From: Escherichia phage BRET
DNA length: 59,550 bases
Strand: one strand, 5' to 3'
Sequence record: MK165087.1
Shown here: positions 1 to 59,550 of the stretch, one piece after another
Layout: every line of letters begins with the position of its first letter
How positions within the stretch are numbered: position 1 is the stretch's first letter
Notes under the pieces: generated by a model
Databases searched by the model: none
Told to the model about the DNA's origin: nothing
The model's input: the letters and a program-made list of their open reading frames with translations, nothing else
Program-made: the position numbers and the translations under genes

Positions 1-552
1 ATGGTAAAGCCTATTCTACCTTGGACACGTAGCATTGAATACGAAGCCGATCTCACTAAAGAAGAGATGGCTATACGTGACTCTGTCGTTGAAGAATATC
101 TGTTCGATTATGATTGGGTTAATGCGTGTAAACGTGTAGGCATGAGCTCCGCAATGGCGTTTGATTATGCCAAACGTTTTCAGGATGATAGCTATTGCCA
201 AAGACGAATTAAAGAACTTCAACAGCAGAAAGCAAGAAGTGCTCAACGTGACAGTAAATATGAAATAGAACAAGAGCGCCAGCGCATCATTGAAGGTCTT
301 AGATTTGAATCCACTTATCGTGGCCCTGGATCTTCTCAAGCTGCTCGTGTTGCTGCATATAAACAATTATGTAGCATCTTTGGATTTGAAGCTCCTAAGC
401 AACAGAAGATGGATGTTGGAGTATCTACTGGTGTTATGTTGGTTCCTATGGTTGGTTCTATGGATGATTGGGAAAAAGTTGCTGGGGAGTCTCAGACTAA
501 GCTGCAAGAGGATACTTTAAATGGACTCAATGATTCAGACACCGTCCACTAA
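1..552 (+). CDS. putative terminase small subunit
   Basis: 183-aa ORF directly upstream of and overlapping the large terminase; the window end carries AGGAG about 8 nt before the wrap-around to this ATG. Confidence 0.45.
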   Translation: MVKPILPWTRSIEYEADLTKEEMAIRDSVVEEYLFDYDWVNACKRVGMSSAMAFDYAKRFQDDSYCQRRIKELQQQKARSAQRDSKYEIEQERQRIIEGLRFESTYRGPGSSQAARVAAYKQLCSIFGFEAPKQQKMDVGVSTGVMLVPMVGSMDDWEKVAGESQTKLQEDTLNGLNDSDTVH

Positions 553-2119
553 GGTAGTATGGAAACCACATCCAGGATCTCAGGTACTGGCACTGAGTTG
601 TCCAGCAGATGAGATTTTATATCATGGTACTCGTGGCCCTGGAAAGACCGATGCTCAGTTGATGCGTTTTCGTCGTTATGTCGGCATGGGGTATGGTAAA
701 CACTGGCGCGGTATCATTTTTGACCGAGAATACAAAAACTTAGATGACTTAGTTGCAAAGTCACAGCGTTGGTTTCCTGAATTTAATGATGGTTGTAAAT
801 TCTTATCTTCCAAGTCAGATTATAAATGGGTATGGCCTAGCGGCGAAGAACTAATGTTCCGTGTCGCTAAAAAGCCTAAGGATTACTGGCTGTACCACGG
901 TCAGGAATTTCCATTTATTGGGTGGAACGAATTAACTAAATATCCTGATAGTGGACTTTATGAAGCGATGAAGTCCTGTAACCGTACATCCTTTGTTGCA
1001 GAAGAAAACCCGATAATTATTGACGGTGATGTGTATCAGAGAACTGGACGTCTTGTGCTTGTTCAACCGGACCATGAATACGCAATGCAGTTCATACTAC
1101 CACCTTTGCCGTTGCAAATTTTTTCTACGACTAACCCATTTGGGGTCGGACATAACTGGGTCAAGAAATATTTTATTAACTCTTGCCCTCTTGGGTCTAT
1201 GAAGAAGGAAGTAACAAACGTCTTCAACCCGCGTACACAGAAACGGGAAGACGTAGTTAGAACTCGCTGTCATATATTTGGTTCGTATCGAGAGAACCGA
1301 AACTTGACACCTGAGTATGTTGCGCAGCTTGTGAACATTGACGATCCTAACCTCCGTATGGCATGGCTTGGTGGTAGCTGGGATATTACGTCAGGTGGAA
1401 TGTTCGACGACCTATGGCGCCAGAATATACATGTGGTCAAACCATTTCCAATACCTCACTCTTGGAGAATTGATAGATCGTTTGACTGGGGCTCAAGTAA
1501 ACCTTTTTCTGTTGGTTGGTGGGCAAGAAGTGATGGTAGCGATATCGTGTATCCAAATGGGCGTCGTGTACGAACAGTACGAGGTGACTTATTTAGGATC
1601 ATGGAGTGGTATGGTACTAACGGAAAACCGAACGAAGGTTTAAGATTATTGGATTCTGAAATTGCTCGTGGTATCATCGTCAGGGAAATTGAAGCTGGTT
1701 TATACGGTCGCGTAGTTCCAGGCCCTGCTGATAACAGCATTTGGGACGTTAAAGACGGTAACAGTACCGCAGCAACAATGTCTAAGCCAATAACTATCAA
1801 TGGTCGGTCTTATCCTGGTGTACAGTGGATCCGAAGTGATAAATCCCCTGGATCACGTAAAGCAGGTTGGAAGCGAATGCGGGAATATTTAGCTGCTTCA
1901 ATTCCGGATCCTAAGGTTGCCGCTTTGCGTGAAAGACCTTCTATGTTTATTTTTGACAACTGTCATCATTTTATAGATCTTGTTCCAACTCTTGCTAGAG
2001 ACGAAGATGATCTTGATGATGTCGATACTGATTCTGAGGACCACATTGCTGACGAAGCACGTTATCGCGTAGCCAACGAAGCACGTGGCGGTAGTATCGG
2101 TAAGACTGTTGGGACATAA
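521..2119 (+). CDS. terminase large subunit
   Basis: 532 aa; Walker-A-like GTRGPGKT near N-terminus; sits just upstream of portal; AGAGGA RBS before ATG. Confidence 0.8.
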   Translation: MDSMIQTPSTKVVWKPHPGSQVLALSCPADEILYHGTRGPGKTDAQLMRFRRYVGMGYGKHWRGIIFDREYKNLDDLVAKSQRWFPEFNDGCKFLSSKSDYKWVWPSGEELMFRVAKKPKDYWLYHGQEFPFIGWNELTKYPDSGLYEAMKSCNRTSFVAEENPIIIDGDVYQRTGRLVLVQPDHEYAMQFILPPLPLQIFSTTNPFGVGHNWVKKYFINSCPLGSMKKEVTNVFNPRTQKREDVVRTRCHIFGSYRENRNLTPEYVAQLVNIDDPNLRMAWLGGSWDITSGGMFDDLWRQNIHVVKPFPIPHSWRIDRSFDWGSSKPFSVGWWARSDGSDIVYPNGRRVRTVRGDLFRIMEWYGTNGKPNEGLRLLDSEIARGIIVREIEAGLYGRVVPGPADNSIWDVKDGNSTAATMSKPITINGRSYPGVQWIRSDKSPGSRKAGWKRMREYLAASIPDPKVAALRERPSMFIFDNCHHFIDLVPTLARDEDDLDDVDTDSEDHIADEARYRVANEARGGSIGKTVGT

Positions 2120-2131
2120 GGAGTTTAACAG

Positions 2132-3658
2132 ATGGCCATTTCTTCGGTTCATCCTAAATATTTACAGTTTAGTGCATTATGGTTGAAGATGCGAGACTGT
2201 TTCCTTGGAGCTGACCACATTAAGGCTCAAGGTACTTTGTATCTTCCACCGACACCTGCTATGCGTTATGACGGTATGAAACCAGGCGAAGATGGCTATA
2301 TCCGTTACAACGATTATAAAGAACGTGCAGTGTTCCCGGAATATGTGGCGGATGCAGTAATCAACCACGGTGGTATGTTGCATAGCAAGGCAGCTATTAT
2401 TCAGTTGCCTGCTGCAATGGAACCCCTTCGTCAATCTGCTACCAGCAAGCGCGAAGGTTTAGATCAGCTACTACGCCGCATAAACGAGCTACAGCTACGC
2501 GATGGTCGTCTTGGCCTTCTGTTGGAGCTGCCAGCGGGAAGTACCCGTGACACGCTGCCGTACATTGCGGTATACGAGGCGTTAAGTATACGAAACTGGG
2601 ATGATGGTGAAGACGATCTTGGTTCAGTTAATCTTAACCTAGTTGTATTGGATGAGTCCAAAGAAGTAATGGACAAGACTTCATTTGATTGGACTTATAA
2701 AGTTCAATACCGAGTTCTTGTTCTTGGAAGCGCCAGTGTAGATGAACCATCAGATAGCGGTTACGTGTACGGTCAGTACATGACAGAATTACTTCCTGGT
2801 GAGGATGACGAACCAGAAGAAGTAAGCTCTGATGTTGTAGTCCCTCAATATAAAGGTACTCCGCTTGAGCAGATACCTTTCGTATTTTGTAACGCTATGG
2901 ACTTAGTCCCAGAACCAGATAAACCACCGCTACTCGCATTAGCAAACAGATGTATTTCCATTTATCAGGGTGAAGCTGATTATCGACAGGCTTTGTTTAT
3001 GCAGAGCCAGGATACGCTGGTTGTTCGTGGTGGTATTACGAACAGTGACGCAGTTGATGATAAAGCTCCTGTTCGTGTTGGTGCTGGTGCTCGTATTGAT
3101 GTATCTCCGGACGGTGATGCCAAATACATTGGTACTAACTCGCAAGGTCTACCGGAGCAACGTAAAGCACTTGAAGCTGACCATAAAGACGCTCAGACTC
3201 GTTCCGGGCATTTAACCAGTGCAGAAAGTGCTGCTCAAGAGTCTGGTGACGCACTGGAAACACGTCTTATCACTAAAACTGCTTCATTAGTTGGTATTGC
3301 TAAGACTGGCGCTGCTGCGTTAGAAAAAATCCTTCGTATTTGTGCTATATGGATGGGATTAAATCCAGACGAAGTTAAAGTTACACCTAACCTTGACTTC
3401 AGCAAAGCTAATATTGAAGGCCAGGAATTGGTGCAGGTGCAAACTGCCAAGAATCTTGGTGCTCCGTTATGTGCTGAGTCTATGCACAACTGGTTGCAGG
3501 ATAAGGGAATGACCTCTTTGACGTTTGAAGAGGAGATGAAACGGCTTGAGGAGGAGCGCAAAGAATACCCGTTCCTTTTACCTCAAGTTAAAAATGATCA
3601 GAACCAGATCCAGCAAACAACCGGAGAACAGACGGGGAATGAAAATGCCGCTAAGTAA
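2132..3658 (+). CDS. portal protein
   Basis: 508 aa, acidic C-terminal region, follows terminase; AAGGAG RBS. Confidence 0.75.
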   Translation: MAISSVHPKYLQFSALWLKMRDCFLGADHIKAQGTLYLPPTPAMRYDGMKPGEDGYIRYNDYKERAVFPEYVADAVINHGGMLHSKAAIIQLPAAMEPLRQSATSKREGLDQLLRRINELQLRDGRLGLLLELPAGSTRDTLPYIAVYEALSIRNWDDGEDDLGSVNLNLVVLDESKEVMDKTSFDWTYKVQYRVLVLGSASVDEPSDSGYVYGQYMTELLPGEDDEPEEVSSDVVVPQYKGTPLEQIPFVFCNAMDLVPEPDKPPLLALANRCISIYQGEADYRQALFMQSQDTLVVRGGITNSDAVDDKAPVRVGAGARIDVSPDGDAKYIGTNSQGLPEQRKALEADHKDAQTRSGHLTSAESAAQESGDALETRLITKTASLVGIAKTGAAALEKILRICAIWMGLNPDEVKVTPNLDFSKANIEGQELVQVQTAKNLGAPLCAESMHNWLQDKGMTSLTFEEEMKRLEEERKEYPFLLPQVKNDQNQIQQTTGEQTGNENAAK

Positions 3659-3789
3659 AGGCGTGCAACGTAAAGCAAAAGACAAGAGTAAAAAATAGTT
3701 GCTTCATTCTTAATGATGTATTAGTCTTTATAGCGCGGTAGAACGGTCTATCGCGCTTTTTAGTGGAACGGTCCACAATGGAGAATTTT

Positions 3790-4668
3790 ATGAACAAATA
3801 TCACATTCATCTAGCGGTAGCTTATTCCGCTGGCTTCTTCCAGTCCATGCCTCGTTTTGGTGCATTGGAACTTGAATATACTTCTGAGGATGAAATCCCG
3901 GAAAACGCGCGTGAGTATTATTCCCAAGAAGGCGATAAGTGGATCCTCACTGGTGTAAAGGGTGGTGGCAAACAGAATATTGACAGGCTGCAATCCGCAC
4001 TTGAAAAAGAGCGCAACGATCATAAGGCGGTCAAGAGTAAGTTAAGTAAGCTGAACGGACGTGATATTGACGAACTCTTGCAGCGCGACGCTGAATATGA
4101 AGAGCTTAAACTACGTGCGGATAAAGTTGATGATGAAAAGCTGGAGCAGATCATTAACGTGCGCATCCGTAACAAGCTAACTCCGCTTGAGCGTGAACGT
4201 GACGAGCTGAAAAACAAACTTTCTACCTATGAGAAGCAAGTAGAAGAGCTGACCACAAAAGAGAAGAACCGCATCGTTAAGACCGCTCTCAGCAAGGCTG
4301 CAATGTCTGCTAAAGTGATCACGGAAGCTATTGACGACGTGGAACTGATTGGCTCTCGTTTGTTCGAGCTCACCGAAGACGGTCAGGTTGTTACCCGCGA
4401 CGGCGTTGGTGTAACCCCGGGCATCACTCCAGAAATGTGGTTACAGGACATTCAGGATAAGAAACCTCACTGGTTCCCTGGAAACGTTGGCGGGGGTGCT
4501 GGTGGCTCCCGTACTCCTGGCGCGGCTGGTAAGAACCCGTGGAGTGCTGAGGGTTGGAACCTTACTGAACAGGGTAAAATTCTTCGTGAAAATCCTGAAA
4601 AAGCAGGCCGTCTGGCAGCCATGGCTGGCGTGGACTTGAAGCGTCCAGTACGTCCAGTTAAAAAATAA
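3790..4668 (+). CDS. putative scaffolding protein
   Basis: Charged coiled-coil-like protein with Gly-rich basic C-terminus between portal and capsid; alternative starts at 3763 (GTG) and 3778. Confidence 0.55.
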   Translation: MNKYHIHLAVAYSAGFFQSMPRFGALELEYTSEDEIPENAREYYSQEGDKWILTGVKGGGKQNIDRLQSALEKERNDHKAVKSKLSKLNGRDIDELLQRDAEYEELKLRADKVDDEKLEQIINVRIRNKLTPLERERDELKNKLSTYEKQVEELTTKEKNRIVKTALSKAAMSAKVITEAIDDVELIGSRLFELTEDGQVVTRDGVGVTPGITPEMWLQDIQDKKPHWFPGNVGGGAGGSRTPGAAGKNPWSAEGWNLTEQGKILRENPEKAGRLAAMAGVDLKRPVRPVKK

Positions 4669-4806
4669 TAAAATTTGTTGACACTCCCTCCGGTTGGTGC
4701 TAGTTTTACATCAACCGGAGCACGGGCTCCGATCAATCAAGGATTATTGGAGCCTCCCACGGCGGTAGAGTTCCAAAGTAAATCGATTAACTTTGCGGAG
4801 ACTACC

Positions 4807-5910
4807 ATGTCTAAAATTCTGTCAGCTCCGATGCTTAATTTGCGAGCTACCAATTCAATTCTTCTGTCTGCTGTTCGTCGTGGTGCGATCACTGAACTTG
4901 CAGATGTTATCGTTCCAGAGATCTTCGTACCGTATGTGCAGAACCGCACTACTGAAAAGTCCCGACTGATTCAGTCTGGTGCTATTGAGATTTCTGAGCG
5001 TCTTAACGCTGCATTGATGGGTGAAGGTACTACCTTTAACCAGCGTTTCTTCAAAGACCTGGATCGTGATGAAGAAAACGTTTCCAGCGCAAGCGATTCA
5101 ACCGATTCTACTCCTGGCGGTATCAAATCTGGTCGTGAAATTCAGGTCCGTCTGTCTCGTAACCATTCATGGGGTTCTGCGGACCTGCTGGACAGCCTGA
5201 TCTCTCCTGACCCGCTGGATGCTATCATTAATCTGGTGGCAAGCTACCGTCAGAGTCGTCTGCAACGCGCATTCGTTGCGACTGTGAGTGGTGTGTTTGC
5301 TATGAACGCCGCTGCTCCGGTTAGTTCCGGTGATAAGAAGTCTACCCACGTTCAGAACGATATGACCCACGATATCTCTGGTTCATCCTTCACCGATGGT
5401 GTGACTAACTTCAACCCGGCGGGTGTTATTCTGGCTGCTGGTACTATGGGTGACTCCCTGAACGAGCTGTCCATGATGATGGTACACAGTGTGGTCTACC
5501 AGCGTATGCAGCTTATGAACCTGATCGACTTCATCCCGGATGCTCGTGCTGAAGTAATGATCCCGACCTACATGGGCCGTGAAGTTATCGTTGACGATAT
5601 GATGCCTCACGATAGCGGTAAGTACGAAACCTGGCTGGTTGGCCGTGGTGCATTCCAGTTGGGTGTTGGTTCACCGAAAGTTCCTGTTGAAACTGAACGT
5701 AAACCTGCATCCTACAAAGGTGGTGGTTCTGAAATCCTGTTCCACCGCTGGGAAAACATCATTCACCCTGTCGGTCACGCATGGGTTGGTACTGCTGCTG
5801 AAGGTGGTCCGGATAACGCCGCTCTGAAGACTGCTACCAACTGGGCTCGTGTATTCCCTGAGCGTAAACAGATTAAGATTGCTCGCCTGGTCACTCGCGA
5901 ACACGCTTAA
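4807..5910 (+). CDS. major capsid protein
   Basis: About 367 aa from internal ATG with GGAG RBS (track ORF begins 4675 on a TTG); position after scaffold; strong terminator follows. Confidence 0.7.
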   Translation: MSKILSAPMLNLRATNSILLSAVRRGAITELADVIVPEIFVPYVQNRTTEKSRLIQSGAIEISERLNAALMGEGTTFNQRFFKDLDRDEENVSSASDSTDSTPGGIKSGREIQVRLSRNHSWGSADLLDSLISPDPLDAIINLVASYRQSRLQRAFVATVSGVFAMNAAAPVSSGDKKSTHVQNDMTHDISGSSFTDGVTNFNPAGVILAAGTMGDSLNELSMMMVHSVVYQRMQLMNLIDFIPDARAEVMIPTYMGREVIVDDMMPHDSGKYETWLVGRGAFQLGVGSPKVPVETERKPASYKGGGSEILFHRWENIIHPVGHAWVGTAAEGGPDNAALKTATNWARVFPERKQIKIARLVTREHA

Positions 5911-5928
5911 TGCTTTAGCCATGTAATT

Positions 5929-5954
5929 AAAGGGGCCTATATGGTCCCTTTTTT
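5929..5954 (+). terminator. rho-independent terminator after capsid gene
   Basis: AAAGGGGCC-tatat-GGTCCCTTT stem followed by a T run. Confidence 0.6.
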
Positions 5955-5967
5955 GTTAGGAGGAAAC

Positions 5968-6402
5968 ATGCGTTATCAACGTCATTCAAGACATCGTCGT
6001 TATGTACGTCACGAACGTCACGGTTCGGATGCAACACCTAAAGCGAAGATTAAGACTGTAGGTAAAGTTCAGTATTCAGCTGACGGTGAAAGTGGTTGGC
6101 AGGATACAATCCCCGCCGGTCTTATGAAAGTAAGCACACCACTGACTTTCTACATTCGTGCTAAAGAAGTAGATCCAGAGGATGATGGTTCTTATGTTTA
6201 TAAGTTCCAGATTGCTGCTGGAACTGGCGATGCATTGTCCCTTCAAAATGCGGGCGTCAACAAAGCAAAAATCTCTGGTACAGCTTCAGAGGATATGCTG
6301 AGTAAGACGTTCAGTGTTAACTGTACAGTTGAAGACAGTTATGGGACGGAAGTTACGGGAACTGCATTAACGCAAGCCTGGTCCGCAGCTCCAGCAGCAT
6401 AA
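5968..6402 (+). CDS. hypothetical head-associated protein with Arg/His-rich N-terminus
   Basis: AGGAGG RBS before ATG; bounded by terminators on both sides. Confidence 0.5.
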   Translation: MRYQRHSRHRRYVRHERHGSDATPKAKIKTVGKVQYSADGESGWQDTIPAGLMKVSTPLTFYIRAKEVDPEDDGSYVYKFQIAAGTGDALSLQNAGVNKAKISGTASEDMLSKTFSVNCTVEDSYGTEVTGTALTQAWSAAPAA

Positions 6403-6428
6403 ACGTTAAATTGCTAGATGTTTTAAAG

Positions 6429-6462
6429 GGTGTTACACTTCGCTTGTAACACCTTTTATTTT
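6429..6462 (+). terminator. rho-independent terminator
   Basis: GGTGTTACA-cttcgct-TGTAACACC perfect 9-bp stem followed by TTTTATTTT. Confidence 0.65.
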
Positions 6463-6471
6463 GAGGAATGA

Positions 6472-7143
6472 ATGATGAAAGATAAGATCATTGAAGGGCT
6501 TCGTAAACTCAATGTTGAGAATGACAATCATTGGACTGCAGATGGCCTGCCTAAAATTGAAGCATTGAAGTTTACAGTTGGCCCGTCCGTCACGCGAGAA
6601 GATGTCAATTCTGTTGCGCCTGGGTTCACTCGTTCAAATCCTGTAATTGAGGACGTCGAACATGAAGAAAAGCATGACACTTCCTCATTGCAGGAAACCG
6701 AACAGACGGAAATTGTTGCAGATACCGACAATGCACAATATGAGTCCTTATCTAAGGCTGAAGCAGATAAGGAAACTGTTAACGGTAAATCGATTGTCAC
6801 TACGCGAGTAGCTTTTGAAGTCAGCGTGAGCGATGCAGTTAAAGCAATGCTCAAAGATATTCCAGATATTGACTTTGACACTGTTTCTGTGGAAGAGCTT
6901 AAAGAATATGAAAAAGTTCTTTCAGAACAAGTCAATGCAGACAACCAGATGTTATCTGCAATGAACGAACTTGTTGAATCTCGTGCTAAATTGTACGCAA
7001 AAGTCAACACTGAAATTGAACGTCGTAAACCTAAGACCGAGCTGGCTCACACGTTAGCATCTTTCCGCGATCAGATGGCACAAGTTGCACATGTGGTCAA
7101 TCAGCCTCGTATGGTTGTTCGTAACGGTATCCGCACTCGCTAA
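6472..7143 (+). CDS. hypothetical acidic protein
   Basis: 223-aa ORF with GAGG RBS; Glu/Asp-rich. Confidence 0.5.
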   Translation: MMKDKIIEGLRKLNVENDNHWTADGLPKIEALKFTVGPSVTREDVNSVAPGFTRSNPVIEDVEHEEKHDTSSLQETEQTEIVADTDNAQYESLSKAEADKETVNGKSIVTTRVAFEVSVSDAVKAMLKDIPDIDFDTVSVEELKEYEKVLSEQVNADNQMLSAMNELVESRAKLYAKVNTEIERRKPKTELAHTLASFRDQMAQVAHVVNQPRMVVRNGIRTR

Positions 7144-7151
7144 GGTGACAT

Positions 7152-7481
7152 ATGGCATTTCGAACAGACAAAAAGTTCTTGTTTCATATGATGCAACGTA
7201 ACAGACGTCGTCGAGATGCCACGTTGAACCCTGTAAGCGGTGTCCTGGGGTGGGTAACGCCGCCCCCGTCGACAGGTGTGGTAGATACCGATTACGTTAC
7301 AACGTGGCAGAATGGACAAACACCTTACGTTGTACAGGTCTTTAAAGATAAAGAATTGGTCTCACAGAATCAATTTGATTTGCAGACCTTCACAATTAAC
7401 GAATCGTCTGCTGCAAGGTATGACATTAAAATTATAAGTGCAGACGGACAGATTCTTAATGCTACGATAGATATTGCTTGA
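7152..7481 (+). CDS. hypothetical protein
   Basis: 109-aa ORF packed tightly in the late operon. Confidence 0.45.
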   Translation: MAFRTDKKFLFHMMQRNRRRRDATLNPVSGVLGWVTPPPSTGVVDTDYVTTWQNGQTPYVVQVFKDKELVSQNQFDLQTFTINESSAARYDIKIISADGQILNATIDIA

Positions 7482-7488
7482 GGTGCAT

Positions 7489-7992
7489 ATGACTATAACT
7501 ATCATTGTTGAAGATGGGTCTTGTGTACCTAACGCAAATAGCTATATTGATGTTGAATATGCTACGCAGTATTTAAAAGACCGTGGAGTTACTGTCCCGG
7601 CGGAAGATAAGTTGAAACCAATGCTTATCAACGCGATGGATTTTATGGAAAGTCTTAACCGCTATAAAGGTAAGCGTACCAACCAAGATCAGGAGCTACA
7701 ATTCCCGCGCAGCGGCTTATACAGCGACGGTGTGGAGATTCCAGGTAACACCATACCTGTAGCAATTAAGCGAGCACAGGCCCAACTGGTCGCGGATACG
7801 GTGCAGAGCGGTAAGCCGTTATTAAGTAACAGTACCAATCATGCGCTGAAAAAGCGTGTTCTTGGTCCACTGACACTTGAATACGCAGTTGGTCAGAGTG
7901 CTGTATTAGAAAGCGCGACACCACACCAGCGTTTTTGGGCTTTGATTAATGACTACCTGCGAAGCTCTAGCTCACAAGGAGTAATTCGATGA
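7489..7992 (+). CDS. putative head-tail connector/adaptor protein
   Basis: Position between head and tail genes; internal ATG with GAGG RBS (track ORF from 7474). Confidence 0.45.
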   Translation: MTITIIVEDGSCVPNANSYIDVEYATQYLKDRGVTVPAEDKLKPMLINAMDFMESLNRYKGKRTNQDQELQFPRSGLYSDGVEIPGNTIPVAIKRAQAQLVADTVQSGKPLLSNSTNHALKKRVLGPLTLEYAVGQSAVLESATPHQRFWALINDYLRSSSSQGVIR

Positions 7993-8363
7993 CAATTGCT
8001 TCAGAATTTATTGCAATGGCACATGAGATGTTGAACGACCAAGAAATTGGTTTTGATGGAACACTCATTGCCAAAGTAAAAGAAGAGGGTAATGAATCGA
8101 AGCCTTGGGCCCCGACTTTTAAGGAACAGGAAATACCACTACGCGTGTTCTATGACGAGCAGTCAAAGACTAACGTAAATGGTAGTGTAATCCTTCAAGG
8201 TGAAAAAGTATTCATTACATACGAACCTGAAGGTGTTAGCCTGGAAGACTGTATTGGTTTTAAATTTATTGACCACAAAGGTCGCTCGTTCACGGTCAAT
8301 GCAGTTGAGCCTATTGGTGCTGGTGGAACTACAATCATTAGTTATGTTAAGGTCGGTTCCTAA
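7989..8363 (+). CDS. putative head closure / head-tail joining protein
   Basis: 124-aa ORF translationally coupled to neighbours (4-nt overlap). Confidence 0.4.
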   Translation: MTIASEFIAMAHEMLNDQEIGFDGTLIAKVKEEGNESKPWAPTFKEQEIPLRVFYDEQSKTNVNGSVILQGEKVFITYEPEGVSLEDCIGFKFIDHKGRSFTVNAVEPIGAGGTTIISYVKVGS

Positions 8364-8782
8364 TGGCTAAGAAGAGCTTCCGTGATCAATTTACCAGTGC
8401 TCAATTAAGAGCTATGCAGAAAGCCGCAGGTGAGGTAAAACAAAGACTTTATGGCTTCGTTAGTGCTGTTGTTGATGACACTCCTGTTAAGGACGGTGGA
8501 TTACGCGGAAGTTGGCAGATACAGAAATCACCCGACCTTATTCAGGACAATCTACCGGAAGACCCGTCAGGAGCTGCTACGAAACAAAGATTGTTTACTA
8601 AAATAAGATATCTTCCAATCCATCAAGATTGGAGTATTTATTTTGGTAACGGTAAACCTTATGCTCAGAAGATTGAATATGAGGGTTATAGTAAGCAAGC
8701 GCCTAACGGGATGTTGCGTAAGAACATCGCAAGAGGTGGACAGGCATTCAATGGATTTAAACTTGGGAGCTTTGATAAATGA
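8363..8782 (+). CDS. tail component, HK97 gp10-like
   Basis: DTPVKDGGLRGSW resembles the HK97 gp10 family motif; position. Confidence 0.5.
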   Translation: MAKKSFRDQFTSAQLRAMQKAAGEVKQRLYGFVSAVVDDTPVKDGGLRGSWQIQKSPDLIQDNLPEDPSGAATKQRLFTKIRYLPIHQDWSIYFGNGKPYAQKIEYEGYSKQAPNGMLRKNIARGGQAFNGFKLGSFDK

Positions 8783-9246
8783 TCCCGTATCCGTTTCATT
8801 GGGTGGAAGATACCCTGAAATCACACTTAGTGAATAACTATGCTGAAATGTCACACGCTATGGCATGGAAGAACTTGACATTTGATGCCAGCGGCTTTAA
8901 AGTGTGGTTAAAGATCATCAATACCCCATCAAGTGAAGACCCTGTAACGTTAGGCCCTTATGGCGATAATGAAATGCGTGGGTTTTTACAGATTGGTGTA
9001 TATTCACAGTTGAATATTGGTGTTGAAGAATCTAATGCTGTTCTTGGTCATGTGAGTAAAATCTTTAGTGTACCAAGACAGCTCCAAGCACCGGACGGCT
9101 GCATGTTAAGACTGACAAGAAAGACGTTTTCTCAAGGTGGGCAGACGTCAATTGCAGACTTCACTCGCGGTGGTGTTGAAGGTGTTTGGGATGCTCAATA
9201 TGTAACAATCTACTGGCTCGCACGTGAGCCTAAACAGAGGATATAA
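8779..9246 (+). CDS. putative tail terminator / completion protein
   Basis: 155-aa ORF directly upstream of the major tail protein. Confidence 0.4.
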   Translation: MIPYPFHWVEDTLKSHLVNNYAEMSHAMAWKNLTFDASGFKVWLKIINTPSSEDPVTLGPYGDNEMRGFLQIGVYSQLNIGVEESNAVLGHVSKIFSVPRQLQAPDGCMLRLTRKTFSQGGQTSIADFTRGGVEGVWDAQYVTIYWLAREPKQRI

Positions 9247-9248
9247 CG

Positions 9249-10427
9249 ATGGCTGAAGGTTCACGTTATAGTAGCTATTATATCAAAGAACAGACCTCCG
9301 GTGTCACTCCGTCTAGCGGAACTCTGAAGGTCTTTCGTGCTACTAAATCGGGTCTTGATATTAAAGTCGCTACTCTGCAATCTGAAGAAATTCGAGATGA
9401 TGCGGAAGTGGCGGATTTCCGTCTTGGTGCTCGGCACGTAGAAGGTACAGCAACGGGTGAACTGTCTTATGAGACATTTGATGACCTGTTGGGTGGTGCG
9501 TTACGTGGTACGTTTGCGGGCGAAGTGCTTACCGCAGGCATCGAGCGCCAATCCTTTACTTTTATCGACTATAACGCAGATATTACGGACTTCCCGTATA
9601 CCATCTATCGTGGTTGTGAAGTTAACAGTCTTGCAATTACTGTAAGTGCTGAAGCTATCACCGGCGTGGAATTCGGTATCGTTGGCCGTACAATGGAACA
9701 AGCTGCTACCCTGCCGTCTGGTCTAAGTAAAGGTACTCGCACGACTACTCCACCTATGGACGGCTTCTCTGGTAAGCTGGCTATGGGTGATGTATCCGTT
9801 GATGTTATTACTGAGATGGCTATTAACCTTGAGAACGGCATCGAGCCTCGCTTCGTTGTTGGTTCCAAGTTCTCTATTAAGCCAAGCTCTAAACGTCGTC
9901 AGATTAGTGGTACACTGACCGCCTACTACGAAGATAACAAACTGCGTAGTAAGTTCCTGAACGAACAGGAAAGTAACCTGACTATCGACATCCTGGACGG
10001 GACTACTGGTGCTGGTTATCGGTTCAGTATGCCTCGTATCAAGATTACGGAAGCTCCGCGTCCGATCGATGGTGAAGGCGATATCATGCTGAACATGAGC
10101 TATACTGGCCTGTTGGATCAGGACGAAGGTTACAGCATTCGCATTACTAAACTTCCGCCGATGTCTTTCACGACCGATCTTACCGCAAACAAGACTATCA
10201 CTAAAGGACAAACATTAACCCTTTCAGTTGTGGTCAAAGGTGGTGAAGAACCTTATACCTACGTGTGGAAGAAAGGTGGTGTCGTTATTGGAAGTGCTAA
10301 TCAAGCCACCTTCACTAAAGCTAACGCGCAACCGGCAGATGCAGGTCAGTATGTATGTGAAGTAACAGATTCACATGGCCGTACTATACCGAGCACACCT
10401 TGCCTTGTTGCTGTTAATGGTGAGTAA
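9249..10427 (+). CDS. major tail protein with C-terminal Ig-like domain
   Basis: 392 aa; C-terminal about 90 aa (YTYVWKKGG...GQYVCEVTD) looks like an Ig-like fold; upstream of chaperones and tape measure. Confidence 0.65.
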   Translation: MAEGSRYSSYYIKEQTSGVTPSSGTLKVFRATKSGLDIKVATLQSEEIRDDAEVADFRLGARHVEGTATGELSYETFDDLLGGALRGTFAGEVLTAGIERQSFTFIDYNADITDFPYTIYRGCEVNSLAITVSAEAITGVEFGIVGRTMEQAATLPSGLSKGTRTTTPPMDGFSGKLAMGDVSVDVITEMAINLENGIEPRFVVGSKFSIKPSSKRRQISGTLTAYYEDNKLRSKFLNEQESNLTIDILDGTTGAGYRFSMPRIKITEAPRPIDGEGDIMLNMSYTGLLDQDEGYSIRITKLPPMSFTTDLTANKTITKGQTLTLSVVVKGGEEPYTYVWKKGGVVIGSANQATFTKANAQPADAGQYVCEVTDSHGRTIPSTPCLVAVNGE

Positions 10428-10467
10428 TTGGAACGGGGTGCAAACCCCGTTTTATTAAGGAACGATT

Positions 10468-10896
10468 ATGTCTTCAGAAAATAAACAAGTATCTACTGAA
10501 GTTGCAAAGAAAGCTGTTAGTGCATCTTTCCGTGACTTTAACTTGAAAAAGAAATTAGAGAACGCTCCGCTGCTGCATTACCCGCTTGTTTTTCCAGGAC
10601 AGGGCGATACAGGCCACTGGTTGAAAATTCGCAACCGCCACAGCGAAGAATTTCGTCAAGCAGATTTAAAAGCACAACGTCAGATTAGTGCGCTTGTCGT
10701 TGCCAACGGATCTTTTGAAAAGATTGATAAGGACATGCTCGACGATATCAATATGCGAGCGTTCTGTAAGTTGGTTGCTTCGTGGAGCTTCGAAGAAGAA
10801 TGTAGCGAAGACAACCTTATTGAATTCTTTAATAATAACCCGTTTGCATATGACGATATTAATCGTCTGGCAGCTCAGGATTCCCTTTTTTTCTAA
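10468..10896 (+). CDS. tail assembly chaperone (G-like)
   Basis: 142-aa ORF immediately before tape measure, ending in a T7 run. Confidence 0.6.
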   Translation: MSSENKQVSTEVAKKAVSASFRDFNLKKKLENAPLLHYPLVFPGQGDTGHWLKIRNRHSEEFRQADLKAQRQISALVVANGSFEKIDKDMLDDINMRAFCKLVASWSFEEECSEDNLIEFFNNNPFAYDDINRLAAQDSLFF

Positions 10897-11279
10897 GATC
10901 CCGCGAAAAGCTAATTGATCACTTACTGCTCGAATGGCAATTGCACAGTTGCCCGCCGGGCAGTAAGACTCCCACAATTAAACATCTCCAACACGTTAAA
11001 AAAGTCACTGGTAAGACTCCCTCCTTACTAGCAAAGTACGAATCTAGCTCCGTACCGCACGAACTCAGATACATTTACAAGTTATTCCTTGACTTTTATA
11101 ATGGTGATAAATTCAGTTACAGCGAATTCAATGCCTGGCAAGATTATATAGGTGTAGAACTTGATTTTAGAGAGCGTGAACTAATTCGGCAGATTTGTCT
11201 TGAACGGCAAGCATTTGATATTAGGCGTCAACAAGAACTTATGCAACACGCTCAGACTAATAATAAAGGAGGTAAATAA
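10468..11279 (+). CDS. tail assembly chaperone -1 frameshift product (GT-like)
   Basis: Slippery T_TTT_TTC at about 10887-10893 just before the stop; the -1 frame is open through 11279 and abuts the tape measure start. Confidence 0.5.
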
Positions 11280-14200
11280 TGGCTGATGCAGCTGACATCG
11301 TCATTAGAGTCCGTGCTGAAGGTATCCAGAATGCTGAAACAGCACTGCGACGCTTGCAAGCGGCAGGTGTAAGAGTTGAGACTGTCAGCTCGCGTATGGA
11401 GAATGGTTTTCAACGTGCGGCTACAAGTGCTGACGCATTCCATCATGCCATTAGTGCAATCTATACGGTAATGACTGTAACCACACTGACAACCTACGTC
11501 GGTGGGCTTGCTAAGTTATCGGATGCGTGGCTGGATGTTACAAACAAACTGGCTAACGCCAACTCTGCAAACGAGCAGATGGTTGATATCCAAGAGCGCG
11601 TATTTGGTATCGCTCAAAGGACTCGTACGAGCTTAGAAGCTACGTCAACTCTTTATGCTCGTATGGAACGTTCCCTGAACCAGTATGGTGTGACTGGTAA
11701 ACAGGTTGCGCAGATCACTGAAACAATTAACAAAGCTATGATTGTTTCTGGTGCGACCACTGCGGAATCCACCGCTGCTATTATCCAGTTCTCACAGGGT
11801 CTGCAATCTGGTGTGTTACGTGGGGACGAATTCCGTTCTGTAATGGAACAGGCTCCTCGTCTTGGTAAGATGATTGCAGACGGTCTTGGTGTTGGTACTG
11901 CTGGTCTTCGCCAGATGGCTAACGCCGGACAATTGACCGCAGACGTTGTTATTAACTCCATTTCTAAAGCTGCATCCACTATTAACGATGAGTTTGCTCG
12001 TACGATACCAACGTTCTCGCAACGAATGGAGATCGCCAACAATAACTTAATCAAATTCGCGGGAACGTCAACCTCAGTACAAACTGTGGTCAATTCCATG
12101 GGTTCTGTGATCGAAACTGCTACAGACCACCTCACCTTGCTGTCTAATATAGCAATCGGTGTTGCTGCTATTATTGGCGGTCGAATGATCACTGCGCTGT
12201 CCGCACAAATCGCAGCATTTATCAAGCTCAACGCAATACAGGCAAGTAGCTCGGCTATAAACATCAAGACTATTGATGGTATCACAAGATCTGCAGTAGC
12301 TCGATATAACGAAGCACAAGCAACGTTAGCACAAGTTGCAGCCGAGCGCACCAAGATTCAGGCAGCATTGCAAGCCAACCAGACGTATTATAAAGGTATA
12401 GCAACACTCAACGCATACATGCAGAATACGCGGCAGGTACGCGAAGCTACGGAAGCGGTTGCTATTGCCCAGACTACCATGCAGGCGCGTATGGCTGCCG
12501 CAACTGTAGCGTCCCGTGTGCTTACTGTTACCATGACCGGCTTGCGGACTGTAATGGGACTGATGGGCGGACCTGTAGGTGTGGTCACATTGGCTGCTGC
12601 CGCATGGTTCATGTGGAGTCAAAACAGTAAACAAGCTGTTCAAGATGCACAAAATCTTGCATCTTCTCAAGAGGACTTAAAGAACAAGTTAAAAGAAACA
12701 ACTCTTGAACAGCAACGAGCTCTTAGTGTTCAGTTACAACGTGCCGCTATCACGTTGGACGAACAGATTGCTGCTGAAAACAGAGAGCTGGCTGAATTAA
12801 AGAACCGTCTTAGTACAGTAACCCGCTATCAAGCTGAAGCAACTGAAGGAACAAGCGAGTATAACCGACTCACTAAAGACCGTAAGGAGTTAGAAGGTGA
12901 CGTTGCTATTAAGATTGGTGAAATATCCACTCTTGAGCAAAAAGCACAACAAATTAAATCTAACTTAACGACTGTACTGAACAATTTAACTGCTGCTGTA
13001 ATGGGTCATACTGACGCACTCAAAGCAGAAAACGAGCAGTTAAGTATTAACATCAGTTCTGCTGCCGGTCGTTCGCAGGAATTAGTGAGTGCAATTCAGG
13101 CTCAAAATAATGAGTTAGATGTTGCTCAATTGAAGATGTCTGGACACGCACGACAAGCAAGTATCCTCAAAGATGCTCAGACAGCTCTCGGTAAGAAGTA
13201 TAAAGAAAACGAAAAGTTCATTAAGAACTATATCAGCGGCCATGCTGACGCAACTGCTGTATTAACAGATGAGCAGCAAGGACTAGTTGAACTTCTCAAT
13301 TTATCCGGAAAGAACTACGACGCTCAGAAGAAGATCCACGAACAGCAAGAAAAAGAACGTCAAAGTAAGAAAGACAATAAAGCTGCCGCACGCTATGCTG
13401 AACAATGGGATAAAGCATATGAACGTGTGGAAGCGCGTGGTGCTACTGGTTTACAGCGTCTTAACTTACAGCAAGAAGCTGAAGTTCGTGCTATTCGTGA
13501 TAAAGCTGAGAAAGCTAAAGCATCAGAAGAACAATTACAGAATGCACTACTTGCTATTCAGCGTAAATATGATTTAAAACGTGCAGAACTAGCAGAGCAG
13601 TATAAACCAGGCGTTGCAATGGTGCGTTCTTATAAGGAAGCTCAACAAGAGATAAATCAGCTACTCGAAGAAGGGTTGTTGACAGAAGAGCAGGCATATA
13701 TTGCTAGATTAAATCTTCAGGCTGATTATTATACAAAACGTTCTCAAATGCAATCCGAGCTCAACCCTGCTGGTCGAGCGAAAGATGAAGAAGCCGCTAA
13801 ATTTGCAGAACTGAAGGCTCAATATGAAACAGCCATAGAGTTGGCTGAGGGCAACGAAGAACAGCTAACAGCCATCAAGGAGAATTATGAGCGTAAACGT
13901 TATGAGATTCAATTAAAATATGCCGAACGGCAGATGATGGCACAGAACCAGACTGCAATGTCCTACATTGAAAGTCTAAGTTCAATAGCTGGTTCAATGA
14001 CCACAATTATGCAAGCTGCTGGAGATGAGTCTTCCACGACTTACAAAGCCATGTTTGCGATGTCTAAAGCCTTTAACATTGCACAAGCGTCTTTGAGTTT
14101 ATCTAGTGCGCTCGCTCAGGTATTAGCGGATCCGACTGCTGTTACTCCAGCCCAGAAATTGGCTAACTATGCAACTATTGCAGCGGCCGGTGCAAGTTTA

Positions 14201-14539
14201 ATATCCGCAATCAGCAGTGCCACTTTGACAGGTATGGCGCATGATGGTATTTCCAATGTACCATCAGAAGGTACATGGTTACTTAATAAAGGTGAACGTG
14301 TATTAAGTCCTCAACAGAACGCGGATCTGACATCGTTTATGAGACAGCAATCTCAGGGCGGGACAAATTCAAGCGGCAATGTTACCATACAGCAACATAT
14401 CATAGTTCAAGGTAATGGCGACGCTGCTCTGAAACAAGCAATGCAGCAAGCGGCTCGAGATGGTGCAGAACAAGGTTATAACAAAGTTCTGCAAGATTTC
14501 GCAAATCGTGGTTCTATTAGGAAAGTGGCTTTGGGGTAA
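11279..14539 (+). CDS. tail tape measure protein
   Basis: 1086 aa, Ala/Gln-rich with long coiled-coil and hydrophobic segments; canonical position. Confidence 0.85.
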   Translation: MADAADIVIRVRAEGIQNAETALRRLQAAGVRVETVSSRMENGFQRAATSADAFHHAISAIYTVMTVTTLTTYVGGLAKLSDAWLDVTNKLANANSANEQMVDIQERVFGIAQRTRTSLEATSTLYARMERSLNQYGVTGKQVAQITETINKAMIVSGATTAESTAAIIQFSQGLQSGVLRGDEFRSVMEQAPRLGKMIADGLGVGTAGLRQMANAGQLTADVVINSISKAASTINDEFARTIPTFSQRMEIANNNLIKFAGTSTSVQTVVNSMGSVIETATDHLTLLSNIAIGVAAIIGGRMITALSAQIAAFIKLNAIQASSSAINIKTIDGITRSAVARYNEAQATLAQVAAERTKIQAALQANQTYYKGIATLNAYMQNTRQVREATEAVAIAQTTMQARMAAATVASRVLTVTMTGLRTVMGLMGGPVGVVTLAAAAWFMWSQNSKQAVQDAQNLASSQEDLKNKLKETTLEQQRALSVQLQRAAITLDEQIAAENRELAELKNRLSTVTRYQAEATEGTSEYNRLTKDRKELEGDVAIKIGEISTLEQKAQQIKSNLTTVLNNLTAAVMGHTDALKAENEQLSINISSAAGRSQELVSAIQAQNNELDVAQLKMSGHARQASILKDAQTALGKKYKENEKFIKNYISGHADATAVLTDEQQGLVELLNLSGKNYDAQKKIHEQQEKERQSKKDNKAAARYAEQWDKAYERVEARGATGLQRLNLQQEAEVRAIRDKAEKAKASEEQLQNALLAIQRKYDLKRAELAEQYKPGVAMVRSYKEAQQEINQLLEEGLLTEEQAYIARLNLQADYYTKRSQMQSELNPAGRAKDEEAAKFAELKAQYETAIELAEGNEEQLTAIKENYERKRYEIQLKYAERQMMAQNQTAMSYIESLSSIAGSMTTIMQAAGDESSTTYKAMFAMSKAFNIAQASLSLSSALAQVLADPTAVTPAQKLANYATIAAAGASLISAISSATLTGMAHDGISNVPSEGTWLLNKGERVLSPQQNADLTSFMRQQSQGGTNSSGNVTIQQHIIVQGNGDAALKQAMQQAARDGAEQGYNKVLQDFANRGSIRKVALG

Positions 14540-14542
14540 TAA

Positions 14543-15133
14543 ATGGCAATATTAACGTGGCCTGAAGCATTAAGACCGTCAAATATGGAGTGGAAATTAA
14601 CTTCTAACTCCAAGGAATTTACAAGCCCCTTCACTGGGGCTTCACAAGTTGTATCCTGGCCGGGATCTAGATGGTCTATGAGCTTAAAATTTGAGAATCT
14701 GGATGACTGGGAATCTAGAAAACTCGAAGTGCTTATCGCTAAACTGGACGGTATGGCTGGTATGATCAAAGTTGGAGACTTTGGTCGATGGGGAAGACCT
14801 CCATTTGGAAGACCGGTTGTAAAAGGTTCAAATAATACGGGAACAGAATTACCTACTCGTGGTTGGGATGCTAGTAGACTCGTACTAAAAGAAGGTGATT
14901 ATATTACAGTTAACGATGAGCTTAAATTAGTAACGGAAGACGTATGGAGCGATGCTCAAGGTTTAGCAACAATAAAAATCTCACCGTTATTAAGAGAGAT
15001 GCCACCTGATGGTGCAACAATTGAAACTCAGAATCCATATGGTATATTCAGATTGAGTAGCAATGAAAACAGCGTAACAAGAGCTCCAGCGTTCAACAAT
15101 ACAATCAACCTAGAGTTCAAGGAGACATTTTAA
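14543..15133 (+). CDS. minor / distal tail protein
   Basis: First ORF after tape measure. Confidence 0.55.
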   Translation: MAILTWPEALRPSNMEWKLTSNSKEFTSPFTGASQVVSWPGSRWSMSLKFENLDDWESRKLEVLIAKLDGMAGMIKVGDFGRWGRPPFGRPVVKGSNNTGTELPTRGWDASRLVLKEGDYITVNDELKLVTEDVWSDAQGLATIKISPLLREMPPDGATIETQNPYGIFRLSSNENSVTRAPAFNNTINLEFKETF

Positions 15134-15717
15134 TGATATTTAGCCCATTCAGTGAATCCGTGATGAACGCGATGGACAAAGATGTGGTTACTATGGTGCT
15201 CGCTGTGGCAATTTATTTCGATAGTGGTACAACTAGAGTCCATTCTGGTACTGGTACTATTGTAATAGATGGTCAAACATTTCTCGGTGTCGGTACATTG
15301 GGTCAAGTAGGTAGTGTCACGGAAGAAAATACTACCAGCTCTAGTACAATGAGCCTTACATTAAGTGGGCTTGATATGACACTTGTTGGTCAGACACTTA
15401 ACGAAAATTGTATAGGTTCCAACGTGACAGTTTATGTTGGTGTGATGAACGAGCAAGGTCAAGTAGTAAGTGCTAACGTTCTGTTCGAAGGTTTTATAAG
15501 TGACACCGCAATGCAAGCGGGAAACACTAATGCAATATCCTATGTCGTGTCAAACGTGTTTGAAAAATGGTCGACAGGATTACCGGATCGTTATACAGAT
15601 GAAAGTCAACAACGATTACATCCAGGAGACCGCTTTTTCAGATATGTTGCACAAATGGCTGAACGTTCTATTTATTGGGGAAATAAAAAAGACGCTCCGG
15701 GGTTCCATTATGAATAA
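15133..15717 (+). CDS. minor tail protein (L-like)
   Basis: Synteny with lambda/T1-type tail tip modules. Confidence 0.5.
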   Translation: MIFSPFSESVMNAMDKDVVTMVLAVAIYFDSGTTRVHSGTGTIVIDGQTFLGVGTLGQVGSVTEENTTSSSTMSLTLSGLDMTLVGQTLNENCIGSNVTVYVGVMNEQGQVVSANVLFEGFISDTAMQAGNTNAISYVVSNVFEKWSTGLPDRYTDESQQRLHPGDRFFRYVAQMAERSIYWGNKKDAPGFHYE

Positions 15718-16126
15718 GACACCAGGCTGGCAGACAAGATTGTTGACCACAGTTAAACAGCTTGAGACAGTTCCTTTTGAATGGGGACAGAATGATTGTT
15801 GCATCTTTGCGGCTAAATGTATTGACGCTCAATATGGTACTACTATTAGCCAAGATGTTGTTGGTAAGTACAATAGTGAAATCAGCTGCAAACGCTTTAT
15901 GATTAGTCGAGTAAAAGACACGTCCTTACCTAAAGTGTTGGATTCCTTTTTACCAGTGCGAGTAGACCCAAGATTAGCTCAGAGGGGTGATGTTGTCATG
16001 TTTAATACGGACAATGGATTGACAGCCGGTGTATTGTGGACTGGTTGTGTCTGGGCTATGGGCCCGAGTGGGGTCACTACATTTAAGCGTGCCGACATAA
16101 AATTAATTGACGCATGGAGGGTTTAA
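15710..16126 (+). CDS. tail assembly protein, K-like (NlpC/P60-type Cys)
   Basis: ATG inside track ORF 15500..16126; WGQNDCCIF Cys motif; synteny. Confidence 0.5.
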   Translation: MNKTPGWQTRLLTTVKQLETVPFEWGQNDCCIFAAKCIDAQYGTTISQDVVGKYNSEISCKRFMISRVKDTSLPKVLDSFLPVRVDPRLAQRGDVVMFNTDNGLTAGVLWTGCVWAMGPSGVTTFKRADIKLIDAWRV

Positions 16127-16127
16127 T

Positions 16128-18752
16128 ATGCCACCAGCAATAATTGGAGCCGTTGTAGCTGTCGGTGCCGCTGTAGCTGGAGCCATAGGTGTTATCCCAG
16201 CTACAGTAGCACTTGTTGTGACTATTGCCGCTAGTACCGCTGGCGCATTATTGACTAAACCTAAGAGCTATGACTTTGGTGCTTATACACCTCAGAGTGA
16301 ACGTAAACAAGTTATCCGAGCTGCCGCTGCTGCAAGAACAGTTATATATGGGACTACAGTATCTAGTGGTGTTCTTGTATTCGCTGAGGAAGAACCGGGA
16401 GAACAGGACGAAGACGAAAAGTTGACTCTTGTTATCGCGTTAGCTGGCCATGAACTGACCGAAGTAGGCCAAGTGTGGTTAGGTGACGACACAATTGAAA
16501 GCTACGCTGAAAATGCACAATACGAAGTCTTTAATAACCCGACAAAAGTAAGCCAGAAGATGCTAGAATCATGCCCTTCATGGAAAGAAGATATGATTGG
16601 TAAAGGTATTTGCTGGTTAAAATTAAGTTTAAAATTTGATTCTGAAAAATTCCCGTCTGGTTTACCTAACGTTAAATGCCTTAAGAAAGGTCGAAAGGTA
16701 TTGGATCCAAGATCTAAACAGATGGTATTCACAGCTAATGCCGCACTTATTATTTTAGATTACCTTCGTGTATATTTAAAAAGAACGGACGATCAGATTT
16801 ACTGGGATCAATTTATTGAAGCTGCAAACATTTGCGACGAATATGTTGAAAACGTAGATGGATCATCCGAGCACCGATACACCATTAACGGAGAATTTGA
16901 TATAGACGAAGCTCCAGCTAAAGTCTTGGAAGACATGTTGGATGCTTGTGGTGGCGAATTGACTTACATTGGCGGTAAGCACGGGATTTTAGTTGGTGCA
17001 TATTATGGGCCTCCACAACACGTATTAGATGAGAGTTGTATTGCAGGCGATATTAAAATTACACCTGAAACTTCGTTCAAGGATCGTACAAACACTATCA
17101 CTGGTAAATATGTAGATCCACAACAGAATTACCAGGAAGCTGACTTCCCATCTGTTAGCATCAAAGAATACGTTGATGCAGATGGACAAGAAATTACGGA
17201 AGACTACGACTATCGCTTTGTTACAAGTCCCTATCAAGCTCAACGTCTTGCAACATTGACACTACGTCGTAAGCGCATCGGCCGTTCTATGGAAATACCA
17301 TGTAACATGAAAGGTTACAAGTTCCGTCCTGGAATGTACATCTATGTGACGATTAAACAGCTTGGAATTGAAAGAGTTGAAATGCGAGTCACTCAATGGC
17401 AGTTTGATCCACAAGGTGGAGTAACTCTGACATTACGACAAGACTTTGCGGAGTTGTGGGATGACGCAGTTGGTAAACCTGTAGAAAGACCAGACCTAGT
17501 CGAATTACCTACTGGTGGAGCTGTTCAGCCGCAAAACCTGAAATACGAAGTTCTTGAAATTAGCGACGTAGTGCAGGGTGTTTTATCGTGGCAGAATATT
17601 GGCGCTGTAGCCTATAACAGTGTGGTTATTAAGAAAGGTGGTGTAACTGTATTGACAGTGCAAGTACCGGGGCAGAGCACGCGGCTTACTGGACTTATTC
17701 GGGGTACTTATACCGCACATGTGAAAGCTACTGCTTACACTGGTGCAACTAGCCCCGAAGGTTACTTGGAATTTAATATTCAAGCACCTTCGACCCCATC
17801 TTCAGTAGAAGTAACTCAAGGTTATTTTTCAATAACTTTAAAACCAAAATCTGCAGATTTAACTAACGTCAGTACACAGTATGATTTCTGGACTTCCGGT
17901 GAAACGAGACTTCCATCTGCTGCTGTAGATATTGTAGAAAAACAAGCAACTCGTGCTGGTATGGGTACAACATGGACTTCGGAAGGGTTGCTCAATGACC
18001 ACACTTATTACTGGTACGTGCGAGCAATTAATGCGTTCGGTTCCTCAGCATTCATAGAAGTAGCTGCAAAATGCTTTACTGATGCTGCTGGTCTTATCCC
18101 TCAGATTGACAAGGAATTCAAAGACACAAACACTTATAGAGAGTTGATGTCCGAGATTGAAGGTGTCAGCGACGGGATTACATCTGTCAATGAAAGCCTT
18201 GTAGACGCAGAAAAGAGACTCAGCCAGAGTATTAACAGTGTTCAGGAGACTGTGAATGGTGTTAGTGCAACTGTGCAGCAAGTCAGTAAAGCTGTCGTAG
18301 ACCTAGAAGGTAACGTTAACGCCCAATGGGGTGCTAAAGTTCAAGTTGACAACAAAGGTCAGAAATATGTTGCTGGTATTCAATTAGGTTTAGAGGGTTC
18401 CGGTGGAGCTGTTCAATCTTACTTCATGGTGAGCGCAAACAACTTCGCTGTATATAATCCCACTAACAGTACCGCTGATCTTGCATTTGCTGTCAAAAAC
18501 GGTCAAGTGTATATGAAGGCAACGTTCATCGAGAACGGTTCCATAGATAACGCTAAGATTGGTAACTATATTCAATCGAACAACTTCTCTGCTGGCTACA
18601 GCGGATGGAGATTAAGTAAAGATGGTACATTTGAAAACTACGGGACTCCTACAAGTGAAGGTGCAATGAAGTTCACTAACAGCACGATCAGTGTAAAAGA
18701 TTCCAATGGTGTACTCCGTGTACAAATAGGTCGTATAACAGGATATTGGTGA
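16128..18752 (+). CDS. tail tip / central tail fiber protein (I/J-like)
   Basis: About 875 aa; hydrophobic Ala/Gly-rich N-terminus then large beta-rich body; GGAGGG RBS before second ATG. Confidence 0.6.
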   Translation: MPPAIIGAVVAVGAAVAGAIGVIPATVALVVTIAASTAGALLTKPKSYDFGAYTPQSERKQVIRAAAAARTVIYGTTVSSGVLVFAEEEPGEQDEDEKLTLVIALAGHELTEVGQVWLGDDTIESYAENAQYEVFNNPTKVSQKMLESCPSWKEDMIGKGICWLKLSLKFDSEKFPSGLPNVKCLKKGRKVLDPRSKQMVFTANAALIILDYLRVYLKRTDDQIYWDQFIEAANICDEYVENVDGSSEHRYTINGEFDIDEAPAKVLEDMLDACGGELTYIGGKHGILVGAYYGPPQHVLDESCIAGDIKITPETSFKDRTNTITGKYVDPQQNYQEADFPSVSIKEYVDADGQEITEDYDYRFVTSPYQAQRLATLTLRRKRIGRSMEIPCNMKGYKFRPGMYIYVTIKQLGIERVEMRVTQWQFDPQGGVTLTLRQDFAELWDDAVGKPVERPDLVELPTGGAVQPQNLKYEVLEISDVVQGVLSWQNIGAVAYNSVVIKKGGVTVLTVQVPGQSTRLTGLIRGTYTAHVKATAYTGATSPEGYLEFNIQAPSTPSSVEVTQGYFSITLKPKSADLTNVSTQYDFWTSGETRLPSAAVDIVEKQATRAGMGTTWTSEGLLNDHTYYWYVRAINAFGSSAFIEVAAKCFTDAAGLIPQIDKEFKDTNTYRELMSEIEGVSDGITSVNESLVDAEKRLSQSINSVQETVNGVSATVQQVSKAVVDLEGNVNAQWGAKVQVDNKGQKYVAGIQLGLEGSGGAVQSYFMVSANNFAVYNPTNSTADLAFAVKNGQVYMKATFIENGSIDNAKIGNYIQSNNFSAGYSGWRLSKDGTFENYGTPTSEGAMKFTNSTISVKDSNGVLRVQIGRITGYW

Positions 18753-18755
18753 TTT

Positions 18756-18786
18756 AAATGTGCACACATAGTATGTGTGCACATTT
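18756..18786. terminator. bidirectional hairpin between convergent genes
   Basis: Perfect 13-bp inverted repeat AAATGTGCACACA-tagta-TGTGTGCACATTT between a plus gene ending 18752 and a minus gene ending 18789. Confidence 0.55.
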
Positions 18787-18788
18787 AT

Positions 18789-19687
18789 CTAGTCGTATTT
18801 CGATGTGTTAATAACTAGAACCGTTCGCGAATAAATCTTTTTAACGTCTCGTGTAATATTTCCGGAATACCACTGGCCGTTATATATTTCATTTCCAGTC
18901 GCACCTGTCATTGTTACATAAGTAGGCCTGTCATAGTCGGTTCGTCTGTAATTATACACTCCAACCATAGCAGGCATTATTGCACACGGATAACCCATGT
19001 TTATTGTAAATTGCGGATCAGAAATATTAACAAGCTGCGCATCCAAAGGCATCATCTCTCCATGATATACCATTTGACCAGACCTGTTATAAAAAGCGAC
19101 ACCATATCCAGAATGTGGTAACACCATATCAGAAAATGCGTAAACTGTTATGACACCTGGGCTACCGTTAACTTGATGTAATCTTAATGCGTTGTAGCCG
19201 TTTCTTTGTTCGTGCATAAACATCATGTTCGCCTTTGCACCGCTTTTTATAAAGAAGAAACATGATTTGTTTGAAGGTATGGATGTTGTAAAAACAGAGT
19301 CCTTTGAAGTTCCCATCGTACCTTTATTAATTAAGTTCTGAGGTGTGAATTCAGGGCTCAACCACACGTTTCCATTCGGTTGAGCAATAGACATCCCATA
19401 CATGATTACCCCCAATAAGTATAAATATAAGACCCAAGACCTGTATATAAGTTCGACCAACTAATTGTATTACCACTAATTACAACAGAGGGAACTGGTA
19501 AGTCTATATAGTTATCGTTGTTAAAAGGAAGTATAGACCAAACAGCCTTTAATGCCTTTCCAGGTGGTGGACTGTCGTATGTCTTAGAACCAGAAGATGC
19601 TGTGAATCTATCTAAAAAGAAGATTGGAGTTAAAATACCAGTGACATCCACACCTTTAGAATTGTATACAGCAAAACCGTATTTCAT
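18789..19687 (-). CDS. hypothetical protein split by a frameshift at a G5 tract
   Basis: Two overlapping minus-strand ORFs (19406..19687 and 18789..19460) in frames that differ by -1, sharing related motifs (YGFAVYNSKG / YGVAFYNRSGQ). Confidence 0.4.
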
Positions 19688-19839
19688 TTATCACTCCAAT
19701 AATCAAATGTTCAAATCTAATACTAGAATAAAGCTATTATACATTTATATTATATACCTAATGCACATCTGAATACTTGTTATTATACCTGTTTAATTTT
19801 ACTATATGTATCTAGTATTCTCAATGTAAAGAGGCGAAC

Positions 19840-22011
19840 ATGTCGATTCGTTTAACTGGTATTTTAGTTGACGGGTTGAATAATCCGTTAGTTAATACTA
19901 CTGTCACACTAATTGCAAGAAGTAACACGTTACTAGTGTTAGGTAGTAGCGAAGCTGTATTTCGCACAGACGCACAAGGTGCATATAATATCACAGTGAA
20001 CCCAGGGCACTATGTGGTCATAGTAGGCCCTCAAGGAAAAGAACCATATAAAGCAGGTGAAATTGTTCTTTATGCAGATAGCCCAGAGGGATCTCTCAAT
20101 GGATATCTGGTCAATTGGGTGGAAGAAGAACTAACACCAGATGTTATCAAACAAGTTCAACAACTTGTGGCTAACTCTGAGGAATACGCGTTACAAGCTG
20201 GTCGCTCTGCTGCGGCAGCAAATGCAGATGCTACGGATGCTCGCAATAGTAAGGCTTCAGCTGCTCAATCTGCTTCGGATGCACTTGTCTATAAAAATGA
20301 TGCTAAAGCTAGTGAAGACGCTGCTAGACAAGCACAGGCTGGAGCTGCCGGTTCTGCTAACACTGCATCACAAGCTGTAACCACAATTCAAGGTCTAAAA
20401 TCTGAGGTTGAGCAGTTAAAAGTAGACACACAGACTATTAAAGATAGTGCAGTAAGCGAGACGCAAGCAATTAAGAATAGTGCAGTAACCGAAACACAAG
20501 CAATTAAAGACGCTGCTGTGTCCGAAACTACCGCGCTAAAAGATGCTGCCGCTGCTTCAGCTACACAAGCAAGCAATAGCGCCACTGAAGCTGGACAACA
20601 AGCAAGCAACGCGGGTACAAGCGCAACCGCAGCTAAAAACGACGCGGACCGTGCAAAGGTAGAAGCAGACCGTGCGGAAGTTGCAGCTAACAGGGCTCCG
20701 GATCTTCAACCATTCCCTGATGTATGGATTCCATTTAATGACTCGCTGGATATGCTTGCAGGTTACTCGCCAGGCTATAAGAAAATAACAGTTGGTGAAG
20801 ATGTTATTACAATGCCTTCTGATAAGGTTGTTAATTTCTCGCGTGCGTCAAATGCAACATATATAAACAAACACGGTGAGTTTTGTATTGCTAATATCGA
20901 TGAACCTAGATTTGAAAAGCAAGGACTCTTAATCGAAGGGCAGAGGACAAACCACATTACTTTTAGTAACGACCCGGCTTCCTTAAACACGGATAGACAT
21001 CGTAGCGATGTTACATATGGTGTTGATAAGTATGGTTTTACATACATAACGGCAACTGTAAACCAAAATGGTCAAGGTGATACGCCATCACTATTTTATT
21101 GCGAATACAATAATAGCATATATTGTCAGCAGAACGAATACGCAACCTTATCTATTAGAGTGAAAGCAAATAATATTTCCATAATTCCTCAATTTTATGC
21201 GTTGGGAGAAGATAATGCCCTTATTCTTGTTGCAAGATCTATATTGTCGTGTGATACAGGGGAGGTTACATCTACACTCGAAGCTAGAGGAACTGTAACA
21301 CACAGAATCACCAAAGAAGATAACGGATGGCTGAAGGTTGAGATAATATGTAAATTTTCTGATATTGCAGGTGCTATGATTGGGAGCATCAACTATGCCC
21401 ACGGCCCTAACGGAGGTAATGTGCAAGTTGGGGATACAATATCCTTTTGTACCCCGCAGTTTGAAAAGGGTTTTTGTGCATCCTCCTTCATTATTACGGG
21501 GAGCACACCTGCAACAAGGGCTGTGGATTATGTTACTATACCTGCGAGAAATAATTTCTCAGGGATGAATATTTCATTCCTTGCTGAGGTGAGCGTTAAC
21601 TGGGATACCTTTCAATTAGATAATACATACCCAATGATAGTTGATAACAACCAGTACTTCGTAAGAGGAAAAGCATTTGTTGCGGAATTTGACGCAACCA
21701 CCGCTACACCTTACTCGTATGTAGTAAATGAAGATGGATCAACTATATTATCAAGAGGTTATGCATTTGAAAAACAACCTTCTTCACATGTGTTTGGTTT
21801 TATTTTTAGTGGTAATGGAGACGTCACCTCATTTGTTAATGGGAATAAGGGGGGTACTTCACATGGTTCTACATGGAAAGGAACAGACTCGGACTCCCTA
21901 GTAGAAGTAGGTGGAAGACTTTCAGATTCAACTAAATTGTACGGTCATATTCGTAACCTTAGAATATGGAATCGAGTATTAACGGATAGTCAAATGAGGG
22001 AGAAAGTTTAA
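19840..22011 (+). CDS. tail fiber protein
   Basis: 723 aa; Ala-rich N-terminal repeats (ETQAIKDSAVS x3-4); C-terminal region possibly lectin-like; AAGAGG RBS. Confidence 0.6.
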   Translation: MSIRLTGILVDGLNNPLVNTTVTLIARSNTLLVLGSSEAVFRTDAQGAYNITVNPGHYVVIVGPQGKEPYKAGEIVLYADSPEGSLNGYLVNWVEEELTPDVIKQVQQLVANSEEYALQAGRSAAAANADATDARNSKASAAQSASDALVYKNDAKASEDAARQAQAGAAGSANTASQAVTTIQGLKSEVEQLKVDTQTIKDSAVSETQAIKNSAVTETQAIKDAAVSETTALKDAAAASATQASNSATEAGQQASNAGTSATAAKNDADRAKVEADRAEVAANRAPDLQPFPDVWIPFNDSLDMLAGYSPGYKKITVGEDVITMPSDKVVNFSRASNATYINKHGEFCIANIDEPRFEKQGLLIEGQRTNHITFSNDPASLNTDRHRSDVTYGVDKYGFTYITATVNQNGQGDTPSLFYCEYNNSIYCQQNEYATLSIRVKANNISIIPQFYALGEDNALILVARSILSCDTGEVTSTLEARGTVTHRITKEDNGWLKVEIICKFSDIAGAMIGSINYAHGPNGGNVQVGDTISFCTPQFEKGFCASSFIITGSTPATRAVDYVTIPARNNFSGMNISFLAEVSVNWDTFQLDNTYPMIVDNNQYFVRGKAFVAEFDATTATPYSYVVNEDGSTILSRGYAFEKQPSSHVFGFIFSGNGDVTSFVNGNKGGTSHGSTWKGTDSDSLVEVGGRLSDSTKLYGHIRNLRIWNRVLTDSQMREKV

Positions 22012-22013
22012 AA

Positions 22014-22280
22014 ATGAAGGATATTAGCTTGCAATTTAAAGACGAAGAACATTATCGGGATGTTGTCATTGATAGTGATTGGCTTAAGACAAACTACGGT
22101 AAAGTGTTTGTAGATGAAATTGGTTTTGTCCTCATAGTAGATGACACGAAAAGTAAGACTCCAGTTGTCATTGGCAAAGAAGGGTATTATATAAACATAA
22201 GAATAATAGGGGACAATGTGGACTTGTCAGATCTTGAACAATTTATTATTAAGAATCCCTGTGTACGTAACTGGGCATAA
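22014..22280 (+). CDS. hypothetical protein
   Basis: 88-aa ORF between two fiber genes. Confidence 0.4.
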   Translation: MKDISLQFKDEEHYRDVVIDSDWLKTNYGKVFVDEIGFVLIVDDTKSKTPVVIGKEGYYINIRIIGDNVDLSDLEQFIIKNPCVRNWA

Positions 22281-22290
22281 GAGGTGATCA

Positions 22291-24030
22291 ATGACTACTT
22301 ATACTAATATCCCTCGGGACATTACAAAACTTAAAGATGAAAAGATGGATAAAAGTAATAACTTATCCGATCTTGCGGACCGTGCTGCTGCGTGGTTAAA
22401 CGTCCGACCAATTGGGTCTACACCATTAGCTGGGGACCCCGTTAACGATTATGACGCCGTAACTAAGCGTTGGGTGGAGAACAAGATTAATACTGGTACA
22501 GTAGGACCCACAATGAATGGCGTTATGAATTACGGGGTTGGGGATTTTCATCTTCGAGATAGCCGTGCGTATATTCAACCGTATGAGGTGGTTTCTGATG
22601 GGCAGCTTCTTAACAGGGCTGACTGGCCTGAGCTTTGGGCATATGCTCAAATGGTCGGTGTTATAGAGGATTCAGTTTGGTTAGCGGATAAATTCCAGCG
22701 TGGTAAATATTCTAATGGTGACGGAGCAACAACTTTTCGTGTTCCAGATAAGAATGGCGTACAAGCTGGGTCGATACGCGCTCTTTATGGTCGTGGTGAC
22801 GGTGGAAATAGTGGTGCAAATGGCCAGCTATTTGAATCTGCTGCACCAAATATTACAGGTTATTTTACCACTTATTCCAGTGGTAGTTACGCGCAGGCTA
22901 TTGGCACATCTTATGGTGCATTTTATTCCGACAATGGCGTATTCCCTGATGTTAGCGGGGGTGATGCAATCCCTGGAGGTACAAAAGCAATAGCAGGTCG
23001 CTATAACACATGTAATTTTAACGCTTCCCGCTCAAGTCCAATTTACGGAGCATCAACTGATGAAATTCTTACACGAAACTTTGTAGGCGTGTGGGTAATC
23101 CGCGCATCTGGTGGGTTTGTCGCCGCGAATACGTCTTGGAGTGTTAAGAACGCAGATGGTAGCGCACCTGCGCTGAACACTACCGTTCGTGGCGGCGAGG
23201 TAGTGTCGGAATATTCCAACCCGGCAGGTAAGCGGTTTGCGCGTCTGTACTCAGAAACTGTCTGGGACTCTTCCAGCGCGGCTGTTATTGAGGCGGAAGG
23301 TTCTACTAAACACTCCTACAAATTTTACGAGAATGGTACAGCTGACTTCCGACAGTCGGGTAGGGTTAACACCTTCCATATGAACACACCTATGGGCACA
23401 TGGAATGATGCTACTGAGGCTCTAATGAACAACCTTACTACTAATGGCATGAATAGGGTAGCCATTGCTAGTGGTTCCGACGCACTAGTTCGTGGCTATT
23501 CTATAGGAGGATATCGACCTAATGGCTATCCAACTAAGGTTGGCCTCCATATGTATATACCCGGAAATGATGGATGGGGTATAGCATGTGTAACAGTTGG
23601 CGGGGATAATGGTAGATTCTGTCGATATTTCCTTGACATCGACGGTCAGATTTACGGGGGTACGAATTCCGGTAACTTCAGCTACACCAAGAACGGTGCC
23701 TCTGACGCACGAGTCAAGCATAACATCTCCCCTGTCGGCGTTGAGAAGTCGTACTCCAACATCCAAGGTCTGGAGTTTGTAGAGTTCATCTACGACAACG
23801 ACGAACAGGAACGAGTGCGTCATGGTGTAATCGCGCAGCAGGCGGAGACTGTTGAACCTCTATACGTTAAGACCCGTAAGTACGTGGGTATTAATCCAGG
23901 AGAGGTTGTGGAGCAGAAGGAACTGGACACCACGCCGATGCTTCTCGATACCATGCACGTTGTGCAGGTTTTGATGCAGAAGATCGAGGCGATGGAGGCG
24001 GAGATTGCCGAGCTAAAGGCGAGTAAGTAA
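22291..24030 (+). CDS. tail fiber protein with C-terminal intramolecular chaperone (S74-like) domain
   Basis: C-terminal about 100 aa (VKHNISPVG...GLEFVEF...HGVIAQQ...coiled coil) resembles self-cleaving chaperone domains of phage fibers. Confidence 0.6.
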   Translation: MTTYTNIPRDITKLKDEKMDKSNNLSDLADRAAAWLNVRPIGSTPLAGDPVNDYDAVTKRWVENKINTGTVGPTMNGVMNYGVGDFHLRDSRAYIQPYEVVSDGQLLNRADWPELWAYAQMVGVIEDSVWLADKFQRGKYSNGDGATTFRVPDKNGVQAGSIRALYGRGDGGNSGANGQLFESAAPNITGYFTTYSSGSYAQAIGTSYGAFYSDNGVFPDVSGGDAIPGGTKAIAGRYNTCNFNASRSSPIYGASTDEILTRNFVGVWVIRASGGFVAANTSWSVKNADGSAPALNTTVRGGEVVSEYSNPAGKRFARLYSETVWDSSSAAVIEAEGSTKHSYKFYENGTADFRQSGRVNTFHMNTPMGTWNDATEALMNNLTTNGMNRVAIASGSDALVRGYSIGGYRPNGYPTKVGLHMYIPGNDGWGIACVTVGGDNGRFCRYFLDIDGQIYGGTNSGNFSYTKNGASDARVKHNISPVGVEKSYSNIQGLEFVEFIYDNDEQERVRHGVIAQQAETVEPLYVKTRKYVGINPGEVVEQKELDTTPMLLDTMHVVQVLMQKIEAMEAEIAELKASK

Positions 24031-24034
24031 ACAG

Positions 24035-24056
24035 AACCCTGCTTCGGCGGGGTTAT
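24035..24056 (+). terminator. possible hairpin after tail fiber gene
   Basis: AACCCTGC-ttcg-GCGGGGTT stem with one G-U pair; weak T tract. Confidence 0.4.
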
Positions 24057-24087
24057 TGCATTGCACCATAAAGCAATTCTTGCTTTG

Positions 24088-24234
24088 ATGGACCCTTTAA
24101 CTGGTATTATGTCAGTAATGAGTTCAGGTAAACTAACTCAGCAACAAGTTGATATTGCACAACGCATTGTTGTAAAGGTCTTGGTTGTTCTAGGCATCCA
24201 AGAATCAAATAAAAAACAAGAAAAAGAAGAATAA
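24088..24234 (+). CDS. small hypothetical ORF (48 aa)
   Basis: ATG-initiated ORF between two terminators, below the track's size cutoff; no clear RBS. Confidence 0.25.
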   Translation: MDPLTGIMSVMSSGKLTQQQVDIAQRIVVKVLVVLGIQESNKKQEKEE

Positions 24235-24270
24235 GCAGAGGCAACGTTCGGCATTTTGGGGCAGTTTATT

Positions 24271-24303
24271 GTGGGCCAGTACAAATGTATTGGCCCACTT
24301 TTT
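24271..24303 (+). terminator. rho-independent terminator at end of late region
   Basis: GTGGGCCA-12 nt loop-TGGCCCAC followed by TTTTT. Confidence 0.6.
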
Positions 24304-24304
24304 A

Positions 24305-26278
24305 TTAAGCGGCGTATGCGAGTTTTTCCAGCAATTTTTCCGCTTTAGCTATGTACACTTCGTGGTTGAGATCCGGCGGCAATTGATCGGTGAGTTCCAT
24401 CATGGGTTTACCCCCTGCTGTCTTACCGACACGACCACCACTCTTGACTATCAGTATTTCAGGTACTTCCTCTTTTGTATAATACCAACGAACAACTTTA
24501 CCTAGTGGCTCGCTATTCCATGCAGCGCCACCGTTAGCTGTCTTAATACAAACAAACTTACGAATGTCCTGACACTCTGTGATAGTTTTAGCAATTGGTG
24601 TGCCGTCACGGAGGAGATTAACCACAGCATCCATAATGATCTCACCTTCCGCGTTCTTAGCAAGGCCAGTCTCTGCGAACCAACCTTTACGCTTGGCTTT
24701 ACCATCCGCCTTAATTGCGACGTAGTTGTTAACGTTTGCAGAGTTAAGACGCAGGTACTGGTTCAGTTCCATTTCAAAGCCAGTTGTCTCTTCCCACCAC
24801 TTGATGATATCAGTCATTAATTGCTTCTTAGCTTTGCAAGGTTTAATAACGATACCATCTGTGTTAGCACTAACGACCTGGATACCATTAAGCTCCAGTG
24901 TTTCAATGAGCATAAGTAGAGCTAACTGACCTGTGAGCGTAGTCTGGATAATAAGGTGTGGTGCATACAGGATAGAGAACGGTGAACCGAACTTACCATA
25001 GGAACCGTTGATAACGATCTTAAGAGTTTGTGCGGTCTTATCGTCATGAGCCATCTTAGCTGCAATACGTCGTTCTACGATCTTAACGAAGATATCTATA
25101 AAGCGTGGGCCCAGGTGTTCAGGATACAGTTGCTGGTTAATGATACAGATTGGGTAGTACGATGTTACGTCAGCATCCCACATCTCTTCATCTTCAGACG
25201 GTACAATCTCCATTAACTCTTCGCACGAGTGCAGACCACCGATGCCCATGTTGTAAGTTGTCTGGTTGATTGTAAACTTCAAAGAGTTCATTGTAGATGG
25301 TTGCTTAATTTTACCATCTTCTGCAACTCGGAAGTAACTGTCAAGCACCACCTGAAATACCGACTTCATTAGTGGCGTTTGGAAACCTAACCACACTGGA
25401 GGATTGTATCTAAAGGTTCTACCGACTTCCACCATACCCTTCTGTGGCACGAAGCCCAGCATTTCCTTCATCTCATGACGAATTACAGCTTCTGCAATCT
25501 GTGCGTCAGATTTAGAGCGAAGGTCTACTTTATACTCTTCACTCATAATCTCACGTAGATGGATCTGCTCTTCCAGCGAGTTAAACAGAGCCATTGTTGT
25601 ATCAAGGTCGTTAATACAGTAGAAGCGCACAATAGCAATCTGTTCTATGGACAGCGCCCAATGCGGTGGGAACGGTAAGTCCTGGAGCTTCTGCATGTGC
25701 ATACGGCCACCGTACAGCTTCAGTGAACCGAAGCCAGGAGCTACTTCTTGAACGTCAATGTGGTCAATCCAAAACTGTTTCACACCAAAACTGTTAAGAA
25801 CGTCCCACGGAGCCCACTCTTCCTGGATCATCCTGTCACTTGCTTCTTTCAACTTGTCGACAGTCAGTCCAGCAATGGCAAGGAATGACATCGTGTTATC
25901 GTAGTTTCTTGAGTTGAAACCAACGGTACGAAAGTTCTTCATTATCCATTCGTACTTTTCCGTGTCAAGTGTCTGACCAGCAGTCATTTCTAGATAATAA
26001 ACCTTACCGAACTTAACCCCTTTGAACGCCACAAGAAAATAGTTCTTATAGCATTCAATATCGTATACGAACGTTTCTTGTGCAAAATACATCTCCACTA
26101 ACTCACCGTCTGTCATACGCGGATCGTTAGCTGCAAAACGCATTGCTGCATCAAGACCTGGAAGGTAGTCCGGACGCTCCCATACCATTTCAACTGGTTG
26201 ACGTTTTACTTTCTGTTTCTTCTCTTTCTTAGCGGGAGGTAAATCCTCCCAAAAGAAACCAATAGCATCTTTTCTCAT
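24305..26278 (-). CDS. DNA polymerase (family A-like, with 3'-5' exonuclease motif)
   Basis: YDIECY (exo I-like), RRIAAK...NGSYGKFG (motif B-like), NTDG. Confidence 0.7.
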   Translation of the reverse strand: MRKDAIGFFWEDLPPAKKEKKQKVKRQPVEMVWERPDYLPGLDAAMRFAANDPRMTDGELVEMYFAQETFVYDIECYKNYFLVAFKGVKFGKVYYLEMTAGQTLDTEKYEWIMKNFRTVGFNSRNYDNTMSFLAIAGLTVDKLKEASDRMIQEEWAPWDVLNSFGVKQFWIDHIDVQEVAPGFGSLKLYGGRMHMQKLQDLPFPPHWALSIEQIAIVRFYCINDLDTTMALFNSLEEQIHLREIMSEEYKVDLRSKSDAQIAEAVIRHEMKEMLGFVPQKGMVEVGRTFRYNPPVWLGFQTPLMKSVFQVVLDSYFRVAEDGKIKQPSTMNSLKFTINQTTYNMGIGGLHSCEELMEIVPSEDEEMWDADVTSYYPICIINQQLYPEHLGPRFIDIFVKIVERRIAAKMAHDDKTAQTLKIVINGSYGKFGSPFSILYAPHLIIQTTLTGQLALLMLIETLELNGIQVVSANTDGIVIKPCKAKKQLMTDIIKWWEETTGFEMELNQYLRLNSANVNNYVAIKADGKAKRKGWFAETGLAKNAEGEIIMDAVVNLLRDGTPIAKTITECQDIRKFVCIKTANGGAAWNSEPLGKVVRWYYTKEEVPEILIVKSGGRVGKTAGGKPMMELTDQLPPDLNHEVYIAKAEKLLEKLAYAA

Positions 26279-27267
26279 AGACGAAATCCTACAATTACCC
26301 CACGTAGATTTTCACCATAAAAAATAATAGGAGTTGAAAGACCCCTTTCGTCCTTTTCATTGAAACGAGAGGCATCCCAGTCCGTTGCAAGTCCTTTCAA
26401 CTGCATAATAAGATCTATATTATACACGCCAATTGACTTGGATTCACGGAACATTGCACTAGCACCATCCAACTCGTTGTAATGTGTGCGTACAACACCA
26501 TTCTCCATGTAAATACGCCCATCCCGCTCACAGAACGGTTTTATCTTTTCTAAGCAATTAAAAAGCTCAGTATCAAGCGTATAAACGTCGGACCCCTTTT
26601 CTGTACGCTCAATTATCTTATCAATATTAGGCCACTTTAATTCCAGTAATTGTGTACGCAACCAGCAACCGTCTTCGTAATGGAATGTCATACTGGTATC
26701 TGTACATTGAATTCTTACTGGTGGCTTTTTAATGCGCAATAATTCTTTGATGGCCATACGTGGTACAACACAATCGACAGGGAATACAGCACCGAACCAA
26801 TATTGTATAATGCTGGCGTTGTTAGTCGCGTACATGCTGCCCTGTTTTACCAGCACGCCGCAAGACCACGGGCGGGAAGCATCGTCGCTTATAAACGGCG
26901 TCACGCGGCTTAAACCGTTAAGAAAAAGCTGACCGTCTATTTCGTGAATCGTTCCTTCTGGCTCTACGTGTGCAGTTGGTTTCTGAAGAGTATCTACACT
27001 AACCTTAAAGCCACCAGACTTAATGCTCAACTTACCGTTCGCTAACATTGTCATCTGTACAGCTTCGTCACATGCTGCAATAGCCTTGAGCATCGGTTCA
27101 GCTTTCGGTGTACAGTCAATGTTCAGTGGTACTGGGCTACACAATGAAATAGTTCCGTTGAACCCGCGAACAGTACCATCAACAATACGGAAGTGAGTTA
27201 AACCTTCCTGGAGTTCTTTCTTAGCTACAGAACCCTGAACAAACTTTAAAGCATCAAGTAAATCCAT
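26275..27267 (-). CDS. putative sliding clamp-like protein
   Basis: 330 aa, translationally coupled to the polymerase; N-terminus loosely resembles beta-clamp. Confidence 0.35.
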   Translation of the reverse strand: MDLLDALKFVQGSVAKKELQEGLTHFRIVDGTVRGFNGTISLCSPVPLNIDCTPKAEPMLKAIAACDEAVQMTMLANGKLSIKSGGFKVSVDTLQKPTAHVEPEGTIHEIDGQLFLNGLSRVTPFISDDASRPWSCGVLVKQGSMYATNNASIIQYWFGAVFPVDCVVPRMAIKELLRIKKPPVRIQCTDTSMTFHYEDGCWLRTQLLELKWPNIDKIIERTEKGSDVYTLDTELFNCLEKIKPFCERDGRIYMENGVVRTHYNELDGASAMFRESKSIGVYNIDLIMQLKGLATDWDASRFNEKDERGLSTPIIFYGENLRGVIVGFRL

Positions 27268-27275
27268 AAGTAACC

Positions 27276-28229
27276 TTACTCGTCAAATAAATCCTGGAGA
27301 CGTTCGTTGAACTTCCCATTGTGGTTAGCAAGAATCATAGCGTTGACCACACCATACGCCCACAAATTGTATGCAGCGCGTGATTCATATATTGTTGAAA
27401 GACGTTCGTATGTAAAACCTGACTCCTCTAAGTAGCGTAGAACGTTGTTCTGTTCTATTTCTGAAAGGTTGCAAATATGCTGCCCTTGATAGTGACGTGA
27501 CGGCGATTTTTCGGATACCTGCATTGGGCCCCACTTTGGAGTTTCAATAGCACCAAACGCCGCAGATTGAATCCAGGAGGATGAGTCACAGGAGTACCAC
27601 GGGTAACGCTCCATAAGTGGACGGGACGTAATACCAAATCCGTGAACTTTAATCTTAGCTCGTCCACTACCGTCTACAAGGTGCTTATCCCATACCCTGT
27701 CCAACCATACCTGGAGTTGTTGTGTACTCGCTCCAACAAGACCACCGAGAGTGATATATTCATAATTTCGTACATAATGGTCCAGGTACTCAAAAGGTTC
27801 ACCGGCGTGGAAGCACGGTAAAGGTCTTACGCCTCTGGCTTCCATTTCTTCCTGGTTACGCCACGTTTGAAGTGGATCACCGATACCATCGAGTACGGAC
27901 GCCATGAGTGATCCATCTTCCACACGAATGATATCTATGTTTCGTTTGATGTAATCACAGTATTCTTTAACTGATAACGTAACTCCCAAAGTGTAAGCTG
28001 AGAACGCTCCGGAGTCGAGGAATATCTTGGCCCCATCGGCACGCATGGCATCAACATACGATTGCTTTCCAACGTAGTGCCATGATTCAAGAATGTTTGG
28101 AATATTCTCGACAACACGTTTTTCTTGTTCATTGAGTTTGACATAGCGGTTCATTCCTGGTTTATAGCTGTTCGTATATACGGCAGCCATATAAATCTGA
28201 AAGGTATAGTCGATATCTTGTCTGTGCAT
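27276..28229 (-). CDS. dpdA: DpdA-like DNA guanine transglycosylase (TGT superfamily)
   Basis: LDSGAFS TGT-type motif, about 317 aa; next to 7-deazaguanine synthesis genes. Confidence 0.7.
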   Translation of the reverse strand: MHRQDIDYTFQIYMAAVYTNSYKPGMNRYVKLNEQEKRVVENIPNILESWHYVGKQSYVDAMRADGAKIFLDSGAFSAYTLGVTLSVKEYCDYIKRNIDIIRVEDGSLMASVLDGIGDPLQTWRNQEEMEARGVRPLPCFHAGEPFEYLDHYVRNYEYITLGGLVGASTQQLQVWLDRVWDKHLVDGSGRAKIKVHGFGITSRPLMERYPWYSCDSSSWIQSAAFGAIETPKWGPMQVSEKSPSRHYQGQHICNLSEIEQNNVLRYLEESGFTYERLSTIYESRAAYNLWAYGVVNAMILANHNGKFNERLQDLFDE

Positions 28230-28298
28230 TGTTCACCTAACAAATAAGCGCCCGTAGGCGCTTATTATATTAAAGATAATGTATGATTCGCAAATCAG

Positions 28299-28898
28299 TT
28301 ACTTTTTACACGCTTCAAGAAATTCTCGACGCCATGTGTCACCGTGCATGGTGTGATGATAGCCATTGTTTATATCGGTTGCCCCACGGAACGCTTTAGT
28401 AATGGTTGAGCTCCCGCACACCTGCTTAACGCCGCGCGACTCCATACACATATGCTTGGCGTCAATATAAACACACACAGCTTTCGGGTCCAAGTGCTCT
28501 ACGATGGCATCTGCAATTTGGTTAGTCAGACGCTCTTGGACTTGCAAGCGACGGCTAAAAGCATCTACGACGCGAGACAGTTTAGAAAGCCCAACAATTT
28601 TCCCATTTGGTACATATCCCACAACAGCACGACCGATAATGGGAGCCATATGATGCTCACAATGGCTATAAACTGGAATATCGCGGACGATGACCATTTC
28701 ATTACAGTTTTCCCCACCATCTTCAAAAGTCTTAAACAGGGATGCGATATCTACATCGTAACCGCCGAACCATGTCTCAAATGCTTTAGCGACACGTTCA
28801 GGTGTTTCCTGTAGTCCACCACGCAAAGTCGGCGACGCATGGTCTTCAATATTAAACAACAGAGAAGTGACGGCGTCTTTTACAGCTTGTTTATTCAT
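28299..28898 (-). CDS. folE: GTP cyclohydrolase I
   Basis: CEHH motif and T-fold pattern (PVYSHCEHHMAPIIG). Confidence 0.85.
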   Translation of the reverse strand: MNKQAVKDAVTSLLFNIEDHASPTLRGGLQETPERVAKAFETWFGGYDVDIASLFKTFEDGGENCNEMVIVRDIPVYSHCEHHMAPIIGRAVVGYVPNGKIVGLSKLSRVVDAFSRRLQVQERLTNQIADAIVEHLDPKAVCVYIDAKHMCMESRGVKQVCGSSTITKAFRGATDINNGYHHTMHGDTWRREFLEACKK

Positions 28899-28924
28899 GG
28901 TTTACAGTTTCCTTGTGTGGTCAA

Positions 28925-29434
28925 TTATTTGCAATAGTTAACATGGCATTTGGACGTTTCTTCAATGGTACATTCTACCAGTTCAACACCATACTCGTCA
29001 AGAAGTTGTGGGCCAATTACGTCAACCATATATGCAGCTAAGTTTTCCGCAGTAGGGTTGAACGGTAAAGATACCAGCGAGTTGTCAAAGTCCCTTACAT
29101 CGTGACCAGTAGTTTCGTCACAAAGTTCACAATCAACCTGAAGAGCTTTGATCAAAGGATCTTCTTCCCAATGCAGGAACTTATGATCCCAGTTATCTTC
29201 CAACCATTGGCAGAGTGTAGTTTTAACCACACTGAAGTCAATCACGCGCCCAACGCTGTCCAGACCGTCCTCAACCAGCTTTCCTCGCGTCACTACTTTT
29301 CCGCATCCATGTTTCGGCGCAACTTTAAAATGAAACTTATAGTTGTGACCATGCAGGTGGCGACATTTACTTTCATGCCCTACGACACGATGCCCAGCGC
29401 AAATTTCATGTGAACGAATTACTGTATAGCTCAT
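28925..29434 (-). CDS. queD: 6-carboxy-5,6,7,8-tetrahydropterin synthase
   Basis: CxxHRxxGHESKCRHLHGHNYK zinc-binding signature. Confidence 0.8.
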   Translation of the reverse strand: MSYTVIRSHEICAGHRVVGHESKCRHLHGHNYKFHFKVAPKHGCGKVVTRGKLVEDGLDSVGRVIDFSVVKTTLCQWLEDNWDHKFLHWEEDPLIKALQVDCELCDETTGHDVRDFDNSLVSLPFNPTAENLAAYMVDVIGPQLLDEYGVELVECTIEETSKCHVNYCK

Positions 29435-29763
29435 TAGAATTTCTCCGCGTGTTTTTCGTATGTGTTATTGATCACAGTGAGAAAGGACTGGTCCCACTCG
29501 CTCCACAGGACTTTGCCCATACTTACTGCTTCAATGTGAAAAGTATTTGTGGCATCATCTTGAAATAATTTAATGGTGACGTCTGATCCATTCTGGATAT
29601 ATCCCATCAACGCACGTATCTTATCACCTACATCAATGTGTGGATTAAACTGAGGAACTGCTTCTTCAACCGCATCAATTAAATCATAAGCCTGTTGCGG
29701 AATCGGATTACCGAAGCATTTGTGGGCTATACCAGTCTTTGCCGAATTGCTCAATTTATTCAT
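29434..29763 (-). CDS. hypothetical protein embedded in the deazaguanine cluster
   Basis: 109-aa ORF translationally coupled between queD and gat-queC. Confidence 0.5.
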   Translation of the reverse strand: MNKLSNSAKTGIAHKCFGNPIPQQAYDLIDAVEEAVPQFNPHIDVGDKIRALMGYIQNGSDVTIKLFQDDATNTFHIEAVSMGKVLWSEWDQSFLTVINNTYEKHAEKF

Positions 29764-31179
29764 TTACGCCTCGTTTTCGTATTTAATAACTTCTTGTGCG
29801 TTATTAATATTAAACGCAGTCCGGCGCATCATGCAAGGTCCGCAAGTACCGCAATGCAAATCCCCGTTACGGTAACAGCTCCAGGTGTGCTCCAACGGGG
29901 CCCCTAAACGCAGACCTGTAGCGACAATTTCGTGCTTCATTAAGTTACCTACTGGCATGAGCACTTCAACGCGCTTACCGTCCCCTACAGCGAACGGTAA
30001 CACCTGATTAAAGCGGTTAATAAACTCAGGTTCGTTGTCCGGATAGGCTCCAGCTTCTTCTAGGTTGTTACCAAGAACAATATAGTCGAAACCGTTAGCT
30101 TCTGCGTATGCAGTAGCAACAGAAAGCATCACAAGGTTACGAGCTGGAACCCATTCATGCGCGAACTCAGCGCCTTCTTCACCGCCCGCAATTGCAGCAT
30201 CTTGGTCAAATAACGGGCTATCTTTTTTATCGTAAATTGGGATTGGGAATTCAACTAACGGAACTTCCATCACTTCCGCAATTTTACGAATAGCCTTCAA
30301 CTCGTTAGTTTCTGCACGACAACCATACTGGAAGTTAATTAAAGTGACATCTAACCCATTGGACTTACACATCTGAGCTGCTACTGTGCTGTCCATACCA
30401 CCACTGGCGACAACTAACGCGCGTTGAGTCTGCTTATTTGGAATAAGATCAACTTCATTGCATACATCGGTCGATGTGACCACATTGCAGGTGTAAGGCT
30501 TCAGCATTTGTTTAATAGCACGGGATGGTAGCATATCTTCCTGGCTGGCGAAATACATACCAGTATCAGTCTTACCAATCCAGATTGGACGATAATTACA
30601 TGCTGTAAACACACATCCTGGAAAGGAATCATGTGTTGCAAGGATTGCGAAGCTACCTTTCAATTTGCGAATAACTTCATGAAACACACTGTACAGGTAA
30701 TTAAAGTCAGACAAACACATTTCATCTGCTGAAAGTGTACATTCTGCTAACTGTTCAACGATCGCAGCACTATCAATCTTAGTCTGTAGGGCATAGGTAC
30801 GAAGGTCTTTATCGTTCGCAATAGTACCGTTATGAACAATAGTCCAACCATCCATATGATACGGTTGCTGGTCCCACTCATTCTTGTCAACGACCCACTC
30901 TGTAGTCGGTTCAGCGCGAGCGTTACCAATCATTGTGAAGCTACCAATAGCTCCAGCATGAGATACAATGCGCCCAACTTTAACAAGACGTTCCAGCGAT
31001 GTTTTCTTACCGACACTAACAATACGTTGCGGGTGCATACTGTGGTCACCATGCGTAAAGCGTACACCAAGACCATCACGACCACGGTTGATACTAGCTT
31101 TAATAAGATCCTCAATGTCGTTACGGATAATAAGACTTTCAGGTTGACCGTTAGTAATAACACCAAAGATAGAGCACAT
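29764..31179 (-). CDS. queC: Gat-QueC (class II glutamine amidotransferase fused to QueC)
   Basis: N-terminal MCSIFGV (Ntn Cys), SGGMDS PP-loop, C-terminal CxxxC..CxxC zinc motif; AGGAAGG RBS before internal ATG (track ORF extends to 31278). Confidence 0.8.
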   Translation of the reverse strand: MCSIFGVITNGQPESLIIRNDIEDLIKASINRGRDGLGVRFTHGDHSMHPQRIVSVGKKTSLERLVKVGRIVSHAGAIGSFTMIGNARAEPTTEWVVDKNEWDQQPYHMDGWTIVHNGTIANDKDLRTYALQTKIDSAAIVEQLAECTLSADEMCLSDFNYLYSVFHEVIRKLKGSFAILATHDSFPGCVFTACNYRPIWIGKTDTGMYFASQEDMLPSRAIKQMLKPYTCNVVTSTDVCNEVDLIPNKQTQRALVVASGGMDSTVAAQMCKSNGLDVTLINFQYGCRAETNELKAIRKIAEVMEVPLVEFPIPIYDKKDSPLFDQDAAIAGGEEGAEFAHEWVPARNLVMLSVATAYAEANGFDYIVLGNNLEEAGAYPDNEPEFINRFNQVLPFAVGDGKRVEVLMPVGNLMKHEIVATGLRLGAPLEHTWSCYRNGDLHCGTCGPCMMRRTAFNINNAQEVIKYENEA

Positions 31180-31180
31180 A

Positions 31181-31930
31181 TTATTTACCTTCCTTAACCA
31201 TTTCAATTTCACGCTCAACGGATGCAATAATGTCGTTGAGGTCTTCCAGTAAGTCCTTATGACCGCGCTCACCCGCACACAGCAATTTCTTCAGTGCATG
31301 TTGCATGGGCCCACTGGTTACATTGAATGCTTTAATTACGTCGTACACGTCAACCCATACATCAATTTCGATTGGGCTACCATTAATGTCATGAGATTCA
31401 AAAGTTTTAATTTTGCGCATATATTTATTCGGACGTGGAGCTTTAATCTCCTGGATACAACCCTTATTAATAAATGCTTCATTAACGAATAGTTCCGGCT
31501 CACCTTCTTTGTTACGATCAACGTTAAAGACATTCGTAAGTAGATCGTCCATGATACCAGCTAATTTTTCGGAAGAAGTTTTATGATTTTTAACCATCTC
31601 TTCCGCTTTCTGTGTTCCGCTAACAGAAGCACTAATGCGCCATTTGTAAAGCGCATTACGCGGAGGCGTTACATGCGTGTTGTAGACTGTCTTTAAGCTC
31701 ATAAGATCACTTCCATCCATACCTTCAACAAAGACAGTGAGTTCGGGACTAATATCGTTCAGAACATCTACTAAATATCCTTCTCGAATTACAGATGCAA
31801 GAGCTGTATTGGACGCCGCCTGGGAAACTGTGGTCACATAATGTTTTACAAATCCGTCTTCATCAAACAGACACTGGTTTAACACATCTTGTGGAACAAT
31901 TTGACCGAGTAATTGAATATGCTTATTCAT
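31181..31930 (-). CDS. hypothetical protein embedded in the deazaguanine cluster
   Basis: 249-aa ORF between queE and gat-queC, stop 1 nt from the gat-queC start. Confidence 0.5.
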   Translation of the reverse strand: MNKHIQLLGQIVPQDVLNQCLFDEDGFVKHYVTTVSQAASNTALASVIREGYLVDVLNDISPELTVFVEGMDGSDLMSLKTVYNTHVTPPRNALYKWRISASVSGTQKAEEMVKNHKTSSEKLAGIMDDLLTNVFNVDRNKEGEPELFVNEAFINKGCIQEIKAPRPNKYMRKIKTFESHDINGSPIEIDVWVDVYDVIKAFNVTSGPMQHALKKLLCAGERGHKDLLEDLNDIIASVEREIEMVKEGK

Positions 31931-31964
31931 AACGATTTACCTTATTAGTTGAATATGTATAACT

Positions 31965-32729
31965 TTACTCTACACCTAAATATTTGTGAATCTGCAACTG
32001 CACGATGTAATTATGCTTCATTGCGTATTTAACAACAGCTTGAGCGTTTGCTTTGTTAGCAACGTCATCCTGTTCATCCATAGGTTGAAGATAGATATCA
32101 CCTTTAAAGTGTACCGGAGGACGTGCGATAAATGGTGTTGCACGGTGATCCAGTGCCTGCAACGGTAATCCATCTTCCTCGTTGACGTTTCCGCTTTTCA
32201 TTACATATTTGAAAGCGTCTGCTCTGGCGGAAACACTAGGATGAATCTTTGCTGCCTTAGGACTACATACTACCACACAACTATAGTTGAGTTCACGCGG
32301 GATAGGCATAGTTCCGTTAGTTTCAACCTGTACACGGTATCCTTTCATATCAATAAGATAGTTGATAAAATTAACAACTTCAGGTTGACGGAAAGGTTCG
32401 CCACCAGTAATAACAACTAATTCAGTCTTAGCTTCACCAGTAACACGGACAATCTCTTTCCAGATATCGGTATGACTCATCTTCTTACGATTGGACGTAT
32501 AGTTTGTATCACATCCTGGGCATTGCAGATTACAACCAGCTAAACGAACGAACACGGCAGGTTGACCACAAAACGGGCCTTCACCTTGAATGGTATGAAA
32601 AATGGAATGTACGTCAAGAATACCACGTTCACGAACTAACTTCTCAGGATCCTGAGTATTAATAATTTTCATATGATTTCCAAATTTGGCTTGAGCCCAG
32701 TGGTGGGCGATAATGGCTTGTGCAAACAT
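31965..32729 (-). CDS. queE: 7-carboxy-7-deazaguanine synthase (radical SAM)
   Basis: CNLQCPGCDT CxxxCxxC cluster, IQGEGPFCGQ; start likely the internal ATG with GAGG RBS. Confidence 0.8.
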   Translation of the reverse strand: MFAQAIIAHHWAQAKFGNHMKIINTQDPEKLVRERGILDVHSIFHTIQGEGPFCGQPAVFVRLAGCNLQCPGCDTNYTSNRKKMSHTDIWKEIVRVTGEAKTELVVITGGEPFRQPEVVNFINYLIDMKGYRVQVETNGTMPIPRELNYSCVVVCSPKAAKIHPSVSARADAFKYVMKSGNVNEEDGLPLQALDHRATPFIARPPVHFKGDIYLQPMDEQDDVANKANAQAVVKYAMKHNYIVQLQIHKYLGVE

Positions 32730-32797
32730 TTGAACCTCGGGGTAAGATAACAAAGGGGCAGTAAATGCCCCTTCTGAGTTTCCGAAGTGTCTACAGA

Positions 32798-33622
32798 TTA
32801 CTCTGCAGATTTCTGAGACGGAATTTCTACGTTAGCGGCCGCCTGTGCAATATTAGCAGGTACTGGAACTGATACGCGACCAGTAATGCCCATGTATTTT
32901 TTCCAGCGAGCGTATTCAGCTTTGACGTTCGCTTCGTTCAGGCCTTTGTCCAGTGCAACCGGCAGAACGTAGCTGATCGGTGCAGTCTGGCCCAGCTCCA
33001 GGGTGACAGCGTCAAAGATATCCCATGCAGCACGGCACAGAGTACCAACACCAGGCTTACGAATACCGTTCTGTTCCGGCTCTTTCTTAGCTTCACGTTC
33101 TGCTGCTTTACGAGCGCGCTCTTCGTCCTGCAGACGTTTCTTCTCAGCGCGTTCTGCGTCACGTTTCGCTTTTTCAGCGGCCTTAGTGGCTTCGCGGGCA
33201 GCGGATACACGACCTTTAATATCTTTCAGAGTGGATTCAATGCTAGAAACCAGATCTTCAGATGCTGCAACGGCAGTTTTCAGTTGATCGTTGTCTTTGA
33301 CTTTACGTGCTGCTGCTTTAACAGCTTTCAGACCTTCTTTAGCGGTCTTCAGTTGAGCGGTAACTACCCCTTCAACTGCTTTAACTTCGTCCAGCAACGA
33401 ACCTTCGTGCAGGGTGTCGAACTGTTCTTTAACAGCGGACACAGCACCTTCGATCACATTGTAACCGGCAGTGGCTTCGTTCAATGCGGCGTCAACTTTA
33501 GCCTGCAATTCACGTGCTGCTTTTTCTTCAGCTTCACGTTTTTTCTTTGCTTCAGCTTCTTTTGCTGCTTTCTTTGCTGCTTCTTCTGCTTCCAGTTGTT
33601 CTGGAGTTTTCTCTTTAGCCAT
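32798..33622 (-). CDS. Lys/Ala/Glu-rich coiled-coil protein
   Basis: About 200 aa of KAAEK-type low-complexity helix plus a conserved-looking C-terminal domain; locally GC-rich. Confidence 0.5.
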   Translation of the reverse strand: MAKEKTPEQLEAEEAAKKAAKEAEAKKKREAEEKAARELQAKVDAALNEATAGYNVIEGAVSAVKEQFDTLHEGSLLDEVKAVEGVVTAQLKTAKEGLKAVKAAARKVKDNDQLKTAVAASEDLVSSIESTLKDIKGRVSAAREATKAAEKAKRDAERAEKKRLQDEERARKAAEREAKKEPEQNGIRKPGVGTLCRAAWDIFDAVTLELGQTAPISYVLPVALDKGLNEANVKAEYARWKKYMGITGRVSVPVPANIAQAAANVEIPSQKSAE

Positions 33623-33718
33623 GATTTAAATCCTCACAGTGTGGTTATTGGTTGTGAACTACGTTCTAAGTGGTTGCACTATAACCCCTCTAAAAGAACT
33701 ATGCAATATTTTAGTTAA

Positions 33719-34441
33719 TTAATTTAAGCCACGTTCTTTTACCCAGACCCCTAATGTATTACTTGATGTATTACGCTTCACACCTTGTGCCTCTAAACGA
33801 TCCATCATTTGTTTTCTAAGCTGAAGGATTTCCTTCTTGTCACGAGGTTCACCAGCTTCTTTCCACATTTCGTCAGCAACAGCGAAAATAATATCGCGAG
33901 TGCCGGCTGTACGCGACGTTGCGGCACGTTTTTCGTTTGCCGGTGTGCTAGTACCTTGCCGCTCTCTTGTCGGTGTCCATGCCCCTTGTATGCCCATATT
34001 TGTTTGTACGGTTGGGCCGTCAATGATGGCGGATTCCAATGAACTATCATTCCGTACTTGAATATTAGGCTCCTCCCCCAAATCTGGAACAGAGCTGCCT
34101 TCGCGGTACATGCACTCACCCTCTTTATTACTAGCAATTGCCCAGTCCGCTTGTTCAGCCACATCCGCATCTATTACTGTCTCCGGTATTTCATTTAAAA
34201 AGTAATGGATAATCTTACTGATCATTTTCTTTGGATATAAAGCACCTTGCTTATTACCCGTTAAGTTAATGTACAAAAGCTGCATTTGCACATCATCAAA
34301 CTCCTTATACAGTTCTTCAACTTCTAACGGAAGAACTACAGAACTTTCGCTACAGCATAGAATTCCATACTCATGAAGACGTTGGAAGTTTGGATGTTTG
34401 GCTAATACCTGCATCCGATCGTAATCAATTAAGACGTACAT
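33719..34441 (-). CDS. hypothetical protein
   Basis: Internal ATG with GGAAGG RBS (track ORF extends to 34519 on TTG). Confidence 0.45.
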   Translation of the reverse strand: MYVLIDYDRMQVLAKHPNFQRLHEYGILCCSESSVVLPLEVEELYKEFDDVQMQLLYINLTGNKQGALYPKKMISKIIHYFLNEIPETVIDADVAEQADWAIASNKEGECMYREGSSVPDLGEEPNIQVRNDSSLESAIIDGPTVQTNMGIQGAWTPTRERQGTSTPANEKRAATSRTAGTRDIIFAVADEMWKEAGEPRDKKEILQLRKQMMDRLEAQGVKRNTSSNTLGVWVKERGLN

Positions 34442-34442
34442 A

Positions 34443-34682
34443 TTAATCCTTCCACCATTCAGGCCCACAATACATTCCACGTAGTTCTTCACGCATGTAA
34501 TTTTCAAACTCATCTTCAATATTGATTACTTGACTTTCGTGAAAAACTGCAATACCGTGAATAAACCGTTTGGCTCTTTCACCTTTAATTACACCATAAC
34601 CCAACTCTTCCCACTCTTTAAAAGTCTTCCATTCACCATCTTCCGGTGAATAGTCGTCACTTCTAAACGTCATCTTTGCCAT
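34443..34682 (-). CDS. small hypothetical protein
   Basis: 79 aa from an internal ATG of track ORF 34443..34850; overlaps the helicase 3' end. Confidence 0.35.
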   Translation of the reverse strand: MAKMTFRSDDYSPEDGEWKTFKEWEELGYGVIKGERAKRFIHGIAVFHESQVINIEDEFENYMREELRGMYCGPEWWKD

Positions 34683-34689
34683 ATAAGCC

Positions 34690-36693
34690 TCAAAACGGAA
34701 TGTCGTCATCAAAGTCTGGTGGTAGTTCTTTACCGTTACCAGTAAGAATAGGTTGATTAGACGTAGAATGCAACACTGTCGTACGGGAATCAGTCTGCTC
34801 ATCTTCATCAAACTTATTCGTATAACTTCCACCAAACTGGGACAGACCATTCATTGCTGCAATTTGTACAACCGGACGTTCGTTTGTTGCTTCTTTCTTA
34901 CCGAACTCACTACCGTCGTAACAACTGTTCAACACTTCGGGGAACTTACCCTTCAAGTTGACATAAATGTGCGTCGGTACACGAAGCTGGCTGACCACAT
35001 TGAGAGCTTCGTCAATGTTAGCTGGGATTGCCAAGCTGCAATGTTCACGCCACCAGTTACGCGCTTTCTTACCTGCAAAGCCAGTATGGAATAGGCAAAT
35101 ATATTGTTGAATAGTTTGTGAGCCACAAAGATAATCAACACGAAGTGTTGGTGGCTTAGAACGGTCGCCCCTGTTCTCGTGGCGGTAGTAACTTACCATA
35201 TCAACTTTCAGTACCTCAGTGACCGGTAAATCATTCTTGATAATAGCTTTCGTACTAGCACTCGCCATTAGTTTCTTCTCAAAAGTAAACTCATGACCGC
35301 AATAACCAGCACGACACGCTTTATTATTTGTAATGGTATATCCTAATCCTTGTAGATAGAGTATTTCCTCATGAGACATACTACTTGTATCGAATGGTTT
35401 TAACCCACCGCAATAGCGAACCGACGCATGGTTCCAGGTCTTACATACTGGGCATTCTTTAACAGGTGCAGCGGACTTTCCTTTCTGCCCTGGACGCTTA
35501 GGAATTACAGGGTCGTTAATAGGTCCAAGGCGTCTTGTGTTACCTGCATAGTCCAATACAAGACAGTTCTGTTTATGCGAAGCGGAGATAGCTTGCAAAC
35601 GACCCTCTGTTGTGGTCAAATCAAAACCATCTGCATAATCAGGTCGTGTACCACGTCCAAGCATCTGAACCCATAGGCGGGAAGATTGGGACGGGCGCAT
35701 ACCAATTATCAAGTCAAGACCCGGATGGTCAAAGCCTGTTGTCAATACGTTGTTGTTCGCTATTGCCTGCAAACGACCAGCTTTAAAATCAATAAGATAC
35801 TGGTCACGCAAGGCTTTCGGTGTATCACCAGTTACAACTTCACAACTAATACCGCGCTCGTTGAGGTAGTCTTTGACATCTTTTGCATGGTCTACACCAG
35901 CACAAAAGACAAGCCAACTCATTCTATTCTCTTCTTCCGCAATACTAATCGCATCATCTAATAAATGGCGAGTTACATCAGGATCGTTTACAACCTTTTG
36001 AAGCTCACTTTCAATGAACTCACCACCTCGAGTATGAACACCACTTACATCATACTCTTTCTTTGTTTTACGTGGTACTAACGGAACAAGATAACCTTCA
36101 TCGATGAACCAGTTGAAGCACTCTACGGTACATGCGTTAAATACGATTTCATCAAATAAAGCATTAGGCGCATAATCATCTTTGATAATAGAACCAAAAC
36201 CAAGACGCCAACTCGTAGCAGTAAGACCGATAATCTTTAGATATGGGTTCTTTTCACGAATGTGCGCAAAGAACTTCTGATAACTTGTTTGCTGATTTGG
36301 ACTAATAAGGTCACATTCGTCAACTATAATAATATCAACGTCCTCGAAGTATTTAGCTTGTTTTGCAACAGACTGAATACCTGCGAACGTTATCATTGCG
36401 TTCTTATCTTTGCGACCCATACCAGCACTATAAATACCAGTCGGTGCTTCAGGCCACAACTTCTTAAATTTATCGTGGTTCTGGTCTATCAATTCTTTTA
36501 CGTGAGTAATTACCATCATGCGGGTACTACCCCAATTATCGTGAATTGTCTTTAATAGACCAGCAATTACAAGGGACTTACCAGTCCCTGTAGGCAACAA
36601 GATAACAGGATTTCCTGACTTTTCACCATGCTTGATGAAATAGCGCAATGTACTGTTTACAGCTTCTTGCTGATAATCACGTAGTTTGAACAT
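34690..36693 (-). CDS. SF2 DEAD-like helicase with Zn-finger region and C-terminal DFDDDIPF tail
   Basis: Walker A LLPTGTGKS, DEAD-like IVDECD, CPVC..C..C cluster; last residues are DFDDDIPF. Confidence 0.7.
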   Translation of the reverse strand: MFKLRDYQQEAVNSTLRYFIKHGEKSGNPVILLPTGTGKSLVIAGLLKTIHDNWGSTRMMVITHVKELIDQNHDKFKKLWPEAPTGIYSAGMGRKDKNAMITFAGIQSVAKQAKYFEDVDIIIVDECDLISPNQQTSYQKFFAHIREKNPYLKIIGLTATSWRLGFGSIIKDDYAPNALFDEIVFNACTVECFNWFIDEGYLVPLVPRKTKKEYDVSGVHTRGGEFIESELQKVVNDPDVTRHLLDDAISIAEEENRMSWLVFCAGVDHAKDVKDYLNERGISCEVVTGDTPKALRDQYLIDFKAGRLQAIANNNVLTTGFDHPGLDLIIGMRPSQSSRLWVQMLGRGTRPDYADGFDLTTTEGRLQAISASHKQNCLVLDYAGNTRRLGPINDPVIPKRPGQKGKSAAPVKECPVCKTWNHASVRYCGGLKPFDTSSMSHEEILYLQGLGYTITNNKACRAGYCGHEFTFEKKLMASASTKAIIKNDLPVTEVLKVDMVSYYRHENRGDRSKPPTLRVDYLCGSQTIQQYICLFHTGFAGKKARNWWREHCSLAIPANIDEALNVVSQLRVPTHIYVNLKGKFPEVLNSCYDGSEFGKKEATNERPVVQIAAMNGLSQFGGSYTNKFDEDEQTDSRTTVLHSTSNQPILTGNGKELPPDFDDDIPF

Positions 36694-37644
36694 TTACTCA
36701 CCGTAATAATCTGCTGCTTCGTATTGACCACATGCTGCCATCTGGTCTTCCTTCGTTAATACACCTTCGGTTCCATCTGTGATGTATGCAGTAGCAGAAG
36801 CTACTTTGATTGCACATCTCCAGGTTCCATCTTCGAGCGGATAAGAGTGCTTACAGGTGCGGCAGTTAACTTCAGGCATCTTGTTGTTGTGACATACCGC
36901 TTTGTGGTCACACCATTTGCATTTATAGTAAGATTTACTTTCATTGATCTTAGGTGGTGGGCATTCCGCCAGTGCAATTACAAATCCACGGTCTTTGTAG
37001 CGTTCTGCTGTTTCTTTATCAAACGGTACAAGCTCTGCCCAAATCTCGTCCGTGTTCTTATTAACTGCAATATAAAGAGCGGCTGGGAGCCCATAATACA
37101 ACATGTATTCCTGCATCTGAACATAGTGCTCCCATTTGGATTCCATCACACCATTAACGACAAGTTTCTTGAACGAATCGTTATTGTGCGTTTTCATCTC
37201 CGTCAAGATTGGTGTAGAAGGTTGTGGCATGTCGGGGCAACCAATGACAATACCATCTATCGCAGAGCCAAAGTGTCCGTTGAGATAGCTAACTCTATAC
37301 TGGCTGCCATTTTCGTCTTGTTGGATGACTTGCATACCGGCGGTAAGTAATAAGGCCACGAAGCGACCTTCTTCAAGATGCCCGCGATTGAATAGACGTA
37401 AGGTTTTACCGTTAAAGTGCGGTTTTGTTGCCCATCGCCATCCGTAGAAGATTGCTCTGCTACACTCTTGCCCGATAAGACTAATCCCAAGATGCGAACG
37501 GAATCCGCCATCCCCCTCTCGATATGCGTCTTCAATATGCGGTAATACTTTTCCGAGCCATACTCTGTAAGCGGATCCTTGATCTCGTTCAATACAGTCA
37601 TTGAATAACTCCATTGTCTTAGTAGCAGGATAAAAATGTGGCAT
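36694..37644 (-). CDS. PD-(D/E)XK exonuclease with C-terminal Cys cluster (Cas4/RecB-like)
   Basis: AIDGIVIG...LTEMKTH motif and a C-terminal 4-Cys cluster. Confidence 0.6.
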   Translation of the reverse strand: MPHFYPATKTMELFNDCIERDQGSAYRVWLGKVLPHIEDAYREGDGGFRSHLGISLIGQECSRAIFYGWRWATKPHFNGKTLRLFNRGHLEEGRFVALLLTAGMQVIQQDENGSQYRVSYLNGHFGSAIDGIVIGCPDMPQPSTPILTEMKTHNNDSFKKLVVNGVMESKWEHYVQMQEYMLYYGLPAALYIAVNKNTDEIWAELVPFDKETAERYKDRGFVIALAECPPPKINESKSYYKCKWCDHKAVCHNNKMPEVNCRTCKHSYPLEDGTWRCAIKVASATAYITDGTEGVLTKEDQMAACGQYEAADYYGE

Positions 37645-37660
37645 ATCATAATCCTATATA

Positions 37661-37690
37661 GAAAAATAAAGCTCCCGGAGGAGCTTTATT
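37661..37690 (-). terminator. rho-independent terminator (minus strand)
   Basis: AAAGCTCC-tccg-GGAGCTTT hairpin followed on the minus strand by ATTTTTC. Confidence 0.5.
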
Positions 37691-37706
37691 ATAACATGAT
37701 TTTTAA

Positions 37707-38633
37707 TTACTGTGCAGCGTCATCGCCTTCAGTGGAACGTTTCCACGGTGGAGTCTTGGTCTGAGCTGCTTTAGCGATATCGTCCTGGACTTCAGGTTCT
37801 GCATGGTTAGCAGTACCAGTGTTCTGAGCTTGAGTTTGCGGTTGCTCTGCTCCTGGTTGAACCTGCTGAGTTGCCCAGTTAGGCTGCTGAGTCTGTTGCT
37901 GCGCACCAGTAGCCCACGGTTGGGATTGTGCCGCACTGTTAAAGTCAACTGTTCCAGACTGCTGCGTCTGCTGTACAGGTTGTTGCTGCTGTACCGGCTG
38001 CTGCGGCTGTTGTTGCTGCTGCGTTTGCTGGAACCCCTGAGCCTGAGTTTGCTGCTGCTGTTGCTGCGGCTGCTGCCCAAATGCGCCCGGGAAACCCTGC
38101 TGCGGTTGCTGCTGTTGCTGCTGAGCACCACCAAACGCACCGCCACCGAATGCCGGAGACTGTGCTGCCGCTGCTGGAGTTGACTTAGGCAGGTTAGCCA
38201 TGTCCGCCTTAGTTGCGTATACAACACCTTCCATGTTATCAATTGCTTGATAAATTTGAGGTTCGTTGTTTGGCTCATAGCCAGGTTGTTGACGAACTTT
38301 CACTTTCAGGTTAAACGGAATACCGTGCAGTTGTTCAGTATCGTTCCAAACTGGAACTTTAACAGCACGGGACAGCTCTGCCAGTTCTTCCATTGCAATC
38401 TGTACAGCGACAGGGTTCGCGTTCTTGACGTTGTAACCGCCAAACATTACACGACCAGCAAAATCACCCTGCATAATCTTAAACTGAAGATTCAGACGCG
38501 CACCGCCTGGAGTTTTAGTCGGTTTGATTTCAGAGTTTACAATCTGAACAACATACCAACCAGCGGGCATCAAGCTGTTGTGTTGACGCTCTGCGTGCTG
38601 TCCAGCGTTAAATTGCATTCCTAAACCGGCCAT
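37707..38633 (-). CDS. putative ssDNA-binding / annealing protein with Gln/Gly/Pro-rich linker
   Basis: Structured N-terminal 150 aa then a long Q/G/P-rich low-complexity region like SSB linkers; coupled to the Sak4-like ATPase. Confidence 0.4.
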   Translation of the reverse strand: MAGLGMQFNAGQHAERQHNSLMPAGWYVVQIVNSEIKPTKTPGGARLNLQFKIMQGDFAGRVMFGGYNVKNANPVAVQIAMEELAELSRAVKVPVWNDTEQLHGIPFNLKVKVRQQPGYEPNNEPQIYQAIDNMEGVVYATKADMANLPKSTPAAAAQSPAFGGGAFGGAQQQQQQPQQGFPGAFGQQPQQQQQQTQAQGFQQTQQQQQPQQPVQQQQPVQQTQQSGTVDFNSAAQSQPWATGAQQQTQQPNWATQQVQPGAEQPQTQAQNTGTANHAEPEVQDDIAKAAQTKTPPWKRSTEGDDAAQ

Positions 38634-39379
38634 TATTGTACCCCTTTGATTTTGTTAATGATTGCACCGAGATGTGGATATTCCATCTGTTCTAACGAAC
38701 CAGAACGATCTTTACATACATTTGACAGATCTGGTCTTGTCAGCAGATAACGAAAATCTGCTTGAGTATTTTGGTCTTTACCAACACTAATTTTGAAAAC
38801 TTCATCAAAAAAGTATGGTAATTCTGGACCTAATTTTGCACCAGGCATAGAAGGACCATAAGACGTAATACCTGTTAACTCGTCCTTATTACGGGACATT
38901 TTAGCTGCCATGTATACGTTAAGTCCAGGGATATCCCGAAAAGCACGAACCAACGTTTGCATCTTCTCAATGAGATCCCCATAAGCCTGACGCGGATCCT
39001 TCACAGTACGCTTCGCATTGTTAAGGCACTTTTCAGCAATCTCAGTAAGTGAATCCAGCGCAAGAGACTGAAAGCGCGGTAAACCATCTTCACCTACAGG
39101 GTTGTTTGCAGGGTTAGTCGCCCAAACATAAGCCTGCTCCACATCCTGGATATTTTCAACCGTGATGGTTGGAATATCGTAACAGATATCTGGTCTGTTT
39201 TCACCAAACACACGAGCAATGTTATTCGGTGTTAAAGACAGAAGCCCAGACTCTGCAGAAATCAGCAACGGTCTTGGAAGGGTTGCTGTAAGCATGGTCT
39301 TACCCATACCGGATTCACCATACACAAGCATCTTGACACCAGTGTCCAAAACTGCCTGCGCGGTAGTTGTAAATTGCAT
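38633..39379 (-). CDS. RecA-like ATPase (Sak4-like recombination protein)
   Basis: Walker A GESGMGKT at N-terminus, about 248 aa, within recombination module. Confidence 0.6.
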   Translation of the reverse strand: MQFTTTAQAVLDTGVKMLVYGESGMGKTMLTATLPRPLLISAESGLLSLTPNNIARVFGENRPDICYDIPTITVENIQDVEQAYVWATNPANNPVGEDGLPRFQSLALDSLTEIAEKCLNNAKRTVKDPRQAYGDLIEKMQTLVRAFRDIPGLNVYMAAKMSRNKDELTGITSYGPSMPGAKLGPELPYFFDEVFKISVGKDQNTQADFRYLLTRPDLSNVCKDRSGSLEQMEYPHLGAIINKIKGVQ

Positions 39380-39443
39380 AATTTGTTCCTTGTGTGGTTA
39401 CGGTTGCAATACTAGGACCTAATTAACCTGAATGCAAACGTGA

Positions 39444-40388
39444 TTATTCACTAATATCTGTTGGATCACGGAAACTTTGATGCGTAGGAATACGCAATTT
39501 GTCTTTCATACCGTGAGCAAAGAATTTCCATTTAGAAATCTTCCCAATGAATTCATCAGGATGCTCAAAATAATATTTACGTTCTTCGTGCGTAAGACGA
39601 CCAGCACCTACACGCATCTCTTGCCCGATCTCAATAAGATCTTCGAGTCCTTCTGGTACTGTAAGCACACGTACATCAAATGAGCCAACCATACCATTTG
39701 GAATCATATTTTCCTGATGGGATGAACGGAACGTTTGTCCTAATTCGTTAATCTGAGCCTCATTTGCATTGGTGCAACCCTCGATGATACGAATGATCTC
39801 ACCTTCACCATCAGTGAAACGTTTAATGCGGAGATAACCGCCTTCACGCTGCGTACTACGACCCCATTTATATTTCGCTTCAAGGTCACGAATAATAACA
39901 CCTTCGTATCCCATATCGAGCCAAATATTTTCCCACTCCAGGAGTTCTTGTTCGTTGTTGACCACATACAACGGCACAAGTTTCACGTCCATCAACTCGC
40001 CGTTAGCATGGCATTCGTCCACGTACTTCTTGAGCATATCATAACGCTCTTTGTACGGTAGATGTGCAACATTCGGTTCGCACAAATCGAACACATGCCA
40101 CGTCCAAACGTATTCACCTTCAATTTTAGATGTTGCACTACTTGTCTTGCGACATAAATCAAAGTCCGTTTCGTCCCCAACGGCAAGCTCACCGTCCATA
40201 CCATCATAGATGGGAGATCCAAATACCTTTGCGACCTGCTTATTTGCAAAAGATTTAAGACTTCGTCCAACAAGCTCCCCAAACGGTTTCATCCCACGAA
40301 CGCCGTCAATTTTAGGCATGATACCTACAGGGTATTTCTGTTTAGCTGAATCCCAATCTGTTGCTAGATAAGGTTTAAATCGAGCCAT
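39444..40388 (-). CDS. ATP-dependent DNA ligase
   Basis: Motif I KIDGVRG (adenylation lysine), about 314 aa. Confidence 0.75.
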   Translation of the reverse strand: MARFKPYLATDWDSAKQKYPVGIMPKIDGVRGMKPFGELVGRSLKSFANKQVAKVFGSPIYDGMDGELAVGDETDFDLCRKTSSATSKIEGEYVWTWHVFDLCEPNVAHLPYKERYDMLKKYVDECHANGELMDVKLVPLYVVNNEQELLEWENIWLDMGYEGVIIRDLEAKYKWGRSTQREGGYLRIKRFTDGEGEIIRIIEGCTNANEAQINELGQTFRSSHQENMIPNGMVGSFDVRVLTVPEGLEDLIEIGQEMRVGAGRLTHEERKYYFEHPDEFIGKISKWKFFAHGMKDKLRIPTHQSFRDPTDISE

Positions 40389-40965
40389 TGAAATTTACCT
40401 TTGTGTGTTCCCGAACAAGAAGTTTTAACTTCCTAACCCAAGATTGTTGTTTCTCAATGTTAACTTTCTTCGGTTTAGGAATAACGGATTTTGCTGTATC
40501 TACTTTTAACTTATCGTAGTCCATGCGTCGTCTACCTTTTCGCATGTGCATACCCGCAATTTCATCACACTTGTCTTGCGCAAGACTACGGGAATCCATC
40601 CTACCCGAATGACCTTTAACATGACGGAATTGGAAACTAAGTCTATTCTCGACAATAGTATCCATGAACCATTTATATACTTGCTGTTCTTCTCCTCTCG
40701 GTGGACGCTTACCTTCGAACATATGGATTGCTGCTTTGCAATCCGTCTGGAATAATATAACGTCGTTTGTGTAGATAAGTCCAGCTTCTATACCGTGATA
40801 TAAACCGTTAGCTACTGCAATACATTCAACTACAGTATTATCCGTGTGACCATGTGCAGAGCCGCCAAAAGCCTTCTTACCCCGTTTGGAGGCTACCCAA
40901 ATTCCATAGCCTCCACATTTAGTACGGTGACAGAACGACGCATCCGATATTATCGTGATGAGCAT
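40375..40965 (-). CDS. ribonuclease H-like protein
   Basis: ISDASF...E...TDC...HVKGHSG...DKCDEIA arrangement resembling RNase HI catalytic residues. Confidence 0.55.
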   Translation of the reverse strand: MLITIISDASFCHRTKCGGYGIWVASKRGKKAFGGSAHGHTDNTVVECIAVANGLYHGIEAGLIYTNDVILFQTDCKAAIHMFEGKRPPRGEEQQVYKWFMDTIVENRLSFQFRHVKGHSGRMDSRSLAQDKCDEIAGMHMRKGRRRMDYDKLKVDTAKSVIPKPKKVNIEKQQSWVRKLKLLVREHTKVNFNGSI

Positions 40966-41391
40966 TTAACCCTTCTTAACAGCGATCTTAACCTGTGGAG
41001 AACCTGGAGTTGTGGTCACACATTCATCAAAGATTGCCAACTGTTCCGGTGTTAACTGACGGTATTTAGCAACTCGAAGTTCTACTTTAGTTTCAGTAAC
41101 TTCGTTGACGTCAACTCCAGCTTTTACAAGATCTGGAAGGATTTGACTAAAGATAGCCTTATCAACTTTATGCGTATAAGGTTGAGTTACAACAAGGTCA
41201 TCACCTGTATCAAGTTTGATCTTGTTAGTATTTTCGTTAAGGCCATCAGGAAAGAAGACGCTAACCACACTTTGGCGCAGTGCGCGTTCTTGCGCTTGCA
41301 CTTTGGCTAATTCTTCTTTCTTAGAATACCAGTTGTAAAGGAGTTCGTACTTCTGCTCTTCAGTTAAGTTCATTTCTGGTAACTGGACCAT
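40966..41391 (-). CDS. hypothetical protein
   Basis: 141-aa ORF packed in the operon. Confidence 0.45.
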   Translation of the reverse strand: MVQLPEMNLTEEQKYELLYNWYSKKEELAKVQAQERALRQSVVSVFFPDGLNENTNKIKLDTGDDLVVTQPYTHKVDKAIFSQILPDLVKAGVDVNEVTETKVELRVAKYRQLTPEQLAIFDECVTTTPGSPQVKIAVKKG

Positions 41392-41400
41392 GTTATCACC

Positions 41401-41718
41401 TTATTGCAAAGATAAAGATACAGTAATAAAGTTTCTTGTCTGAATATCACTACTTACATTTTTGTCATCCATTGTGGATTCTACGAACTGCATTACTTCC
41501 TTCGTAGACATACCCGATTCTGAAGCTGTTCTTGCAGCTTTACACAGACCGATGCTAGTCTTAATGACGTTATCGGCGTACTTCTTATCAATATTGTAAC
41601 GCTCATTCTTAATAAGAATGTCTTTATTTACAATGTCTGAAACAGTTTCGCAATTGAACGTATATGCGTTCGCGTTGACACATACAACCAATCCTAACAA
41701 AACAAGTAGCTTTTTCAT
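41401..41718 (-). CDS. putative secreted / periplasmic protein
   Basis: N-terminal signal-peptide-like MKKLLVLLGLVVCVNANA. Confidence 0.5.
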   Translation of the reverse strand: MKKLLVLLGLVVCVNANAYTFNCETVSDIVNKDILIKNERYNIDKKYADNVIKTSIGLCKAARTASESGMSTKEVMQFVESTMDDKNVSSDIQTRNFITVSLSLQ

Positions 41719-41788
41719 TTCTAGCTCCTTTTCTTAATGAGGGTATGTTACCCAACTAAAATGCTGATGTAAATACCCTCGGAGCTTA

Positions 41789-42322
41789 TTACAACTTACC
41801 AGTAGAACCAAAACCACCGCGGCCTGTTTCTTCTACAATACCAGAAACAATACGCGTACGAACCAACTCCACAAGACGTGCCTGTGCAATACGTTCGCCA
41901 ACCTGAACTGTGTAAGGTTCACTAGAGTCGTTATGCAGACGTATCTTCAACTCATCACGGTAATCTTGATCTATGATACCAATACAGTTACCTAAACGAA
42001 TCCCGTGTTTAAACCCGTGACCGCTACGTGAATAAACTTCCAGGCCGTAACCATGAGGGATCTGTAGCTTAATACCCGTGCTGAACGTATACGCACGACC
42101 TGCATAGATAGTCACGGGCTCTGGTTCATCCGCATAGATATCAAAGCACATAGAACCTGGAGTAGCGAATCGTGGCATTTGAGCAGTGTCAGTAAGAAGC
42201 TCCACAATTAGCTGTTCCGCAGTGATACCTTTCACAGCACCGTTTTGAACTGAAATAGTACCCTTGACAGTTACATCTTTCATAATGTTAGACATATTGT
42301 CTTTCTCAGTCATGTTCTTCAC
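41789..42322 (-). CDS. dut: dUTP diphosphatase
   Basis: dUTPase motifs (RSG, GIIDQDYRDE, RGGFGSTG). Confidence 0.75.
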   Translation of the reverse strand: MKNMTEKDNMSNIMKDVTVKGTISVQNGAVKGITAEQLIVELLTDTAQMPRFATPGSMCFDIYADEPEPVTIYAGRAYTFSTGIKLQIPHGYGLEVYSRSGHGFKHGIRLGNCIGIIDQDYRDELKIRLHNDSSEPYTVQVGERIAQARLVELVRTRIVSGIVEETGRGGFGSTGKL

Positions 42323-42461
42323 TCTCTTTATCAGACAGACGTTGTTCCCATTGTTGCTTTAACTGATAATAACGATAAGCGTCCTCACCAGTTTCAGCTT
42401 CCCGTTGCATACGTTCACACCATTGAACAGGACTTTCCTCACAGCTCACTTCTTACACCTC

Positions 42462-42923
42462 CTAAGCGTGGCCGTTTCTCTTGATATATTCATAAGCATG
42501 TGATTTAAAGATCATGCGAAAATCCTCCAGGGATATTTCACATCTTGGAGGATCTTCTTTGTGATGTTTCGCTTCATCAGCGAAAAGCATGATAGGGTTC
42601 ATATACAGGACTACGCGCCAGGGCTTTTTATTCTGACGGTACATAAGAACTGGAAACTTGTCTGCTTCCAATGCACTCTTAACACACTGCGCCCACCATG
42701 TGTTAATTGATAGCTGCTCCTGTCGTTTAACTTCTACCGCATAGAAACAGGTATTTGTGATATCACAACCACCTACAGCACTCTGATTCTGGTTACGTTG
42801 TGCTATGGGCTTTTCTGGATAAGTCATTCCAAGAGCGGCGTAAACTTCTTCGTAGATATCATTAAAGAATTTGCAGATCTCACGCTCACCTGTTTGACCT
42901 TTAGTACAAGGATTAGCTCCCAT
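42462..42923 (-). CDS. putative PD-(D/E)XK nuclease (Holliday-junction-resolvase-like)
   Basis: GE.E...D...AVEVK pattern; GGAG RBS before second ATG. Confidence 0.4.
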   Translation of the reverse strand: MGANPCTKGQTGEREICKFFNDIYEEVYAALGMTYPEKPIAQRNQNQSAVGGCDITNTCFYAVEVKRQEQLSINTWWAQCVKSALEADKFPVLMYRQNKKPWRVVLYMNPIMLFADEAKHHKEDPPRCEISLEDFRMIFKSHAYEYIKRNGHA

Positions 42924-42940
42924 GTTATAAATCTCCATTC

Positions 42941-42969
42941 AAAAAAATAGGGGGTACACAAGTACCCCC
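42941..42969 (-). terminator. rho-independent terminator (minus strand)
   Basis: GGGGGTAC-acaa-GTACCCCC perfect 8-bp stem followed on the minus strand by TATTTTTTT. Confidence 0.5.
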
Positions 42970-43110
42970 GAAAGCGAAGCATATAATAGATAATAACATG
43001 TCAGCGAGAGGCAGCCTTCGAAAAGGGGTAATCTACCAACCACTCTCGCAAATAATGTTAACCCGTTTACATGTTTGATTACAATACACGAATTCGTCAG
43101 AATTCACAGG

Positions 43111-43386
43111 TCATACAGTACATTTTTTCCAATGGCCCATAGAAAATGACAGCGAAGTACAGACAACTTCCAGCCCGTCATCATCACGAACCACAGGCAA
43201 AGCTAAGCCGCTACGGGCGTTATGTACAGTGCGGTGTACTCTATACACAGAGTTATGCGTAAAGCGCCGCGTGTTCGCGTTTGTGCAGCGTAATAACGCT
43301 CCGATATGTACAAGTGGAGCAGGCATAGTAAAACCAATCATTAAATCCTTCTCTTTCTTATTAGGCTGGCGTACAGTTACATTCAT
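43111..43386 (-). CDS. hypothetical protein
   Basis: 91-aa ORF; ATGA overlap with the upstream small ORF. Confidence 0.4.
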   Translation of the reverse strand: MNVTVRQPNKKEKDLMIGFTMPAPLVHIGALLRCTNANTRRFTHNSVYRVHRTVHNARSGLALPVVRDDDGLEVVCTSLSFSMGHWKKCTV

Positions 43387-43562
43387 TGTGTCGTCCCCTC
43401 ATTTAAAGATTCCAGGCGCTCACCTAACAAAATGAGCGATTTAATTTGATGTGGTTTCTTACCAAGATGTTCAGCAATGTGGTTATAAGTAAAACCTTTC
43501 TCCCGCATACGATAAGCAGTAATAGCGGCATTGCGATTGCGGATATCGGTTTTCTTACTCAT
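43383..43562 (-). CDS. small HTH-like DNA-binding protein (59 aa)
   Basis: Hand-translated ORF below the track cutoff (MSKKTDIRNRNAAITAYRMREKGFTYNHIAEHLGKKPHQIKSLI...), helix-turn-helix-like, coupled to neighbours. Confidence 0.35.
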   Translation of the reverse strand: MSKKTDIRNRNAAITAYRMREKGFTYNHIAEHLGKKPHQIKSLILLGERLESLNEGTTQ

Positions 43563-43867
43563 GGTAAACTAATTCTCCTTAATTTAGCTTCAATACGATT
43601 AATTAACATTGAGATACTACGATCTGCAATCATATGATGTGGTTCGTAGTAACCGTATGCCCAATAGTTTACCTCTTGCCCGCAATGATTACAATTAATC
43701 TTTGACTCGCACACAGGTGAATAGTATCCATCAACTTGAGCTACAACAGTTTCTGTAAATTCAGTGTGACCACACTTTGGGCACTGTATACACTTCATTT
43801 CCTTGTCGTAGTTTGAGCGAAAAGTATAAGGCTTCCACCCTAACACCTTGTATATTTTGCTAGGCAT
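43559..43867 (-). CDS. zinc-ribbon protein
   Basis: CxxC...CxxC pairs (CIQCPKCGH...CNHCGQ). Confidence 0.45.
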   Translation of the reverse strand: MPSKIYKVLGWKPYTFRSNYDKEMKCIQCPKCGHTEFTETVVAQVDGYYSPVCESKINCNHCGQEVNYWAYGYYEPHHMIADRSISMLINRIEAKLRRISLP

Positions 43868-44106
43868 TAGTGTAGATTCTCTTTAGGTTGTTCTTCGCTC
43901 GTCATAAGATGAGCTAATACGCTACATGTGTTTGATTTCTGCCAGGCTTTCTCAATTTCATCTAACGAGGATTCTGGTTTACATAAGCGATAGGCTTCCA
44001 TGAAGGAATTCTGGGCTGCTTCAATGATTGCCAGAGACACCAACACTCTTTCGTCTATCATTGTCATCATTTCTTCACATTTATTACACATATTATTTCT
44101 CCTCAA
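43867..44106 (-). CDS. hypothetical protein
   Basis: 79-aa ORF with start/stop overlaps. Confidence 0.4.
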   Translation of the reverse strand: MRRNNMCNKCEEMMTMIDERVLVSLAIIEAAQNSFMEAYRLCKPESSLDEIEKAWQKSNTCSVLAHLMTSEEQPKENLH

Positions 44107-44312
44107 TATTTATCAGAAATTATACCTAGTTTATCTTCAATTATTTCAATTCGTGTCAATAATCTATCAATATACTCGGACTTAGTGTCTTCATCTATAC
44201 GATGTGATTGATTAGAACCGCAATTCGGACAGATGTACTGGTTAGTTAACACTTCCCTCTGAGAAGGTCGATCCATACCAGCTTCGCATTCATTGCAGTA
44301 TATAAAGGCCAT
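44103..44312 (-). CDS. zinc-ribbon protein
   Basis: CNEC...CPNCG motif. Confidence 0.45.
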   Translation of the reverse strand: MAFIYCNECEAGMDRPSQREVLTNQYICPNCGSNQSHRIDEDTKSEYIDRLLTRIEIIEDKLGIISDKY

Positions 44313-44328
44313 TTATTTCTCCAGTGTC

Positions 44329-44550
44329 CTAATCATCAATTAATGTGATATCATCCACAAAAAATAAGCTATCGTTCTGGATACATTTACGTCGATTAAT
44401 AATATCTTCGACATTGTAGTCCATCAAGGAAGGGTACTCGACCTCATCCTTCATACAAGGCCCATACACACTCAGACCCAACTCAGCTAGATGTTGCATG
44501 AATCCTTCAAGAGATTTTTTAGTATAAATTGTCGTTTTTAATTTACCCAT
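44329..44550 (-). CDS. hypothetical protein
   Basis: 73-aa ORF. Confidence 0.4.
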   Translation of the reverse strand: MGKLKTTIYTKKSLEGFMQHLAELGLSVYGPCMKDEVEYPSLMDYNVEDIINRRKCIQNDSLFFVDDITLIDD

Positions 44551-44586
44551 CGCCCACTCCTTAAATCTTTAATGACAAACTGGAAG

Positions 44587-44784
44587 TTAAAAGAACGCAC
44601 CAGTAAGTACATACAACACAGCGTCGCGCAGTGTTGGTAACAAGGGCGAGCAGTTAGGAACGTTGTAGAATTTACGTGATCCCACTTTAACACTTACGAT
44701 TGTAATGGAACGTTTATTACGCTCTACTGCGTAGAGGCCCCCACCAAGACGGCGGACTTTATAAAGAGGTTGATGCTTTTGCAT
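44587..44784 (-). CDS. hypothetical protein
   Basis: 65-aa ORF. Confidence 0.35.
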   Translation of the reverse strand: MQKHQPLYKVRRLGGGLYAVERNKRSITIVSVKVGSRKFYNVPNCSPLLPTLRDAVLYVLTGAFF

Positions 44785-44800
44785 GTTTTAACTCCTTTCT

Positions 44801-45079
44801 TTATTTGCTGACACGTATGGCTCTACCAGTTAAGAAGGTGTACCCACAGTGCCGCATTAAGTCACGTTCTTCTATTACACTTCGTAACTGGCGTGACAGC
44901 GTTTCATAGTAAGGACGGACTTCGTTCTTACTTATGGCTAAAGCATAGGCGAACAGTTGTTCCGAGTCAATACGATTAGACTTGATTCTTTTGATCGCCT
45001 GCTCAATTCCTGGGAACTCCTCATCCTGGTATAGAGCACCGTACACAATTTTAATAGCTGCTAGATTGTAACTGGACAT
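44801..45079 (-). CDS. hypothetical protein
   Basis: 92-aa ORF. Confidence 0.4.
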   Translation of the reverse strand: MSSYNLAAIKIVYGALYQDEEFPGIEQAIKRIKSNRIDSEQLFAYALAISKNEVRPYYETLSRQLRSVIEERDLMRHCGYTFLTGRAIRVSK

Positions 45080-45114
45080 TTGACCCTCGGACGTAAAATA
45101 ATTCTTGATACCTA

Positions 45115-45142
45115 TTGCATTCCTAAGGAAATGCTCTATAGT
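45115..45142 (+). promoter_or_regulatory. candidate sigma70-type promoter
   Basis: TTGCAT-N16-TATAGT about 35 nt upstream of the lone plus-strand ORF at 45178. Confidence 0.3.
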
Positions 45143-45177
45143 ATGTATTATACAGTTTGTAAGCGGAGGAACACAAA

Positions 45178-45402
45178 ATGACTCACCAAGATCTTATAAA
45201 AAGAAACATCAGAACTGCAATGAACAAATCAGAGGAATTCTTATTTGAGCAAGGTAGTTCGATAATAAAATATGAATATATGGGATCCTCAACTGTGGTT
45301 ACATTTGAGAACGATCAGTATCACATTGGAGATTTTTCAACACCGGATTACGACGAGATGTTTGAATACGTTGTATGTGGGTTCTTGGAGTTACACGAAT
45401 AA
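45178..45402 (+). CDS. hypothetical protein (lone plus-strand gene in the minus-strand block)
   Basis: 74-aa ORF with GGAGGA RBS, own promoter candidate and a terminator right after the stop. Confidence 0.45.
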   Translation: MTHQDLIKRNIRTAMNKSEEFLFEQGSSIIKYEYMGSSTVVTFENDQYHIGDFSTPDYDEMFEYVVCGFLELHE

Positions 45403-45406
45403 TATA

Positions 45407-45432
45407 ATGGGCGCATATAGCGCCCATTTTTT
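45407..45432. terminator. bidirectional rho-independent terminator
   Basis: ATGGGCGC-atata-GCGCCCAT followed by TTTTTT; lies between convergent genes. Confidence 0.6.
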
Positions 45433-47980
45433 ATAACTTAATGACTTCGTTCATTCTCTCAATGTCTACCAAATAACACTTCATTCTCGGTGGTGTAAAC
45501 TCTGCACCGAAGAAACTTGTAAAGTCCATTGGCCTCATCTCGGTAAGAACTTCCATAGACATCAGACCATAGATTGTATTGTCTATGACTTGCAAGATGT
45601 TGTCATTTCTTGTCTGTTTAAAAGCCTTAAACTGGCGGCATACTGTGCATAAATCACTCCTTGTGACAATAAATGCGTCCTTAAACATGGGAAACCGTTT
45701 ATACACGCCAGCTTTAACTTCCCCATCCAAGAACTTCTTAATGGAATTCAGCATTATCTTCTCACGGCTTGTACTGTCGGTAGAACCGATCTGCCCACTG
45801 TTACGCTTCTCTAAGAAACGCTCGTTACCCTGATCAATAAATGACTCAGCCCAACGATAATGTTCCATAGTAACAACAGGTCGTTCACTGTTATCAGCCA
45901 CAGCAAGAAGAGAAGCGATACGCAATACCTTCAACGCCTTCCTTGTGTACATCTGACGAATTACTTCGTCTTGTACCTGCTCACCATCATTGCCGCTGTT
46001 CAGGAACTTCGCAACAACATTATCAAGATTATCAAATGCTTCGTGTACCTCTGCTTCCATTTCAACATAGCATGGGGCAGTCCCTGACATAATGCGCACA
46101 GCTTGTTTATAGATAGCTCCAATAGTGCGCAGAATTGCTTCTGGATATTCCAGGAGCATACTCTTATTCATCAACGGTCGGTTAGCAGTACATTCCCATG
46201 CAATAATACGTGACATGAAACCACTAGACATCATGCGGTCATCCACGTTCCCGTAAAATTCATCTGGTGTTGTTTCACCTGCAAAGCTATACGCCTTAAC
46301 TTTACCGCCAGCAGTTGTATTGTCTTTGCTAGAGTGTTTTGAACCACCTGAGAAAGCGTAGAAATGCCCCTTATCATAAAGGGAAAGCATTTCATCCATA
46401 ATGTCTTTAGCTTTACCAACTTCCATCTTACCATTACGGAAAAACGCACCGACTTCAGTCTTATAGTTAATGGATGAGCCACAGGACATAACTGACGTAT
46501 CCATTATGACGTCCTTGCGCAATGCAGCATCAGACGCATATGTACTTGTATCCAGGACACGTTCAATACCAAATATCTGCTGCCCGTCCTGGCCGCCATA
46601 ATTGGATACTTGAGAAAGAATAGTTTCAATGTTAGAGCGAAACGCTTCTTTACCAATACCAGAACGTGCAATCAGTACAAAGTAGTTATTCAAACCACTT
46701 CGTGTGACTGTGTTCCACGCCTTACCGCACATACCACTAAATAAAGCAAGAGCAGACAGAATACTAATGTCTTTAATAGGCAACAAGCTCGCTTTATACA
46801 TATTACGAGCAACCTCACCCATAAATCCTGGAGGCCAAGCTAAACCGTCTGCCTGTTCTTCAGTGTAATTACCATCTGTGGTCAACACCTCTTCAGGTGG
46901 GCGTTCTGGTGTAGTTGCCTGACGCAGTTTCTCCGTGCGCTCTATAGCTGCATTAACGTTATTCTGAACTATCTGCATAAGTCCCATAGATTTAACATGG
47001 GCATCGTAGCGATAGTTGCGAATCATTCTATCCAGGTGGTACGGACGCTTAATTTTTTCACCAGGCATACGACGTGAATCATCGTAACGACTACTCATTG
47101 GTGAATACATGAATAGGCGTCTTACCTGGAAATTGTACTTGCTCTTAAAGCAAAGAAAGTCAATTAATGCAAATTCTGCTTCAGACTGAGAAGGGAAACA
47201 GCGTTCACCGATAGAAGTATCAACTTCTTCAGCTCTCCAACGACCTTCCCATAGCTGTTTAAACAACGTTCCGTTTTCTTGTTCGCACAACTGGATATAA
47301 ACATCCTGATCTTCCATTGCATATGGATCATTACTGAAATCTTCTTCAGTAAGTTCCAACATTTGGAAGCCATCGGATTCATTAATTTCACTCATCTCTG
47401 ACATAAGCTGATGAATGAGATTAGCAATATATCCTTCGCTTTCACTACCTGGAGCACCAGACACAGTGCGTGGAGTAACATCCCAGTGATCACCTGTACA
47501 GATAATGAAGCGATACTGTGAATATACTTCTACACCATCACGGCGCTTACCAGCTTGAGGGATGGAATAAATCCATGTATGCAACCCATCACCGCTTCTG
47601 GAAATTTCCGTATAACTGTGGAACGATTCAACAATCTTCTTATATCGCTCGCCAGCAACTTTCTTTTCCATTTCAGACATGGTGTCTTTAATATCCATGT
47701 CTATACAACAGAACGGATCACTTGGAAGTAGATAGAAACCTAGACGCAGATTATGACCGATTTCGTTATAGTAACGAATACAACGTTCCGCATCTTCAAA
47801 GGACATTAGTAAATGCAAGTTAGACGGTTTTTTATCGTTGCCGTCTTTACGAAGTGGGACCATATCCCCTAAATCATCGTCCCATACATAAGGTTGTTTT
47901 TCTGATGATGTACCTGGATGAAAACCGCAGACAGCCCACTGTTCGTATTGTTTAATTTCTTGAGGAAAAAGTTCCAGCAT
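45431..47980 (-). CDS. primase-helicase (primase-polymerase-like N-terminus plus P-loop helicase C-terminus)
   Basis: 849 aa; N-terminal acidic motifs (CIDMDIK, SGDGLH) and C-terminal P-loop (ARSGIGKE). Confidence 0.65.
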   Translation of the reverse strand: MLELFPQEIKQYEQWAVCGFHPGTSSEKQPYVWDDDLGDMVPLRKDGNDKKPSNLHLLMSFEDAERCIRYYNEIGHNLRLGFYLLPSDPFCCIDMDIKDTMSEMEKKVAGERYKKIVESFHSYTEISRSGDGLHTWIYSIPQAGKRRDGVEVYSQYRFIICTGDHWDVTPRTVSGAPGSESEGYIANLIHQLMSEMSEINESDGFQMLELTEEDFSNDPYAMEDQDVYIQLCEQENGTLFKQLWEGRWRAEEVDTSIGERCFPSQSEAEFALIDFLCFKSKYNFQVRRLFMYSPMSSRYDDSRRMPGEKIKRPYHLDRMIRNYRYDAHVKSMGLMQIVQNNVNAAIERTEKLRQATTPERPPEEVLTTDGNYTEEQADGLAWPPGFMGEVARNMYKASLLPIKDISILSALALFSGMCGKAWNTVTRSGLNNYFVLIARSGIGKEAFRSNIETILSQVSNYGGQDGQQIFGIERVLDTSTYASDAALRKDVIMDTSVMSCGSSINYKTEVGAFFRNGKMEVGKAKDIMDEMLSLYDKGHFYAFSGGSKHSSKDNTTAGGKVKAYSFAGETTPDEFYGNVDDRMMSSGFMSRIIAWECTANRPLMNKSMLLEYPEAILRTIGAIYKQAVRIMSGTAPCYVEMEAEVHEAFDNLDNVVAKFLNSGNDGEQVQDEVIRQMYTRKALKVLRIASLLAVADNSERPVVTMEHYRWAESFIDQGNERFLEKRNSGQIGSTDSTSREKIMLNSIKKFLDGEVKAGVYKRFPMFKDAFIVTRSDLCTVCRQFKAFKQTRNDNILQVIDNTIYGLMSMEVLTEMRPMDFTSFFGAEFTPPRMKCYLVDIERMNEVIKL

Positions 47981-47989
47981 GTTATTACC

Positions 47990-48226
47990 TTAAAACGTAG
48001 CGGGATTAATTTCAAATAACGAACGGGATGGTACAACATCAAAGTTGACATCTACCAGCTTAAAAGAATTCGTGTAAACACACCATGTACCGACCTTTTC
48101 ATTAAAGACGGGCTTGTCATTATTAAATGCGTACACGCAACCATCAGAATCTGTTGCAATATATCTTGTATCTTTTGGTACTTCTACATCTGAACCATAA
48201 TAGTGAACGGTAATTAAATCTGACAT
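47990..48226 (-). CDS. hypothetical protein
   Basis: 78-aa ORF with AGGAGA RBS. Confidence 0.4.
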   Translation of the reverse strand: MSDLITVHYYGSDVEVPKDTRYIATDSDGCVYAFNNDKPVFNEKVGTWCVYTNSFKLVDVNFDVVPSRSLFEINPATF

Positions 48227-48299
48227 GTTATTCTCCTACGATCCATTAGGACACACATAGTATATACTGATGGATCGCAGGGGGTTAACCCCCTGCAGA

Positions 48300-48713
48300 T
48301 TATGGTACTAAGACCCAACGACAAGCGATAGGTTGGCATGTTATCTCTTCTTTAGAGATATTTATACGATCTTTAAAAATTATTCTCGGATAAAAGTGTT
48401 TCATATAATTATCAGAAGCTACTTTATATTCGGTCTTTAATATACGTGCGCTAACAATAAATTTTAAATCTTCCCAATCTTTCATAGAGTCAGCAAAAGA
48501 CAGGATACGCCCATTTCCACGGACTTTTGCAAAAGACTGAGAAGGTAACTTGTGGTTAATATCACATGGTAGATCTAAGGATTTATCTTTAAAGAATTTA
48601 CTCCCACCATTAAAAAATTTACTTACATCAAAAGAACCAATTTCCAAAGTATGGATATTCTGACCTTTAATTGGTTCTTCAAATTTAACATCGACAACTA
48701 GTTTGACTAACAT
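48300..48713 (-). CDS. hypothetical protein
   Basis: 137-aa ORF in an AT-rich segment. Confidence 0.4.
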   Translation of the reverse strand: MLVKLVVDVKFEEPIKGQNIHTLEIGSFDVSKFFNGGSKFFKDKSLDLPCDINHKLPSQSFAKVRGNGRILSFADSMKDWEDLKFIVSARILKTEYKVASDNYMKHFYPRIIFKDRINISKEEITCQPIACRWVLVP

Positions 48714-48728
48714 ACATTACCTTTACAA

Positions 48729-48998
48729 TTACCAGAAAATTTCTACACTTTCAGTATCCATCTGGCTCAATGGTTGCTTATATGAGATTGTATATCCAAA
48801 TGATACCAGTTGTTCAGTCACCTTTCTCATTACAGGACGTGCATTAGGACTACCAATTTCATTATAAGGCTTTTTAAATAATTTAATATGATCCCTGCCA
48901 TCTAGAGACGCTTTAGTAATCCATTTATCCAAATCATCAAGATATGCACTGGTATCCAAGTTTTCACTATTTGTACGAGCTTCTTGTGCTGTAATCAT
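48729..48998 (-). CDS. hypothetical protein
   Basis: 89-aa ORF. Confidence 0.4.
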   Translation of the reverse strand: MITAQEARTNSENLDTSAYLDDLDKWITKASLDGRDHIKLFKKPYNEIGSPNARPVMRKVTEQLVSFGYTISYKQPLSQMDTESVEIFW

Positions 48999-49000
48999 AA

Positions 49001-49225
49001 TTATTGCTCCATAGCTTGTTTGATCAATGCGTCATGGATAAGTTTCGCAGTAGACGCGTTCCACAGTTGTTCATCTGTCTGAACTTCCTGGTTCCATTGC
49101 TTATCAAATAATCCTTCTTCATACGCATCTTTGATACGCTTGCATAAAGTAAGGATGTCGGTCTGAAGAATATCGATTTCTTCTTGGGTTAACGGAGTCT
49201 GGAGTTCTTTACTCATCCTTATCAC
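49001..49225 (-). CDS. hypothetical protein
   Basis: 74-aa ORF. Confidence 0.4.
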   Translation of the reverse strand: MIRMSKELQTPLTQEEIDILQTDILTLCKRIKDAYEEGLFDKQWNQEVQTDEQLWNASTAKLIHDALIKQAMEQ

Positions 49226-49601
49226 CTTCTTTATTCAGTTGACCACATGCTGATGTGCATTCTCCAAGGAATTCGCGCTTATATTCACCTTTGCGCATAC
49301 GCTCGAACCATTCAGTGTGGTCATGAGGATTGTCGCTTACTTTATAGTCTATATTAACACACGTTTCTTTGAAGTCCATGCCTTCAAGATCTACGTTATA
49401 GCAGATGTCGATTTCAATACCTGGCTCGGTCAATACCCAAAAACCATCGCCGTCGATACACTCACACCACTGAGGTTCATTCTCAAATGCAGTTAAAGTA
49501 CCGTCCTCGTCTACCGCAAGGTATTTGGCCCACACTGGAACAAAGAACACTTCACCGAAGTACCGCACAGCCTTCTGAGTAAGATTAATTTGCATCTTCA
49601 C
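49209..49601 (-). CDS. hypothetical protein
   Basis: 130-aa ORF. Confidence 0.4.
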   Translation of the reverse strand: MKMQINLTQKAVRYFGEVFFVPVWAKYLAVDEDGTLTAFENEPQWCECIDGDGFWVLTEPGIEIDICYNVDLEGMDFKETCVNIDYKVSDNPHDHTEWFERMRKGEYKREFLGECTSACGQLNKEGDKDE

Positions 49602-49938
49602 CTCCCGTTACTATTTCCAAAGTCTCACGAAGTAGACGTTCAACCTTCGATTTATTTTTGATAAGCTGATATTGACGATCCACCACCAGCGCCTTCTCGC
49701 GGTTACGCATAAGGTATTCGAACGCACCTTGAAAATCTTCGACATTACCCGTGTAACCTAAAGCCTTGGCGACGTGCGACACACGATGGAGCAGGAAATC
49801 CGCCGCGTCCATAACTTCCATCGCATTCACAATATCGTCAATTAAATCTGTATTGGTAATTGGGTCTAGTTGTCTAGCTTGTTCAAGAAGTTTCACCTTT
49901 GCTTTATATAAAGGTGAATTGCTTACCGTTTCCATCAC
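49585..49938 (-). CDS. hypothetical protein
   Basis: 117-aa ORF. Confidence 0.4.
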   Translation of the reverse strand: MMETVSNSPLYKAKVKLLEQARQLDPITNTDLIDDIVNAMEVMDAADFLLHRVSHVAKALGYTGNVEDFQGAFEYLMRNREKALVVDRQYQLIKNKSKVERLLRETLEIVTGGEDAN

Positions 49939-50276
49939 TTCTCCTTAAATGGATAGTATTGAGGGTTATTCTTGTAGAAGGTTTTAAGCCACGCCTTTGC
50001 TTCAGCAATGCTACTGAACTCTTCTTTAGAGAGTCCTGTGCGATGCTCACCGCCAACCTTGAAGTATATACGAACTTTCAGACGTAAGTCTGTCGCCCTT
50101 GCGTAATAACCTTCATACCCATCACGGTTAAGACTGACAATGGTTGCAAGTACATCGCAATCTTCTTTATCAGGATTACCATTGTAACAAGTCGGCCATC
50201 CTCTACGTTGGAAAGACCTGTATGGCCCTGTCGGCTCAGGATCCACGTACCATTTTAACTTGATCATTCTCGTCAC
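49935..50276 (-). CDS. hypothetical protein
   Basis: 113-aa ORF. Confidence 0.4.
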   Translation of the reverse strand: MTRMIKLKWYVDPEPTGPYRSFQRRGWPTCYNGNPDKEDCDVLATIVSLNRDGYEGYYARATDLRLKVRIYFKVGGEHRTGLSKEEFSSIAEAKAWLKTFYKNNPQYYPFKEK

Positions 50277-50542
50277 TTCCTCCAGATTTTACGTGATTCT
50301 TCAATACGGATGCTATACCGTATAAGTTTCTGCATAACTTTATGCAGGTCATCCAGATGCTTCCTTAAACGAAGACGTTTCTTGATAGCCCACAGGTTCT
50401 TCATATCCGTTCGTTGTAGCTCCTCCCTTAAATACAATGAAAAGTCAGTCTGGTGGTTTAGGATAAATTGAATACGCATCAAAGTATCTGACTTACGATA
50501 ATCAGGATACCACTTAGGAATAATATCTTGTTCGCCAATCAT
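50273..50542 (-). CDS. hypothetical protein
   Basis: Internal ATG of track ORF 50273..50767, placed so it does not overlap the upstream gene. Confidence 0.35.
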   Translation of the reverse strand: MIGEQDIIPKWYPDYRKSDTLMRIQFILNHQTDFSLYLREELQRTDMKNLWAIKKRLRLRKHLDDLHKVMQKLIRYSIRIEESRKIWRK

Positions 50543-50543
50543 C

Positions 50544-51164
50544 TTACGCTCCAAACTGATCAATGTATTCAATGAGCTCTTGCAATTCTTGCTGTAACTG
50601 CACATTACCACTATTATTCGTCTGAAGTCTAACGAGGCGCTCCTTGATATGTGCAATGTGGTTAGCACCCATCCGACGCTTCTGTACATCGCACCAGTGA
50701 ACAATACCGTCTTCAATATACGCACGACGCGCTTTACCACGCGGATATCGCAACGGCCGAACTTCACACTTATCGCCCACCCACTTAAAGCCCAGGATCA
50801 TAACAGCGTTGCCTTCCGTATCAGGACACACGTCAAAGCAACTGTTGAACCCTTTACTGTGCATGTACTTGTCAAGCGGAATCACACAATCCACATCTAA
50901 CAACCAGTACCCGAAGTAAATGTCAACAGTAAACATCATCCCCAACATCGGAGCCGCCCAGCACATGTACATCCGCCCGTCATCCAACTTCTTGACCGCA
51001 TTCGGCCTCAACACGAGGCCAGCCGCCTTCCACGCTTTGACCACATTGCTTATACTGTCTTTGTGCTGTTCTAATATGGTTACCGCTTTGGCATACATTT
51101 GTTCGTCGTAACCGAACATTTCCTGTACGTGTGCGTGCGTTATTTCAATATTACGATTGCGCAT
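50544..51164 (-). CDS. hypothetical protein (first gene of a leftward operon)
   Basis: 206-aa ORF with GGTGAGG RBS; sits just downstream of the AT-rich repeat region. Confidence 0.45.
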   Translation of the reverse strand: MRNRNIEITHAHVQEMFGYDEQMYAKAVTILEQHKDSISNVVKAWKAAGLVLRPNAVKKLDDGRMYMCWAAPMLGMMFTVDIYFGYWLLDVDCVIPLDKYMHSKGFNSCFDVCPDTEGNAVMILGFKWVGDKCEVRPLRYPRGKARRAYIEDGIVHWCDVQKRRMGANHIAHIKERLVRLQTNNSGNVQLQQELQELIEYIDQFGA

Positions 51165-51227
51165 AACCTCACCCTTGACTAAATAAAATCGATTGATTTT
51201 GAAATTCAGTTGCCAAGTTTTAATTTA

Positions 51228-51374
51228 TGCAAAGTTTTTGCTATTTGCAATTGTGATGTTTTGCGGTGTTTGTATGTGCAAAGTTTTTGCGTTTGCAAAA
51301 AATTACAACAGTCTGAAGGTGAGAAATTGCAAATTTATAAAGATCGGTGAAAAAATGCACAATTTATAAAGATT
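51228..51374. repeat. dyad-symmetric repeated elements in AT-rich non-coding region
   Basis: Two copies of TGCAAAGTTTTTGC(t/g)(a/t)TTTGCAA about 49 bp apart, plus two copies of (T)GCA(A/C)AATTTATAAAGAT about 30 bp apart. Confidence 0.4.
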
Positions 51375-51854
51375 CAGCAACATACGAAACCGCGAAGCGA
51401 AGTGTATGAAAAATAAGGGAAAATTTCGAGGATTGGGGGGTTTGTATGGATTTATATTATTTATAAAGGGGTCTCGTGGGGGTCGTCAGTAGACAACTCA
51501 AAAATAAAAAATCTTTATAAAATTTATATAAATACACACATACACACACTTTTACCTTATTTTTCATGCACTTACCCCCTTTCATTTCGTACATTAGGCG
51601 ACAATATACGAGCAATATAAGAAATATTTGTTGCGCAACGACTGTGTGTTTTCTAACCAATCGAAAGATTGCTTTATATACGTCCGCGCGTCTAACACAA
51701 AAGAAAAGTAGATTGCAAGCGATTTTTGCTGAGGTAACTCTCGAAGTGAAAGCGATTCGCGAGTTTGAAATTTTGTAGCCCGAAAACGATTCTATTTTAT
51801 GGTATAAATGCCGGATTTTTCGGGCAAAGCCGGCTTTTCGGTGAGGTTGGGTGG

Positions 51855-52030
51855 CTGGGATCGGGGTAGCGAGTCGCCCATAAGGCGAAAATAGCCGCGA
51901 AAACGGGGCACACAGCGCGATTAAACGGTTGGATCGGTGTAAGGGTGGCGGTGAGGGGCGAAAATGCCGCAAAATCGCGTACAGGGAAGCAGGGAGTGGA
52001 TCGCTGTAAGGGCGTGTAAGGCGACTGAAT
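51855..52030. repeat. GC-rich degenerate tandem repeat with GATC cores
   Basis: Three units starting GGATCG(G/C)(G/T)GTA(A/G) spaced about 70 bp apart; two are followed 26 nt later by GGCGAAAAT(a)GCCGC. Confidence 0.4.
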
Positions 52031-52142
52031 TGGAGTCAATGGTAATGTACGGAAGAGGGATTCAGGTTCTTAGAGCGCGAATGGTGGAGTTATGGGTGAG
52101 GAATATGTGGTCAGCAGGGTAACGCGGGAGGTGGTGCGGGTA

Positions 52143-52181
52143 CAAAAACGAAAACGCCCCGTTGGACTTCAACAGGGCGCG
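52143..52181 (-). terminator. rho-independent terminator (minus strand)
   Basis: On the minus strand GCGCCCTGTTG-aagtc-CAACGGGGCG followed by TTTTCGTTTTT, just downstream of the gene ending at 52204. Confidence 0.5.
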
Positions 52182-52203
52182 GATTATATAATGCAGTTAG
52201 AAG

Positions 52204-52452
52204 TTATTTACTAGTTAATAGTACCGCCCAGGTATTATCTGGAAGCGTACCAACTCCGAGTATCTTAAGCTGAAGCGACTGGTTCTGCATATTGTAGTTG
52301 TCCAGTAGCTCCTGGGCCGCGGCAGCGGCGTTCGCTTCACCGTTGAGGTTGTAGTCGTTACTCGTTACCGCGCACATACCGAGACCGACAGCTTTAAAGC
52401 GCATACCTTTCGTCTGAGTCGGTGCTAGTGCTTTGACATGGATAGCGTTCAT
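52204..52452 (-). CDS. hypothetical protein (small early paralog family A)
   Basis: 82-aa ORF; sequence-related to 52983..53237. Confidence 0.45.
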   Translation of the reverse strand: MNAIHVKALAPTQTKGMRFKAVGLGMCAVTSNDYNLNGEANAAAAAQELLDNYNMQNQSLQLKILGVGTLPDNTWAVLLTSK

Positions 52453-52481
52453 ATTATTTATCTCCGTTACAATTTGAAAGG

Positions 52482-52739
52482 TTAGCAGTTTTTTAACAGG
52501 TTAATGAAGCCCACCAGCGTGGACGCGGTTGCAACCAGGCGGCCCATAGTATGCAGTTCCGCGTAAACTTTACCGTCGTTGAACACCGTTAAATAAACGT
52601 TAAGACCATTGCAACGGACGCGATATTTGCGCGCGTTATTATTAAAAGTTTCCAATTCCGCAGTGATAGTTGCAAGGTTGACTATACGTTTTTCAATAAT
52701 GCGACGAGTGATCATGGACTGGTTTAATACTGTAGACAT
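52482..52739 (-). CDS. hypothetical protein (small early paralog family B)
   Basis: 85-aa ORF; N-terminal SMITRRIIEKR shared with 54356..54661. Confidence 0.45.
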   Translation of the reverse strand: MSTVLNQSMITRRIIEKRIVNLATITAELETFNNNARKYRVRCNGLNVYLTVFNDGKVYAELHTMGRLVATASTLVGFINLLKNC

Positions 52740-52807
52740 AATAATTTCCTCTGTTAATTATGCGAAGTGCATATTATTGCCCACTGTTACTATGGGCAAT
52801 GTATATG

Positions 52808-52972
52808 TCACTCAGCGGACACATATTCTAACGCTTCTGATAGTGTAGCGAAGTGACCATCACTCACCAGATTAATAGCGTACTCAAGTTGATCGCGGGT
52901 CAGGTTGCGAAACTTGTTGCGGATGTGATAGCAACGACCGCGATAAATAACCTGGAAATAGTTGCGTTCCAT
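52808..52972 (-). CDS. hypothetical small protein
   Basis: Internal ATG of track ORF 52808..53050, placed to avoid overlap with the upstream gene. Confidence 0.3.
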   Translation of the reverse strand: MERNYFQVIYRGRCYHIRNKFRNLTRDQLEYAINLVSDGHFATLSEALEYVSAE

Positions 52973-52982
52973 AATTATCCCC

Positions 52983-53237
52983 TTATGCAACGATGAACGC
53001 GTAACCACTTTGATCCGGGAGCTCACCACCAGCGAGAATCTCAAATTCAACGCCCGCTTTAGCGTTAAACTTATTGATCAGCTCCTCCGCTGCGGCGCGA
53101 TGGTTGCCGTAAACGCCCAGATCGTCACGCCATGTGATAGTTACAGAACCGTTCCAGCCCGTTGCTTTTACGCGCGGAGCGCGAGCGGCAGTTGGGTTCA
53201 CGAATTTGGTAATAATAGCTTGAGCCATGATAGTCAC
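52983..53237 (-). CDS. hypothetical protein (small early paralog family A)
   Basis: 84-aa ORF; shares PT...R.KA.G / AAA.EL / ILG.G.LPD pattern with 52204..52452. Confidence 0.45.
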   Translation of the reverse strand: MTIMAQAIITKFVNPTAARAPRVKATGWNGSVTITWRDDLGVYGNHRAAAEELINKFNAKAGVEFEILAGGELPDQSGYAFIVA

Positions 53238-53263
53238 TCCTTAAATTATGTTAACGTTAATAT

Positions 53264-53539
53264 TCACTCAGCGCGAAGGCCCATCGGGTGAATAGTTTGC
53301 TTCTGAAATTCAGCATACGCTTCAGCGATCAGCTTGTCCCAGTATTCTTTAACTTCCGGATAGTTACTGGAAGTGAATACTACACCATTCCGAGTGTGGA
53401 TCTCGTACTGGCAGCACGTTTCCTCTTCGGTCCACAGATCAAACTCGTGGCGGTGGTACAGGTAGAAGGACTGACGGTTCAACACAACTCGAGCCATTTC
53501 AACGAAAGAATTCTGGTTAGGTTTACGCATGATAATCAC
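53264..53539 (-). CDS. hypothetical protein
   Basis: 91-aa ORF. Confidence 0.4.
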   Translation of the reverse strand: MIIMRKPNQNSFVEMARVVLNRQSFYLYHRHEFDLWTEEETCCQYEIHTRNGVVFTSSNYPEVKEYWDKLIAEAYAEFQKQTIHPMGLRAE

Positions 53540-53721
53540 TCCGGTAAAATTACAGTCACGTTAATATTTGCAATGCGAGCGCACTCGGTGAAACCTTTTA
53601 CATAAGCATCCATTTCGTCATAGGATGCGAAAGTCACGTCCGGGACTGGTCCGTTGTTAATATTCACGCAATATTCGTGTTCGTCCAGGTCAACCCAACA
53701 AGTTAGAACGATAGTTTCCAT
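53536..53721 (-). CDS. hypothetical small protein
   Basis: Internal ATG (METIVLTCW...) of track ORF 53536..53754. Confidence 0.35.
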   Translation of the reverse strand: METIVLTCWVDLDEHEYCVNINNGPVPDVTFASYDEMDAYVKGFTECARIANINVTVILPE

Positions 53722-53799
53722 ATTATTTACCCTCCGTATAATACAGACCCGCAACTATTGGAGCACCGAATACCAAGAACGCTAATAAGTAGAACATAA

Positions 53800-54294
53800 T
53801 TAATTGCCCCCTTTATTGTTGAGCCCGTGGAATTTGCGCCATGCGTAGAATTCAATCGTTGCGTTATTAATATTCCAACTATTAGCTTTCGCAAGGTCAC
53901 GGACGTTACCAATAGTTGGCACACCATTAGGCAACATATTATCCAGAGCGTTCCAAACGTCTGCACATTTACCTTTAATTGGGCGACGGACCCCGTTGCG
54001 CGTTTCGCTGCGCGTTTTACCTTTGACGGGAGCGACCGGAGCTGGTTGTGTGGTCACTTCCACGACAGTTGCTTTATCAGCTTCTACCAGATCGTTAGCT
54101 GCCTTATTAACCGCGCTTTCGCTGTACCAGTAGCGGCCACCGTCTTCGTGCGGTTCCTGGTGAATAAAGCTATTAGCTGTCGCAGTGTCCACATCCAGAA
54201 CCTTTTTTAAGGCACGGCGAGCGTTAGACATAGTGGCGAAGAAGCGAGCGTCTTTTGCTACGCGAGTGATAGTTGCCATTGTGATTATCTCCAT
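53800..54294 (-). CDS. hypothetical protein
   Basis: About 160-aa ORF; start may be 54279. Confidence 0.4.
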   Translation of the reverse strand: MEIITMATITRVAKDARFFATMSNARRALKKVLDVDTATANSFIHQEPHEDGGRYWYSESAVNKAANDLVEADKATVVEVTTQPAPVAPVKGKTRSETRNGVRRPIKGKCADVWNALDNMLPNGVPTIGNVRDLAKANSWNINNATIEFYAWRKFHGLNNKGGN

Positions 54295-54355
54295 GTTGAT
54301 CTAGCGGATTGCTAGTGGGAGCCCACTGTAACAATGGGCAACCATTAACACGCTA

Positions 54356-54661
54356 TTATTGTTGAATAGCCTTAGCTATCATTGCAATAAAGCAGAACAC
54401 AGACCAAAGGCTATTCGCTTGACATACTGGTCGACCGTACATTACGCTATAAGAGCTGACAGTGCCGTTCTCGTTAATGCGAATATATAACGCGGTGCTG
54501 GAATACTTTTCGTTTCCCGGGAGCATTACTAAATACTCGTCGTAATCCCAGTCCCCGTTGACTTTTTCCGCAGTAAGGCCCAGCTGATACAGGCGCTTGC
54601 CAATAATACGTTTGGTGATCATGGACTGGGACATAGAACGCGGTAAGTAGATAATGGACAT
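54356..54661 (-). CDS. hypothetical protein (small early paralog family B)
   Basis: 101-aa ORF with AAGGGAGA RBS; N-terminal SMITKRIIGKR. Confidence 0.45.
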   Translation of the reverse strand: MSIIYLPRSMSQSMITKRIIGKRLYQLGLTAEKVNGDWDYDEYLVMLPGNEKYSSTALYIRINENGTVSSYSVMYGRPVCQANSLWSVFCFIAMIAKAIQQ

Positions 54662-54846
54662 AATGCAATCTCCCTTCGGGTGAAGCGGGCGCGGAACCCG
54701 TGTCCCGCTTTAAAACCCCCTTTACCCCACGCGTTTATAATATGACAGCAGGGTATCAGATGCAACTATTATCTGCATTATTTTAGAACTTTTTTAGTTG
54801 TGTTTCATAATAATAACATCCGGGACTATACGGTAGATGGTGTGCC

Positions 54847-54915
54847 GGAAATACCAGGTGGCGCGAGTGTGCTGAAAATACCAGGTAACAGCACGCGCAG
54901 GAAATACCAGGTAGC
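54847..54915. repeat. iteron-like direct repeats (3 x AAATACCAGGT at 26-bp period)
   Basis: Copies at about 54850, 54876 and 54902 in the intergenic region between divergent operons. Confidence 0.5.
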
Positions 54916-55215
54916 ACATACATAGACAGCACATAGTGGGCAGGTGGATAGTAACAGATGTAATTATACTGGACGGTATAGTATAGTCATGTAATAGATA
55001 ACATACTAATCAAATAAAAAATAATAACGCGTGCAACAATAAACAACGTTACAATAGAGCGCGCGACAGTCACATGACGTAACAATCACCTCACTGACGA
55101 TCACGGGACGTTATAGTAACGCCGCGGGGCGGCTCTTAGATCTCTGCCAAGGATTCATCTTTTGTAGATTATCTCGTCACTAGACACTTTATATCCCCAC
55201 CTCACCTGCCCTATA

Positions 55216-55244
55216 TTGTTCGTATAAAGTTAATTCCGTATATA
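55216..55244 (+). promoter_or_regulatory. candidate sigma70-type early promoter
   Basis: TTGTTC-N17-TATATA upstream of the rightward operon starting at 55418. Confidence 0.25.
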
Positions 55245-55417
55245 AATACTCGAGATCAGGTTTACAAGATTCGGTTTCCTGTATGTGTAACTGATTTGCC
55301 GCACAAGATTTAAAGCACACGAGACAGCTAACTGTGGTTATTAATTGTTGCGGCCGGCTATGTTAATCAACTTGCGTATCCTGTTATAGTTATTCCGTTA
55401 ACGTTAAAGGGGTTTAT

Positions 55418-55783
55418 ATGAACGAGAATATAGTTAAAGCCTGGTCTATCTTACGACCACAGCTGAAAGACGATCGTGTCGCTTTTGTTTTATGTCCTGC
55501 TAATGAATATCGCCGGAAGCTCGAAGAAGTGTTGCGCGAAGATTCTGAGTTCGTTCGCTGTGTGCAACTGTCGCGCGAGTCATCTGTGGTGCAGTTTGAT
55601 CGTTTCCACCTTCGTTTGGTTGCTCATCGCAGAGACTCGTATGAAGACACTGTTATTCGTACGAGCGGCTTCCATTGTGATATTGCCATTCTTGACTGCG
55701 AATTAAGTATTGAGCAGAAACAAGATTTATATAATCTCGCTCGTGAACGTCATGGTGAATTGTTAATTGTGGAAGTGCAATAA
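55418..55783 (+). CDS. hypothetical protein
   Basis: 121-aa ORF with AAAGGGG RBS, first gene of the rightward block. Confidence 0.45.
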   Translation: MNENIVKAWSILRPQLKDDRVAFVLCPANEYRRKLEEVLREDSEFVRCVQLSRESSVVQFDRFHLRLVAHRRDSYEDTVIRTSGFHCDIAILDCELSIEQKQDLYNLARERHGELLIVEVQ

Positions 55784-56121
55784 TGGCCAAAGATATCGTT
55801 ATTCCGAAAATGTATTGTCAGCTCCGTGATGCTTTATTACAGAGCGGTTGGATTATTAGTCATACCGATGTGAATGATACTTATATTGTTCTTATACCAC
55901 CTGAAGGAACGATATCCTGCATTTTGCACTATATGCCCGAAGCGAAAACGGTTTATCCGAACGGGTCATTCCTGCTTCGTTTGCGCTCCGATACATGGAA
56001 GATCCAGACGGATACCTGTGCAATTGACGAGAATACCAGTAAAGAATTTATTCGCAAGCTAACTCAGCTGAATAAAATCTACGAGCATGTTAAATTTGAT
56101 TTGTTTAAGGAAGTGTTCTAA
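55783..56121 (+). CDS. hypothetical protein
   Basis: 112-aa ORF, translationally coupled. Confidence 0.45.
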   Translation: MAKDIVIPKMYCQLRDALLQSGWIISHTDVNDTYIVLIPPEGTISCILHYMPEAKTVYPNGSFLLRLRSDTWKIQTDTCAIDENTSKEFIRKLTQLNKIYEHVKFDLFKEVF

Positions 56122-56561
56122 TGATTACTATCAACGATCCAATCACGCATAAAACTCAGAAAAGCATAATGGCTTGCATCCCTACCTGCCTTGCTATGCT
56201 TCTTGACAAAGACCCTGAGCAGGTATATGACGAGTTCACAAAGGATTATATTCATGGACATATTGATGTTGCTAGTTATCTATATCGATACGGTATCTTT
56301 GCGCAGCCGCATATCACTGCCGGTATGCACCAGATCCGACCTGGGCGCTTGTATCTTGCAACTGTACCTTCTTTGCAGTTACCTGGGCTTTTCCATCAGA
56401 TCATTATTGACGCTCGCTTCGGTGATGTTAAGGTATACGACCCATGTAAAGGTTTGCAAGGGAAACAATACTATTCCTATGACCACGTTGCAGAGGGTAA
56501 CGATCTGGCGTATCCTCTGCGGTCTTTCCTGATTGATTACGAAATTATATTGCCTGGGTGA
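56121..56561 (+). CDS. hypothetical protein, possible Cys/His peptidase-like
   Basis: 146 aa; Cys near N-terminus (MACIPTCLAML) and downstream His (HQIIID); weak. Confidence 0.3.
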   Translation: MITINDPITHKTQKSIMACIPTCLAMLLDKDPEQVYDEFTKDYIHGHIDVASYLYRYGIFAQPHITAGMHQIRPGRLYLATVPSLQLPGLFHQIIIDARFGDVKVYDPCKGLQGKQYYSYDHVAEGNDLAYPLRSFLIDYEIILPG

Positions 56562-56564
56562 TTT

Positions 56565-56918
56565 ATGGGCTTGCAACGTTTTGACAATGCGGAACTCGCG
56601 TGTGAATTTGCAAAGCGTAAGTTCGCTAAAACAGGTACGCCGCGATGCGTACACGCGGCTATTGGGCAAAATGGGGCAAAGTATTGGTACGTTGGTACAG
56701 TAGCTCAGATCAAGCGAAGATTCGCGACTACGCCCGAAATGCGCCGGCTTGGGTCCCCTACACTTGTGCGAAACAGGCAGTTGGATAAAGAGGAAATTTA
56801 TCAATTTCTTAGGAATTACACTGGTAAAGAGAATAGATTTCAGGTTGCAGCGAAAGAGTTCAATATCGGTCTTTCCACTGCTTATAAAATTTATCACATA
56901 TATGGGCGTTTAATATGA
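56565..56918 (+). CDS. hypothetical protein with C-terminal HTH-like segment
   Basis: 117 aa; FQVAAKEFNIGLSTAYKIYH looks like a helix-turn-helix. Confidence 0.4.
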   Translation: MGLQRFDNAELACEFAKRKFAKTGTPRCVHAAIGQNGAKYWYVGTVAQIKRRFATTPEMRRLGSPTLVRNRQLDKEEIYQFLRNYTGKENRFQVAAKEFNIGLSTAYKIYHIYGRLI

Positions 56919-57409
56919 CCGCAATTGCTTATCGTAATGGTATATTGGCTGTAGATCGTCAGGTTACATGGGGTAATATTGCAACAACTACGGATAAAGT
57001 TCATACTGTCAATATTCCAGGGATTGGACTTTGTCTTGTTGCGATGTCTGGTAAACTACGTCCTGTAACTGATATTGTGGATCATCTGAAAACTACGGTT
57101 CGTGGGCGTAAAGAACCTTTCTCGGATTTAAATCCGGATTCCCGTTATGGTATTGCCGTGACGCAGGAACTTGTCGTATATCCTATCTACGGGGATGGGA
57201 AATTAGGTCTACCGGACACTAACGAATTTATTGCGGAAGGTAGCGCGTTTGAGTTCTTGATGGGTGCAATGGCGGGAGGTTGCACCGCCGAAGAGGCCGT
57301 ACAACTGGCGTGCGTATATTGCGACAGTTGTGGTCAAGGGGTTAAGTTCTATGACGTAGCCTATACTCTTAAAGTGGCGCAGTGTAAAATCGAGGAGAAA
57401 CCATTTTGA
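56915..57409 (+). CDS. HslV / proteasome-beta-like Ntn hydrolase
   Basis: N-terminus MTAIAYRNGILAVDRQVTWGN resembles HslV TTIVSVRRNG..GDGQATLGN (Thr1 nucleophile after Met removal); downstream Lys and GG motifs. Confidence 0.5.
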   Translation: MTAIAYRNGILAVDRQVTWGNIATTTDKVHTVNIPGIGLCLVAMSGKLRPVTDIVDHLKTTVRGRKEPFSDLNPDSRYGIAVTQELVVYPIYGDGKLGLPDTNEFIAEGSAFEFLMGAMAGGCTAEEAVQLACVYCDSCGQGVKFYDVAYTLKVAQCKIEEKPF

Positions 57410-57597
57410 AGAAACCTAAGACTGGTCTGTTCCTTTGTGTTGGTGGACCTTTTGACGGTAAGCGTATACGCTTAACAACATCAGATTTGTATCCAAGTTC
57501 CTCCGTTTTCTCTGTTCCATCCTATAAAAATGGTGAGAAGGGGCAATACGTCTGGAATGATGAAATTCGAAACAGTGTAATCTGGAGAACATCGTGA
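57406..57597 (+). CDS. hypothetical protein
   Basis: 63-aa ORF. Confidence 0.35.
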   Translation: MKKPKTGLFLCVGGPFDGKRIRLTTSDLYPSSSVFSVPSYKNGEKGQYVWNDEIRNSVIWRTS

Positions 57598-57821
57598 GTG
57601 ATCCTACAAATGCGCAATTAGCCGCTGCAAGAGTGTATATGCGCGGAGCTGCTGCTGAGATTGATGCTTTGCCTCAATTTGAAAAGTATGTACAGCAACT
57701 CGAAGATAAATTCAAGACTCTTAAAGATCTAGGGGATACGAAAGATGCTATAGCCTTTCTTCTTGCTATCCAATACTTGTCTATGGGGGTTGGTGACAAA
57801 GTATGTTCCTTAGAAGAATAA
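57594..57821 (+). CDS. hypothetical protein
   Basis: 75-aa ORF. Confidence 0.35.
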   Translation: MSDPTNAQLAAARVYMRGAAAEIDALPQFEKYVQQLEDKFKTLKDLGDTKDAIAFLLAIQYLSMGVGDKVCSLEE

Positions 57822-58303
57822 TTGGTATTGTTGCACCTTGCATACCACTTGTCATAATTGTTATTCTAGCCAACTGGGCTTATGACAATGCCATAGAATC
57901 AGCTAGAAAGGAGGGTTTCGATGCCGGTGTGTCGTACCAAAAAGAAACTCAGAAAGCGGTTGATTTCGAGGAGGAGAAACGAAGAGCATATGAGAAAGAC
58001 GTTATCGAACGCCAGTATCAATCTCGCATTGAGTCTTTGGTTGCCGATCTTAATGATTATCGTGCTACTAATGACAGGTTGCACAACGAAATCGCAACCG
58101 TCCGTAAGTACCTCGGCGACGCTACCGGCCCTCAGCCCGACAGCAAGACAACCGCCCAGATCGCCCGTGTGCTCACCGAACTGTATTCGGAAAGCGTCAC
58201 AGAATACAGACAAGTGGCAGAAGAGGCTGAAAAGTATCGTGTTGCCGGCGAGCAGTGCGAACTACAGTATGATGCAATGCGAAATGCGCGTAAAGAACGG
58301 TGA
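57803..58303 (+). CDS. i-spanin (Rz-like)
   Basis: N-terminal transmembrane helix then coiled-coil periplasmic domain; an overlapping lipoprotein ORF sits in another frame. Confidence 0.55.
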   Translation: MFLRRIIGIVAPCIPLVIIVILANWAYDNAIESARKEGFDAGVSYQKETQKAVDFEEEKRRAYEKDVIERQYQSRIESLVADLNDYRATNDRLHNEIATVRKYLGDATGPQPDSKTTAQIARVLTELYSESVTEYRQVAEEAEKYRVAGEQCELQYDAMRNARKER

Positions 58304-58334
58304 TAAACTGCAAAGTCCTTGCCGGGTTGCGTAA
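57990..58334 (+). CDS. o-spanin (Rz1-like lipoprotein)
   Basis: MRKTLSNASINLALSLWLPILMIIVLLMTGC signal with lipobox Cys, Pro-rich mature part; overlaps and extends past the i-spanin; start may be 58053. Confidence 0.45.
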   Translation: MRKTLSNASINLALSLWLPILMIIVLLMTGCTTKSQPSVSTSATLPALSPTARQPPRSPVCSPNCIRKASQNTDKWQKRLKSIVLPASSANYSMMQCEMRVKNGDKLQSPCRVA

Positions 58335-58425
58335 CTAAACGTTCAATCTTAATCGCGCATAATTGATTGTGTGCGTGTGATAATTCAACTATGCTCTATT
58401 CGGTTTAACTGAATGGAGCTTTTTT

Positions 58426-58860
58426 ATGACTGTGCAACCACGAGGTATCCGGAATAACAATCCGGGAAATATTCGTTGGGGTGATAACTGGAAAGGTCTT
58501 GTTCCTGAAAACAAACGGACTGACCGTTCTTTTTGTCAATTTATCGATGTAAAATATGGTATTCGCGCCATTGCGCGTATTTTACTAAACTACCGCAACC
58601 GCGAAGGGATGAAGCGTGTCGGAAATAAAGGGATTGACACTGTACGGGAAATTATTTCGCGCTGGGCTCCGCCGAATGAAAATAACACTGAAGCCTATAT
58701 TCAATCTGTGTCTAAGGCTTGTGGTGTTGGTGCAGAACAGCCGATTTCAGTGACCGATGATAAAATCATGCTTGCGATCGTGAAAGCGATCATCAAACAT
58801 GAGAACGGTGTGCAACCTTATTCTGATGAAGATTTGCTCGCGGGTATCCATATGGCATAG
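58426..58860 (+). CDS. putative endolysin (by position only)
   Basis: 144-aa soluble protein between spanins and holin-like genes; no catalytic motif recognised. Confidence 0.35.
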   Translation: MTVQPRGIRNNNPGNIRWGDNWKGLVPENKRTDRSFCQFIDVKYGIRAIARILLNYRNREGMKRVGNKGIDTVREIISRWAPPNENNTEAYIQSVSKACGVGAEQPISVTDDKIMLAIVKAIIKHENGVQPYSDEDLLAGIHMA

Positions 58861-58873
58861 TAAGAGGTTATAA

Positions 58874-59182
58874 GTGTCGCCGAACTGGGATTGGAATATA
58901 GTTTTTATTCTGACTGCCATTGCAATGGTAGGGGGTTCCCTTGGCTACGCTGCAAGAACCCATGATGCTAAAGAAAGGTTCAGACTCAGCGTCTTCATTC
59001 AAGAGGGTGCTTTTTCTGCATTCTTTGGTTTCTTGATAGGTGTAATTAACGTGGAACATGGTGTCTCACTGGGCCTCAGTGGGGCGTTCATAGGCGTGTT
59101 ATCTTGGTCAGGATCAAGAACCATGCTGAAGTTTCTACGGAGAAAAACAGAAGCATGTGACCGAGAAAGAGAAAGAGGTTAG
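58874..59182 (+). CDS. putative holin
   Basis: 102 aa with 2-3 predicted transmembrane helices and a charged C-terminus; AAGAGG RBS before a GTG start. Confidence 0.5.
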   Translation: MSPNWDWNIVFILTAIAMVGGSLGYAARTHDAKERFRLSVFIQEGAFSAFFGFLIGVINVEHGVSLGLSGAFIGVLSWSGSRTMLKFLRRKTEACDRERERG

Positions 59183-59184
59183 TT

Positions 59185-59421
59185 ATGCGTCACTTCATCG
59201 ACGATCTTCTTATATTGTGTAAGAAACCGCGATTGCTTTTCATTTATATGATGATTGGACTTGCACAAATTGGAGTCAGTGCTATCGCCATTGATCAGAT
59301 GCACAAGAGACACAGGGCAAACCTGCAACCTTCAAAACCACCTGTTTATGTGGTCAATAAGGTTGAACAAATCAAACAAGACATCCGGGAGATAACGTAC
59401 ATTCCTAAAGCGGAAATGTAG
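59185..59421 (+). CDS. putative holin / antiholin-like membrane protein
   Basis: 78 aa with one transmembrane helix; AGAGG RBS. Confidence 0.4.
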   Translation: MRHFIDDLLILCKKPRLLFIYMMIGLAQIGVSAIAIDQMHKRHRANLQPSKPPVYVVNKVEQIKQDIREITYIPKAEM

Positions 59422-59437
59422 ATTGGTTTATAAGTAA

Positions 59438-59475
59438 AGCCCGCTCCTTGAATTTATATCGAGCGGGCTTTTTAT
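59438..59475 (+). terminator. rho-independent terminator
   Basis: Perfect 10-bp stem AAGCCCGCTC / GAGCGGGCTT followed by TTTTTATT. Confidence 0.6.
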
Positions 59476-59493
59476 TGACATTTGCTATAACCC

Positions 59494-59522
59494 TTGCAAT
59501 TAATTAGTCCACCGCTTATATT
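59494..59522 (+). promoter_or_regulatory. candidate sigma70-type promoter upstream of the terminase genes
   Basis: TTGCAA-N17-TATATT, then AGGAG close to the window end. Confidence 0.35.
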
Positions 59523-59550
59523 CGTGTCAAGAATCGACAGGAGTAACGTT

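Follow-up and report, generated by a model that had tools for sequence, protein, structure and literature searches.

Does the minus-strand locus of phage BRET that lies among tail genes read from the opposite strand hold one gene interrupted at a run of five G residues, or two genes that meet at that run, and what role would the encoded protein or proteins play? The upstream open reading frame (gene A) closes with TGG GGG TAA, and the first-pass annotation had noted that the downstream frame (gene B) lies in the -1 frame and that the two could be joined into a protein of about 299 aa. All of this agrees with our direct reading of the minus-strand junction, which is ...ACT TAT TGG GGG TAA TC ATG TAT GGG ATG.... 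Relative to gene A, gene B is in frame +2 (= -1), a frame which is open for 19 codons 5' of the gene B ATG, and a hypothetical fusion through one added G or a -1 slip would comprise 93 + 2 + 204 = 299 aa, with the predicted trans-frame junction peptide ...YIYTYWGVIMYGMSIAQPNGNVWLSPEFTPQNLINK. A programmed frameshift, a phase-variable switch, and a pseudogene or sequencing error had each been put forward to account for this arrangement, together with a role of the product in host interaction.

Organization of the locus

The genome is of the JenP1/JenP2-like Nonagvirus type, with 96-97% nucleotide identity to both phages across this region. The features of the locus are collected in Table 1, in which positions are counted along the window, that is, the whole 59,550-nt stretch of DNA analysed. 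The two promoter matches upstream of gene A (TTTACA-18-TATAGT and TTGAGA-17-TAAAAT, each agreeing at 10/12 positions) are putative, being called by consensus match alone. The hairpin that separates the convergent stop codons of gene B and of the central tail fibre gene J has 8 pairs and a T-rich tail on the plus strand; its palindrome is readable directly in the sequence, and it is likely a bidirectional terminator.

Table 1. Features of the A/B locus of phage BRET and of its immediate surroundings.
Feature	Position	Strand	Description
Gene A	19406..19687	-	93 aa + stop, MKYGFAVYNSKG...YIYTYWG-stop; predicted small first subunit
Gene B	18789..19403	-	204 aa + stop, MYGMSIAQPNGNVW...VLVINTSKYD-stop; predicted all-beta, two domains
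G5 tract	19409..19413	-	last two bases of TGG plus GGG, closing gene A
Gene A TAA stop	19408..19406	-	
Spacer TC	19405..19404	-	2 nt, preceding the gene B ATG
Gene B ATG	19403	-	
Central tail fibre gene J	16107..18752	+	GpJ homologue, 881 aa; from ORF list and Pfam
Lateral tail fibre gene	19840..22011	+	divergent from gene A, with a 152-nt gap between
Two overlapping sigma-70-like promoter matches	19796..19830	-	putative; upstream of gene A, inside the 152-nt gap
Palindromic hairpin	18759..18781		separates the stop of J (18752) from the convergent stop of B (18789)

Conservation of the split

Comparison with the homologues of related phages, set beforehand as the refuting test for an interrupted gene, found these homologues to be likewise split. 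The census comprised 113 loci holding both A and B, with 18 distinct junction sequences among them; all 113 were split and none was fused. A stop codon (TAA, TGA or TAG) closes gene A at every locus examined, and at one locus where the original stop has been lost (L087), A ends 6 codons later and the split is retained. In JenP1 and JenP2 the junction is identical to that of BRET, with A and B annotated as separate CDSs, and the same junction is found in one IMG/VR contig. The split is likewise kept where the G run is missing, in L032, Sweeny, Bas12, Amona and DU_PP_V: the Sweeny junction reads ...ATG AGT TGA agatt ATG, while Amona has an ATGA overlap and DU_PP_V a TAATG overlap.

Gene A matched phrog_557 over profile positions 1-92 of 100 (E 3e-27), and gene B matched phrog_425 over positions 3-224 of 224 (E 1e-68). 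By tblastn, B was found in 358 phage records and A in 277, the carriers being Stx-converting podoviruses (933W L0126/L0127), T1-like Drexlerviridae, Klebsiella Webervirus and phages of ~108 kb; a contig scan of genomes gave a 263-nt fragment from Xanthomonas pisi as its sole match. The dN/dS of A against JenP1 was 0.16, and that of B was 0.02 against JenP1 and 0.06 against Cyrano; as estimated by these ratios, both frames are under purifying selection.

A pseudogene, or a sequencing or assembly error in a single gene of ~299 aa, would account for the overlap of two frames at a homopolymer, which is a classic error signature, and for the existence of single-chain homologues (described below). 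However, the junction is repeated in the independently sequenced JenP1, JenP2 and IMG/VR contig, more than 100 further loci in different phage families are split, purifying selection is strong on both frames (dN/dS 0.02-0.16) and both have full-length PHROG matches, so that this explanation, which was among those first considered, retains almost no probability. As far as sequence comparison goes, this small minus-strand operon has two real genes, A and B, each translated on its own.

Origin of the G run and translation of gene B

The C-terminus of gene A is conserved as ...Y-I-Y-T-(Y/F)-W-G-stop. The codons TGG GGN contain four Gs by necessity, and five if the glycine codon is GGG; every lineage with the W-G ending has either G4 (TGG GGA) or G5 (TGG GGG), with Cyrano and 933W carrying TGG GGA at the end of A. 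In L032 the junction is TGG AGG TGA, giving a canonical GGAGG instead of a G run. The tract in BRET sits 5 nt 5' of the gene B ATG, itself conserved and aligned to residue 1 of the B family, and its duplex with the anti-Shine-Dalgarno sequence (-9.7 kcal/mol) is in the top 0.2% of positions across the 59,550-nt window. By its pairing energy and position, the G tract is the core of a predicted Shine-Dalgarno-like site for gene B. The run is therefore explained by the conserved Trp-Gly ending and by its double use as the gene B ribosome-binding site. With the Gs of these two codons acting as ribosome-binding site and an ATG only 2 nt after the TAA, gene B would be translated by coupling or re-initiation, not by frameshifting.

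Frameshifting and phase variation

A -1 slip on G GGG G, programmed or low-level, while the slowly decoded TAA occupies the A site, would produce a 299-aa A-B protein beside free A and free B. Such a slip is consistent with B lying in the -1 frame and being open across the junction, and with offsets of -4, -1, +2 and +5 in most lineages, all of which preserve the -1 frame; tRNA-Gly, as read from the sequence, would pair again without mismatch once shifted by -1 on G GGG, the single-chain homologues make a folded fusion product plausible, and there is a downstream hairpin (z = -2.2). The site, however, has no X XXY YYZ heptamer, TAT TGG GGG TAA permitting re-pairing of a single tRNA on G GGG only. 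The hairpin begins ~22 nt past the tract, whereas the usual distance from a slip site to its stimulatory structure is 5-9 nt, and it is not conserved: RNAalifold over 9 divergent junctions gave -1.9 kcal/mol with essentially no covariation.

The behaviour of the junction among homologues also speaks against slippage. Beside the split lineages named above that have no slippery run, L110 has a spacer of 3 nt, which puts its B in frame 0, where its sister L111 has a spacer of 2 nt; the probably related YncD-type pair of Bas11, whose spacer is 9 nt, is likewise in frame 0; and in L123-125 (three contigs from different samples) the sequence TGG GGG TAG g ATG places B in +1. Gene B of BRET has, moreover, its own ATG and the strong Shine-Dalgarno pairing described above. 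The constancy of the spacer modulo 3 was considered as evidence of frameshifting and was ruled out as such by the frame-0, +1 and run-less junctions. This constancy is expected without frameshifting, because stops and starts relocate by substitution, which preserves the frame, and because frame-changing indels are tolerable only within the 2-5-nt spacer, flanked as it is by conserved residues; overlaps of -4 and -1 are the commonest kind in operons. With no heptamer, no conserved stimulator, and a frame and G run that vary among homologues, the proposal of a programmed frameshift finds no support, and slippage at this tract, programmed or low-level, is very unlikely. The near-universal -1 frame would nonetheless be functional if a small fraction of ribosomes slipped to give a single-chain A-B as in Vid5-type phages. 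We regard this, too, as quite improbable; were it true, virions would have mixed split and fused receptor-binding tips with differing properties.

If slipped-strand changes in the G tract toggled the locus between split A + B and fused A-B, it would be a phase-variable homopolymer, and one added G would indeed fuse the two frames, with fused and split forms both known in the wider family. A tract of 5 Gs is short for a contingency locus, however, and the G4/G5 difference is one of synonymous codons (GGA/GGG), not a change in tract length. Across the 113 loci the tract is never other than 4 or 5 where present and no fused allele occurs, while in the natural fused forms the linker is longer and unrelated, with no G tract at the equivalent position. 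The phase-variable switch can be set aside as exceedingly improbable. The locus is of a known type, and its two genes meet at a coupled junction of the ordinary kind that is not notable as a candidate for frameshifting or switching.

A and B as counterparts of a three-domain chain

The first-pass annotation had seen related motifs in the two frames, and the relationship is borne out by a common N-terminal motif and by profile comparison. Both A and B start with M-x-Y-G-phi-x-phi-(Y/W)-(N/D)-x-x-G, a motif which is repeated near residue 98 of B, and hhalign aligned A 1-50 with B 1-52 (probability 81%, E 1.2e-5). BLASTP of A against B was not significant (E 0.11); the relationship is visible at the profile level only, and at that level A is related to the N-terminal domain of B. 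When A and B were aligned together, MAFFT stacked the N-terminal domains of B onto A, and the mixed alignment was dropped for that reason.

Most proteins found in an exhaustive phmmer search with the hypothetical fusion were ~90 aa or ~205-225 aa long; a few, of 307-323 aa, were colinear with it across the junction. Single-chain homologues carry all three copies of the motif (A start, B start and mid-B) and align end to end with A+B, at 21-24% identity and with 23 invariant columns. Examples are gp23 of Pantoea phage Vid5 (326 aa), CDS0036 of Pectobacterium phage Sabo (318 aa) and a protein of Yersinia phage P400; another 21, of 309-324 aa, are metagenomic. Gene A aligns with residues 1-~95 of Vid5 gp23, Sabo CDS0036, P0053 and related proteins. 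Whereas Sabo has the single chain, its six sister phages (Amona and five others) are split with the ATGA overlap, as is the T5-like DU_PP_V with its TAATG overlap; the family thus exists in fused and split form even among close relatives. Judged from this colinearity, A corresponds to the N-terminal domain, and B to the other two domains, of a predicted three-domain all-beta chain of ~310-325 aa. The idea of one protein of ~300 aa therefore has an evolutionary basis in the natural single-chain homologues, although in BRET two separate ORFs encode it.

The single-chain homologues of ~310 aa were also considered as LptD receptor-binding proteins, and were rejected as such: tblastn with P0072 finds phages of Pantoea, Pectobacterium and Yersinia, not LptD phages.

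The module at the receptor-binding locus

In small siphoviruses the bona fide receptor-binding protein (RBP) locus is found downstream of gpJ (Maffei et al., 2021; PMC8594841), and a 2026 preprint confirms this locus, with alleles linked to FhuA, BtuB, LptD or YncD. The A/B pair stands at this position, with the stop of B convergent with that of J (Table 1), and J has no receptor-binding domain of its own. The Pfam matches in J are PF09327 (Phage_Tail_Tip) at residues 722-859, PF24489 and PF13550; its C-terminus is the Phage_Tail_Tip domain, with no lambda-type receptor-binding domain found by Pfam.

Among siphoviruses the module lies directly beside the central fibre gene, an adjacency seen in at least 10 lineages. 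In Vid5, Sabo, Sweeny, Bas12, DU_PP_V (after pb4) and prophage and metagenome lineages it overlaps that gene and runs in the same direction; in BRET, tonnikala and JK16 it is convergent with J. In the podovirus 933W, the gene just upstream of the module ends in ...VYDQNGRLAVRIGRLR, a motif like that of the J tip, and in the Cyrano-type 108-kb phages the pair is found among moron-like genes (Ea22-type, DUF4942) with no obvious tail gene adjoining.

The last residues of J are ...VLRVQIGRITGYW, and the ending ...GRITG(Y/S/V)W is common to JK16, Bas12 and Sweeny, whose J proteins all accompany two-gene modules. The J of Vid5 is the closest overall (50% over 873 aa), but ends ...VCVMGARL and so differs at the tip, and of the last 67 residues, the J of the related Nonagvirus 9g matches no more than the first 29. 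Since the tip matches those of JK16, Bas12 and Sweeny and not those of Vid5 or 9g, these ~14 residues travel with the type of module, which is what one would expect of an interface. The GpJ C-terminal tip is flagged as specificity-associated in the 2026 preprint. We infer that the C-terminal tip of J may be the docking site for A/B, with the last ~14 residues marking the likely interface.

In profile-profile comparison the B family matched DUF6453 with a probability of 91% (E 9e-7), aligning B 51-130 with residues 158-239 of the RBP; this alignment is colinear when A+B (297 aa) is set against the RBP (311 aa). The B HMM also matches the RBP of Bas14, at the shared central motif. Neither the single-chain family nor the A family was significant against DUF6453 in hhalign, and a Pfam scan of A and B found no family at E <= 0.1, DUF6453 included. 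Foldseek against the PDB gave no significant match; chain 9rpt_C was at rank 15 (E 0.049, TM 0.32), yet had the highest probability (0.89). The top Foldseek matches, C-terminal domains of PCSK9 (E ~0.01, TM ~0.26), were set aside as non-specific beta-sandwich similarity. When the PDB was searched by sequence profile, neither the B family nor the single-chain family had a useful match; the one hit, to MalY (E 0.86), was a chance one. An AF2 model of the fused A+B had a pLDDT of 65, with the A region poor, and offers no basis for A-B packing.

It might be argued that A and B are genuine genes and yet not virion RBPs, forming instead an intracellular or moron-type module that serves in exclusion, as an aid to tail-fibre assembly or in another way. 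The pair has promoter-like sites of its own and lies on the strand opposite to the tail operon, the PHROGs category of B is "moron, auxiliary metabolic gene and host takeover", the Cyrano pair is set among Ea22-type and DUF4942 genes, and the support from Foldseek is weak. In LC-MS/MS of Vid5 virions, gp23 was absent from the 11 proteins detected; this is a weak negative, since only 7 peptides came from J and further tail-tip proteins escaped detection as well. On the other hand, neither A nor B has an evident signal peptide or membrane segment in its sequence, which argues against exclusion at the envelope, and a PADLOC scan of A and B found no match. The fold match, not significant in Foldseek, is to a solved RBP and is joined by the profile match; the homologous Bas12 0024 and Warwickvirus genes are published RBP calls that correlate with receptor phenotype; in many lineages the module overlaps J or pb4 and is read in the same direction; and the J tip co-varies with the module. 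A non-RBP role is thus unlikely, and is kept as the alternative of some weight because of the undetected Vid5 gp23, the promoter-like sites, the lack of a lipoprotein (see below), the moron setting in Cyrano and the poor A+B model.

The suggestion of a host-interaction or receptor-binding role, made at the outset, draws support from genomic position, from fold, from remote homology and from the receptor phenotypes seen in relatives. As judged by homology, A/B is the JenP1/JenP2-type Nonagvirus allele of the RBP locus downstream of gpJ; the receptor-binding tip of the tail is most likely made up of A and B, and gene B is probably the receptor-binding subunit. The J fibre would carry A and B on its C-terminal tip, and the distal loops of B would bind an outer-membrane protein, by which irreversible adsorption would be triggered. 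In the FhuA paper in J Virol (2023), J itself was treated as the RBP, and A/B was not addressed.

Predicted receptor and significance

The A/B genes are carried by JK16, tunus, Tuinin, MartyMcPhage and Kalemo (listed as Kameto), and these phages are listed as BtuB-dependent, as shown experimentally. Compared with JK16, B has 42% identity over 204/204 residues and A has 49% over its full length, values which lie inside the family criterion of the preprint (>30% identity, >99% coverage). BtuB is the likeliest receptor, since the homologous Warwickvirus module belongs to BtuB-dependent phages; this prediction by homology is tentative, and we hold it with slightly less than even confidence. Receptor specificity could differ, because the Stx-phage copies (60% identical) are closer to this pair than the BtuB-typed Warwickvirus copies are. 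Within Nonagvirus, Bas19 and Bas20 have the DUF6453 allele and depend on LptD.

JK16, tonnikala, Bas12 and Bas14 each encode an exclusion lipoprotein beside the module, and at the equivalent position Bas11 has a protein with a signal peptide. Within the 59,550-nt window neither a lipobox ORF nor a homologue of JK16 gp77 was found; an exclusion lipoprotein beside the RBP locus is frequent, not universal (2026 preprint). Taken as a whole, the locus is best explained as a coupled two-gene receptor-binding module, with A/B on the J tip and BtuB as the likeliest receptor, and we consider this reading probable.

The BtuB- and FhuA-type two-gene modules and the LptD-type single-chain RBP have recently been described as unrelated families. 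In our comparisons, one ancestry and one three-domain plan are well supported for the BtuB- and FhuA-type modules, the inclusion of the LptD type in this common plan is moderately supported, and the evidence for the YncD type is suggestive. If the common plan is confirmed, the 9RPT structure is a possible template for other receptor classes. Engineering of receptor specificity could take the natural boundary between A and B as a guide. Public annotations as "outer membrane protein" or "membrane associated protein", or records in which A is omitted, can be read as a Nonagvirus receptor-binding module, and the BtuB prediction for phages of the JenP1/JenP2 type is testable. The interest of the locus is modest, and lies in the fused/split relationship and in the link to a solved RBP structure.

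Comparison with known systems

The lambda G/GT and T7 10A/10B frameshift systems are like this locus in having a 0/-1 pair of ORFs (within the tail gene region) and a run of identical bases that ends the upstream ORF. In contrast to them, there is here no heptamer, conserved stimulator, conserved run or conserved frame, and B is an independent full-length family with its own start and ribosome-binding site.

In phage T5, pb5 is the RBP on the tip of the straight fibre pb4, and Llp is the exclusion lipoprotein. The logic here would be analogous, with a separately encoded RBP on the tip of a central fibre, and in the T5-like DU_PP_V, A and B directly follow pb4. Fold and PDB profile searches found no relationship of A/B to pb5 in sequence or fold, and an Llp-like gene is absent here.

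The LptD RBP (Oekolampad, Rtp Rtp44 and TheodorHerzl; DUF6453, PF20051; PDB 9RPT chain C) is a single polypeptide, has ~13% identity with no detectable similarity in the A region, and has LptD as its receptor. By profile comparison it is a remote relative, not a member of the same family. The single-chain homologues of Vid5 type are colinear with A+B, have the three motif copies and lie directly after J in those phages; a linker of 8-12 residues stands where stop, spacer and start are found in BRET.

The FhuA-type module of Bas12 BrunoManser, 0023 (101 aa) and 0024 (223 aa), and the Webervirus module of Sweeny, gp47 and gp48, share the two-gene architecture, with a stop followed by 2 nt (or 5 nt) and an ATG, the -1 frame, a position directly after J and the ...GRITGxW tip; in HMM searches the Bas12 module was matched at E 1e-13 (A-like) and 1e-24 (B-like). 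These modules differ in being co-oriented with J, in an end of A that is not W-G and has no G run, and in a B identity of ~23%; the receptor of Bas12 is FhuA. The YncD-type pair of Bas11 (99 + 216 aa) is alike in shape and motif, with no significant score.

The Warwickvirus module (Drexlerviridae; JK16, tunus, Tuinin, MartyMcPhage and Bas04) has in addition a third gene upstream of A, for an 89-aa lipoprotein that is presumed to be an exclusion factor, and its receptor has been established experimentally, whereas that of BRET is predicted by homology. Both genes and their order are the same in the two modules, which are also alike in the ...Y-I-Y-T-(Y/F)-W-G-stop ending of A, in the stop + 2 nt + ATG junction, in the operon convergent with J and in the ...GRITGxW tip of J.

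Probable exchange at the 3' end of the central tail fibre gene

The central tail fibre gene J, a GpJ homologue that converges on the likely receptor-binding (RBP) module formed by genes A and B, is composite. Across 873 aa the window J is 50% identical to that of phage Vid5, the terminal ...VLRVQIGRITGYW has its counterpart in T1-like phages with two-gene RBP modules, and the J of Nonagvirus 9g diverges from the window J in the final ~38 residues. Taken together, the Vid5-like body, the T1-like end and the divergence from 9g suggest that the 3' end of J and the RBP module are swapped as one. The palindrome between J and B is probably a bidirectional terminator. With terminase-to-tail genes on the plus strand and replication genes on the minus strand, the full window (1-59550) is apparently all, or nearly all, of a JenP2-like Nonagvirus genome (59,550 nt vs 59,802 nt).

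Coordinates of features in the window and in homologous loci (L handles)
Feature	Location	Remark
Last ~14 codons of J	window 18708-18749	mosaic boundary inside J
Perfect palindrome TGTGCACACATA...TATGTGTGCA	window 18759-18781	between convergent stops of J and B
Cyrano A/B	L003 3936-4834	~108-kb phage
JK16 gene A	L126 4501-4770	unannotated in RefSeq
DU_PP_V gene A	L117 4001-4284	unannotated in RefSeq
Amona gene A	L115 4001-~4290	annotated only as 41-aa fragment
933W gene A (L0126)	L004 4001-4279	annotated start too late
Gene A in L123	3736-3999	one of three metagenome contigs where gene A is not called
Bas11 RBP locus	L127 19792-21158	
Bas12 RBP locus	L128 20048-21289	
Bas14 RBP locus	L129 20409-21574	

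Distribution, junctions and annotation of A and B

Outside Nonagvirus, the nearest copies of A/B (78-82% identity) are carried by ~108-kb phages, represented by Cyrano (L003) and by IMG/VR contigs of 106-114 kb (L021, L023, L026 and L033); their neighbours are Ea22/Ead, DUF4942 and TciA-like genes, with no obvious tail gene adjoining. The sole match in the species-representative genome collection is a 263-nt contig of Xanthomonas pisi DSM 18956 (L113), which encodes a fragment of B at 57% identity and could be contamination or a piece of a prophage. Four records of ~48-50 kb labelled “Campylobacter phage” (Campylobacter jejuni; MG065643, MG065649, MG065681 and MG065687) also carry A/B, and their J tips are of the T1-like coliphage type; the label or host assignment of these records looks doubtful.

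The junction between the two genes varies among homologous loci. In L087 the stop of A is lost, leaving A six codons longer and overlapping B by 13 nt, while a single A in the spacer separates L110 (TAAaaaATG) from L111 (TAAaaATG) and alters the relative frame. Two further loci, L105 and L107 (match length 616 nt), have an apparent 1-nt indel early in B, which could reflect a pseudogene or an error.

Gene A is frequently absent or shortened in public annotation. The product names handed down for window 18789-19687 and its homologues, “outer membrane protein” for A and “membrane associated protein” for B, have nothing visible to support them: no signal peptide, lipobox or hydrophobic stretch is evident in either protein, and the predicted model of B is soluble and all-beta.

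Comparison with other receptor-binding loci

In JK16 and tonnikala an 89-aa lipoprotein gene lies upstream of A, and in Bas12 and Bas14 a lipoprotein gene is likewise found beside the RBP module, whereas the window has no superinfection-exclusion lipoprotein gene at the corresponding position (19688-19839), nor was any lipobox ORF or gp77 homologue found across its whole length. A gene of ~90-100 aa followed by one of ~205-225 aa is the layout common to the YncD-, FhuA- and BtuB-linked RBP loci; the LptD-linked locus has a single ~311-aa gene. A recent preprint called these RBP families unrelated. The common layout, together with the small signal-peptide or lipoprotein gene present in each of these loci, points to YncD-, FhuA-, BtuB- and LptD-linked RBPs forming one superfamily.

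Follow-up and report, generated by a model that had tools for sequence, protein, structure and literature searches.

The lateral tail-fibre locus is mosaic in Queuovirinae and other small siphoviruses, and for the genus Maffei et al. (2021, PMC8594841) describe sequence similarity that falls away shortly past the far 5′ end of the first fibre gene and recovers ahead of the polymerase block. In the intact relatives considered here (n = 7: SE1, HdSG1, HdK1, JenP1, JenP2, JenK1 and ESCO3), the last plus-strand gene before the terminator is a 270-nt gene that encodes an 89-aa hypothetical protein. In SE1 and HdSG1, the two genomes for which the complete accessory region was fetched and from which the accessory block is known in full, this gene is the fourth and last of the small accessory genes 3′ of the tail-fibre genes, and in intact homologues there is an overlap between its start and the preceding gene's stop. 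The protein belongs to phrog_7239, whose members include SE1 gp88 (YP_009613617.1), HdSG1_00049, 9NA gp14 (AIB07017.1) and Seurat gp22 (AIW03885.1), and tblastn finds it in 162 phage records, among them Nonagvirus, Seuratvirus and 9NA-like phages. PHROG annotates the family as 'unknown function', and our searches for a clue to its role gave no Pfam match and only noise in NCBIfam and among PDB sequences.

The other members of the block, SE1 gp89–91, have no Pfam match and belong to PHROGs of unknown function. SE1 gp91 (SE1 locus 678–1385), which is absent from the window, is a 235-aa protein of phrog_9288, again of unknown function, with a Gly/Trp-rich N-terminus (GGGFGGEAGAAAVGGGIGGLIGSWIGNGWGGGGGWGGWGG), a Gln-rich middle and two Cys clusters, CCCE and a C-terminal GCCG.

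We place the window, which is the whole 59,550-nt stretch of DNA analysed here, in Nonagvirus (9g-like, Queuovirinae), as a member with its own mosaic. The region 24088–24400 shares 91–97% identity with SE1, HdSG1, HdK1, JenP1, JenP2, JenK1 and ChristophMerian, and ESCO3 is 93% identical up to 24269, where the ESCO3 record ends; the phage collection contains no record covering at least 80% of the query 23950–24350 or 19000–27000. Within this region lies a 48-codon ORF with the translation MDPLTGIMSVMSSGKLTQQQVDIAQRIVVKVLVVLGIQESNKKQEKEE (Table 1). The first-pass annotation had described a 48-aa ORF with an ATG start between a terminator behind the fibre gene and a second, strong one, at a late/early boundary; this anatomy is correct, and the boundary is indeed one at which plus-strand tail-fibre genes meet a minus-strand DNA polymerase gene, annotated as such at the homologous gene in SE1, ChristophMerian, JenP1 and others. 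In the ORF listing, the frame is extended to an in-frame TTG that precedes the ATG by 9 codons and appears as 24061..24234, with 57 aa. We consider it very likely that the ORF is the 3′ fragment of the 89-codon gene, beheaded when a T5-like tail-fibre cassette was swapped in, and it is very probably not a working gene.

Table 1. Features at and around the 48-codon ORF, in positions of the window
Feature	Position	Strand	Description
Nonagvirus-type 5′ end of first lateral tail-fibre gene	19829..20625	+	Conserved anchor, likely left crossover zone
T5-like (Tequintavirus-type) lateral tail-fibre cassette	20487..24090	+	~3.6 kb, 81–89% identity to T5-like phages
Tail-fibre gene, 579 aa	22291..24030	+	Ends 5′ of the ORF; C-terminal Peptidase_S74 chaperone domain
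Upstream hairpin	24035..24054	+	24035–24042 pairs with 24047–24054, 8 bp, UUCG loop
T5-like spacer	24055..24087	+	One 1-nt gap relative to Kenya-K38; holds in-frame TTG at 24061
Recombination junction, ATG	24088..24090	+	Common to donor (TTTGATGCAA) and recipient (ATCCATGGGC)
48-codon ORF	24088..24234	+	ATG at 24088, TAA at 24232–24234
Spacer, old stop codon to terminator	24235..24270	+	Seen in all Nonagvirus genomes compared
Resident intrinsic terminator	24271..24306	+	12-bp stem 24271–24298, 4-nt loop, then UUUUUAUU
DNA polymerase gene	24305..26278	-	Convergent; first of replication gene block

Coding ancestry and present constraint of the ORF

The ORF aligns in frame to residues 42–89 of the 89-aa protein of SE1, HdSG1 and 9NA, with 44 of its 48 residues identical to those of SE1. 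Its ATG is the internal Met42 codon of the parent gene, and the ORF thus begins with ATG only because parent residue 42 is Met. Against the phrog_7239 profile, it matches positions 44–85 of 85 only (E = 3.2e-18, 66.6 bits) and falls short of full-length coverage, whereas the 89-aa SE1 protein matches positions 1–85 (E = 3e-48). In the reverse search, tblastn of SE1 gp88 against the window returns a sole match at 24088–24210 (residues 42–82, 90% identity), and neither homologues of SE1 gp89, gp90 and gp91 nor a second gp88 copy are found anywhere in the window. These results demonstrate both the origin of the ORF as a remnant and the loss of what once stood upstream.

Length would have been a poor guide to this origin, as four 48-aa ORFs besides 24088..24234 lie in non-coding frames within the surrounding 4.5 kb, and the length of the ORF alone is no more than chance expectation. 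The abundance of such frames nearby is what speaks for a chance ORF in an unconstrained intergenic spacer, a reading that we hold to be extremely improbable; it is refuted by the strong same-frame homology to a conserved protein family, and it is because of this homology to phrog_7239 that we regard the frame as one with true coding ancestry. The homology is carried by the plus-strand frame. Two minus-strand ORFs, 24107..24244 and 24138..24284, also run across the region, both with TTG starts, and a scan of the whole window for tRNA and tmRNA found neither. The first-pass annotation had left the choice between a small protein and a simple spacer, both of which miss the origin of the ORF, with the spacer functionally the closer of the two. 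It had also named a lack of frame conservation in related genomes as the outcome that would speak against a gene: literally taken, the frame is conserved, but only inside a larger gene, and relatives whose tail-fibre cassette is a different one have it cut elsewhere or lack it.

The substitution pattern differs between the intact gene and the remnant. Within the 48 codons, pairwise comparison of the seven intact copies gives 106 synonymous versus 22 non-synonymous changes, and SE1 versus JenP1 gives a ratio of 12:1 (27:1 over the whole gene). In contrast, the window differs from SE1, its closest relative, by 0 synonymous and 4 non-synonymous changes (G43D, S44P, A69V and A74V), all at sites that are invariant in 7/7 intact Nonagvirus copies; A69 and A74 are kept in 9NA too. 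Fisher's exact test of window–SE1 (0:4) against SE1–JenP1 (12:1) gives p = 0.002, a value that rests on four changes only, two of them next to the junction and so perhaps products of the recombination itself. Subject to the caveats of small numbers and of these two junction-adjacent changes, the pattern would fit relaxed constraint. The frame itself is still open, with no stop and no frameshift.

Signals for translation are sparse. No Shine–Dalgarno (SD) sequence is found before the ATG at 24088, where anti-SD pairing over the 20 nt upstream reaches at best −0.1 kcal/mol compared to −5.8 to −8.5 kcal/mol for three neighbouring genes, which bears out the first-pass remark that a clear ribosome-binding site is missing. 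The ORF therefore has neither an overlap with a preceding stop nor an SD to mark a start of its own, its upstream sequence being foreign and free of an SD. The TTG at 24061 is preceded, 8 nt upstream, by a GGGG with a pairing energy of −6.3 kcal/mol, and this GGGG is the 3′ arm of the upstream hairpin. The ORF is most probably untranslated and very probably without function.

The tail-fibre cassette and its right-hand junction

Left of the junction, Nonagvirus-like sequence returns only in 19829–20625, and it is over exactly this interval that ChristophMerian and SP8 are 84–86% identical to the window. The first lateral tail-fibre ORF (19840..22011, 723 aa) carries the PF08400 phage_tail_N domain at residues 1–134. 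Matches to many T5-like phages, including SP15, AKFV33, Lindwurm and others (81–86% identity), start at ~20487–20551, and the cassette comprises the distal part of the 723-aa fibre, an 88-aa ORF (22014..22280), the 579-aa fibre (22291..24030), the hairpin and a short spacer. Kenya-K38 is 88.6% identical to the window over 23972–24090. From the limits of homology on the left and right, we therefore conclude that a T5-type cassette of ~3.6 kb replaced the resident distal fibre region. Two further phages, phiG7 (84%) and SA126VB (82%), also match the window over 19829–23156.

When the window is aligned with Kenya-K38 and SE1, it is T5-like across the 3′ end of the fibre gene, the hairpin and the spacer, as far as ...CTTGCTTTGATG, and tracks the Nonagvirus sequence from ATGG onward. 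The blastn matches place the change at the same point, with T5-like homology ending at 24090 and Nonagvirus homology beginning at 24088. The position of the junction can thus be read from the alignment, in which the joint is a 3-nt ATG microhomology. We did not find the identical junction in IMG/VR or metagenome contigs with exact and degenerate patterns, nor the exact junction in phage records, and exact-protein look-ups of the 48-aa and 57-aa products gave no match.

The donor side shows a feature of its own. In Kenya-K38, a short ORF, K38_123 (Kenya-K38 locus 2588–2701), lies 3′ of the T5-like fibre terminator, and the window spacer 24055–24087 derives from its first codons. K38_123 contains MQKVENLEAELAALKEANGS, and because this resembles the fibre's own C-terminus, MQKIEAMEAEIAELKASK, the comparison suggests that K38_123 may be an older scar of the fibre 3′ end in the donor lineage.

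The fibre ORF and the remnant share a frame, and 24031–24234 is stop-free, such that read-through past the fibre stop (TAA, 24028–24030) would extend the tail-fibre protein by 67 residues. We give such an extension hardly any credence, as a shared frame has a 1-in-3 chance, a run of 19 stop-free codons is unremarkable, and no recoding signal is seen. Peptidase_S74 chaperone domains are released by self-cleavage in characterised homologues, and a read-through extension would therefore be discarded. The shared frame is probably a coincidence.

Beheading by cassette exchange is the reading that we favour, with the direction and mechanism of the exchange inferred. In relatives such as SE1, the late operon ends with the 89-codon gene, its start overlapping the preceding stop, followed by the terminator. 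In the window, the distal tail-fibre region would have been swapped for a T5-like lateral tail-fibre cassette. The left crossover would have fallen in frame within the conserved 5′ stretch of the first fibre gene, whereas the right one would have been illegitimate, with a 3-nt ATG overlap at which the spacer 3′ of the donor's terminator met the Met42 codon. The exchange would have cost the phage three accessory genes and codons 1–41 of the 89-codon gene.

Two hairpins and the breakpoints of relatives

The upstream hairpin folds with −14.2 kcal/mol over 24031–24066 (z = −3.0), and with 5 G–C pairs in its 8 bp it is a G+C-rich stem-loop. The tract 3′ of it, AUUGCAUU, has 4 U in 8 and does not amount to a U-tract, and the hairpin was not called by the terminator scan because this trailing tract is too U-poor. 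Compared with Kenya-K38, the stem is conserved and the loop differs, and Lindwurm, another T5-like phage, has terminators annotated immediately 3′ of the homologous fibre gene, in the same relative position. The upstream hairpin is probably the donor's tail-fibre terminator, which arrived with the cassette, and it is probably leaky.

The resident terminator combines a G+C-rich stem-loop with a U-tract and folds with −22.3 kcal/mol (z = −5.7); the convergent polymerase gene ends 7 nt away. A terminator is annotated at the homologue of 24271–24298 in HdSG1, HdK1 and SP8, and the element is present in every Nonagvirus genome compared whose sequence reaches it; for 9g, the locus stops short of it, at 24269. 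Read on the minus strand, the segment 24262–24310 forms a hairpin of −18.7 kcal/mol that is followed by AAUAAACUG, with no U run. Because the minus-strand hairpin lacks a following U-tract, the resident terminator looks like a one-way element of the plus strand. The presence of two terminators is explained by the first having come with the cassette and the second being resident, and the scar lies between them because the imported cassette would have brought its own hairpin terminator.

To compare breakpoints, we give the SE1 locus coordinate at which homology resumes, with the other Nonagvirus genomes mapped onto SE1. Homology resumes at 2460 in ChristophMerian, where ~1.7 kb is deleted from codon ~33 of the glycine-rich gp91 homologue to codon ~28–29 of gp88, and at 2501 in the window, where codons 42–89 remain. 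The cut is deeper in SP8 (2547), whose alignment also lacks 22 nt further in, while FritzHoffmann (2606) retains only the last 14 codons, with a 1-nt deletion, and 9g and PD328 (2641) retain the last two codons and the stop. In SP8, the fibre gene borrows an out-of-frame stop inside the gp88 remnant, and in 9g and PD328, whose homology to the window begins at 24228, the gp88 remainder now ends a lambdoid-type tail-fibre assembly gene. The spacer before the terminator is kept in all truncated genomes compared. Alternative breakpoints are thus evident from the alignments, and they indicate that the site has held on to its terminator rather than to the ORF.

Across the genomes compared, the accessory block gp91–gp88 (SE1 locus 678–2647) is deleted or truncated with at least 5 different end points inside gp88. 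In ChristophMerian and FritzHoffmann, only the Gly-rich gp91 N-terminus is left, joined to what remains of gp88 but in a different frame, and the annotation lists the gp91–gp88 fusions as separate hypothetical proteins (bas19_0022 and bas20_0022). None of the other arrangements compared has the four-gene block whole, which marks it as dispensable, at least on laboratory hosts.

The same breakpoints bear on whether the C-terminal half could be an autonomous module, translated from Met42 or from the TTG at 24061 into a functional protein of 48–57 aa. In favour of this, the frame is intact, the Met42-to-stop ORF also survives an independent deletion in ChristophMerian, and the GGGG 8 nt before the TTG is weakly SD-like. 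We nonetheless judge such a module to be improbable. The ATG has no SD, and the 8-bp hairpin sequesters the GGGG; all four changes in the window are non-synonymous and fall on residues that do not vary among the 7 intact Nonagvirus copies; and in 134 of the 162 phage records, the alignment covers 80% or more of the 89-aa protein. SP8, FritzHoffmann, 9g and PD328, moreover, are cut deeper or are entirely without the frame, and the module would therefore be dispensable in the genus.

We instead interpret the ORF as a pseudogene fragment in the 3′ region of the late transcript, most probably an untranslated stretch between the imported hairpin and the resident terminator. If transcribed at all, the remnant would form the 3′ untranslated tail of those late transcripts that pass the weak first hairpin; its translation would be inefficient and its drift neutral, and the downstream terminator would be the element kept by selection at the site.

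The preQ1-I match and comparison with known systems

A permissive Rfam scan matches the PreQ1-I riboswitch (RF00522) to 24175–24225 on the plus strand with 23.2 bits over the full-length model, 16 below the Rfam gathering cut-off of 39 bits for this family. It is the only permissive match inside the ORF, and at Rfam gathering thresholds there is no match in the whole window. Because Queuovirinae make 7-deazaguanine DNA modifications, we examined this match further. A degenerate preQ1-I aptamer at 24175–24225 could tune termination at 24271–24298, and in those Nonagvirus that keep this part, the hairpin and A-rich tail could sense the 7-deazaguanine precursor pool and adjust read-through of the late/early terminator. 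If true, this would be preQ1-type control of read-through into the antisense strand of the DNA polymerase gene. Besides the extent of the match over the full model, the biology of the group lends the idea some appeal, in that Queuovirinae carry preQ0-pathway genes (PMC8594841) and DpdA is annotated beside the polymerase genes in ChristophMerian.

We regard the chance of either the aptamer or its proposed sensing role as vanishingly small. The score and E-value are at chance level, the whole-window E being 2.1, with similar scores for matches of microRNA and snoRNA families, and fitting the sequence to the model takes 6 inserted nt immediately 3′ of P1 as well as a deletion within P2. Among relatives whose gene is intact, JenP2, HdK1 and ESCO3 reach no more than 19 bits, JenP1 and JenK1 are not reported, and the higher score of the window is due to its own C24185T change (A74V). 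Synonymous third-position changes break P1 and are uncompensated in JenP1 (C24180A) and ChristophMerian (G24183A), and by a hand count on the alignment, 3/5 P1 pairs form in 9NA and Seurat, whose homologues also lack the A-rich tail. SP8 and FritzHoffmann have lost the 5′ arm and 9g the entire motif, and no plus-strand gene lies downstream, only the terminator and a convergent gene. The A-rich tail corresponds to the codons for NKKQEKEE. We therefore reject the match as one of chance on the basis of its E-value, the broken P1 and the lower scores in relatives. Like a PreQ1-I riboswitch, 24175–24225 has a 5-bp hairpin followed by an A-rich tail; unlike one, it is below the cut-off, has an insertion after P1, lacks covariation, sits within the last codons of a reading frame rather than in the 5′ leader (5′ UTR) of a queuosine-related gene, and is lost in relatives.

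The best permissive Rfam match in the window lies elsewhere, as a partial isrG match at 37985–38073 on the plus strand (24.2 bits, cut-off 100, E = 0.017). Because it is opposite a Gln-rich stretch of a 308-aa minus-strand ORF (37707..38633), it may be a low-complexity artefact.

The ORF is an ordinary recombination scar, and the main value of recognising it is for annotation, in that it should be labelled a truncated phrog_7239 remnant and not a new small protein. A comparable 48-aa 'hypothetical protein' has already been deposited, namely ChristophMerian bas19_0023 (QXV77136.1), which has the same Met42-to-stop ORF in the same place ahead of the same terminator. It differs in being the product of another deletion event: in ChristophMerian, homology runs ~40 nt 5′ of the ATG, whereas the sequence upstream of the ATG in the window is T5-like. 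Compared to the phrog_7239 proteins, the ORF has the same reading frame and, in Nonagvirus, the same place before the polymerase-facing terminator, but it has lost codons 1–41 together with its native start and its overlap with the gene ahead of it, and four of its residues are changed at sites that are otherwise invariant.

The locus also provides a clean example of how a T5-like to 9g-like cassette exchange ends, in a 3-nt microhomology joint, with an accessory gene beheaded and two terminators left in tandem as the outcome of the swap. As in the lateral tail-fibre mosaicism of Queuovirinae and other small siphoviruses, similarity in the window drops after the far 5′ end of the first fibre gene and is back before the polymerase block; what sets the window apart is that its cassette is most similar to T5-like phages and that its right edge cuts into an accessory gene.

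What the first reader, a model, noticed from the sequence alone, without database searches (positions are those of the whole stretch)
29434..29763. Uncharacterised 109-aa ORF translationally coupled between queD and gat-queC
A gene of no recognisable family sits inside the modification operon with start/stop coupling to both neighbours, so it is probably co-expressed. It could be an accessory factor (substrate channelling, a further base-tailoring step, or regulation) rather than a passenger.
Basis: inference. Interest (0 to 1): 0.55.

Follow-up and report, generated by a model that had tools for sequence, protein, structure and literature searches.

The report
Swappable small gene inside deazaguanine operon
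The 109-codon gene is real and almost certainly expressed with the DNA-modification operon, but it is an optional, shuffled two-module cassette that most sister phages lack, so it is a hitch-hiking accessory gene rather than part of the archaeosine (dG+) pathway.

Summary
A 109-aa ORF lies at 29434-29763 (- strand). It abuts the gat-queC stop (TAAATG) and overlaps the queD start by one base (TAATG), and each start has a Shine-Dalgarno motif. It is a real gene: dN/dS is about 0.11 and the AlphaFold2 model has pLDDT 88.8.

The window is a 9g-like Nonagvirus. Of 12 GenBank Nonagvirus isolates, 9, including phage 9g, have nothing between gat-queC and queD. One has a 107-aa gene with the same N-terminal 44 aa but a different C-terminal half. 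Two carry three unrelated small ORFs. Published work shows that 9g dpdA plus gat-queC alone install dG+.

The protein is two independent modules:
- N (aa 1-44) is a helical hairpin.
- C (aa 45-109) is an acidic alpha-beta3-alpha, dsRBD-like fold with a GYxxNGS...FQDDAT motif and no RNA-binding residues.

These two modules and two others (A, X) recombine in a fixed order among small phage proteins. The C module also occurs in phage 9NA, which has no deazaguanine genes.

My verdict is an accessory cassette in a recombination hot spot, riding the operon's expression. It most likely acts by binding proteins, but its target is unknown. Interest is modest.

The parts
29434..29763 (-). ORF109: 109-aa CDS including its stop. 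Acidic (pI 5.2) and built of two modules.
   Evidence: dN/dS about 0.11; AF2 pLDDT 88.8
29632..29763 (-). N module (aa 1-44): a helical hairpin (H6-17, H23-39) with motif GIAHKxFGNPIPQQAYDLI. It is about 70-75% identical at protein level to the first 45 aa of the 107-aa gene upstream of queD in PD328, CAjan and Skure. The PD328 match is 88% identical at nucleotide level.
29437..29631 (-). C module (aa 45-109): an alpha-beta-beta-beta-alpha, dsRBD-like fold with motif LMGYIQNGS..TIKLFQDDAT. In other phage proteins it is almost always C-terminal or stands alone.
29761..29772 (-). Upstream coupling junction GAGGCGTAAATG. It holds the Shine-Dalgarno GAGG, the gat-queC stop TAA and the ORF109 ATG with no spacer between stop and start.
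   Evidence: the same junction is present in PD328, L010 and L013
29432..29446 (-). Downstream coupling junction GGAGAAATTCTAATG. The Shine-Dalgarno for queD lies inside the last codons of ORF109 (..AEKF), and the ORF109 stop overlaps the queD ATG by 1 nt. Homology to sister phages resumes here, so this is the 3' boundary of the swapped cassette.
   Evidence: the C-module-to-queD junction, also at the queD start, is found in Ec1-ASingh
29764..31179 (-). gat-queC (471 aa from ATG 31179). The upstream neighbour, 90-98% nt identical across Nonagvirus.
28925..29434 (-). queD (169 aa). The downstream neighbour, a mosaic allele only 76-88% nt identical to the GenBank Nonagvirus isolates (up to 95% in one metagenomic contig) and 91% nt / 98% aa identical to a Seuratvirus-like contig.

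Best explanation
ORF109 is a genuine, co-expressed but dispensable accessory gene lodged in a permissive, recombination-prone slot between gat-queC and queD of a 9g-like Nonagvirus. It borrows the operon's transcription. Its translation is coupled to gat-queC, and it carries the ribosome-binding site for queD in its own last codons.

The protein is a string of two autonomous modules. The N-terminal helical hairpin (N) is shared with the 107-aa gene that occupies the same slot in some Seuratvirus and Nonagvirus phages. The C-terminal acidic alpha-beta3-alpha module (C) replaces that gene's helical A module, and the swap runs exactly from codon ~44 to the queD start. N, A, C and a fourth module X are shuffled in a fixed X-N-A-C order among small early or replication-region proteins of many phages.

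Inferred mechanism (not shown): the C module is a type-B (non-RNA-binding) dsRBD-like domain for protein-protein interaction or self-association. It presents the N hairpin as a small acidic binding protein directed at a host or phage DNA-metabolism or defence protein. The protein does not take part in making or inserting dG+.
For: Shown:
- Gene reality and coupling are established.
- The slot is polymorphic among 12 GenBank Nonagvirus isolates. It is empty in 9g, JenP1, JenP2, JenK1, SE1, HdK1, HdSG1, ESCO3 and SP8. PD328 has N+A. FritzHoffmann and ChristophMerian have three other ORFs, one of them X+A.
- The N+C allele recurs at 92% identity in the same slot in metagenomic about-60-kb contigs, where it is linked to different queD alleles (79-95% nt).
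- DNA homology with the N+A gene stops at codon ~44 and resumes at the queD ATG.
- Module combinations observed: N+A, N+C, X+A, X+C (Ec1-ASingh, same slot), A+C (P0013, same slot in a Seuratvirus-like cluster), X+N+C (K4PH164, between a DprA-like gene and primase), N+C between ligase and YAcAr (L095), C alone (9NA gp79; an N4-like early region), ParB-HTH+C and X+DUF551+C.
- The C module is C-terminal in 80 of 83 proteins and the whole protein (<=95 aa) in 32.
- AF2 models show independent modules. N+C has pLDDT 88.8. N+A has pLDDT 87 and pTM 0.49 with a flexible linker.
- The module is acidic: pI 5.1 here and median 5.07 across the family.
- 9NA carries the C module but no deazaguanine genes.
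- 9g dpdA plus gat-queC suffice for dG+ (PMC6884629).

Inferred: self-association, because in ParB-type fusions the C module sits where ParB proteins carry their C-terminal dimerisation domain.
Against: - No partner or activity has been identified, so the protein-binding role rests on fold class, charge and architecture only.
- Modules N, A and C turn up repeatedly in the slot just upstream of queD in several Queuovirinae lineages. This could mean a functional tie to the pathway rather than shared ancestry plus recombination.
- A stand-alone 65-aa C module is hard to explain as a mere dimerisation domain.
- The near-invariant QDDAT and NGS loops could mark a specific binding or catalytic site that I cannot interpret.
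- Dispensability for dG+ is shown for 9g, not for this phage.
Confidence: 0.6

Rival explanations
1. Pathway accessory factor. ORF109 channels intermediates between Gat-QueC, QueD and DpdA, adds a tailoring step, or regulates the pathway.
For: - It sits inside the operon with translational coupling on both sides.
- Genes built from the same modules recur directly upstream of queD in Seuratvirus, Nonagvirus and related clusters: N+A, A+C and X+C.
- Hutinet et al. inferred that preQ0 made by Gat-QueC is channelled to DpdA (PMC6884629), so a scaffold is conceivable.
Against: - It is absent from 9 of 12 Nonagvirus isolates, including 9g, which modifies up to 27% of its dG.
- dpdA plus gat-queC alone give 18 +/- 10% dG+.
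- The same slot can hold unrelated ORFs.
- N+C or X+N+C genes sit in replication modules far from the que genes in K4PH164, EC151 and L095.
- The C module is present in 9NA, which has no que or dpdA genes.
- There is no T-fold, PP-loop, radical-SAM or TGT-like feature.
Confidence: 0.1
2. Nucleic-acid-binding regulator. The dsRBD-like (or Hfq-like) C module binds structured RNA or DNA, for example to tune translation of the operon or to mark modified DNA.
For: - The fold is alpha-beta3-alpha, with many dsRBD hits.
- There are weak Hfq-related hits: Pfam E 0.15 and NCBIfam E 0.13.
- Fusion to ParB HTH proteins and its neighbourhood of primase, ligase, DprA-like and methyltransferase genes place it in a DNA-metabolism context.
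Against: - There is no Pfam dsrm hit.
- The canonical RNA-contact motifs are absent. The beta1-beta2 loop is QDDAT instead of GPxH, and the start of helix 2 is SF(L/E)xxI instead of KKxAK.
- The module is acidic across the family, with median pI 5.07.
- The Hfq hits are far below threshold, and the model is not an Sm barrel.
Confidence: 0.1
3. T7 Gp1.2-like inhibitor of a host nucleotide-depleting enzyme (the dGTPase Dgt). This would protect the guanine nucleotide pool that both replication and the GTP-consuming preQ0 pathway need.
Against: - There is no sequence relationship: hhalign probability is 0.3% and identity is 9-10%.
- The hit reflects a common small fold.
- Nothing links the family to dgt.
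Confidence: 0.05
4. Decaying remnant or purely selfish filler with no function for the phage.
For: It shows presence/absence polymorphism and sits at a recombination breakpoint. It is rare: the C module is found in only 27 of 50,697 phage records.
Against: - Purifying selection is strong in both modules, with dN/dS about 0.11.
- The reading frame is intact with optimised coupling signals.
- The fold is confidently predicted.
- The family motif is conserved across phages of Klebsiella, Rhizobium, Burkholderia and Pseudomonas.
Confidence: 0.05

Closest known systems
107-aa hypothetical protein upstream of queD in Escherichia phage CAjan (AJT60524.1), Skure and vB_EcoM_PD328 (UVK80476.1). Its C-terminal half is phrog_24659.
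   Same: It occupies the same slot immediately upstream of queD and has the same TAAATG junction with gat-queC in PD328. Its first 45 aa are about 69-76% identical to ORF109 (the N module), and the predicted N hairpin is the same.
   Different: Residues 46-107 form an unrelated helical hairpin (the A module) instead of the alpha-beta3-alpha C module. No DNA or protein similarity remains after codon ~44. Its function is also unknown.
K4PH164_LOCUS57 (194 aa, Klebsiella phage vB_Ko_K4PH164) and its counterparts in Enterobacter phage EC151 (QSL98934.1) and IMG/VR contigs L045 and L052
   Same: In K4PH164 the N and C modules appear in the same order and are 40% identical to the whole of ORF109. 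All of these phages are Queuovirinae or related to them.
   Different: These proteins carry an extra N-terminal X module (phrog_7810). EC151's protein lacks N. They sit between a DprA-like gene and the primase, not in the deazaguanine operon.
Type-B (non-RNA-binding) dsRBDs such as Loquacious dsRBD3, Staufen dsRBD5 and TRBP/PACT domain 3
   Different: There is no detectable sequence homology. The phage family has its own GYxxNGS/FQDDAT signature. The interaction role is inferred here, not shown.
T7 Gp1.2, inhibitor of E. coli dGTPase (PDB 7u65_G)
   Different: hhalign probability is 0.3%. No shared motif or genomic parallel exists, so the likeness is at fold level only.
Phage morons and nin-region-type accessory ORFs
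   Same: ORF109 is a small optional gene, present or absent among near-identical genomes. It sits at a junction between conserved genes and is built from shuffled modules, one partner being DUF551, a domain of unknown function (PF04448).
   Different: Classical morons bring their own promoter and terminator. This cassette has none and instead splices into the operon's translational coupling. Its GC content differs only slightly from that of its neighbours (40.6% against 44%).

Membership tests
7-deazaguanine (dG+/dPreQ0) DNA-modification pathway component | Co-occurs with dpdA/queCDE clusters in related phages | tested here: not met
   The full ORF is in 0 of 12 GenBank Nonagvirus isolates, and the slot is empty in 9. 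The C module is present in 9NA, which has no DpdA, FolE, QueD, QueC or QueE hit.
7-deazaguanine (dG+/dPreQ0) DNA-modification pathway component | Fold or sequence of a known pathway enzyme class (T-fold, PP-loop ATPase, radical SAM, TGT barrel, amidotransferase) | tested here: not met
7-deazaguanine (dG+/dPreQ0) DNA-modification pathway component | Required for the modification | not testable with these tools
   Indirect evidence only. 9g lacks the gene yet up to 27% of its dG is reported replaced by dG+, and 9g dpdA plus gat-queC suffice in E. coli (PMC6884629). A deletion in this phage is needed.
dsRBD (double-stranded RNA-binding domain, Pfam dsrm) | alpha1-beta1-beta2-beta3-alpha2 fold | tested here: met
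dsRBD (double-stranded RNA-binding domain, Pfam dsrm) | Sequence-profile match and the RNA-contact motifs (GPxH in loop 2, KKxAK at the start of helix 2, basic surface) | tested here: not met
   No dsrm hit at E<=1. Loop 2 is QDDAT and helix 2 starts SFxxxI. pI is 5.1.
T7 Gp1.2 dGTPase-inhibitor family | Sequence homology to Gp1.2 | tested here: not met
   hhalign of the C-module profile against T7 Gp1.2 gives probability 0.3% and E 0.23.
T7 Gp1.2 dGTPase-inhibitor family | Binds and inhibits host Dgt | not testable with these tools
Hfq/Sm-like | Profile match above threshold and an Sm beta-barrel | tested here: not met
   Pfam Hfq_1 gives E 0.15 and 12.7 bits against a cut-off of 27. NCBIfam gives 12.5 bits against 52. 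The model has three strands flanked by helices, not an Sm barrel.
Phage accessory (moron-like) gene in a variable slot | Presence/absence or replacement polymorphism among closely related genomes, with conserved flanks | tested here: met
   Four slot states are seen among Nonagvirus, while the flanking gat-queC is 90-98% nt identical. The homology breakpoints are sharp.
Phage accessory (moron-like) gene in a variable slot | Own promoter and terminator (classical moron definition) | tested here: not met
   No promoter- or terminator-like site flanks the ORF on the - strand. It uses stop/start coupling instead.

The most novel reading that the evidence does not exclude
The four shuffled modules (X, N, A, C) form a previously undescribed combinatorial family of small phage effector proteins. 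Their recurrent lodging directly upstream of queD in Queuovirinae would then not be an accident of ancestry. For example, the conserved acidic QDDAT loop of the C module might neutralise a host factor that limits guanine-nucleotide supply or that senses 7-deazaguanine-modified DNA. On this reading the cassette is an anti-defence partner of the modification system, not a biosynthetic component.
Probability: 0.12. Interest if true: 0.6.

Novelty: new member of a known kind. Interest (0 to 1): 0.27.

Why it matters
For annotating deazaguanine clusters, the result is a caution. Position inside the operon and tight translational coupling do not imply a pathway role, and ORF109 should not be counted as a dG+ biosynthesis gene.

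It also shows how a phage operon tolerates cassette exchange. The incoming module ends exactly at the next gene's start and supplies that gene's ribosome-binding site.

Finally, it defines two small domain families with no Pfam match (and, for N and C, no PHROG match) that are shuffled with two others in a fixed order. The C module, with its GYxxNGS/FQDDAT motif, has about 85 clusters at 50% identity. The N hairpin family is smaller. Such families are the usual hunting ground for host-takeover and anti-defence proteins, so they are reasonable low-cost targets for pull-down screens. Nothing here yet points to a new mechanism.

Tried and rejected
- **Family libraries.** Pfam, PHROGs, NCBIfam and PADLOC scans of ORF109 and of its module relatives gave nothing significant. 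The Hfq-related hits were rejected because they are sub-threshold and the fold is wrong.
- **PDB sequence profile.** The best E-value was 0.45.
- **Fold searches.** Foldseek against PDB gave no hit at E<=0.001. BFVD returned only uncharacterised phage proteins, including a 100%-identical UniProt entry, A0A3G8F3J8. The AFDB50 library was unavailable.
- **T7 Gp1.2.** Homology was tested by hhalign and rejected.
- **Apparent large repeat proteins.** Hits P0037, P0065 and P0084 from the exhaustive search are repetitive or low-complexity sequences and were discarded as spurious.
- **Plasmids.** There was no match, so I found no support from plasmid records.
- **Second copies in the window.** There is no second copy of any module, no X module, and no DprA-like or YAcAr partner in the window.
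- **C module next to DNA methyltransferases.** This is seen in 9NA, Carvaje, BU9 and phi_270. I discounted it as a clue because all of these belong to one 9NA-like lineage.
- **ORF caller.** My crude caller missed 13 of 33 IMG/VR C-module loci, so I attempted no statistical neighbourhood enrichment.

Full report
**1. The observation**

The window is a 9g-like phage of the genus Nonagvirus (Queuovirinae). The 6-kb region around the finding is 90-93% identical to Enterobacteria phage 9g, JenP1/P2/K1, SE1, PD328, FritzHoffmann and others.

On the minus strand the operon reads:
- queE (31965-32753)
- a conserved 249-aa ORF of unknown function (31181-31930, phrog_18443)
- gat-queC (29764-31179)
- the 109-aa ORF (29434-29763)
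- queD (28925-29434)
- folE (28299-28898)
- dpdA (27276-28229)

GAGGCGTAAATG places the gat-queC stop directly against the ORF's ATG, with a GAGG Shine-Dalgarno 5 nt upstream. GGAGAAATTCTAATG makes the ORF's stop overlap the queD ATG by one base, with GGAG 8 nt upstream.

No promoter- or terminator-like site lies between these genes on the coding strand, and site counts in the region do not exceed shuffled controls.

The ORF is a real gene:
- Against four metagenomic Nonagvirus contigs that carry a 92%-identical copy, I count about 17 synonymous and 9 non-synonymous differences. That gives dN/dS of about 0.11, similar in both halves.
- AlphaFold2 with a 56-sequence alignment gives mean pLDDT 88.8.

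It has no significant hit in Pfam, PHROGs, NCBIfam or PADLOC, and none by profile against PDB sequences.

**2. The slot is optional and variable**

I examined 12 distinct GenBank Nonagvirus isolates.
- In nine, gat-queC runs straight into queD with a gap of 1-3 nt: 9g, JenP1, JenP2, JenK1, SE1, HdK1, HdSG1, ESCO3 and SP8.
- PD328 has a 107-aa ORF in the slot.
- FritzHoffmann and ChristophMerian have three small ORFs of 82, 134 and 89 aa.
- None has the window's ORF. A tblastn search of 50,697 phage records found only one record covering at least 80% of it, at 40% identity, and that gene lies elsewhere in its genome.

The allele is not unique, however. A 92%-identical copy lies in the same slot in the four metagenomic contigs inspected, of 13 that carry it.

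Other junctions of the operon also gain and lose small ORFs: clamp|dpdA, dpdA|folE and queE|249-aa ORF.

Gene-by-gene nucleotide identity shows that gat-queC, dpdA and queE are 90-98% conserved across Nonagvirus. By contrast, queD (76-95%) and folE (78-89%) are mosaic. The window's QueD is 98% identical in protein to that of a Seuratvirus-like contig, and the three N+C contigs compared carry different queD alleles (79, 84 and 95% nt). ORF109 therefore sits at a recombination breakpoint.

**3. Anatomy: two modules from a shuffled set**

Protein and DNA alignments show the following:
- Residues 1-44 are about 70-75% identical to the first 45 residues of the 107-aa ORF that lies directly upstream of queD in PD328, CAjan, Skure and several IMG/VR contigs. 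I call this the N module; the PD328 match is 88% identical at nucleotide level.
- Similarity stops at the FNP motif (codon ~44) and resumes exactly at the queD ATG.
- The 3' part of the 107-aa gene is a different module, which I call A (phrog_24659).
- In the window it is replaced by residues 45-109, the C module.

An exhaustive HMMER search of 1.84 billion representatives found 89 proteins at E<=1e-3. When the two halves are searched separately against all 96 proteins retrieved, the hits separate cleanly: about 14 genuine proteins carry N and about 83 carry C.

The C module is at the C-terminal end in 80 of 83 proteins, and 32 of them are 95 aa or shorter. Its alignment shows a nearly invariant signature, G-Y-[VI]-[EQ]-N-G-S ... 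[LI]-F-Q-D-D-A-T.

A fourth module, X (phrog_7810, with a DWPEYE motif), joins the set. Observed architectures always follow the order X-N-A-C:

| Architecture | Example | Location |
|---|---|---|
| N+A | CAjan, PD328 | upstream of queD |
| N+C | the window | upstream of queD |
| N+C (57% identical) | L095 | between ligase and a YAcAr gene |
| X+A | FritzHoffmann | upstream of queD |
| X+C | Ec1-ASingh | upstream of queD; its stop also at the queD start |
| A+C | P0013 | upstream of queD in a Seuratvirus-like cluster |
| X+N+C | K4PH164 | between a DprA-like gene and primase |
| X+C | EC151 | between a DprA-like gene and primase |
| X+DUF551+C | L045 | not determined |
| ParB-HTH+C | L057, L065 | not determined |
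| C alone | 9NA gp79 | after a C5-methyltransferase |
| C alone | L084 | N4-like early region |

None of the four modules is in Pfam. There is no plasmid hit. The window has no second copy of any module and no DprA-like or YAcAr gene.

**4. Structure**

- The N module is a helical hairpin (H6-17, H23-39).
- The C module is alpha(45-52), three beta strands (63-69, 74-81, 84-91) and alpha(94-105).
- The N+A relative models as the same hairpin, a lower-confidence linker and a second long helical hairpin. Its pTM of 0.49 suggests loosely connected modules.
- The canonical dsRNA-contact motifs are absent. The module is acidic, with pI 5.1 here and a family median of 5.07.

**5. Bearing on the deazaguanine pathway**

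Hutinet et al. 2019 (PMC6884629) report three relevant results:
- Up to 27% of dG in 9g is replaced by dG+.
- 9g dpdA plus gat-queC expressed in E. coli, using host preQ0 synthesis, put dG+ into 18 +/- 10% of plasmid G.
- The minimal sets are FolE/QueD/QueE/QueC/DpdA for dPreQ0, with Gat-QueC replacing QueC for dG+.

9g has no gene in this slot. Phage 9NA carries a C-module gene but has no homologue of DpdA, FolE, QueD, QueC or QueE anywhere in its genome.

The other, a deletion experiment, cannot be run here.

**6. What it most likely is and does**

Shown:
- It is a selected, co-expressed but optional cassette.
- The exchange was precise: the N module is retained, A is swapped for C, and the boundary falls at the queD start.
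- The modules are autonomous and widely shuffled.
- The C module has a dsRBD-like fold without RNA-binding features.

Inferred: the protein works by protein-protein interaction. The C module is always terminal and is fused to many unrelated heads. In ParB-type fusions it occupies the place of the ParB C-terminal dimerisation domain. It resembles type-B dsRBDs. On this basis I read it as a self-association or partner-binding module, with the N hairpin as a second binding surface.

The usual neighbourhoods are early-gene arrays and replication or recombination genes (primase, ligase, DprA-like, ParB, methyltransferase). These point to a host or phage DNA-metabolism or defence target rather than to base biosynthesis.

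I put about 0.75 on "not a pathway component, an accessory cassette" and about 0.4 on the specific protein-binding reading. My confidence in the combined statement is 0.6.

**7. Caveats**

Genes built from N, A and C recur just upstream of queD in several Queuovirinae lineages. This is striking and not fully explained. Shared ancestry plus homologous recombination through the N module and the queD start is the simplest account, but a functional tie, for example to guanine-nucleotide supply, cannot be excluded.

That is the basis of the novel reading, to which I give a probability of about 0.12. The Gp1.2-like idea is a special case of it and rests on fold resemblance alone.

**8. Novelty and score**

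The sequence is already in UniProt as an uncharacterised protein (100% BFVD match A0A3G8F3J8). It is one more small phage accessory gene in a variable slot, and I class it as a new member of a known kind.

The module network and the unannotated C-module family are useful minor findings. Interest is 0.27.

Noticed in passing
window 31181-31930 (-): The 249-aa ORF between queE and gat-queC (phrog_18443) has no Pfam or NCBIfam hit. It is present in the 12 GenBank Nonagvirus isolates and 7 metagenomic Nonagvirus contigs compared (83-94% nt). Its C-terminal ~80 aa are also conserved next to queC/yhhQ in Seuratvirus (CAjan AJT60525). It is a much better candidate than ORF109 for a conserved pathway-linked factor.
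   Followed up: partly
window 29764-31278 (-): the ORF listing extends gat-queC to a GTG at 31278 (504 aa), which overlaps the upstream gene. Relatives and the PHROG profile start at ATG 31179 (MCSIFGV..., 471 aa), 1 nt after the upstream stop. This places Cys2 as the N-terminal nucleophile expected for a class-II amidotransferase.
   Followed up: partly
window 28299-29434 (-) (folE, queD): queD and folE are mosaic: 76-95% and 78-89% nt identical to other Nonagvirus, against 90-98% for dpdA, gat-queC and queE. The window's QueD is 98% aa identical to that of a Seuratvirus-like IMG/VR contig (L009). This implies exchange between genera, with a breakpoint at the ORF109/queD junction.
   Followed up: partly
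related loci L002, L003, L090, L091, L093: Other gene junctions of the same operon also gain and lose small ORFs. A 179-aa ORF sits between clamp and dpdA in ESCO3. ORFs of about 162-164 aa sit between dpdA and folE in FritzHoffmann and SP8. ORFs of 33 and 83 aa sit between queE and the 249-aa ORF in PD328, FritzHoffmann and ChristophMerian.
   Followed up: no
L004 3174-4339; L101 4156-5198; L095 5001-5752: In three Queuovirinae-type phages the C-module protein overlaps or abuts a DprA-like/YAcAr (SLOG-type) gene, in two different gene orders. This may be a functional pairing. The window has neither gene.
   Followed up: partly
L057 3248-4183; L065 3203-4183: In these ParB-type proteins (HTH_ParB, E 3e-6) the C-terminal segment is the C module. 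It sits where canonical ParB proteins have their dimerisation domain.
   Followed up: partly
L084 1-334 (-): An Acb2/Tad1-hairpin 'Sequestin' anti-defence sponge gene lies about 3.7 kb from a stand-alone C-module gene, in the early region of an N4-like contig.
   Followed up: no

Follow-up and report, generated by a model that had tools for sequence, protein, structure and literature searches.

The closest described relatives of the enzyme analysed here are the Gat-QueC proteins of Nonagvirus phages, of which the phage 9g enzyme has been studied in E. coli. Expression of dpdA alone yields only dPreQ0, at about 0.03–0.3% of Gs, whereas 9g dpdA and gat-queC together yield dG+ at about 9–18% of Gs in plasmid DNA (Hutinet et al. 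2019, PMC6884629); the addition of Gat-QueC raises modification about 50–500-fold over the level with only DpdA. DNA from cells expressing both genes resists EcoRI, and gat-queC without dpdA gives no DNA modification (PMC6884629). dG+ is still made in a ΔqueC host carrying both genes (5.5–9.2% of Gs) but is lost in a ΔqueD host, and E. coli ΔqueC does not regain queuosine when given 9g gat-queC (PMC6884629). Among phages, substituting Gat-QueC for QueC shifts the modification from dPreQ0 to dG+, and the sister Seuratviruses with plain QueC carry dPreQ0 (PMC6884629, PMC10516641, PMC8594841); the account of Gat-QueC itself is repeated in PMC10516641 and PMC8594841.

Other known systems differ from the phage enzyme in substrate, product or fold. 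The Gat-QueC of Crenarchaeota/Thermoproteota is credited with the same archaeosine product (Phillips et al. 2012, as cited in PMC6884629 and PMC5699537), an account also given in the 2016 review PMC5699537, but the archaeal protein serves position 15 of tRNA together with arcTGT and the phage protein serves DNA together with DpdA. Canonical QueC (EC 6.3.4.20), as in B. subtilis (3bl5) and phage CAjan, is without an amidotransferase (GATase) domain and its product ends at preQ0, giving dPreQ0 in CAjan; in this sister genus a 240-aa QueC and a preQ0 transporter fill the slot that corresponds to gat-queC. ArcS/ArcS2 and QueF-L carry out the same net reaction from preQ0 to G+ (PMC6884629, PMC10516641, PMC5699537), but their folds are unrelated to Gat-QueC.

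Here we analysed a 59,550-nucleotide stretch of DNA from Escherichia phage BRET (MK165087.1; hereafter the window) in which a sequence-only reading had singled out a Gat-QueC fusion gene. This gene very probably codes for Gat-QueC, which makes archaeosine (G+) in Nonagvirus phages, and its sequence holds nothing that speaks against this assignment. Both the enzyme and the phage genus have been characterised before; the protein is one more near-identical member, and in this sense is already known.

The gat-queC gene and its cluster in phage BRET

The gene lies within a set of minus-strand genes for 7-deazaguanine synthesis and insertion, flanked by replication genes:

24305-26278, minus strand: DNA polymerase
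26275-27267, minus strand: sliding clamp, 99.1% identical to 9g
27276..28229, minus strand: dpdA, DNA guanine transglycosylase inserting the 7-deazaguanine base; 99.4% identical to 9g DpdA; phrog_887, E=3.5e-98
28299..28898, minus strand: folE, GTP cyclohydrolase I, first pathway step; Pfam GTP_cyclohydroI, E=1e-61; NCBIfam FolE above cut-off; 80% identical to 9g
28925..29434, minus strand: queD, 6-carboxytetrahydropterin synthase; Pfam PTPS, E=5.2e-22; 76% identical to 9g QueD
29434-29763, minus strand: 109-aa open reading frame between queD and gat-queC
29764..31179, minus strand: gat-queC, archaeosine/dG+ synthase of 471 aa in which a class-II glutamine amidotransferase is fused to QueC
31188..31195, minus strand: Shine-Dalgarno-like AAGGAAGG, read from the sequence, within the 3′ end of the upstream gene
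31181-31930, minus strand: 249-aa hypothetical protein; phrog_18443; 83% identical to its 9g counterpart
31965..32753, minus strand: queE, radical-SAM 7-carboxy-7-deazaguanine synthase; Pfam Radical_SAM and Fer4_12; beginning at residue 9, 96% identical to 9g QueE

Three observations identify the ATG at 31179 as the real start of gat-queC: AAGGAAGG precedes it at a spacing of 8 nt, it comes one base past the TAA stop of the upstream gene (31181–31183), and the equivalent position is the annotated start in all annotated relatives. The limits 29764–31179 assigned to the gene by the sequence-only reading are therefore exact. The GTG at 31278, at which the mechanically called reading frame begins, was rejected because that start would overlap the upstream gene by 98 nt. 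Translation of the minus-strand frame gives a product of 471 aa with the N-terminus MCSIFGV. For queE, comparison with 9g indicates that the true start is probably the ATG at 32729; QueE models are the best NCBIfam matches to its product, yet score below their cut-offs.

BRET Gat-QueC is 97.2% identical in amino acids, and its gene 95.6% in nucleotides, to the 9g orthologue (AHN84522), with which it shares its 471-aa length, domain architecture and cluster position, as it does with the orthologues of JenK1, JenP1/2, SE1, HdK1 and FritzHoffmann. PHROGs family phrog_10428 matches it from end to end (E=1.5e-287), and a tblastn search of phage genomes found full-length matches in 65 phage records. 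Two of the 14 substitutions relative to 9g are conservative exchanges (V/I and L/I) at the otherwise highly conserved positions 96 and 126, and none affects a listed catalytic residue. Apart from these 14 differences, nothing specific favours an inactive or decaying copy in BRET, which would leave the modification lost or cut to dPreQ0 made from host precursors. We judge such decay extremely improbable: the 471-codon frame is intact and has a good ribosome-binding site, the partner genes are all intact, the protein shares 99.4% identity with its HdK1 counterpart and it belongs to a 90%-identity cluster of 306 members.

Matching DNA also occurs in two bacterial assemblies. A 2923-bp contig of Sulfoacidibacillus thermotolerans (NZ_MPDK01000060.1) has 94–95% DNA identity to window positions 30189–33024, and a 414-bp contig of Dyella japonica (NZ_JPLA01000186.1) has 89% identity to positions 30222–30635. 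Both most likely represent coliphage (Nonagvirus) sequence that contaminated the assemblies rather than true genes of the two bacteria.

The cluster runs in the order QueE, hypothetical protein, Gat-QueC, small open reading frame, QueD, FolE, DpdA, an arrangement shared with phage 9g and the BASEL phage FritzHoffmann, in which the counterpart gene is annotated as 'dPreQ0 and archaeosine synthase Gat-QueC'. gat-queC is thus accompanied by dpdA, folE, queD and queE with no separate queC. A 24-kb segment of the window is 93.5–94.7% identical to JenP1, JenP2, SE1, HdK1 and FritzHoffmann over 72–82% of its length; by nucleotide similarity and synteny, the window is a Nonagvirus (Queuovirinae) genome. 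DpdA had no Pfam or NCBIfam match even at E<=10 and was recognised only by PHROGs (phrog_887), so general-purpose domain libraries miss this signature enzyme.

Several features of the cluster vary. QueD (76%) and FolE (80%) are far more diverged from 9g than DpdA, Gat-QueC and QueE (96–99%), a pattern suggesting that Queuovirinae exchange this segment as a module. Unlike 9g, in which queD and gat-queC abut, BRET carries the 109-aa reading frame between the two genes. Its flanks are identical to Seuratvirus QueD sequences over 36 nt; the phage collection contains no closely related DNA, and neither Pfam nor PHROG matched the frame. The N-terminal 45–49 residues are about 70% identical to a hypothetical protein that PD328 and CAjan encode at this position, and the C-terminal 60 residues about 40–46% identical to hypothetical proteins of Klebsiella and Salmonella phages; the frame has the appearance of an accessory gene, mosaic in make-up, in a slot where the cluster varies. 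The 249-aa hypothetical protein, encoded between gat-queC and queE, is conserved and translationally coupled to gat-queC. Its homologues are almost all Nonagvirus-like, and only its C-terminal ~80 residues (VDVYDV..AFNV...QHALKK.LCAG.RG) are common to more distant proteins; it had no Pfam match even at E<=10, and its AF2 model was poor (pLDDT 53.7). Elsewhere in the window, a 316-aa protein (36694-37644, minus strand) matches the Cas4-domain exonuclease family phrog_1990 (E=7.9e-115) with no Pfam match, in disagreement with the annotation of its 9g counterpart as oxidoreductase-like with a Trm112p domain.

Amidotransferase and QueC domains

The 471-aa protein divides into two enzymatic domains:

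30460..31179, minus strand: N-terminal Ntn (class-II) glutamine amidotransferase domain, residues ~1-240
29806..30432, minus strand: C-terminal QueC (PP-loop ATP pyrophosphatase) domain, residues ~250-458
30388-30405, minus strand: PP-loop SGGMDS, residues 259-264
29833-29877, minus strand: four-Cys cluster C435/C443/C446/C449

Alignments were made of 40 homologues at 52–67% identity, of the N-terminal domain separately and of ten archaeal/bacterial homologues at 39–53% identity. In the N-terminal half, C2, R32-G-R-D35, N86-x-R-A-E-P-T-T-E94, H116-N117-G118 and D136 are invariant in the closer and the archaeal homologues alike. The nucleophile Cys2, encoded at 31174–31176, immediately follows the initiator Met as in class-II amidotransferases, and a profile of the domain aligns to human GFAT1 from Met1-Cys2 onward, so that RGRD falls on RGYD (of RGYDS), the HNG motifs coincide and the conserved Asp matches that of TDTE. 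From structural work on GlmS, we take C2 to be the nucleophile, HNG the oxyanion hole, and RGRD and D136 glutamine-binding residues. The predicted glutamine site, comprising the Arg of RGxD, the Asn-Gly oxyanion hole and the Asp that would bind the α-amino group, is therefore present in Gat-QueC. Library models give the same assignment: Pfam GATase_7 (PF13537) matches residues 97–217 with 28.4 bits (cut-off 25), GATase_6 falls just short of its cut-off, and residues 1–218 align to positions 1–199 of the NCBIfam GlmS model. The Ntn-type N-terminus that the sequence-only reading had described, with Cys straight after Met, is borne out, and a check for an inactive amidotransferase context found none, as Cys2 and the glutamine-site residues are intact.

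The C-terminal half is matched by Pfam QueC (PF06508) over residues 253–458, covering profile positions 1–208 of 210 (E=4.5e-56). PP-loop residues S259, G261, D263 and S264 are invariant in the 40 closer and the archaeal homologues, whereas G260 is invariant in the closer set and conserved in at least 90% once archaeal sequences are added; C435, C443, C446 and C449 are invariant in phage and archaeal homologues alike. S259GGMDS264 and the four Cys align to solved QueC structures, and further conserved motifs of the domain are GAEFAHEWVPARN and EEAGAYPDNE. Judged from its sequence, Gat-QueC contains a complete QueC domain with SGGxDS and four predicted Zn-binding Cys. On the QueC equivalog model TIGR00364 (NCBIfam) the protein scored 150.1 bits against a cut-off of 150.3, a value just below threshold that is consistent with a diverged QueC subfamily. 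The stand-alone QueC of Seuratviruses matches only residues 241–457, at about 28% identity (tblastn), which places the domain boundary at about residues 241–250. The low identity of the CAjan-type protein further indicates that the fusion did not arise recently from the Seuratvirus gene.

An AF2 model of Gat-QueC (pLDDT 87.8, pTM 0.81) gave the following fold comparisons:

GlmS glutaminase domain (1xff): 24.7; 2.3 Å over 212
B. subtilis QueC (3bl5): 18.9; 2.3 Å over 175
Asparagine synthetase B (1ct9): 17.9; 6.1 Å over 220

The earlier description of a complete QueC PP-loop and Zn-binding C-terminus agrees with the Pfam coverage (208/210), SGGMDS, the four Cys and the superposition on B. subtilis QueC, and the domain-boundary alignment that it had proposed as a check resolves GATase and QueC parts that meet at about residues 241–250.

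Two other assignments were rejected. A canonical stand-alone QueC has about 220–240 aa, whereas this protein has 471 aa with an extra N-terminal domain and scores below the cut-off of TIGR00364 (150.1 versus 150.3) and of the E. coli-type QueC model NF008317 (49.6 versus 378; NCBIfam); the failure of the 9g orthologue to complement ΔqueC for queuosine also argues against it (PMC6884629). An asparagine synthetase is not indicated either, as TIGR01536 covered only GATase residues 96–217, at 27.7 bits where the cut-off is 267.1 (NCBIfam). Asparagine synthetase B, which joins an Ntn GATase to a PP-loop synthetase through an ammonia tunnel, is nevertheless a mechanistic analogue, with another synthetase subfamily and substrate.

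Conservation also bears on whether the QueC domain is catalytic. It could instead be a preQ0-binding module, with host QueC making preQ0 and the fusion merely amidating it in the manner of ArcS; the marginal NCBIfam equivalog score, the absence of queuosine rescue by 9g gat-queC in E. coli ΔqueC (PMC6884629) and the mention of host QueC by the Vid5 authors as a possible preQ0 source would all fit such a role. However, the dG+ level is described as unchanged in ΔqueC and is lost in ΔqueD (PMC6884629), the SGGxDS PP-loop and Zn-binding Cys are kept from phages to archaea, and superposition of the domain on B. subtilis QueC gives 2.3 Å, leaving a non-catalytic role very unlikely. Homology to the archaeal Gat-QueC proteins spans residues 1–468 at 39–43% identity, in loci of Sulfolobales, Thermoproteales, Bathyarchaeota and Thaumarchaeota. 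They share all GATase, PP-loop and Zn residues with the phage protein (G260 in at least 90%) and lack a short insertion present in the phage protein at about residues 43–56.

QueC-type enzymes encoded in the window

The sequence-only reading had also held that Gat-QueC is the only QueC-type enzyme present, with no stand-alone QueC or ArcS-like gene. A tblastn search of each domain against all six frames of the whole window found no second QueC or GATase paralogue (next best E ~1), and a Pfam scan of 66 open reading frames of >=73 aa spanning the window found no other member of the QueC, ArcS, QueF/QueF-L, TGT, PP-loop ATPase or GATase families. The sole exception was a marginal QueF match inside FolE, at 27.6 bits against a cut-off of 27.3. 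We rejected a QueF-L gene here and attribute the match to a fold common to FolE and QueF. The window is collinear with the 60.7-kb genome of phage JenP1 from the first bases on and therefore represents an essentially complete phage genome, which makes the absence of a second QueC-type gene meaningful. For the phage genome the earlier statement holds; for the infected cell it does not, since the E. coli host has its own QueC.

The same searches weigh on the possibility that Gat-QueC is a glutamine-dependent preQ0 synthase only, in which the GATase would feed the conversion of 7-carboxy-7-deazaguanine (CDG) through ADG to preQ0, DNA would carry dPreQ0 and any dG+ would have to come from a different enzyme. 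In these searches the window showed no further amidotransferase and no ArcS or QueF-L candidate to supply that step. 9g dpdA and gat-queC moreover yield dG+, not dPreQ0, in E. coli, which has no G+ pathway, and do so in ΔqueC as well (PMC6884629), and it is the plain-QueC Seuratviruses that give dPreQ0. A product limited to preQ0 is accordingly most improbable, and archaeosine synthesis by Gat-QueC is the reading we retain.

Proposed route to archaeosine in phage DNA

In the proposed pathway, FolE, QueD and QueE, encoded by adjacent genes, would turn GTP into CDG. The PP-loop of the C-terminal QueC domain would then draw on ATP to activate first the carboxylate and subsequently the amide, as happens in canonical QueC on its way to the nitrile preQ0. 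The N-terminal domain is predicted to hydrolyse glutamine on Cys2, which removal of the initiator Met would leave at the N-terminus as elsewhere among Ntn amidotransferases, and so to supply ammonia; this ammonia would convert the nitrile, or an activated precursor of it, to the formamidine of G+. DpdA would finally swap guanine in phage DNA for the deazaguanine base. In phage 9g about a quarter of Gs become dG+, which shields the DNA against many restriction enzymes.

The searchable literature yielded no in vitro enzymology of Gat-QueC and no later work settling the order of amidation and insertion. For this reason we infer the chemical steps, namely glutamine hydrolysis on Cys2 and formation of the formamidine from a nitrile or activated amide, and likewise, on the model of asparagine synthetase B, a channel that may carry ammonia from the GATase into the QueC site. 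Genetic data on the orthologue constrain the route. Because dG+ is kept in ΔqueC and lost in ΔqueD, Gat-QueC must convert CDG itself; because queuosine is not rescued in ΔqueC, free preQ0 either is not let go or is not formed as such. The claim of the sequence-only reading that one protein carries out both the ATP-dependent step and the amide-nitrogen transfer thus finds experimental backing in the 97.2%-identical 9g orthologue, which gives dG+ with DpdA (PMC6884629).

How the two steps are ordered can be proposed more tentatively. One route, possible though less likely than not, is that preQ0 is never released: ammonia would attack the adenylated amide within the QueC site, CDG would be converted to the free G+ base, and DpdA would insert G+. 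A free-base route would explain the absence of queuosine rescue, the dG+ level described as unchanged in ΔqueC and the ~50–500-fold gain over DpdA alone. It would also reverse the order that applies to ArcS and QueF-L in tRNA, where preQ0 goes in first and is amidated on the polymer.

The earlier reading had further proposed that this protein determines which deazaguanine derivative enters the DNA. The exchange of QueC for Gat-QueC does switch the modification from dPreQ0 to dG+, but the wording is slightly too strong, as the base inserted may be either G+ itself or preQ0 that is amidated afterwards (PMC6884629, PMC5699537). With that qualification, the inference that a single protein performs both steps and sets the derivative is supported, and it was already published for the 9g orthologue.

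The BRET window adds one more near-identical member to the known Gat-QueC proteins. Work on 9g and its relatives has established that Gat-QueC switches Nonagvirus DNA from preQ0 to archaeosine and that archaeosine in this DNA confers broad resistance to type I and type II restriction enzymes. The enzyme is consequently relevant to phage therapy, to host-range prediction and to the newly described glycosylase defences that target 7-deazaguanines.

Follow-up and report, generated by a model that had tools for sequence, protein, structure and literature searches.

In bacteria, the proteins that maintain the genome are recruited above all through the C-terminal tip of SSB (SSB-Ct), a drug target that is used by at least 17 partners. 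A first-pass annotation of Escherichia phage BRET DNA (MK165087.1; the window is the whole stretch of 59,550 nucleotides that was analysed) had noticed that an SF2 helicase of this phage ends in the very same tip, which raises the question of whether this end is genuine, whether it is maintained in related phages and which protein it may contact.

The helicase of the window ends in the tip of E. coli SSB

The helicase gene is one uninterrupted open reading frame, starting with an ATG that abuts the TAA stop codon of the Cas4-like gene before it and giving a product that ends in ...GNGKELPPDFDDDIPF* (ORF list of the window; Table 1). Its last codons, gac ttt gat gac gac att ccg ttt tga, place DFDDDIPF immediately before the stop codon (34692-34690), with the terminal Phe free. 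The ssb product of E. coli K-12 MG1655 (NC_000913.3) ends in PSNEPPMDFDDDIPF, and comparing the two ends shows that their last 8 residues are identical (8/8), so that a 667-residue helicase ending in DFDDDIPF, and the recognition of this end as the E. coli SSB tip, were both borne out. Close relatives of the helicase end in PMDFDDDIPF, a 10/10 match to E. coli SSB in which Phe (-7) and Met (-9) are among the shared residues. The C-terminal peptide formed by the last 10-15 residues of the helicase is ELPPDFDDDIPF.

Table 1. Features of the window that are discussed in the text
Feature	Position	Strand	Basis or remark
Putative DNA polymerase	24305..26278	-	named by synteny with JenK1 gp29 'DNA polymerase' alone
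DnaN-type sliding clamp, without tip here	26275..27267	-	AF2 and Foldseek; end ..GENLRGVIVGFRL
79-aa ORF just past the helicase	34443..34682	-	phrog_24889 and weak ArdcN match; outside the tip-bearing family
RadD-like SF2 helicase gene, stop included	34690..36693	-	667 aa; ORF list, Pfam, RadD similarity
Tip DFDDDIPF, residues 660-667	34693..34716	-	8/8 identical to the E. coli SSB end
Disordered linker, residues 621-659, about 45 residues	34717..34833	-	AF2 pLDDT, homologue tail composition
C-terminal folded domain, residues ~490-620	34834..35226	-	AF2 pLDDT ~90-96 to ~610; Foldseek to RadD
Zn-ribbon-like Cys cluster, residues ~411-470	35284..35463	-	invariant columns, RadD alignment
Two RecA-like motor domains, residues 1-390	35524..36693	-	RadD alignment, column conservation, AF2 pLDDT >90
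Cas4-domain PD-(D/E)XK exonuclease-like gene	36694..37644	-	phrog_1990 E=8e-115; adjoins helicase in related loci
DUF669 SSB-like protein, Q-rich, without acidic tip	37707..38633	-	Pfam DUF669; phrog_6015 'single strand DNA binding protein'
PPW motif near DUF669 C-terminus	37743..37751	-	conserved in related loci
Sak4-like AAA_24 ATPase, RecA-core annealase family	38633..39379	-	Pfam AAA_24; phrog_124 'Sak4-like'
AEP primase fused to DUF3987 helicase	45431..47980	-	Pfam DUF3987 and AEP; primase or primase/helicase in relatives

Such a tail could in principle belong to a separate ORF or arise from a frameshift, a caveat that the first-pass annotation had itself raised. The window is a Nonagvirus genome of the phage 9g/JenK1 type, and the same in-frame tail was found on a continuous ORF in six Nonagvirus genomes (L001, L012-L016) and in the other cis-tip loci; the helicase gene was also found at full length, with 95-97% nucleotide identity, in 17 phage records. 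Both origins are thereby ruled out. A chance match is excluded as well, since the helicase is the only ORF of the window with a tip-like end (the motif occurs once in six frames), since such ends are almost confined to the helicase, a small downstream protein, the clamp and SSB among ~14,500 control stop-to-stop ORFs from 91 loci, and since the tip is conserved family-wide. Using typical residue frequencies, we estimate that a random 8-mer match would occur at roughly 1e-10 per protein. A recent capture of DNA from the host ssb gene found no support: the similarity ends upstream of the tip, the relatives differ synonymously, and the identity of 22/24 nucleotides between the helicase tip and host ssb is what the shared amino acids predict.

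The survey of helicase homologues that had been proposed in the first pass revealed the same type of end, acidic-[I/V]-P-F, in ~116/120 proteins (44-100% identity). A profile of 111 tails showed P at -2 in all of them and F at -1 in 110, preceded by I or V at -3 (109/111) and by D or E at -4 to -6, and the tip codons differ freely at synonymous sites among these relatives. Such codon and residue patterns show that the tip is under purifying selection acting at the level of the peptide. In front of it, the folded core of the helicase ends near residue 620, with AF2 pLDDT values falling below 50 at residues 620-648 and 656-667, and homologous tails are 15-112 aa long (median 47) with a polar composition of the disorder type. 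The tail is thus a genuine short linear motif of the SSB-Ct class that a disordered linker presents at its free C-terminal end.

The tip is portable within a conserved gene module

The helicase belongs to a conserved module made of a Sak4-like ATPase, a DUF669 SSB, a Cas4-like nuclease and the RadD-like helicase, followed by a DnaN-like clamp and a polymerase. A P-loop ATPase was found upstream of DUF669 in 45/45 loci with enough upstream sequence. The clamp of the window was modelled with an AF2 pLDDT of 91 and its best Foldseek matches were bacterial beta clamps (TM 0.77, E ~1e-20), while the putative polymerase gave no Pfam match. The AEP-DUF3987 protein encoded elsewhere in the window is likely the replicative primase-helicase. 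No clamp-loader-like P-loop ORF was detected in the window, and none is annotated in JenK1.

The SSB-like neighbour of the helicase is Q/G/P-rich and ends in ...TKTPPWKRSTEGDDAAQ, in agreement with its first-pass description as having an SSB-type linker without the tip; the carrier of the tip is here the helicase and not an OB-fold SSB. It had further been suggested that the tail function of SSB moved from this protein onto the helicase. A census of 65 related loci speaks against such a move: the acidic IPF tip was present on the DUF669 protein in 0/65, whether or not the helicase has a tip, and 63/65 DUF669 homologues have their own motif, [A/P]PW, in their last 25 residues. Since DUF669 proteins are never tipped and carry this motif instead, we discarded this idea.

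The tip was found on other proteins of the module. Among 83 related loci, a downstream protein of the phrog_23504 family accompanies 0 of the 55 helicases with a tip and 21 of the 28 helicases without one. This small Cys-rich protein, encoded by an ORF downstream of the helicase gene that overlaps the helicase stop codon, ends in [I/V/L]PF in every case, with tips that are weakly acidic (e.g. PEWLGEIPF). Tips within enterobacterial phages also vary (DDDIPF, DLDVPF, PDYVPF), and together with the weakly acidic tips of the small proteins, this variety argues that strict mimicry of the host tip is not required. The 79-aa ORF located just past the helicase in the window, which ends in ..YCGPEWWKD, was considered as a tipless relative of the GCPEW..IPF proteins and rejected, as its family is phrog_24889 with a weak ArdcN match rather than phrog_23504.

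A third carrier is the clamp: 85/120 homologues of the RcSpartan clamp display the tip on a C-terminal extension of the DnaN-like protein, and the ends ..EDDIPF and ..DDNFPPF both occur within one clade. In a set of viral contigs, exactly one tip was counted among helicase, small protein and clamp in 36/36 loci having both a helicase and a clamp. A strict rule of one tip per module is nevertheless broken by one locus (L095), which has two tips, one on the small protein and one on the clamp. On a rough tree of 327 helicases, we counted ~20 changes of state. Altogether, these sequence comparisons indicate that the tip is portable, being carried by the helicase, the small Cys-rich protein or the clamp, usually with only one carrier, so that it looks like a movable docking handle. 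Considering that fusion to the helicase keeps the linker and the tip alone, the simplest reading is that the tip would be the payload and the remainder of each carrier an anchor.

The helicase is related to RadD, an SSB-Ct-binding protein

The helicase matched the Pfam families ResIII (1.7e-21), DEAD (2.3e-13) and Helicase_C (1.5e-12), and the PTGTGKS and DEC motifs are invariant in its family, as expected for an SF2 member. Its residues 2-417 matched E. coli RadD (PDB 6jde) with E=7.5e-65 using phmmer, and BLASTP gave 37% identity over 431 aa (E=3e-74). The top 8 Foldseek matches were all RadD (E 1e-33 to 1e-35, ~640 aligned columns) and extended over the whole chain, zinc ribbon and C-terminal domain included, at TM values of 0.46-0.56 that go with a different domain orientation. 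Four cysteines (C414, C417, C428 and C465) are invariant in helicase homologues, and CPVC of the phage protein aligns with CPAC of RadD. The score against the NCBIfam RadD equivalog NF053632 was 293.7 bits, below the cut-off of 720, for a match limited to profile positions 1-389 of 573. The helicase is thus RadD-like, below the level of a RadD equivalog, a relation that the first-pass annotation had missed. It is a DNA translocase, most likely of the branch-migration or recombination type.

RadD has an SSB-Ct pocket made of Arg21, Arg49, Arg145 and a hydrophobic hole, and its ATPase is stimulated by SSB-Ct (PMC10238739). Since the helicase is homologous to a protein that itself binds SSB-Ct, the receptor could lie inside the module or even in the helicase. 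In the latter case, which we hold to be possible though doubtful, the tip would occupy a RadD-type pocket on motor domain 1 of the helicase itself: the activating peptide would be supplied by the phage, since its SSB is devoid of an SSB-Ct, and it would come either in cis, as part of the helicase tail, or in trans, from a small subunit, or else from the clamp, a tip-bearing clamp then recruiting and activating the helicase. The pocket-equivalent region of the phage protein (F19, L46, R58, I121, K153, I155) gives a mixed picture: the hydrophobic positions are conserved, K or R stands at the position of R145 in 84-96% of phage homologues and a basic residue at that of R58 in 92-97%, yet R58 aligns with RadD R51, R49 falls in an insertion or gap and the R21 equivalent is variable. 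Tip-carrier genes lie directly downstream of the helicase gene, down to the overlap of the small ORF with the helicase stop, which speaks for this reading. Docking of the tip onto its own core was, however, not seen in the AF2 model, in which the tail has a pLDDT below 50; as evidence this is weak. The range of tail lengths (15-112 aa) also fits a flexible tether better than a fixed intramolecular contact, the three carriers would need three different logics, and nothing would be recruited when the tip is fused to the helicase.

Candidate receptors of the tip

The reading that we tentatively prefer is that the tip docks in trans as a payload, with host SSB-interacting proteins, already suggested in the first pass, as its likeliest receptors and chi as the most attractive of them. 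In its favour speak the identity of the tip to the end of host SSB, the selection on the peptide, the SSB-like placement on a flexible linker and the alternation between carriers. The tip would enter a pocket of the SSB-Ct-binding type on a third protein, with a basic rim and a hydrophobic hole accommodating the terminal Phe, while helicase, small protein and clamp would be interchangeable anchors keeping it at the phage fork or D-loop. Phage ssDNA would be coated by a DUF669 SSB without SSB-Ct, so that the host partners of SSB could not be recruited via the phage SSB. Among specific candidates, chi, the SSB-Ct-binding subunit of the host clamp loader, may be the most attractive because the phage has a DnaN-type clamp without a loader and because the clamp bears the tip in other phages. 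The chi idea leans on negative evidence, namely that no loader could be recognised. Against a host receptor stand the dependence of a phage Sak4 on a ..DYPPF-COOH tail and the ..DNFPPF end of some clamp tips, as well as the variation of the tips, the homology to RadD and the two tips of L095.

An extension of this reading, which we regard as rather speculative, would be that a large group of siphophages with a DUF669 SSB, a DnaN clamp and no loader use one movable copy of the host SSB tip as a handle on the host SSB interactome, capturing the clamp loader via chi. If true, the tip would be borne by a RadD-like helicase, by phrog_23504 as a small adaptor of Zn-ribbon-like type or by the clamp, and the phage clamp would be loaded at phage forks and D-loops through the host loader.

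Inside the module, an unlikely receptor is the Sak4-like AAA_24 ATPase, to which the tip would tether helicase, clamp or small protein, that is, to the phage recombinase. Such a contact would parallel the cooperation of RadD with RecA, RadD being reportedly a RecA-dependent accessory factor, as well as the need of HK620 Sak4 for the C-terminal hexapeptide of its SSB. The constant presence of the P-loop ATPase (45/45 loci, see above) and the occurrence of IPF and PPF flavours in one clade of clamps, which links the two, are consistent with it. HK620 Sak4 indeed requires the last six SSB residues, NDYPPF-COOH, for binding to SSB-coated ssDNA and for its stimulation (PMC5928155). The AAA_24 domain is common to this protein and to that of the window, but the two have almost no pairwise similarity; besides, PPW of DUF669 is a more natural counterpart of YPPF on the HK620 SSB, and a phage-internal contact would not call for 8-10 residues identical to those of the host tip.

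We consider it quite improbable that the acidic, Phe-ended tail binds basic patches of the phage polymerase or primase-helicase, thereby keeping an accessory helicase in the replisome. Acidic, Phe-terminated tails are a known theme of phage replication (T7 gp4 and gp2.5), the T4 uvsW ORF as annotated also ends in ..DSDDEVEESF, and the conserved module includes the polymerase gene. In related phages, the polymerases nevertheless already have clamp-binding-like ..LF or ..FF ends, nothing points to a pocket on the polymerase, and the exact identity to host SSB-Ct would be left unexplained.

Identity to the host SSB-Ct could also be expected of a competitive decoy, the second suggestion of the first pass, with the tip titrating SSB partners and thereby shutting down host replication or repair or blunting ExoI and RecJ. 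This is very unlikely: a monomeric helicase of probably low abundance would face thousands of tetrameric SSB tips, an abundance that makes simple competition with host SSB improbable, and a tip placed on a clamp or helicase points to recruitment at a local site rather than to titration in bulk.

Significance and comparison with known systems

In the full-text literature covered, which is incomplete, we came across no report of a phage SF2 helicase, a phage clamp or a phrog_23504 protein that bears an SSB-Ct tip. Our analysis reveals a conserved, selected copy of the exact SSB-Ct signal on phage proteins other than SSB, and its evolutionary hopping among three carriers, namely helicase, small adaptor protein and sliding clamp. 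It also offers a simple model, in which phages with a non-canonical SSB would still plug into SSB-Ct-binding machinery, be it of the host or of the phage. A likely role is assigned to phrog_23504, a family of so far no function, a second conserved motif (PPW) is flagged on DUF669 SSBs, and phage RadD-like helicases could serve for the study of RadD regulation by SSB-Ct.

The tail resembles bacterial SSB-Ct (MDFDDDIPF in E. coli) in its last 8 residues, its terminal Phe carboxylate, the upstream Asp residues and the disordered linker. Host SSB tips themselves differ among phyla, with IPF in Proteobacteria, LPF in Bacillota and PPF in Actinomycetota. The phage tail differs from SSB-Ct in that the carrier is a monomer-type SF2 helicase instead of an OB-fold tetramer, in that the linker is not Gly/Gln/Pro-rich, and in that relatives use a clamp or a small Cys-rich protein as carrier.

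E. coli RadD (YejH; PDB 6JDE / 7R7J / 8H5Y) is the best structural match over the whole chain, its 37% identity corresponding to the motor domains and the start of the Zn-ribbon. The SSB-Ct pocket of RadD is matched in part, as its hydrophobic positions and the residue corresponding to R145 are retained, whereas R21 and R49 are not; the C-terminal domain has diverged. RadD itself ends in ..RLAHELRG, without a tip, so the relation is reversed: RadD binds SSB-Ct, while the phage helicase carries a tip of the SSB-Ct type.

The comparison with T7 made in the first pass is apt, the helicase being a phage replication protein with an acidic tail and an aromatic end. In T7, both the helicase-primase gp4 and the SSB gp2.5 bind gp5/thioredoxin through an acidic tail that ends in Phe, and gp4 is likewise a phage helicase with a flexible acidic tail ending in Phe that, by analogy, may be regarded as a docking element. 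In contrast, gp4, a hexameric replicative helicase of the SF4 type, binds the phage polymerase with its tail, while the protein of the window is an SF2 RadD-like accessory helicase; unlike the T7 tails, its motif is the host SSB-Ct consensus itself and can be exchanged with a clamp or a small protein.

HK620 is similar in that an AAA_24 Sak4-like ATPase is encoded beside a non-canonical SSB and in that a ..PF-COOH tail is needed for function (PMC5928155); some phage clamps end in ..DNFPPF, recalling the HK620 SSB tail. The HK620 tail is located on the SSB, which gave no DUF669 match, whereas in the window it is the helicase that bears the PF-COOH tip, PPW being internal to the SSB-like protein.

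T4 UvsW / UvsW.1 and T5 D10 are also SF2 recombination (branch-migration) helicases of lytic phages, of a different subfamily from the window helicase, UvsW (2oca) being a distant Foldseek match to it. As annotated, the T4 uvsW ORF has an acidic tail with a terminal Phe (..DSDDEVEESF) that is without I-P-F and does not follow the SSB-Ct consensus. In fact, the T4 gene consists of two parts, UvsW and a small downstream UvsW.1, a split that would parallel the layout of a helicase plus a small protein described here.

The helicase ends in the C-terminal motif of the host SSB

Since the helicase gene shows 95-97% nucleotide identity to its counterparts in 17 Nonagvirus records, including 9g, JenK1, JenP1/2 and SE1, the window belongs to a 9g-like siphophage of E. 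coli and Salmonella. The claim of the first-pass annotation, that the helicase ends in the SSB tip DFDDDIPF, was confirmed: the gene is one unbroken ORF, its ATG directly preceded by the TAA of the upstream gene and its tip and stop codon reading gac ttt gat gac gac att ccg ttt tga. Reading this C-terminus beside that of the E. coli K-12 ssb product (PSNEPPMDFDDDIPF, from NC_000913.3) showed that the last 8 residues are identical, and the helicases of close relatives, ending in PMDFDDDIPF, match E. coli SSB at 10/10 residues. No other window ORF was found to have a tip-like end, nor was the motif found elsewhere in the six frames.

Pfam assigned ResIII, DEAD and Helicase_C domains within residues 1-350, and among characterised proteins E. 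coli RadD is the nearest relative (PDB 6jde, E=7.5e-65, residues 2-417; 37% BLASTP identity across 431 aa). An AlphaFold2 model built with 114 homologues (mean pLDDT 88) gave RadD for all of the top eight Foldseek matches in the PDB, with E ~1e-35 and the whole chain aligned. We call the protein RadD-like because it falls short of the NCBIfam RadD equivalog cut-off (293.7 versus 720 bits). Unlike the helicase, E. coli RadD ends in ..RLAHELRG and has no tip: RadD binds the SSB tip and the phage helicase carries it, so that the known relationship is reversed.

Features of the module and of related phage loci (L-numbers)
Feature	Coordinates	Strand	Remarks
Helicase ORF	34690..36693	-	667 aa, ATG start, no interruption; C-terminus ...GNGKELPPDFDDDIPF*
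79-aa ORF directly after helicase	34443-34682	-	phrog_24889; weak match to ArdC N-terminal ssDNA-binding domain
DUF669 SSB-like protein	37707-38633	-	Pfam DUF669; phrog_6015 'single strand DNA binding protein'
PPW motif of DUF669 protein	37743-37751	-	inside 37707-38633
Clamp	26275-27267	-	330 aa, no Pfam match; AF2 pLDDT 91
Polymerase	24305-26278		ends ..KLAYAA
Small phrog_23504 ORFs	L006 8634-8867; L007 8631-8873; L003 8733-8957; L082 3498-3701		and 17 other loci
Rhodobacter phage RcSpartan clamp	L004 8665-9894		tip ..YFDPDDEIPF on clamp instead
Clamp-adjacent polymerases	L004 9904-11940; L093 4639-6711; L094 11147-13174		end ..SASLF; ..GELAFF; ..GSLFF
Small protein of a metagenomic phage	L095 9725-9991		ends ..HAFDIPF
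Clamp of the same phage	L095 10001-11200		ends ..NMDDDIPF
T4 uvsW as annotated	L097 1678-3441		NC_000866.4; ends ..DDEVEESF (LEDSDDEVEESF)

The tip is conserved on a disordered tail

The helicase model is confident up to ~residue 620, with pLDDT <50 at residues 620-648 and 656-667. Among 111 tip-bearing homologues, the tail beyond the last conserved core motif measures 15-112 aa (median 47); A, P, D, T, V, E and S are abundant in it, and Cys and Trp almost absent. These 111 tails share D/E at -6, D at -5 and -4, I/V at -3, P at -2 (111/111) and F at -1 (110/111), often with F, M or L at -7 and D or E at -8, a profile that reproduces the D-F-D-D-D-I-P-F of SSB; six of them have the motif twice, the additional, internal copy lying 25-30 residues before the tip. 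All except ~4 of the best 120 helicase homologues (44-100% identity) have an acidic-[I/V]-P-F end. What these helicases carry is a conserved SSB-Ct-class motif on a disordered tether.

Across ~40 loci with a DDDIPF end, codons differ synonymously (GAT/GAC, ATT/ATC/ATA, CCN, TTT/TTC) and the peptide is kept, a pattern that points to purifying selection on the tip peptide, as judged from codon comparison. Neither these codons nor a nucleotide comparison with host ssb, in which similarity ceases immediately upstream of the tip, gave any sign of recent DNA transfer from ssb.

The tip resides on the helicase, on a small protein or on the clamp

In the wider helicase family (50% clustering), 29/150 representatives have the tip, and the tipless ones terminate just after the C-terminal domain (..KYPEIxxYEF). 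We fetched 80 viral contigs and 10 annotated phages and scanned every ORF in them. None of the 55 tip-bearing helicases in these loci is accompanied by the small downstream protein, and behind 21/28 tipless ones lies a 66-96 aa ORF overlapping the helicase stop codon. These Cys-rich products, assigned to phrog_23504 (a family without known function), follow the pattern CxxC...C...RPP..V..GCPEW..[D/E][I/V/L]PF-COOH, and all 21 end in [D/E][I/V/L]PF. In RcSpartan the carrier is the clamp, and 85/120 homologues of that clamp (P0297-P0416) have a C-terminal extension of ~40 aa with an SSB-Ct-like end (..DDIPF, ..DDEIPF or ..DNFPPF), the tipless homologues being ~40 residues shorter. Two flavours of clamp tip, ..EDDIPF and ..DDNFPPF, occur inside one clade.

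Wherever a locus has both helicase and clamp (36/36), one tip is found, on the helicase (25), the small protein (10) or the clamp (1). The one-tip-per-module rule is strong but not absolute, since in the metagenomic phage L095 both small protein and clamp are tipped. The motif is interchangeable among three carriers with adjacent genes. On a rough neighbour-joining tree of 327 helicases, built without support values, the tip state changes ~20 times versus ~101 with shuffled states, the former being an order of magnitude only; the root is inferred to be tipless.

Helicase homologues are often interrupted directly after the P-loop by insertions of ~345 aa or more (P0150, P0153, P0164 and others). 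The insertion in homologue P0031 has intein and homing-endonuclease Pfam domains, and many such representatives reach 800-1583 aa.

The tip did not come from the neighbouring SSB-like protein

The first-pass annotation had rightly seen that the SSB-like neighbour, the DUF669 protein, has no acidic tip; its further proposal, that the SSB tail had been moved onto the helicase, did not hold up, because DUF669 proteins of related loci are tipped in 0/65 cases, whatever the carrier there, and 63/65 have their own conserved near-C-terminal motif, [A/T/V]-P-P-W plus 2-16 residues. The module holds two distinct C-terminal motifs, tip and PPW. The Gln-rich linker of DUF669 proteins varies (total 261-308 aa among phages otherwise 98-100% identical in the N-terminal domain; P0121-P0129), which suggests that its repeat expands and contracts rapidly.

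Candidate receptors of the tip

On its upstream side the helicase gene is flanked by genes for a Cas4-domain nuclease, the DUF669 SSB and a Sak4-like AAA_24 ATPase, and the order ATPase, DUF669, Cas4, helicase recurs in Queuovirinae, Titanvirus, Beaumontvirinae and many metagenomic phages; farther upstream come genes for a ligase, for an RNase H and for an AEP-primase/DUF3987 helicase, likely the replicative helicase. Directly downstream, where the window has the 79-aa ORF, the gene annotated in JenK1 is placed differently. Past the deazaguanine genes come the clamp, whose model has the bacterial DnaN beta-clamp fold (TM 0.77, E ~1e-20 versus E. coli and P. aeruginosa clamps), and a putative polymerase. 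The ends of the three tabulated clamp-adjacent polymerases resemble beta-clamp-binding motifs; the window polymerase has another C-terminus instead. No clamp-loader-like P-loop ORF was recognisable in the window or annotated in JenK1.

We infer that the tip serves as a payload, docking into a pocket of another protein. Tip-bearing helicases retain only linker and tip, without the small protein's Cys-rich domain, as expected if that domain merely anchors the tip to the helicase; this fusion/fission pattern favours the payload reading. Host SSB-interacting proteins, including chi of the clamp loader, are the leading, though tentative, candidate receptors, given that 8-10 residues are identical to host SSB and that the phage SSB is unable to recruit them; what speaks for chi is that the phage encodes a clamp but no recognisable loader, and that in other phages the clamp can carry the tip.

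The tip might instead occupy the helicase's own RadD-type pocket, since E. coli RadD, whose ATPase is stimulated by SSB-Ct, binds that peptide via R21, R49, R145 and a hydrophobic hole (PMC10238739). The phage family conserves the hydrophobic positions and the equivalent of R145, and R58 is basic; however, R21 is not conserved, R49 is unalignable and the AF2 model leaves the tail undocked, and we regard this as rather unlikely. A little less probable still is the Sak4-like ATPase, for which there is the precedent of HK620 Sak4, needing the final six residues (NDYPPF) of its cognate SSB (PMC5928155), and the ..DNFPPF end of certain clamp tips; the PPW motif of DUF669 proteins may itself correspond to the YPPF tail on which HK620 Sak4 depends. 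Docking onto the phage polymerase, as in T7, seems quite improbable, and we give very little credence to a tip acting as a bulk competitor of host SSB.

Comparison with known systems

The phage tip shares the SSB-Ct consensus, but its carrier is not an SSB. Acidic, Phe-terminated tails occur on the phage replication proteins T7 gp4 and gp2.5. T4 uvsW as annotated also ends in an acidic tail with terminal Phe. The C-terminal part of that ORF is presumably a separate small protein, UvsW.1, and UvsW/UvsW.1 could by analogy be a parallel to the helicase and small-protein arrangement. UvsW and D10, both SF2 helicases, have been shown to trigger Retron-Eco11, a system that restricts Nonagvirus as well; the 2025 paper makes no mention of the tail (PMC12746101). 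In the full-text literature that we searched, an SSB-Ct tip is described neither for a phage SF2 helicase nor for a phage clamp or small protein. The observation is genuine and out of the ordinary: acidic docking tails at the C-termini of replication proteins were already known, and the novelty is that a RadD-like helicase has the exact SSB-Ct of the host and that helicase, small adaptor protein and clamp bear the tip in a mutually exclusive manner.
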